Below are positions 1 to 32,000 of a DNA stretch of 32,000 bases, piece after piece; position 1 is the stretch's first letter; every line of letters begins with the position of its first letter. The position numbers and the translations under genes were made by a program. Under the pieces are notes generated by a model that saw nothing but the letters and a program-made list of their open reading frames with translations, ran no database searches and was not told where the DNA came from. Source of the stretch: Candidatus Saccharimonadota bacterium (GTDB lineage: Bacteria; Bacteroidota; Bacteroidia; Cytophagales; Amoebophilaceae); contig NZ_CP022339.1 in NCBI RefSeq assembly GCF_003351905.1, positions 30,001 to 62,000 of the forward strand. The letters are read 5' to 3'.

Positions 1-663
1 GGCATCCACTACAAAAAGCGTTGCAGAGGGTTTTAAGTTTTCTTTTAGTATGCGAATCTCTTGCATCATCACCTCATCAATAGCCAAACGACCTGCAGTA
101 TCTACAATCACAAGGTCCATGGCTTTGTTTTTAGCTTCTTGAATGGCATTTTGCGCAATCGTATAGGGATTGGTTTCTGCTGGCTCTGTATAAACACTTA
201 TATTAAGCCCTGCACCTAGTTTTTTAAGTTGTTCAGCTGCTGCAGGTCTGTAGACGTCACAAGCCACTAAGAGGGGTCTTTTATTTTTCTTTTGGTAGTA
301 ATGTGCCAGTTTGCCTGTTAAGGTGGTTTTCCCGGCTCCTTGTAGACCGGCTACTAGTATAACAGCTGGATGACCCGTAAGACGTACTTCACTATGTGTG
401 CCACCCATTAAATCGGTTAAGGCGTCTTGAACCAGTTTTGTAAAGAGCTGACCCGGTGAAACAGATGTAAGCACATTGGTGCCAATGGCTTTTTGTTTAA
501 TCGCATCTGTAACTTGCTTGGCTATCTTGTAATGTACGTCTGCCTGAACCAGACTTCTACGGATTTCTTTTATGGTAGCAGCAATGTTTATTTCTGTAAT
601 GCGACCTTGCCCTTTTAAGGACTTTATTGCTTTTTCTAGGTTTTTGCTAAGGCTCTGAAACAT
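1..663 (-). CDS. ffh: Signal recognition particle protein Ffh, N and G domains; the 3' part of the gene runs off the window start
   Basis: Absent from the ORF track because it is open at the window edge. Minus-strand translation from the ATG at 663-661 gives MFQSLSKNLEKAIKSLKGQGRITEINIAATIKEIRRSLVQA. The same frame has the P-loop ILVAGLQGAGKTTLTGKLAH (about 300-360) and the DTAGR box MDLVIVDTAGRLAIDE (about 70-120), colinear with Ffh. Confidence 0.85.
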   Translation of the reverse strand, partial: MFQSLSKNLEKAIKSLKGQGRITEINIAATIKEIRRSLVQADVHYKIAKQVTDAIKQKAIGTNVLTSVSPGQLFTKLVQDALTDLMGGTHSEVRLTGHPAVILVAGLQGAGKTTLTGKLAHYYQKKNKRPLLVACDVYRPAAAEQLKKLGAGLNISVYTEPAETNPYTIAQNAIQEAKNKAMDLVIVDTAGRLAIDEVMMQEIRILKENLKPSATLFVVDA

Positions 664-692
664 AAGTATATCTAATTTGTCTGCCTGTTGGT

Positions 693-1925
693 TTACGAAA
701 TGGTTTGGTAGTGGAGCGTACTACAATTTTGCTCTTGTAAAATCATTTCAGCACTTGCTTGAATCGCGTCTAAGTCAACTTGCCTAATATACTCAATTTT
801 CTTATTTACCAAGTTGGTGTCGCCCTGTAGGGTAGCTATTGCTAATTCTTGTGCACGATGTATCAGGCTTACTTGACCAAAGATTAGTTGTGCTTCCATC
901 TGATTTTTTACCTTTTCTAATGCAACAGGGGTGGTATGCTGAATGGTTTTTAATACTTTTATTAAAGCGTTTTCTGCTAATTCGAATGGAATGTTTTGGG
1001 GTAAACTACCACTAAGTACCAATAGACCAGGGTCGAATGACTCTGTGGTATAGCCATCTATTTTGGTGTAAAGGGCTTGTTTTTCTACCAGGTTGGCATG
1101 TAGCAAAGCGGACTTTCCTTCGCTGAGTAAGTGGCATACTACTTCTGCTGCATAGTAGCCAGGCATGCCTTTTCCTGGCATATGGTAGGCTTTATACAAA
1201 ATAGGAAAGGGGACATCCCCCTGAACTACTTTTCGTCTAGGGAATACTTGCTCAGGTTCTTGCGGTAAAGCTCTATGGTAAGCAGGGCCAGCTGGAATGG
1301 GTTCAAACCATTTTTTACACAATGCAGCTACTTGTGTGCTGGTTACCTTACCCGCAACTACTAAAATCGCATGGTTGGGTCTATAGAATTTGTAAAAAAA
1401 GGCTTTGACCTCATCCATAGTAGCATTTTCTATGTGGCTTACTGATTGACCAATGGTGGGCCATTTGTAAGGATGGGTCGTATAGGCTAGATCGGTCAAA
1501 TGGTGCCATGCATCACCATAGGGTTGGTTGAGGTAATGTTCTTTAAACTCTTCCACTACTACCTTGCGTTGTACTTCAAGTGATTTTTCGTTAAATGCAA
1601 GCCCAAGCATGCGATCGGATTCAAGCCAAAAAGCTGTTTCTAGGTTAACAGCAGGTAGGGAACAATAATAATTGGTTAAGTCTGTAGTCGTATAGGCATT
1701 GTTGTCACCGCCTACTTGTTGTAAAGGGGTATCGTAAACAGGAATATGACAGGAGCCGCCAAACATTAAATGTTCAAATAGGTGGGCAAAACCTGTTTTT
1801 AAAGGGTGTTCATCTCGGGCACCTACATCATACATTAGGTTCATTACCGCAATGTGGCTGGTTGGATCTTCGTGCACAATAACTTGTAGGCCATTAGATA
1901 AAGTAAATTTTTCAAAATGAATCAT
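693..1925 (-). CDS. M16 (pitrilysin/insulinase) family zinc peptidase
   Basis: Inverted zinc motif HxxEH (HLFEHLMFGG) lies near the N-terminus. The ATG at 1925 (MIHFEKFTL) is preferred over the TTG at 1952 used by the track. The gene sits 4 nt downstream of dapF and upstream of ffh on the same strand. Confidence 0.8.
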   Translation of the reverse strand: MIHFEKFTLSNGLQVIVHEDPTSHIAVMNLMYDVGARDEHPLKTGFAHLFEHLMFGGSCHIPVYDTPLQQVGGDNNAYTTTDLTNYYCSLPAVNLETAFWLESDRMLGLAFNEKSLEVQRKVVVEEFKEHYLNQPYGDAWHHLTDLAYTTHPYKWPTIGQSVSHIENATMDEVKAFFYKFYRPNHAILVVAGKVTSTQVAALCKKWFEPIPAGPAYHRALPQEPEQVFPRRKVVQGDVPFPILYKAYHMPGKGMPGYYAAEVVCHLLSEGKSALLHANLVEKQALYTKIDGYTTESFDPGLLVLSGSLPQNIPFELAENALIKVLKTIQHTTPVALEKVKNQMEAQLIFGQVSLIHRAQELAIATLQGDTNLVNKKIEYIRQVDLDAIQASAEMILQEQNCSTLHYQTIS

Positions 1926-1956
1926 TGTAGGTATAGGGTCAAATAAAAACAAATTG

Positions 1957-2778
1957 TTATAGCGTATTCCATTCGGTAAGGGGGGTGGTTACATGCACCA
2001 TGCCATGAAAAGACTGATAGACACGCCCAACCAATTGAATATGGCTAAAACAGCCATCAGATAATCGCCTAAAGGTTACTTGCAGTTTGCCACCTTTAGT
2101 GCGTACGGTTATGGGGCTGTTTAATCCATGATAAGCACTGGTAACCAGTGCACTAGCAACAACCCCTGTGCCACAAGATAAGGGTTCTGTTTCCAATCCA
2201 CACTCACATGTGCGGACTACAATCGTATCTTTTTCAACTAGTTGTACAAAATTAAGATTAATGCCTTCTTTTTCAAATGGGTGCATATTTCTCCTTGGAA
2301 AACCAACTACTTGCATATTGACCTCCTGAATCGCATCTACCATCTCTACATAATGGCGTGTACCATTGTCTAGGAAATAGCCGTTCTCTAGTGGTTGGAT
2401 GACAGCTATATCCTGTAAGGTTAAGTGAACCAGGTCATTAGCTATATAACCTGTGTGTAAGCCATCTATAGCCATAAAGTGGGCTTTTTGATCTATGATG
2501 CCTAGTTGCTGTGCATAGTGAATCGCTGATCGGCTGCCATTTCCACACAGTCCACCCCCTTGGCTGCCGTCTGCATTGTAGTGCAATAGGGAAAAATCGC
2601 AACCTGCTTTTTGTTCAATGGTAATGATGCCATCTGCACCAATACCAAATTGTCGATGGCATAGCTGTTGGGTTACAATAGGGTCATATGTATAATGCTG
2701 ATCTTCTAAATTATTTATGATAATAAAATCATTTCCAGCAGCTTGGTATTTGGCAAATTTAAGTTGTATGGAGACCAT
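1957..2778 (-). CDS. dapF: Diaminopimelate epimerase
   Basis: 273 aa. It has the N-terminal AGNDFIII motif and both catalytic cysteine motifs (CGNGSR and SCGTG). Confidence 0.85.
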   Translation of the reverse strand: MVSIQLKFAKYQAAGNDFIIINNLEDQHYTYDPIVTQQLCHRQFGIGADGIITIEQKAGCDFSLLHYNADGSQGGGLCGNGSRSAIHYAQQLGIIDQKAHFMAIDGLHTGYIANDLVHLTLQDIAVIQPLENGYFLDNGTRHYVEMVDAIQEVNMQVVGFPRRNMHPFEKEGINLNFVQLVEKDTIVVRTCECGLETEPLSCGTGVVASALVTSAYHGLNSPITVRTKGGKLQVTFRRLSDGCFSHIQLVGRVYQSFHGMVHVTTPLTEWNTL

Positions 2779-3161
2779 TTACATGGGTTAAAACAGGTAT
2801 ACAAAAGCCTTTCCAGATCAATATTCTAATCTGTACTAATATAATACATTTACCCCTAAGAATGAATATCAATCATTTATAGCTAGCCCCTGGTTGTGCA
2901 GGAATATCCAACTTATGGAGTAAAAAACTATGAAATGTAGATATTTTTTTTAAAATATAAGGCGCTTATAGTCTTTCTTTTTGCTTGATAAAAAGTAATC
3001 CTTGTGAAAAAATTATTATTATGTTTAATAATCAATACAATTAACTCCTTAAGTGTCATGCACTTTAACGTACAGGATGCGCAGGGGTAATCTGTCTATT
3101 ATTTTGAGGCTATTTAGATAAGCATAGTAGCGTGGTGATGCATCTTTGGTCAGATGGATAG

Positions 3162-3181
3162 ATGATGCACTTGTGCATCAT
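3162..3181. promoter_or_regulatory. 20-bp palindrome (9-bp perfect arms, 2-nt centre), candidate operator upstream of the membrane protein gene
   Basis: ATGATGCAC-TT-GTGCATCAT lies about 50 bp upstream of the 3233 start. A related TGATGCATC is at 3136-3144. Confidence 0.3.
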
Positions 3182-3232
3182 AATCTTTGACTGTGTTGTA
3201 AAAAATGCTTATCATGGTCTGCATTTTCAGAT

Positions 3233-5320
3233 TTGCTTTATAGTTTTTATATTATATTGTTTATGTTATCATTCCAAGCTTTATTTCTTACCCTTATAGT
3301 CGTCTCTTTTTTCTTATTGCGCGCTTCTTATGCACGTGAAAAGCTCATCAAGCTTAAGCCGAGTAATGCTGTAATTGGCTATACCGGTTGTTATGTGATC
3401 ATCACTACTGCGGTATTAAGCTATATAGGTAAGGGTTTGATCTATTGGTATACCCTCCAATTCGCTGCAGGTGTTTGGCTGATAGGTTATGCCATTGTTT
3501 CTAAGAAAGAAGTGCCAGCTTGGGAAGTGACGCGATTTTGGCTAATAGGTGCTCTATTTTGCCTACCCATTAATTTACTTTGGCATTGGTGGCGTCTAAC
3601 CGATTATCCATTTTTATTAAAATTATCTCTAGCGCATTGCTCTGTAATCCTATCTGCCTTTCCCTGGCCTTTAGGGATGGCTATTTTAGCAGTTATGTTG
3701 TGGGCCATTATATATGTCTTTTATTCTGTGGATCATGTGATCGAATTGACGGATGATATGATTGCTCTACTTGGGTTTAGCATATTGATTTTTACCATGA
3801 TTATTTACGTTAAAGTCCAAATAGCTGATTACCGAGCCCACAATCGTCACTTAAAGCATAAAGCTAAGTTGAAACGAGCGCAAGATTATACATTCAAGCT
3901 AAAGCAAATTAGGCGTCATCTACATCTTAATGCTACGGAGGATTATTCAGAAAGGGATATGACTTTTTTGCAGAAAGTAGTGGAAGAAGTGATGGAATCC
4001 CCTTTGTTTTTAGAAGATGAGCCCCTGTATAAGGAGAATTTGGGTACTATTGTGCATAAGTTTTCTGCATGGTCTATCTTTTTAAGACATTATACTCAAT
4101 CTAAAATACATTTACCATTGCTACCCACTGAAATAGTTCTAGGTGCATTATTCCAGGAAGTAGAAGTGGCTTTAAGCGGCTCAAGCGACGCTGCGCCAAA
4201 GCTGATCATAGCACCAAAAAATCTTGATTTGACTACTAAGGTCATATGTGATGTGCGCCAGGTTACCCATTTATTGGTAGCTGTTATTTTGCGTACTGCT
4301 CACGTAAGTCAAGGTGCATCTATACGCATTCAACTCCATACCACGCAGTTAAAATATCATAAATATGCCCCTATTAAGAAACAACGTTTCCCCGACATTA
4401 CCTTTCCAGCCATAGCTTTAGTAGTGAGCAGTGCGGAGGTACCATTGGCCACACTACCTTCAGTGCATACGCATTATGAGGATATTACAGAGGGAAGAGA
4501 ACTCATAGGCACACTTAATGAGGTTATTTCAGAAAGTGTAAATGTGCAAAAGCAGCCCATAGAAAGGATGGTGCGGGCCCATTATGGTTATCTCCAATTT
4601 CCTGCTTCTAAACAAAAGGCTATCTTATTGGTTTTGCCTTGCCAGGTAACCGCCGTTCGCGATGAGATGCTCGCCAATATAACGGTTGCAAATAGGCTTA
4701 TCAACAGAAGTGAAATAGATGCTTCCATGGTAGTATTAAGAAAATTTAATGATTATGTATGCAAAATGTGTAATATCCATATAGGTGTGCTGGATGAAAT
4801 ATTTCTATTGCTCAGGCGTTGCTATGCCTTTAAGCGTCATCTGTCGGGCGAATTGTTCTATGTTCGTGCGGTAGGTATTGCACGTTTGGTAACAGATTGG
4901 GTAGCTTATGTACCTGAACCCATCTATGCTGCTTTGTTGTATGATTTAGTAGTCTATGCCGACTTGCCGCTTTCATATATTAAGGCGAATTATAGCCTAG
5001 ATATTTTTTCTTTTGTACAATCTATTGTATCTATAGGTGACCGTCGAGACATAGAGCCATCTGGCCTCTATGTCGATAATCAGCGGAATAAGGTGGTGAA
5101 CAGAGATCAGCTTTTTGTGCTTTGTATTAAATTGGCTGAGCGGCTGTATGACTTACGACATGCTTATGGTTATGCCCATAAGTTACAGGTGTCCGATATG
5201 GCCAAAGAGACGCTTACAGTAGATATTTGCTTGGCAAAGAAATATTTGGATGGCGACATAGTAGAGCTCTTGGAAACGGCCGCCCAAGAGGCATTGCAGA
5301 TGTGCTTTGAAAAAGGATGA
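3233..5320 (+). CDS. Multi-pass membrane protein with a degenerate histidine-kinase-like ATPase region and a degenerate C-terminal RelA/SpoT-type HD domain (predicted pseudo-hydrolase)
   Basis: The N-terminal ~200 aa carry several hydrophobic segments. The middle region (about 4220-4640) has an HATPase_c-like pattern, VICDVRQVTHLLVAVILRTAHVSQGASIRIQLH ... YGYLQF ... ILLVLP, without the N-box Asn. The C-terminal ~170 aa align with the SpoT-HD protein at 22696-23334: AALLYDLVVYADL vs AALLHDVVEDTTV, IKLAERLYDLRHA vs IKLADRLHNLRTIA, MAKETLTVDICLAKKYL vs IAKDTMEFYIPWSKKNNV. The start may be the TTG at 3233 or the ATG at 3263. Confidence 0.6.
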   Translation: MLYSFYIILFMLSFQALFLTLIVVSFFLLRASYAREKLIKLKPSNAVIGYTGCYVIITTAVLSYIGKGLIYWYTLQFAAGVWLIGYAIVSKKEVPAWEVTRFWLIGALFCLPINLLWHWWRLTDYPFLLKLSLAHCSVILSAFPWPLGMAILAVMLWAIIYVFYSVDHVIELTDDMIALLGFSILIFTMIIYVKVQIADYRAHNRHLKHKAKLKRAQDYTFKLKQIRRHLHLNATEDYSERDMTFLQKVVEEVMESPLFLEDEPLYKENLGTIVHKFSAWSIFLRHYTQSKIHLPLLPTEIVLGALFQEVEVALSGSSDAAPKLIIAPKNLDLTTKVICDVRQVTHLLVAVILRTAHVSQGASIRIQLHTTQLKYHKYAPIKKQRFPDITFPAIALVVSSAEVPLATLPSVHTHYEDITEGRELIGTLNEVISESVNVQKQPIERMVRAHYGYLQFPASKQKAILLVLPCQVTAVRDEMLANITVANRLINRSEIDASMVVLRKFNDYVCKMCNIHIGVLDEIFLLLRRCYAFKRHLSGELFYVRAVGIARLVTDWVAYVPEPIYAALLYDLVVYADLPLSYIKANYSLDIFSFVQSIVSIGDRRDIEPSGLYVDNQRNKVVNRDQLFVLCIKLAERLYDLRHAYGYAHKLQVSDMAKETLTVDICLAKKYLDGDIVELLETAAQEALQMCFEKG

Positions 5321-5540
5321 AGAGGCGGTAACCAAGTGAAAAGTAAGACCAAAAATACCTATTTTCGTCTCTCTATTCACGACATTGGTTTTGGTAAGGC
5401 AATTTTATTTTTACTTTCTTTCTTATAAAAAAATAAGCAAAAAATCAATCCATCGGCAAAAAGTCGCTGAGGTTATCATCTGACAGATGGAAAAAGAGTG
5501 ACTTGAACGTACGACGACAGATACGTTTCCGTGCCTACCA

Positions 5541-5975
5541 TTAAATGTTTATAATTTCTTTTAACTGGTTTAGATAAAAACATTCTTTTTCTCTCATAAT
5601 CAATCGTTCTTCTGGTTTATGATCATTATAGGCCAAGAGGTGTAATAGACCATGTACGATTACTGTATAGAGTTCTTCTATCATTTTTCGGTTATATATC
5701 TTTGCATTCTCACGGACCCGTTCAATGCTTATATAGATATCCCCCCAGATGGTTGTGGGCTTCGTGGCGTATGGAAAGGTAATCACATCTGTTAACGTAT
5801 CATGACCTAAATAGGTTAAGTTTTTAGCATGCAAATAGTGATCCGTACAAAAAATAAAGTTAAGCTGTTCTAGTGTATATCCTTCTTGCTGGATAACCTT
5901 TTGTAGCCAAGTAGAAATTTTTCTTTTTTGTTTTAATCTAAAGTTAATTTTTTCTGAGAAATAATAAATATTCAT
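5541..5975 (-). CDS. ybeY: Endoribonuclease YbeY (rRNA maturation factor)
   Basis: 144 aa with the zinc-binding signature HGLLHLLAYNDH (HGxLHLxGYDH). Confidence 0.85.
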   Translation of the reverse strand: MNIYYFSEKINFRLKQKRKISTWLQKVIQQEGYTLEQLNFIFCTDHYLHAKNLTYLGHDTLTDVITFPYATKPTTIWGDIYISIERVRENAKIYNRKMIEELYTVIVHGLLHLLAYNDHKPEERLIMREKECFYLNQLKEIINI

Positions 5976-6077
5976 TTTGATCTTATTATCTTGTCATACC
6001 AAGCGGTTCGGTAAATCTTTTGCATCTCACCTATTTGGCCGTAAATTACGGCTTATTCTGTTAAATATAGATACCAT

Positions 6078-7700
6078 ATGTCTACCCAAGATCTGTTGAT
6101 ACCTATTGTCTCTCAATCCAGTCATTGGCCCATTACTCTACTTCATAAACAGCATAAAGCTTTTTTGCGGGAAGTAGTGGATAAAAGCTTTAAATCTTTG
6201 TGTGCACGCCATTCTACAGATGCAGCGCTTTACCGGGTATTGGAACAGACTACTTCTAGGGAATTGGCAAGAATAGCATCAGATCCATGGGCCTGTGATC
6301 CTAAAGATGACCGACGCTTTTGGGAGGCCATGTCCGATTCTATTGCCAGTAAAGTGGCAGCCACTAAGTTATTACAACAGGTTATAGAACGTTACGTAAA
6401 GGAGATTTGTAGTTACTTTAGTGTGCGCCACTATAGGTTTATAGCTACAATGACCCACCATACCTTTATTAATCTACTCAAGCCTGCTTGTTTTGGCTCC
6501 GGAGTAGAACGTTGGACTTTTCGCTACCAAAGGTTACAAGAAAAGTTTCATTTGATGGGTCAAACAGATATGCTTCGTGCATTGGCCCAAATCGGCACGC
6601 TTGTTCTAGTTCCTACACATACCAGTAATTGGGATTCTGTGGTAGTAGGATTGGCTATGAAACAATTAGGCTTGCCTCCTTTGACCTGGGGTGCCGGCTT
6701 GAATTTGTTTAATCATAAAGGGTTTCGTTATATTTTTAATAAGCTAGGCACCTATAAGGTAGATCGTCGTAAAAAGATGATACCCTACTTACAAGTACAG
6801 AAAGATTATGCCTGCCTGATACTGGAATGGGGCTGCCATATGCTATTTTATCCAGGTGGGACCCGTAGCCGCTCAGGTGCCTTAGAGTCCGATTTGAAAT
6901 TAGGCTTCTTGGGTACCCCGTTTGATGCACAGGCAAATAACTTTCACAACCACGGGCCTGGTGCGAAGAAACTTTTTATTGTACCCATAGTACTCAACTA
7001 CCATTGTGTTTTAGAGGCCTATCAATTGATACGTGAATCAGTTCAAGTAGAAGGTTCCGGGGCTGTTCTGGCGCAGCAAGGTTGTTGTTATACGAACCTT
7101 TTATTCAGCAAAAATATATTGTTTAAAGGCTCAGAAATATTTATTAGTATAGGTAGCCCTTTAGATGTTATGGGGAATAGGGTAGACAAGGAGGGCCGTA
7201 GTTATGATGCACAAGGTCAAGTCATAGATTTATATCAACAGTTTCTTGATCTTCCTATACAAACAGTTACTAGGAAACGTTCAGATGACTATGTACGAGC
7301 CCTTAGTCATAAAATTGTAGCAGCCTATCATCGTATAAATCCCGTATTAAGCAGCCATCTAGTAGCCTTTGTAGCCTATGAGTTGGCACAAAAAAGAGCG
7401 AGTTTTTCAATGGGTTTGAGGGATATCATCATTCCCCATGCTGATTTTATGGTAGCGTTTGCGCATACCTATAAAGCGTTACAACAGCTTTATATAGCGA
7501 AAAAAATAGATTTTAGCCCGATTGTACGGGATGGCTCGTTGGATGCGATTGCCCAAGATGGATGGACTAAATTAGGGAGCTATCATGCCCAGGCTCCATT
7601 AGTGGTAATGGAAGGTGGCGATTTGCTGATTCAAGATCTTTTGACATTATATTATTACCATAATAGACTAACTGGCTATGGCTTCGAAGCAATTGAATAA
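6078..7700 (+). CDS. PlsB-like glycerol-3-phosphate / lysophospholipid acyltransferase family protein
   Basis: Acyltransferase motif I is VPTHTSNWDSVV (HX4D), motif III is FYPGGTRSRSG, and IVPIVLNYH follows. The motif order matches PlsB-type GPATs. gpsA starts 1 nt after the stop. Confidence 0.7.
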   Translation: MSTQDLLIPIVSQSSHWPITLLHKQHKAFLREVVDKSFKSLCARHSTDAALYRVLEQTTSRELARIASDPWACDPKDDRRFWEAMSDSIASKVAATKLLQQVIERYVKEICSYFSVRHYRFIATMTHHTFINLLKPACFGSGVERWTFRYQRLQEKFHLMGQTDMLRALAQIGTLVLVPTHTSNWDSVVVGLAMKQLGLPPLTWGAGLNLFNHKGFRYIFNKLGTYKVDRRKKMIPYLQVQKDYACLILEWGCHMLFYPGGTRSRSGALESDLKLGFLGTPFDAQANNFHNHGPGAKKLFIVPIVLNYHCVLEAYQLIRESVQVEGSGAVLAQQGCCYTNLLFSKNILFKGSEIFISIGSPLDVMGNRVDKEGRSYDAQGQVIDLYQQFLDLPIQTVTRKRSDDYVRALSHKIVAAYHRINPVLSSHLVAFVAYELAQKRASFSMGLRDIIIPHADFMVAFAHTYKALQQLYIAKKIDFSPIVRDGSLDAIAQDGWTKLGSYHAQAPLVVMEGGDLLIQDLLTLYYYHNRLTGYGFEAIE

Positions 7701-7701
7701 A

Positions 7702-8682
7702 ATGGTAGCGGTTTTAGGAGCTGGCAAGTTTGGCACTGCCATTGCCAATATAGTGGCACCTAATGCGCATCGTGTATTTTTATATACGCATAAATCGGAA
7801 CAGGCTTTTGCTGCGCAAAGCAGTCGCAGTGTTGCGGATCAGCTACTCGCAGCTAATGTGGTCGTTACGAATGATTGGGTAATGGTCTTGCGCACCTGTT
7901 CTGTTATTTTTCCAGTAGTACCTGCTGCTAAATTTCGTGGATTGATGCGACAGATCGCTGCAGCGCTTAGACCAGACCATATCCTGATACATGGCACCAA
8001 AGGATTGGATTTTTCTCAAGATGGTCGATTGCCTAACCATCATGGGGTTACTATGAGTGGCGTAATGCTGGAAGAGACGGTGGTAAAACAGGTTGGTTGT
8101 TTAGCTGGTCCTAATTTGTCCGCGGAGTTGGCGCAAAAGTATCCTGCTGTTACCGTCATTGCCAGTGCTAGTCAAAAGGTGTTAACGGTAGGTGCACAAC
8201 TTTTAACCAATGATTGGTTTTATGTCTACCTGGCTCCTGATTTGCTCAGTGTGGAAGTATGTAGTGTGTTAAAAAATATTTTTGCCATTGGTGCTGGTAT
8301 CATAGGAGGCATGGGTTATCCATCTAATACCTATGCTTTTTTCATAACCATGGCCATCTCAGAAATGCGTTACATCATGACCACAATGCGCATCAGCAAA
8401 AGTGCCTTATTAGGGCCAGCAGGTCTAGGAGATTTAATCGCCACTTGTGGCAGCACGGCTAGTAGAAATTATACCATTGGTTATCGGTTGGCTAAAGGTG
8501 AAACATTAGCCGATATCTTACGTACAACCAATGAGGTTGCCGAAGGGGTGCAGACGGTTAAAGCCATGCACCAACTGATGCAGTCTTATGGGAAACAGGC
8601 ACCTATAACAGCAGCCATTTATCGCATGCTTTTTGAGGAACTGCCCGTGCAGCAAGGGTTTAATGATTGGTTGGGTGGCTGA
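7702..8682 (+). CDS. gpsA: NAD(P)H-dependent glycerol-3-phosphate dehydrogenase
   Basis: Rossmann motif VAVLGAGKFGTAIA, plus GPNLSAELA and KNIFAIGAGI. The ATG at 7702 (MVAVLGAG) is preferred over the overlapping 7678 start. Confidence 0.85.
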   Translation: MVAVLGAGKFGTAIANIVAPNAHRVFLYTHKSEQAFAAQSSRSVADQLLAANVVVTNDWVMVLRTCSVIFPVVPAAKFRGLMRQIAAALRPDHILIHGTKGLDFSQDGRLPNHHGVTMSGVMLEETVVKQVGCLAGPNLSAELAQKYPAVTVIASASQKVLTVGAQLLTNDWFYVYLAPDLLSVEVCSVLKNIFAIGAGIIGGMGYPSNTYAFFITMAISEMRYIMTTMRISKSALLGPAGLGDLIATCGSTASRNYTIGYRLAKGETLADILRTTNEVAEGVQTVKAMHQLMQSYGKQAPITAAIYRMLFEELPVQQGFNDWLGG

Positions 8683-8787
8683 AGAGAGAAGCGTAAGGTA
8701 TGCGCACACCTTTTTCCTTGTTATTTGCTTGAGAAACTTGTTTTTTCTATTTTTGTAGGGGAGGTAATATTTTTCTCTTGCTATCCT

Positions 8788-8869
8788 ACGGATGTGGCGG
8801 AATAGGTAGACGCGCTAGACTTAGGATCTAGTACCGCAAGGTGTGGGGGTTCGAGTCCCTTCATCCGTA
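8788..8869 (+). tRNA. tRNA-Leu, anticodon UAG
   Basis: Hand-folded cloverleaf. The acceptor stem is ACGGATG/CATCCGT and the D region is GCGGAATAGGTAGACGC, as in type II tRNA-Leu. The anticodon stem CTAGA/TCTAG carries the loop CT-TAG-GA. There is a long variable arm TACCGCAAGGTGT and a T arm GGGGG-TTCGAGT-CCCTT. CCA is not encoded. Confidence 0.85.
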
Positions 8870-8921
8870 CTGTATATATATGTTAAAACATTCGTTTTTT
8901 AGCTTTTAAATCTCTTGTACC

Positions 8922-10259
8922 TTGGATATCCAGTTTAATAAAATTAATCCTAATTATGGGGTTATTGTCATTACGTTATATGAACCTGATTATAAGTCAT
9001 TTGTAGATAAGCAGCTGAAGCATTATGCGCAGCATGTTCGTTTGAAAGGTTTCAGATTGGGGGCTGTTCCTGCAGATCTTATTAAAAAGATGTATGGTCT
9101 TTCTATTCTTGCTGAGGAGCTAGATAAAGTGGCTGGAGCTGCTTTAAAGGATTACATTACCCAATCGTCTATTCCCATTTTTATAGAGCCACTTTGCACG
9201 ACCCCTGCTAAAACGATGGATCTTCAAAATCAACATACGTTTACCTTCTCTTATGAAGTTGGGTTAATGGAAGAGCGTTCTATTGTATTAGGTCCTGATA
9301 TTTTTGTTACTGAGTTTGAAATAGATCGTGTTGAGTCTAAGTTGGTGGATGAGTTTTTAATAGGGTTGCAACTTGTGCATGGTCAATCTGTTCAGCTTGA
9401 AGCGAGTGCACTAGACGCTATATTACAGGGTACACTTATAGATAGTACCGAGGCAGTTGGTCTGGATATTCGTATTGCTATCATGCATATTCCTGAGCAT
9501 TTACGTGCACCATTTATAGGGCTTCGTGTGGGTGATAAGGTGATGGTCACAGAGGAAATGTTGGAGGGGCATTTTTCTGCCCTTTTAGGTATAAGTTTTG
9601 GTCAGCTTGCTACCTTTAAAAGATGTCCGTCTGCTTGGCCAGCTATTTTTACGGTTGGTAGCATCCTTCGTGTTGCCCCAGCGCCTATTGAGCCTGAGCT
9701 TTTTGATCGTGTATTAGGCAAAGGAGTTGCTGGTTCTGAAAGTGAGTTTAGAGAGGCTATTGGTAAAATTATCTTATTCGACAAACGTACAGAAGCGCGT
9801 CATGCCTTCTATGCGCAGCTACGAGAGGCGTTTTGTAAGCATAACGTAGTTAACCTGCCAGAGGATTATCTTAAAAGATGGCTTTTCTTCAATAATCCAG
9901 AGGCTACGCTTAAAGAGGTAGAAGACTACTATCATGCCCATGAAGAAAGCTTAAAATGGGAAATCCTCTTAGGCAGTATAGTGCGTCAGAATGGCTTAGC
10001 TGTTACGTCATCGGATGTAGTAGATGAGACCAAACGCGCATATCTTGATTATGCCCATAACAATGGTTTACAAATCGACACCAGTGATGCTGCTATTCAT
10101 GCAGGTGCTCTTTCTTTTCTACAGGGTAATGAAGGGAGTAAATATTATTCCAAATTGCATAATCAGTTGAGTAGAGATAAGGCTATAAATTTTATAAAAG
10201 AACAAATAACTGTAGTAACTGAAACGGTTACGGCTGAAGCATTTGATGCAAGAAGATAG
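8922..10259 (+). CDS. tig: Trigger factor
   Basis: 445 aa. The N-terminal ribosome-binding signature GFRLGAVP (GFRxGxxP) is present and the overall length and layout fit trigger factor. The track uses a TTG start. Confidence 0.75.
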   Translation: MDIQFNKINPNYGVIVITLYEPDYKSFVDKQLKHYAQHVRLKGFRLGAVPADLIKKMYGLSILAEELDKVAGAALKDYITQSSIPIFIEPLCTTPAKTMDLQNQHTFTFSYEVGLMEERSIVLGPDIFVTEFEIDRVESKLVDEFLIGLQLVHGQSVQLEASALDAILQGTLIDSTEAVGLDIRIAIMHIPEHLRAPFIGLRVGDKVMVTEEMLEGHFSALLGISFGQLATFKRCPSAWPAIFTVGSILRVAPAPIEPELFDRVLGKGVAGSESEFREAIGKIILFDKRTEARHAFYAQLREAFCKHNVVNLPEDYLKRWLFFNNPEATLKEVEDYYHAHEESLKWEILLGSIVRQNGLAVTSSDVVDETKRAYLDYAHNNGLQIDTSDAAIHAGALSFLQGNEGSKYYSKLHNQLSRDKAINFIKEQITVVTETVTAEAFDARR

Positions 10260-10689
10260 TTTATGGATCTTGTGCTTTTTATCCATGCTCCATTGAATGG
10301 ATAATTCGTATCTGTTCATATTACTGGTTAATGATGAACTTTATCCCACTGTTTTATCAAACAAAAAGTAAAAAAATGCCTTACTAACCATGGCGTGAAT
10401 AGACCCTTTTTAATAGCCTTTAATGCGCAATCATTTGGGCATCTCTTTAACGGTTCTTTGCACACCTCACTTAGGCTTCCCTTCAATCCATACGAGTCCT
10501 AAAGCAAACGAAACCACCATAGAACAGTTTGTGAAAATATACAGGCTTATTGACCTTATAAAAAACTTCAAAACCTGAATTAAATAATTAAATTATTTAA
10601 ACTTAATATCAGTCGAAACTTAATGCTACATTTTTATTGTAACAACTCTTACGAATCACACAACTGATAATAATTCTTTATTCTTTTAT

Positions 10690-11169
10690 GGAATGCCCTA
10701 AGTTTAGATTGCAAAGTATAGTGGTTTGTTCGAGCAACACAGCTGTCAATAGAAGCTAAGGGATCCCAAGCAGACCTAGGTGTAGCTATAAATCATGCAG
10801 CATCACTCTGAGGTAATGCCCAATTTATAAACTTTTCAACGTATTGAAGGATAACTTCAATGCGTTGGTTTAGATCAAATAGATGCAATATACCCAGCCA
10901 ATTTTCTATAGGATGGGATATAAATGTCTCATGATTAAGCTTATAAATTAATGATGTGATGCATCATTGGCATCGAATAATCCTTTTTCCTTTAATAGTT
11001 CCCACCAAGGTGCAATGGATAAGGGGAAAATGCTGCTTCCGTATGGATCTCTATCCATATAAGAGGTGGTTGTTTGCCCATCTAGATGTACATTGGACTT
11101 AAGGTTAGGCAGCTTGTTACAAGAGGTATAGAGTAACTGTATGAATAGCCAGACCATACTATAAAGCAT
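10690..11169 (-). pseudogene. Probable frameshifted gene relic of unknown family
   Basis: The 73-aa ORF 10948-11169 ends ...APWWELLKEKGLFDANDASHH*. Protein-like reading then continues downstream in a different frame (IYKLNHETFISHPIENWLGILHLFDLNQRIEVILQYVEKFINWALPQSDAA*) and in a third frame (FIATPRSAWDPLASIDSCVARTNHYTLQ). No family was recognised. Confidence 0.3.
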
Positions 11170-11345
11170 AGGATTATTCCTTGGCTAGATGAATCTTTGA
11201 CCTAAAAAAACTACCATACAAAAAGTTACATTGACAGCTATGCAGGTCAAAATAAATAGACAGCTGCTTAGTTTATTTAAAACTGTTTAAAAATCCTAAT
11301 AGTAGGGGTGCTAAGCTGGGATATCAGGCTGTTTATCATCATCCT

Positions 11346-13742
11346 TTAAGCAATAGCTGGGTAGCGTAGTGGGTCCACTTGATGCATCATCATATATATT
11401 TTACCCATTACTTCTTCTATATTAGGTTTAGAAAAATAGTTGCCATCATCTCCATAGGCGGGGCGATGGGGTTGGCTACTAATGGTTATGGGTGGCGCAT
11501 CCAACATGGCATAGCCATGTTGTGTTTCCAAGACTTGTTGCATCATATAGGCGGTCGTACCACCTGGCACATCTTCATCTGCAAAAACAATGCGATTGGT
11601 TTTAGCTAGTGATTGTACAATAGTATGATGCACATCAAAAGGTAATAAGGTTTGTACATCAATGACTTCACATGCAATACCTAAAGCAGAAAGCCTGTCT
11701 GCTGCAGCACAAACAATACGACACATTGCACCATAGGTTACAATGGTCACATCGTTGCCTACACGTAGTAGCTCGGGCACACCTATAGGTATGGTCATGG
11801 TTGCCACATTACTAGGCATAGGCTCCTTTAAGCGGTAACCATTTAAACACTCAATGATTAAGGCAATATCATCGGATTGCATCATCGTATTATAGAAACC
11901 GGCTGCTTGGGTCATATTACGCGGTAAAAGTAGATAGATACCCCTGATGGCATGCATAATGCTCGATATATAGGAACCGGCGTGCCAAATGCCTTCTAAG
12001 CGATGACCTCTTGTCCGAATGATCATAGGTGCTTTTTGACCTCCTTTGGTTCTATAATGTAGGGTGGCTAAATCATCTTCTATAATTTGAAGGGCATAAG
12101 GCAGATAGTCCAAATACTGTATTTCAACGATGGGCCTTAGTCCACGCATAGCAGCACCAATACCTTGACCAATCATGGTGCATTCTCGAATGCTGGTATC
12201 TGTCACACGTAATGGCCCATATAACGCTTGCAGATCTGCAAAACCTTGGTTTACATCACCTATTTTGCCTAAATCTTGTCCAATAGCGAATACGCGTCCA
12301 TCACGTTCTAATAATGATTTGAAACAACTGCATAGGATTTCTCTCCCATCTACTTGCTCAGGGTTTTCTATATAAGTAGGTGGATGCCCTTTTATACCTA
12401 AAGCAGCATACCTAGAGCTGCTATAAAGATGGCTGCTAAATCTTTTTTCATTGTCCCTTCTATTTTTATGCCACCAAGCCAGTATACCCTTTTTATGCAT
12501 ATAAGGTACTTCCCGTAAGGTATAGAGGGCTTGCGTGGCTGCTTGGGTGGTATCTAAGTGACGGGGGTGTGGTAGGGTAGCTAGTGCATCCATAATGGTT
12601 GGAAGCGCATTATGGCCTGCTGCCTCTTTGGGCCATACGATATCATTTAACAAATTCAACAACGCTTGTCTTTCTTGATGGTTTTCATCTATTAATGCCT
12701 GCCAGGCTTTTTGTTGCGCTGATTTTACTTTTTCATCTGCTGCTAAAGCAATTTGTTTGAGTTTGTCTTGCGTGGCTATGCCACTTGTTACCATCCATGC
12801 TGCCATCTTGGGTAGGCAATCATATGCCTTTTCCCATCTTAATCGTTCTACTGACTTATAACGTTCGTGAGACCCGGAGGTAGAATGACCTTGTGGCTGC
12901 GTGAGTTCTTTCACGTGAATCAGTACAGGAACATGTTCCGTTCTACAGATGGCGACTGCTTGCTGATAGGTGCTACATAAGTCTAAATAGTCCCATCCCT
13001 TCGTAACAAATATGGCATAACCAGGTTGTCGCTTGGTCCGTTTAAAGCCTGCTAGAACGGCAGAAATATCTCCCTTGGTGGTATGATACGATTGGGGTAC
13101 AGAGATACCATATCCATCATCCCAAATGGAAATACACATGGGTACTTGCAAAACCCCTCCTGCATTAATGGTTTCAAAAAACATACCCTCCGAGGTACTA
13201 GCGTCGCCAATTGTTCCAAAAGCAACTTCATTCCCTTGATTAGAGAAATTTTTTTGCATGCCTTGAAAGGCAGTAGCACGATAGAGTTTAGAAGCATAGG
13301 CTAGTCCCAATAGTCTGGGCATTTGTGCACCCGTACAGGATAGGTCTGCTGAGACATTTTTACTGGTTAGTTGATTGAGCCAATTGCCCGCTGGGTCTAT
13401 AAATCTGGTTGCAAAGTGGCTGTTCATCATTCTCCCCCCAGAAGCTGGGTCTGCCTCTATAGAGGCGTGTGCATATAATTGGGCAAAGTATTGTTGCCAG
13501 GTTAACGCACCAATGGCAACCATAAAGGTTTGGTCTCTGTAGTAACCAGCGCGCCAATCTCCAGCTTGGAAATATTTAGCCATAGCGAGTTGCGCAACCT
13601 CTTTACCATCTCCAAAAATCCCAAATTTGGCCTTGCCTGCAAAAACCTCTTTGCGTGCCAATAGACTTGCTGCTCTGCTTTCGCAGGCTATGCGGTAGTC
13701 AGTCAATGCTTCAGTAGGCGTAATGGATAAGGGTTTAAACAT
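11346..13742 (-). CDS. Fused E1 alpha/beta subunit of a TPP-dependent 2-oxoacid dehydrogenase
   Basis: 798 aa. The N-terminal half is E1-alpha-like (GIFGDGKEVAQ, GTIGDASTSEG). The C-terminal half is E1-beta/transketolase-like (IGQDLGKIGDVNQGF, IRECTMIGQGIGAAMRGLRPIVEIQYLDY). This fusion architecture is common in Bacteroidota. Confidence 0.8.
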   Translation of the reverse strand: MFKPLSITPTEALTDYRIACESRAASLLARKEVFAGKAKFGIFGDGKEVAQLAMAKYFQAGDWRAGYYRDQTFMVAIGALTWQQYFAQLYAHASIEADPASGGRMMNSHFATRFIDPAGNWLNQLTSKNVSADLSCTGAQMPRLLGLAYASKLYRATAFQGMQKNFSNQGNEVAFGTIGDASTSEGMFFETINAGGVLQVPMCISIWDDGYGISVPQSYHTTKGDISAVLAGFKRTKRQPGYAIFVTKGWDYLDLCSTYQQAVAICRTEHVPVLIHVKELTQPQGHSTSGSHERYKSVERLRWEKAYDCLPKMAAWMVTSGIATQDKLKQIALAADEKVKSAQQKAWQALIDENHQERQALLNLLNDIVWPKEAAGHNALPTIMDALATLPHPRHLDTTQAATQALYTLREVPYMHKKGILAWWHKNRRDNEKRFSSHLYSSSRYAALGIKGHPPTYIENPEQVDGREILCSCFKSLLERDGRVFAIGQDLGKIGDVNQGFADLQALYGPLRVTDTSIRECTMIGQGIGAAMRGLRPIVEIQYLDYLPYALQIIEDDLATLHYRTKGGQKAPMIIRTRGHRLEGIWHAGSYISSIMHAIRGIYLLLPRNMTQAAGFYNTMMQSDDIALIIECLNGYRLKEPMPSNVATMTIPIGVPELLRVGNDVTIVTYGAMCRIVCAAADRLSALGIACEVIDVQTLLPFDVHHTIVQSLAKTNRIVFADEDVPGGTTAYMMQQVLETQHGYAMLDAPPITISSQPHRPAYGDDGNYFSKPNIEEVMGKIYMMMHQVDPLRYPAIA

Positions 13743-14111
13743 ATGCTTGTTACAATCGCTACGCTAGATGATCAATGCTCTATTTCATGGGTAAATTTAA
13801 ATGCTTTTTAATTCATTACCTATAACGATTAGATCTTTTTTGCGCGCTCATCACAAGGTGTTATTGGGTAGCCAGATAGGGCTGTAACCTATATAAGAGG
13901 GCTTCCATAGGGTAAAGCATTCACCTAGGATAGATGAGCACTGACTATTTGTCAGTATTTGGCTAGCTATACTTGATAGATTCCATGCATCAAGCTGTTT
14001 GGCATGAAATATGCTGTAATGCAGATCAGATTAAAGTCCGTGCAGTCAGATTATATGGTGTACGTTTTAATTGAGATGTATACGATCAACTATTATTATA
14101 AAATATACGTT

Positions 14112-14390
14112 ATGAGCAAAGTTCATATAAAACCATTGGCTGATCGGGTGCTAGTAGAACCTGCAGCAGCGGAAGAGAAAACAGTAGGCGGGATTATTAT
14201 TCCTGATAGTGCTAAAGAAAAACCTCAAAAAGGTGAAATTATTGCAGTAGGCCCAGGAAAGAAGGATGAACCTATGACCGTTAAAGTAGGGGATAAGGTG
14301 CTTTATGGGCAATATAGTGGTACGGAGTTACAAATAGATGGTAAGCTCTATCTTATTATGAAAGAATCTGATATTTATGCCATTGCTTAG
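14112..14390 (+). CDS. groES: Co-chaperonin GroES
   Basis: [17 protein letters not shown] ... [24 protein letters not shown]. The ATG at 14112 is preferred; the track ORF from 14004 adds an implausible leader. Confidence 0.9.
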
Positions 14391-14438
14391 TAGCATGGCA
14401 ATAGTGAGTCAGTTCTTATAACCTTAAAATAATGTACT

Positions 14439-16076
14439 ATGGCAAAGAATATAATTTTTGATGCAGAAGCAAGAGAAAAATTGAAGAGAGGGATTGATAC
14501 CATGGCCAATGCTGTGAAGATTACGTTAGGTCCAAAAGGTAGAAATGTCATTGTAGATAAAAAGTTTGGTGCTCCTAGTGTTACTAAAGATGGTGTATCG
14601 GTGGCAAAAGAAATTAGCCTTAAAGACCCTGTAGAAAACATGGGTGCACAGCTCGTCAAGGAAGTAGCATCTAAAACAGCAGATAGTGCTGGAGATGGTA
14701 CGACTACTGCTACCCTCTTGGCACAGTCTATTTTTACACATGGCATTAAAAATGTCGCAGCAGGTGCCAAGCCTATGGGTATCAAACGTGGCATAGACAA
14801 AGGGGTAGAAGCAGTGGTTAAAAAGTTGCAAGAGATTTCTAAGAAGATTCACAACTCCAAAGAAATAGAACAGGTAGCCACTATTTCCGCTAATAGCGAT
14901 AGCAAAATCGGTAAAATGATGGCAGATGCTATGGATAAAGTGGGTAAAGATGGTGTGATTACCGTAGAAGAGGCGAAGGGTACGGAAACAGAAGTTAAAG
15001 TAGTGGAGGGAATGGAGTTTGATCGAGGCTATCTATCTCCTTATTTTGCCACTAATACAGAAAAAATGGAAGTAGAGCTTTCCAATCCTTATATCCTCAT
15101 TTGTGATAAGAAGATTTCTGTAATGAAAGATCTGTTACCTATTCTAGAGGCGGTTTCTCAAAGTGGACGACCGTTGGTGATGATTGCTGAAGATGTAGAT
15201 GGGGAAGCATTGGCTACACTGGTTGTAAATAAAATCCGAGGTGTATTGCGTGTGGCTGCTGTAAAGGCACCTGGATTTGGCGATAGAAGAAAAGCGATGT
15301 TGGAGGATATTGCTGTGCTTACAGGGGGTACCGTAATTTCTGAAGAAAAGGGTTGTAAGCTTGAAGCCGCTACTTTACAGTGCTTAGGTACAGCAGAAAA
15401 AGTTAATATCGATAAAGACCATACCGTTATTGTGCATGGTGGGGGCCAGAAGAAGGATATCGAAGCTAGAGTGGCTCAGATTAAGGCGCAAGTAGCCCAT
15501 GCTACTTCTGAATACGATAAAGAAAAACTGCAAGAACGATTGGCAAAGTTAGCTGGTGGTGTGGCGATTCTATATATTGGCGCAGCTACAGAGGTAGAAA
15601 TGAAGGAGAAAAAAGACCGTGTAGAGGATGCATTGCATGCTACAAGAGCAGCGGTACAAGAGGGTATTGTTCCAGGTGGGGGCGTTGCCTTGTTACGTGT
15701 AGCTACATCTGGGGTATTAGATGCTATAGCGGTAGAGAATGAAGACGAGCGGACTGGTATCAATATTTTAAAGCTTGCATTAGAGTCTCCTTTAAGGACT
15801 ATTGTGGAAAATGCAGGTGGTGAGGCATCTGTAGTGGTACAACGTGTCAAAGAAGGTAAAGAATCGTTTGGATATAATGCTCGTACAGATACATTTGAAG
15901 ATCTCTATGCAGCTGGCATCATTGATCCAACTAAAGTAACTAGACTTGCATTAGAGCATGCGGCTTCTATCGCTTCTCTTTTACTCACTACAGCTTGTGT
16001 AGTAGCAGATGATCCTGAGGATGAAAAAGCTGCTCCTATGCCTCAAATGGGTGGTGGAATGGGTGGTATGATGTAA
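14439..16076 (+). CDS. groEL: Chaperonin GroEL
   Basis: 545 aa. [49 protein letters not shown], and a C-terminal GGM tail MGGGMGGMM. Confidence 0.95.
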
Positions 16077-16098
16077 CATGTTGAGTAGCCTATTGTTG

Positions 16099-16140
16099 CA
16101 ATTAGGTGGTTGGCAACCAGTCAATCACCTAATTGTTTTA
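16099..16140 (+). terminator. Rho-independent-type terminator after groEL, overlapping the 3' end of the convergent gene
   Basis: Perfect 10-bp stem CAATTAGGTG (16099-16108) / CACCTAATTG (16126-16135) with a 17-nt loop, followed by TTTTA. Confidence 0.55.
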
Positions 16141-17243
16141 CCAATTGTAATAAGTTTTCCATTAAGGATTTCAATAGCCATACGCTTACGAAAGTAGGGC
16201 ATATCATGCTCCGTAAAATTGATTGGAAGATCTCGTGACACGTAGTCAGCAAATTGACATATAAAGACACCGCAATCACTTCCGTTGCTTTGTGCTGGTT
16301 CCTTCAAGTAACTACATCTCCATGCTTTTGTATCCTTTTTTGTTGCTTGCTTATTGGCCACTGCATCCGTAAAGAATTGTAGGAGTTTCTTGAGACCACC
16401 ATCGTTTGCGTTTCCTAGCGAATCATAATACCGAATAGTCTTTTTACGCAAATCAATCACTACTAAACACCAATGGTTGCCTAGATGGATAGGCACAAGC
16501 ACTATATCATAAGAAAATAGATCTATTTTTTTGATCCAATTCTTCATGGTTTGATAACTTTGGTCTTTTTGGGAAAGTTTTGTGAAAAAATAAGTATTGA
16601 ATGCATAAACTTTTGGCAGTACGACATTCTCCTGATCTTCTGAGCGTTTATGAATCATACCCATATATGCGTTGATGATATGATCATTAAGCCAACGGGA
16701 CGCTTTTAAACGGATCAGATCTTCTTGTCTAATCTCTATACCTTCTACATGGGTCAACAGTGTTCCAGGTGGGGCGCTAAAAGCTTGCTCCACTTGGTCA
16801 AGCATTTCCTTGCTTAAGGTCATATTTTGTAGAGACAGCGATGATTCGTCTAGTATACAACTATTTCCTGTTTGGTTTTCCCTATTTTCGAGCAGCGGTA
16901 TGGACTGTATAGCTACTTTTCGTGTTGGTTTACCCGTTAAATCTTTATACGCATTATTTTTATGCGTTGTTGTTGCATTACCTGCGCGATATTTTTTATT
17001 GTTTTTAGCTGCATTTGTACATGATTCAGTATATTGAAGCGTTGGTTGTATAGCTGCTTTGCTTGTGGGTGGTGTACTATCCTTGCAAGCTTTGTATCTA
17101 TTATTTTCATGAGGTCTGCCTGATCTACTTAATAGTTTATTGTTTTTATTTGAATTTGTACATGATGCAGCATGGAGCATGGTAGAGACAACAAAGATCC
17201 GCGCAAAGAGAAAATGGAACTTTATACAGTGATGGGTAATCAT
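16125..17243 (-). CDS. Ulp1/SENP-like cysteine protease (peptidase C48, clan CE) with a lipoprotein-type signal peptide
   Basis: The C-terminal domain has the ordered signature WLNDHIINAYM, VPIHLGNHWCLVVID (His), YYDSLG (Asp) and QSNGSDCGVFICQFADY (Gln and Cys). The N-terminus MITHHCIKFHFLFARIFVVSTMLHAASC looks like a signal peptide plus lipobox. Confidence 0.8.
   Translation of the reverse strand: MITHHCIKFHFLFARIFVVSTMLHAASCTNSNKNNKLLSRSGRPHENNRYKACKDSTPPTSKAAIQPTLQYTESCTNAAKNNKKYRAGNATTTHKNNAYKDLTGKPTRKVAIQSIPLLENRENQTGNSCILDESSLSLQNMTLSKEMLDQVEQAFSAPPGTLLTHVEGIEIRQEDLIRLKASRWLNDHIINAYMGMIHKRSEDQENVVLPKVYAFNTYFFTKLSQKDQSYQTMKNWIKKIDLFSYDIVLVPIHLGNHWCLVVIDLRKKTIRYYDSLGNANDGGLKKLLQFFTDAVANKQATKKDTKAWRCSYLKEPAQSNGSDCGVFICQFADYVSRDLPINFTEHDMPYFRKRMAIEILNGKLITIGKTIR
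16887..17165 (-). repeat. Tandem ~47-codon duplication in the N-terminal linker of the Ulp1-like protein
   Basis: SCTNSNKNNKLLSRSGRPHENNRYKACKDSTPPTSKAAIQPTLQYTE is followed by SCTNAAKNNKKYRAGNATTTHKNNAYKDLTGKPTRKVAIQSIPLLE. At DNA level TTTGTACATGAT recurs about 141 bp apart. Confidence 0.7.
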
Positions 17244-17250
17244 GAGACAA

Positions 17251-18534
17251 TTATTCGTTAAAAACCTTACCGATCAAAAGTCTATTTGGTTTGTGCTTTT
17301 TCATCATCAATAAAATGAAGGGTAGATTGTAGCCATTGTTCTGTTTTTTGCTACCCTTTCCTATTTGGCCTATGTTAATTTTTAATGCATAATTCCCAGG
17401 TTTTAAAGTTGGATTAGTGGTTAAAATAGCTTTCCAGTCAGAAAGCTGTATTGGCTTTTTGTTAGCTAGGGCTATACCGAATTCGCTTGTATAAGAGTGA
17501 TTATTCAATGTGACTGAAATAGATTTAATGAAATATTTGTCTGTTATCCCTGTTGCTTTTAGCATAATAGGATGCGTACTTCCTGCTTGTATGGTCATGT
17601 CTTTTAAGGTAAACCTTGGTTCAGCCGGTATAGTATAGCTTTGCGTCAAATGCTCCTTTAAAGTATCTGTTTCGTCTTGGTTTAGGCAATCGTGTTCGTT
17701 GTCGGTTGCATAATCGTTTTGCGGTATTTCATTATTGGATACATTTTTCTTGTCGTCTTTGGCTTCATCTTTGATAACATCAATAATGCATTGTACCGAT
17801 TGTTCTGTTTTTCGGCTACCTTTGCCTTTTTTGCCTATTCTAATATTGAGTAGGTAACGTCTAGCTTGTAGTGCTGGATCAGCCGTTACGGTAATGCACA
17901 AACCAGAAGATGGTATGGACGTGCCTTCAAGTTGTTTTACTTGAAATTCCTTTGTGTAGTAGTCTCTATTTTGTTTGGTTGCATTTTTTTTGGGTTTGGC
18001 TGCTTTGACTGAAATAGACTTAATAACATATCCTTCTGTCTGGCCAGTTACCTCTAGCATGGTAGATTGCTGCGTACCTGCTTTTATAGAGATATCTTTT
18101 AAGCTAAAACTAGGTGGCACATCTACTGGATGCGTTGGTTCCGCATCTGCTTTCAAGCTTTCATCCGGATGAGGGTCTGTCATTTGGTTGGCTGTGGAAG
18201 TTGTGGCCTGGTCTGCTTGATCTAGTGGATCTATTTCTGTTGAATGAGTGGTACGATAAGTGTTTTGTGCTTGATTTTTAAGTATATATTTTACCTGATT
18301 TTTAGCCGTATTGTTTTTACACGAGCTAGCATTTGCCAAAAGCAGTAGTATCAAAAAACGGCCATACCATGTGATAAGCTTATTAGGGCGTTTGCGAAAC
18401 TCGATTGTAAATGGCCATGCTGCAGTTTGCCTCTGCCCTTTCAATAGATTTAAGCATCCTGCGGTACCCGACCGCGTTGCTACTAAAAATTGCACCCCCC
18501 AAATGGGCTGCGCAAGCGATCTATTAAAGAACAT
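17251..18534 (-). CDS. Secreted or lipoprotein-like protein with two tandem ~110-aa domains of unknown family
   Basis: Internal repeat: SFSLKDISIKAGTQQSTMLEVTGQTEGYVIKSISV ... LLNIRIGKKGKGSRK versus RFTLKDMTIQAGSTHPIMLKATGITDKYFIKSISV ... ALKINIGQIGKGSKK. The lipobox-like LLLLANASSC lies about 70 aa into the ORF, so the true start is uncertain. The stop is 8 nt before the Ulp1-like gene. Confidence 0.55.
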   Translation of the reverse strand: MFFNRSLAQPIWGVQFLVATRSGTAGCLNLLKGQRQTAAWPFTIEFRKRPNKLITWYGRFLILLLLANASSCKNNTAKNQVKYILKNQAQNTYRTTHSTEIDPLDQADQATTSTANQMTDPHPDESLKADAEPTHPVDVPPSFSLKDISIKAGTQQSTMLEVTGQTEGYVIKSISVKAAKPKKNATKQNRDYYTKEFQVKQLEGTSIPSSGLCITVTADPALQARRYLLNIRIGKKGKGSRKTEQSVQCIIDVIKDEAKDDKKNVSNNEIPQNDYATDNEHDCLNQDETDTLKEHLTQSYTIPAEPRFTLKDMTIQAGSTHPIMLKATGITDKYFIKSISVTLNNHSYTSEFGIALANKKPIQLSDWKAILTTNPTLKPGNYALKINIGQIGKGSKKQNNGYNLPFILLMMKKHKPNRLLIGKVFNE

Positions 18535-18753
18535 CAACCTATCTATATTTTATAGTGCTTATAAACTGGCTTTTACTATTGAATTTTAATATAAATAAAA
18601 TAATTTGTTTTGTCAACAGGGCAACAAAAGGGGCGTTTATAATTTTTTAGCTATCTATCACGTAGTTTATAATAATTTTTGATCATAGCAACCTATCAGC
18701 ATTGCCATTTTATATAAGATTACCTATCTTGAAATTGTTTATTGTTTGATTCT

Positions 18754-32000: not shown

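Follow-up and report, generated by a model that had tools for sequence, protein, structure and literature searches.

The 695-aa protein encoded near one end of the 32-kb stretch of Candidatus Cardinium DNA analysed here (the window) derives from a small alarmone hydrolase coupled to a transporter; it has been conserved but is catalytically dead. From N- to C-terminus it comprises a seven-TM anchor, a histidine-kinase-type DHp hairpin with a CA domain, and an HD domain of the RelA/SpoT type. An earlier note on this DNA had proposed a membrane-bound pseudo-enzyme of the RSH family with a degenerate kinase-like region, and this proposal was supported by residue alignments, fold matches and purifying selection.

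The ORF begins with a TTG codon, and the ATG at codon 11, where the orthologues begin, is a probable alternative start. The protein is 93% identical to a Cardinium 'HD domain-containing protein', alignments with orthologues spanned 94–99% of the protein, and no family was assigned to it in an NCBIfam search. The features of the gene are the following:

3233–5320, + strand: whole ORF, 695 aa, TTG start; alternative ATG at nt 3263
3251–3817, + strand: membrane domain, aa 7–195 (hydropathy, loop charges, AF2 helices, invariant columns)
3818–4126, + strand: basic juxtamembrane helix (aa 196–239) and DHp-like helical hairpin (aa 240–298) (AF2, profile alignment)
4127–4678, + strand: CA-like (HATPase_c-fold) alpha/beta domain, aa 299–482 (Foldseek, PDB profile matches, alignments)
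4778–5308, + strand: RSH-type HD (HD_4) pseudo-hydrolase domain, aa 516–692 (Pfam, BLASTP, Foldseek)
4865–4867, + strand: Arg545, in place of the first Mn2+-ligand His of the THP motif (invariant in 56 of 56 'signature' sequences)
4940–4957, + strand: Tyr570-Asp571, in place of HD, and Val574-Tyr575, in place of the catalytic ED (alignments)
5138–5152, + strand: Glu636-Arg-Leu-Tyr639-Asp640 (formerly DRLHN) (alignments)

The HD domain has lost its metal and catalytic residues

The C-terminal ~170 aa had been described as homologous to a SpoT-type HD protein of 212 aa encoded in the same window, and this was borne out by BLASTP (E 5e-8, 28% identity over 153 aa) and by Pfam, in which HD_4 (PF13328) matched aa 526–664 (nt 4808–5224) with E 2.5e-7 and 31 bits, above the cut-off of 27.2. 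When the AF2 model was used in Foldseek, RelSeq 1vj7_B was the leading match (E 4.6e-5), together with 6yxa, 8acu, 7ohg and 7qpr, this match of an all-helical HD fold to Rel/SpoT domains being based on a model of moderate confidence.

Of the eight metal and catalytic residues, only Asp571 is still canonical; the other seven were found to be substituted. Alignment with the 212-aa protein placed SGELFYVRA opposite SGDPYYTHP (first His to Arg545), LLYD opposite LLHD (Tyr570), VVYA opposite VEDT (Val574 and Tyr575) and AERLYD opposite ADRLHN (Glu636, Tyr639 and Asp640), so that all four substitutions listed in the earlier note were seen. The Mn2+-ligand positions His...His-Asp...Asp are now occupied by Arg545, Tyr570, Asp571 and Glu636, which do not make up the ligand set, and Val574-Tyr575, Tyr639 and Asp640 likewise fail to restore the catalytic Glu-Asp pair and the His/Asn of DRLHN. 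Because the Mn2+ ligands and the catalytic residues are replaced, (p)ppGpp hydrolysis by the canonical metal-dependent mechanism is predicted to be impossible for this protein.

The replacements were nevertheless conserved: IKLAERLYDLRHA was near-invariant across paralogues with just 35–45% overall identity, and the replacement residues were invariant among paralogues in this range, whereas the former Glu-Asp pair varied between Val-Tyr, Arg-Tyr and Arg-His. A pocket framework made of Ser538-Gly539, Lys633, Arg637 and Asp571 was also kept and invariant. In the RxxSG motif the canonical substrate-contacting Arg is replaced by His536, with the Arg displaced by one position; therefore, it is uncertain whether (p)ppGpp binding has been retained.

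The middle region has a histidine kinase fold

A separate AF2 model of aa 236–482 was used as the Foldseek query for the middle region. The best 50 matches were exclusively histidine kinase DHp–CA structures, led by CckA (5idj, E 3.7e-7), and 105 matches were found at E ≤ 1e-3; RetS and the kinase-related domain of plant phytochromes, both non-canonical kinases, ranked among the best. AF2 confidence was moderate (mean pLDDT 68–70), and low in the DHp-like hairpin. The family-wide profile matched the true kinases ThkA (3a0r, E 9.9e-10), ZraS (E 7.6e-6) and AdeS (E 4e-5) and paired the middle region with their DHp helix 2. These matches became significant only once distant family members had entered the profile, and the matches of Cardinium-only profiles against the PDB stayed below significance (ThkA, E 0.11 and 0.089). 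Pfam HisKA and HATPase_c did not match the 695-aa protein even at E ≤ 10. The resemblance to HATPase_c is upheld by fold and by profile matches to kinase structures, but not by the Pfam models.

The absence of the N-box Asn, as claimed previously, was confirmed, since the corresponding positions hold Ala350 and Arg354 in the N-box-equivalent helix (nt 4247–4303). The G1 and G2 boxes ('DxGxG' and 'GxGLG') were not found in alignments of the CA-like domain; its terminal 'AHYGY...VLP' motif (nt 4577–4591) was kept. No phospho-acceptor His (H box) was conserved in helix 1 across the Cardinium clades and paralogues, and in the family-wide search an H-box-like 'HE.RF' survived in a few distant members only, as a hint. 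With neither a phospho-acceptor His nor N, G1 and G2 boxes, the 695-aa protein would be incapable of autophosphorylation. No adjacent response regulator was detected in the window or at the orthologous loci.

The membrane domain

Topology prediction from hydropathy and AF2 helices gave seven TM segments in the N-terminal part, in agreement with the multiple TM helices noticed earlier, and the loop charges (positive-inside) fitted an N-out/C-in orientation. TM1 (aa 7–27) is followed by a conserved 6-TM core (aa ~45–195), in which the invariant motif FCLPIN.LWHWW is located. This core matched the segment that follows the SSF domain in paralogues of ~1170 aa; an SSF domain (PF00474) was not found by Pfam in the 695-aa protein itself.

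A family of symporter-linked HD proteins in the Amoebophilaceae

The 695-aa protein is a symporter-less member of a sizeable Amoebophilaceae family with the architecture SSF, 6TM, pseudo-kinase and HD_4. An exhaustive profile search returned 313 representatives at E ≤ 1e-3, with the 131 that reached E ≤ 1e-10 covering the 6-TM core, the DHp/CA-like middle and HD_4, and 28 Cardinium members aligned end to end with the 695-aa protein in the same domain order. The ~1170-aa paralogues carry SSF PF00474 at their N-terminus (E 1e-12 to 1e-19 in P0029, P0030 and distant members), then the 6-TM block; HD_4 scores of paralogues ranged from 25 to 33 bits. No match at E ≤ 1 to the Pfam kinase models was obtained in three paralogues and eight distant full-length members, and Pfam picked up neither a STAC nor a PAS domain.

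All eight canonical residues were retained in 65 of the 143 scoreable HD domains (two of these 65 being long Rel proteins, the outgroup), and the hydrolase site was intact in most distant family members. On these data, the kinase-like domain is degenerate across the whole family, and loss of the HD site is confined to particular lineages. The signature of the 695-aa protein, RYDVYEYD, falls in a dead-pocket 'R-Y-E-Y-D' clade, whose 56 dead-signature sequences were monophyletic in an NJ tree (no bootstrap support). Dead-signature patterns were restricted to Cardinium among 185,579 species genomes scanned, with 5–14 loci per genome of ~1 Mb. The dead clade appears to have a single origin. The ancestral full-length proteins consisted of an SSF symporter, 6TM, a pseudo-kinase and an active HD domain, and probably coupled solute transport to (p)ppGpp hydrolysis.

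A paralogue of the active-HD type is present in the window in truncated form:

21347–22585, + strand: IS256/Mutator-family transposase at the truncation point of the remnant (Pfam Transposase_mut, E 1.2e-98)
22621–23334, + strand: truncated remnant of a family paralogue with an active HD domain (BLASTP, tblastn)

The annotated 212-aa HD ORF (22696–23334, + strand) lies inside this remnant. Its product matched aa 486–699 of P0160 in BLASTP (61% identity, E 2e-93), aa 461–699 of P0160 and aa 914–1152 of P0187 matched positions 22621–23325 in tblastn, and the homology begins 36 nt past the stop codon of the transposase. The 212-aa protein had been taken for a bona fide SpoT-type HD protein. All eight catalytic residues are indeed intact in it, but it is the 3' remnant of a paralogue of the same family, cut beside the transposase.

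Database annotations of the family exist and genome papers refer to it briefly (PMC6232779, PMC8831229, PMC12039267), and literature searches, including the supplement of PMC5698495, returned no description of its pseudo-kinase module or of its dead HD pocket. The earlier note was not aware of a described architecture of this kind; the architecture is not isolated, given the 313 representatives and the published 'HATPase-SpoT hydrolase' fusions of Orientia (PMC10732058).

The gene is under purifying selection

The ORF is flanked by dapF, an M16 peptidase gene, ybeY and an acyltransferase gene, none of which is a response regulator or other partner gene. Orthologues in Cardinium of Nabis limbatus and in C. 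hertigii hold the same location, divergent from dapF/M16 peptidase, and each of the seven Cardinium species genomes (7/7) carried one close orthologue (66–93% identity, full-length match). By the NG86 method, dN/dS was 0.18–0.21 for the whole gene, 0.16–0.26 for the 6-TM core and 0.09–0.135, the lowest of the gene, for the HD-like domain, all approximate values because dS was 0.7–1.1, near saturation. Therefore, in view of the purifying selection on the gene, a non-catalytic role is a reasonable reading.

A functionless, decaying relic of a reduced symbiont genome was also considered. IS elements and fragments of this family abound in the genome, the window itself holding one remnant, and 81 SSS/HD fragments have been reported in cTPut (PMC12039267). 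However, the 695-codon ORF is intact, its orthologues are syntenic in two further Cardinium lineages and present at full length in all seven genomes, and dN/dS is ~0.2. Decay was thus rejected as highly improbable.

These data also bear on the reading in which it is the membrane domain that functions, acting on SSF transporters for instance as accessory subunit or regulator, and the kinase- and HD-like domains form a ligand-free structural or dimerisation scaffold. The invariant motif and the low dN/dS of the 6-TM core, its constant position after the SSF domain in the long paralogues and the family-wide degeneration of the kinase-like domain are in line with it. In contrast, constraint is higher on the HD-like than on the TM domain, and in a mere scaffold there would be no need for the invariance seen at the former active-site positions. 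We regard this reading as unlikely.

The same constraint on the HD-like domain could be explained by a cryptic enzyme, in which Arg545, Tyr570, Glu636, Tyr639 and Asp640 form a new, possibly metal-independent site for another phospho-ester or nucleotide substrate; the replacements are non-random and invariant in a clade of single origin that then radiated. However, to our knowledge no HD-superfamily enzyme works without its His/Asp metal site, and the replacement of the general-base Glu-Asp pair is inconstant among paralogues, so that such an activity seems quite improbable.

A possible source of alarmone in Cardinium

In C. hertigii cEhis1, a 28-residue ORF tail at the edge of a locus matched the C-terminal part of a RelA_SpoT synthetase domain (PF04607, E 4.1e-9); two family paralogues lie 1.4 kb downstream of it. 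This tail, from a species other than that of the window, suggests that Cardinium may be able to make alarmone. A search for a Cardinium synthetase seeded with the long Rel P0172 returned clostridial Rel proteins only, a query made of an approximate synthetase consensus plus the 28-aa tail gave just short unrelated fragments, and no synthetase was found near P0030 and P0033, both of whose neighbourhoods are non-syntenic with L030.

The tail is relevant to the idea of the earlier note, a reading of the protein as a stand-alone membrane alarmone receptor, in which the dead pocket would bind (p)ppGpp uncleaved and a homodimer would report its level to a downstream partner, independently of any symporter. 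Amoebophilus is reported to have a Rel plus many SAH copies, with an expansion of rickSpo-type hydrolases (PMC3153485), and both the invariant pocket framework and the position of the HD-like domain as the most constrained part of the gene would fit such a receptor. However, the metal ligands, which also position the 3'-diphosphate, are lost except for Asp571, His replaces the canonical Arg of RxxSG, and neither an output domain in the protein nor an adjacent partner gene was identified. This receptor is unlikely.

Proposed role

The explanation we tentatively favour is that of a non-enzymatic dimerising regulator or ligand sensor, derived from the transporter-coupled hydrolase family. Dimerisation would take place through the DHp-like hairpin and the 6-TM core, in the fashion of kinases, and the partner would be either the protein itself or the symporter-bearing paralogues of the same genome. 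A signal from the membrane or from the state of transport would travel along the helices, and the remodelled HD pocket would serve as a non-catalytic site for a ligand or partner, most plausibly a guanine nucleotide or alarmone, so that nutrient import or a downstream partner would be tuned. As regards this regulator, the conserved Arg/Tyr/Glu/Asp set could in principle build a different active site.

A more speculative extension would make the SSF + 6TM + pseudo-kinase + HD proteins of the Amoebophilaceae 'transceptors' that link solute uptake to (p)ppGpp hydrolysis; in Cardinium the pocket would have been converted once to a non-cleaving alarmone receptor, and the 695-aa protein would be a symporter-less regulatory subunit that heterodimerises with transporter paralogues. 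We give this proposal a low probability; if it were true, these proteins would be a new class of membrane alarmone receptors gating nutrient import.

(p)ppGpp hydrolases are normally soluble enzymes, and the regulation of small alarmone hydrolases is poorly understood. The family described here ties such a hydrolase permanently to a membrane domain, and in most cases also to a Na+/solute symporter, by way of a transmission module derived from a kinase. Nutrient import and relief of the stringent response could plausibly be linked directly in this way in host-dependent symbionts. In the Cardinium branch both enzymatic modules are now pseudo-enzymes with conserved former active-site positions, which makes it a natural test case for the re-use of dead enzymes as sensors or scaffolds. 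Current annotations such as 'HD domain-containing protein', 'bifunctional (p)ppGpp synthase/hydrolase' or 'sodium:solute symporter' should not be taken as evidence that Cardinium metabolises alarmones or that these proteins are simple transporters.

Comparison with known systems

RetS and the kinase-related domain of plant phytochromes keep the DHp–CA fold and act through protein–protein contacts rather than by canonical autophosphorylation. The middle region of the 695-aa protein keeps the same fold, although it shares no detectable sequence relationship with them beyond the general kinase fold, and the sensory and output parts differ.

The small alarmone hydrolases and RSH HD domains (Mesh1, SAH, the rickSpo group of Atkinson et al. 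2011; RelSeq 1vj7) have a homologous HD_4 domain with the same all-helical fold, and distant members of the Cardinium protein's family keep their full H...HD...ED...DRLHN site. Whereas small alarmone hydrolases are free proteins of ~200 aa, the HD domain of the 695-aa protein is tethered to the membrane and to a kinase-like module, with seven of the eight residues replaced. A conserved RSH HD domain without hydrolase residues is also found in the N-terminal domain of E. coli RelA, where it works as a regulatory switch (PMC8012599). However, the pseudo-HD of RelA regulates an adjacent synthetase domain on the ribosome, and the 695-aa protein has no synthetase domain; what its HD domain adjoins is a membrane domain plus a pseudo-kinase, and other residues stand in for the lost ones.

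The long paralogues resemble the SLC5/SSF-fused sensor kinases (CbrA/CrbS and the rickettsial/Orientia 'SLC5sbd+HK' or PutP-HK proteins) in that a symporter domain is followed by DHp–CA, and lateral spread of the genes for such proteins between Rickettsiales, Amoebophilus and Cardinium has been reported (PMC5615194). Unlike these kinases, the 695-aa protein lacks the SSF domain, has an extra 6-TM block and an HD domain as output, and its kinase module is devoid of H, N, G1 and G2 boxes and of a receiver.

In the 'HATPase-SpoT hydrolase' chimeras carried as RAGE cargo by Orientia tsutsugamushi, the HD domain is merged with part of a kinase-type ATPase domain, also in an obligate intracellular bacterium and with proliferating copies, many of them truncated (PMC10732058). 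Compared by description, the Orientia chimeras are cargo of a mobile element and often fragments, whereas the Cardinium gene encodes a membrane domain and is stably kept on the chromosome as a syntenic orthologue.

The ORF and its membrane domain

A single ORF was found at exactly 3233..5320 on the plus strand of the window, opening with TTG and encoding 695 aa. The closest database protein (93% identity) and further orthologues have their first residue at the counterpart of Met11, so the true start may be the ATG at 3263. Seven TM helices were detected by hydropathy analysis and in an AlphaFold2 model (mean pLDDT 69.5), in agreement with an earlier note that had claimed several at the N-terminus, and from the side on which the Lys/Arg-rich loops lie the N-terminus is predicted to be outside and everything past residue ~196 cytoplasmic. 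The annotated C. hertigii orthologue (P0010, 652 aa; locus L002, gene 6001..7959) begins downstream of TM1. Because tblastn matches in other C. hertigii genomes (L007 and L008) reach query residue 1, this short annotation is probably a start-codon call and no genuine loss of TM1.

The HD domain and its lost active site

Residues 526-664 matched Pfam HD_4 (PF13328), the RelA/SpoT hydrolase domain; the score of 31 bits (E 2.5e-7) exceeds the curated threshold, 27.2 bits. RelSeq was the top Foldseek match of the whole-protein model. BLASTP against a 212-aa HD protein encoded in the same window (22696..23334, plus strand) gave 28% identity over 153 residues (E 5e-8), so that the proposed homology to SpoT-type HD domains was borne out. 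All the substitutions listed with that proposal are visible in this alignment, with SGELFYVRA against SGDPYYTHP in the THP region, LLYDLVVYA against LLHDVVEDT in the HD/ED region and AERLYDLR against ADRLHNLR in the DRLHN region. Of the canonical set of eight metal and catalytic residues (H, HD, ED, D..HN) Asp571 alone is left, and the loss of the catalytic His and Asp residues thus withstood the check by alignment.

Residues R545, Y570, E636, Y639 and D640 and the neighbouring IKLAERLYDLRHA are invariant, or almost so, across paralogues otherwise 35-45% identical. Near-invariance at former active-site positions points to re-use of the HD pocket, not to its decay.

A histidine-kinase core without its chemistry

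After RelSeq, the Foldseek search with the whole model returned dozens of DHp-CA kinase structures. When aa 236-482 were modelled alone (pTM 0.63), histidine kinases made up the whole of the top 50 (best match CckA 5idj, E 3.7e-7); 105 matches were obtained at E<=1e-3, and the alignments, of ~240 columns, ran through the DHp hairpin and the CA domain alike. Profiles made from Cardinium only gave sub-significant matches to ThkA (E 0.11 and 0.089), and once distant family members were added ThkA was matched at E 9.9e-10, ZraS at E 7.6e-6 and AdeS at E 4e-5. A second ZraS stretch placed the family's 'AHYGY...VLP' opposite the kinase's 'HGG.I.V...LP'.

In the N box, the family consensus has Tyr in place of the second, Mg2+-binding Asn; the window protein has Arg354 there and Ala350 at the position of the first Asn. 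The DxGxG (G1) and GxGLG (G2) boxes were absent from the middle-region alignments, no conserved His was found in their first DHp helix, and Pfam HisKA and HATPase_c had no match in the window protein, in 3 paralogues or in the 8 distant full-length relatives tested. By profile and by model, the middle region has the build of a histidine-kinase core and none of the chemistry; its description as a HATPase_c fold without the N-box Asn was correct and applies family-wide.

In a few active-HD relatives (P0098, P0095 and P0081), an H-box-like 'L(S/Q/K)H(E/R)(E/Q)(R/K)(F/L)' survives ~15-20 aa before the middle domain, which hints that the family ancestor was a genuine HisKA-type kinase.

Conservation of the gene

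Orthologues in the Cardinium of Nabis limbatus and in C. hertigii occupy the same place, divergent from dapF, with M16 peptidase, ffh, rpsO and pnp upstream. One close, full-length orthologue (66-93% identity) was present in 7/7 Cardinium genomes (L003-L009). For three orthologues, Nei-Gojobori dN/dS was 0.18-0.21 over the whole gene, 0.16-0.26 in the TM domain, 0.27-0.34 in the CA-like domain and 0.09-0.135, the gene's lowest, in the HD-like domain, figures that are approximate because dS is 0.7-1.1. A decaying gene was considered and rejected on the synteny, the orthologue in every one of these genomes, the low dN/dS and the invariant pocket. Judged from these comparisons, the gene is functional.

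Family, census and origin

The source organism is Candidatus Cardinium, and the best genome match of the protein was 'Cardinium sp. TP' (93%). The 34 relatives returned by a word-indexed search all belong to Cardinium and fall into three size classes.

Size classes of the relatives
~650-700 aa: orthologues
660-730 aa: paralogues, 43-47% identity
1160-1200 aa: paralogues with an added N-terminal Na+/solute symporter domain (PF00474)

The window protein aligns with residues ~500-1173 of the long form, which marks it as a symporter-less version with one additional N-terminal TM helix before the common 6-TM core. The architecture, of which the earlier note knew no described example, is no orphan and belongs to a larger family: when 1.84 billion representatives were searched exhaustively with a profile, 313 proteins reached E<=1e-3 and 131 reached E<=1e-10, and many have the complete architecture in 1110-1250 aa. 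The named matches came from Amoebophilaceae, Candidatus Amoebophilus sp., Bacteroidota MAGs and Cardinium.

Among 143 scoreable HD domains, 65 keep 8/8 canonical residues (two being long Rel outgroups), 56 have at most one together with the common signature R-Y-[D/G/E]-x-[Y/H]-E-Y-D, and ~22 are intermediates. From this census, symporter, 6TM, pseudo-kinase and active alarmone hydrolase together are read as the ancestral state; the lineage of the window protein is one where the hydrolase died as well. A neighbour-joining tree, rooted on two long Rel proteins and given without support values, placed the 56 signature sequences in one clade of 57 tips, and the remaining degenerate HD members appear in it as independent losses.

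When 185,579 species genomes were scanned with clade-specific DNA patterns, Cardinium alone was matched (seven genomes with 60 loci, or 5-14 dead-clade loci per ~1 Mb Cardinium genome); the scan is pattern-limited and misses relatives with slightly altered motifs, such as P0053 and P0056. In the Cardinium genome CP101107, the mid-size dead-HD paralogues P0018 (NMK33_04935) and P0023 (NMK33_04955) lie a few genes apart. Locus L030 of C. hertigii cEhis1 has, immediately after a long paralogue, an ORF of 674 aa, possibly a short paralogue. The expansion seems to have been fed by local tandem duplication.

A synthetase tail in C. hertigii

At the edge of L030, the ORF tail EIQIRTERMDYIAEYGEAAHWKYKYTSL* corresponds to the last 26 positions of Pfam RelA_SpoT (E 4.1e-9), the synthetase region. 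It sits 1.4 kb upstream of the long family paralogue and its neighbour, possibly a short one.

Order at L030
nt 2-88 (C. hertigii cEhis1 contig 2, ~23,043-23,130): ORF tail, RelA_SpoT end
140..1207: 355-aa ORF
next: 1178-aa family paralogue
next: 674-aa ORF

As the ORF stops right at the domain end, the tail suggests that Cardinium has an SAS-like or C-terminally truncated Rel.

The second HD protein and other window features

Features of the window
16125..17243, minus: 372-aa protein with a eukaryote-type Ulp1/SENP protease domain (Peptidase_C48, E 1.9e-39)
20055..21314, plus: 419-aa ComM/YifB-type Mg-chelatase-like ATPase ORF; Mg_chelatase match ends at residue 395
21347..22585: IS256/Mutator transposase ORF, adjoining the remnant
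22621..23334, plus: remnant of an active-HD paralogue, homologous to P0160/P0187
27006..27584: resolvase
27641..28447: Tn3 DDE transposase fragment

The 212-aa ORF retains 8/8 catalytic residues and shares 61% identity with the C-terminal aa 486-699 of P0160, a 710-aa Cardinium family member whose cluster also contains a 1163-aa form. In tblastn, homology to P0160/P0187 sets in 36 nt past the transposase stop codon, 75 nt before the ATG of the 212-aa ORF, and takes in the last part of the CA-like domain; the N-terminal part of the parent gene was found nowhere else within the window. The 212-aa ORF is a truncated 3' remnant of a full-length active-HD paralogue. The 'bona fide SpoT-type HD protein' of the earlier note keeps its catalytic residues and loses its standing as an independent SpoT gene.

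The ComM/YifB-type ORF, in which no additional C-terminal domain was detected past residue 395, ends just upstream of the transposase and may likewise have been cut by the IS element. The Ulp1/SENP-domain protein is a candidate host-interaction effector; the neighbouring 428-aa ORF (17251..18537) had no Pfam match. Over ~23000..32000, which holds the resolvase, the Tn3 fragment and several further ORFs, G+C falls from ~40% to ~27-37%, and this region looks like a mobile or plasmid-derived island.

Proposed mechanism

The anatomy, conservation and family context of the protein are established, and it lacks every residue on which ATP binding, autophosphorylation and metal-dependent (p)ppGpp hydrolysis depend. 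The pseudo-enzyme reading holds, with catalytic residues missing from both modules; the sensor or scaffold role suggested in the earlier note is putative. The protein would dimerise through the DHp-like hairpin in kinase fashion, with the 6-TM core probably a second contact; a membrane or transport-state signal would pass along the helices, and the output would be non-enzymatic, a ligand or partner being held by the remodelled HD pocket. Rival readings make the protein an alarmone receptor that acts alone, a new and cryptic enzyme, or a component with a purely structural role. Heterodimers with symporter-bearing paralogues, tuning solute import, are the most economical model, because each Cardinium genome has several such paralogues with the same 6TM/DHp module. 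Active-HD relatives, to judge from their architecture, may link the transport of solutes to (p)ppGpp hydrolysis. Precedents are the RelA pseudo-hydrolase domain, a regulatory switch (PMC8012599), and the non-canonical kinases RetS and the plant phytochrome kinase-related domain, both among the best fold matches.

Comparison with known systems

In the literature the family appears only in passing. Homologues named 'spoT ... /sodium glucose cotransporter' number 18 in Amoebophilus and 7, 3 and 2 in three Cardinium strains (PMC6232779); A. asiaticus has 19 'putative sodium/solute symporters' of unknown function and stage-dependent expression (PMC8831229); and the Cardinium of Tyrophagus has numerous SSS/HD-domain fragments (PMC12039267). 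The 'rickSpo' hydrolase expansion of Amoebophilus was reported with no mention of membrane or symporter fusion (PMC3153485). Related architectures are the Rickettsiales SLC5 symporter-kinase fusions, reportedly laterally spread to Amoebophilus and Cardinium (PMC5615194), and the 'HATPase-SpoT hydrolase' chimeras among the mobile-element cargo of Orientia (PMC10732058). Within the literature searched, no paper recognised the conserved dead pocket, the pseudo-kinase module or the tethering of the hydrolase to a membrane.

Each component domain is familiar and the mechanism is one that we infer; alarmone or two-component specialists would find the family design and the conserved dead pocket surprising and open to direct test. 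Compared with RSH hydrolases and with histidine kinases alike, the window protein agrees in fold and profile and differs at every catalytic feature. Therefore, it is better filed as a homologue and pseudo-enzyme, neither hydrolase nor kinase. Within its uncharacterised transporter-kinase-hydrolase family it is a membrane-anchored member, degenerate in both modules.
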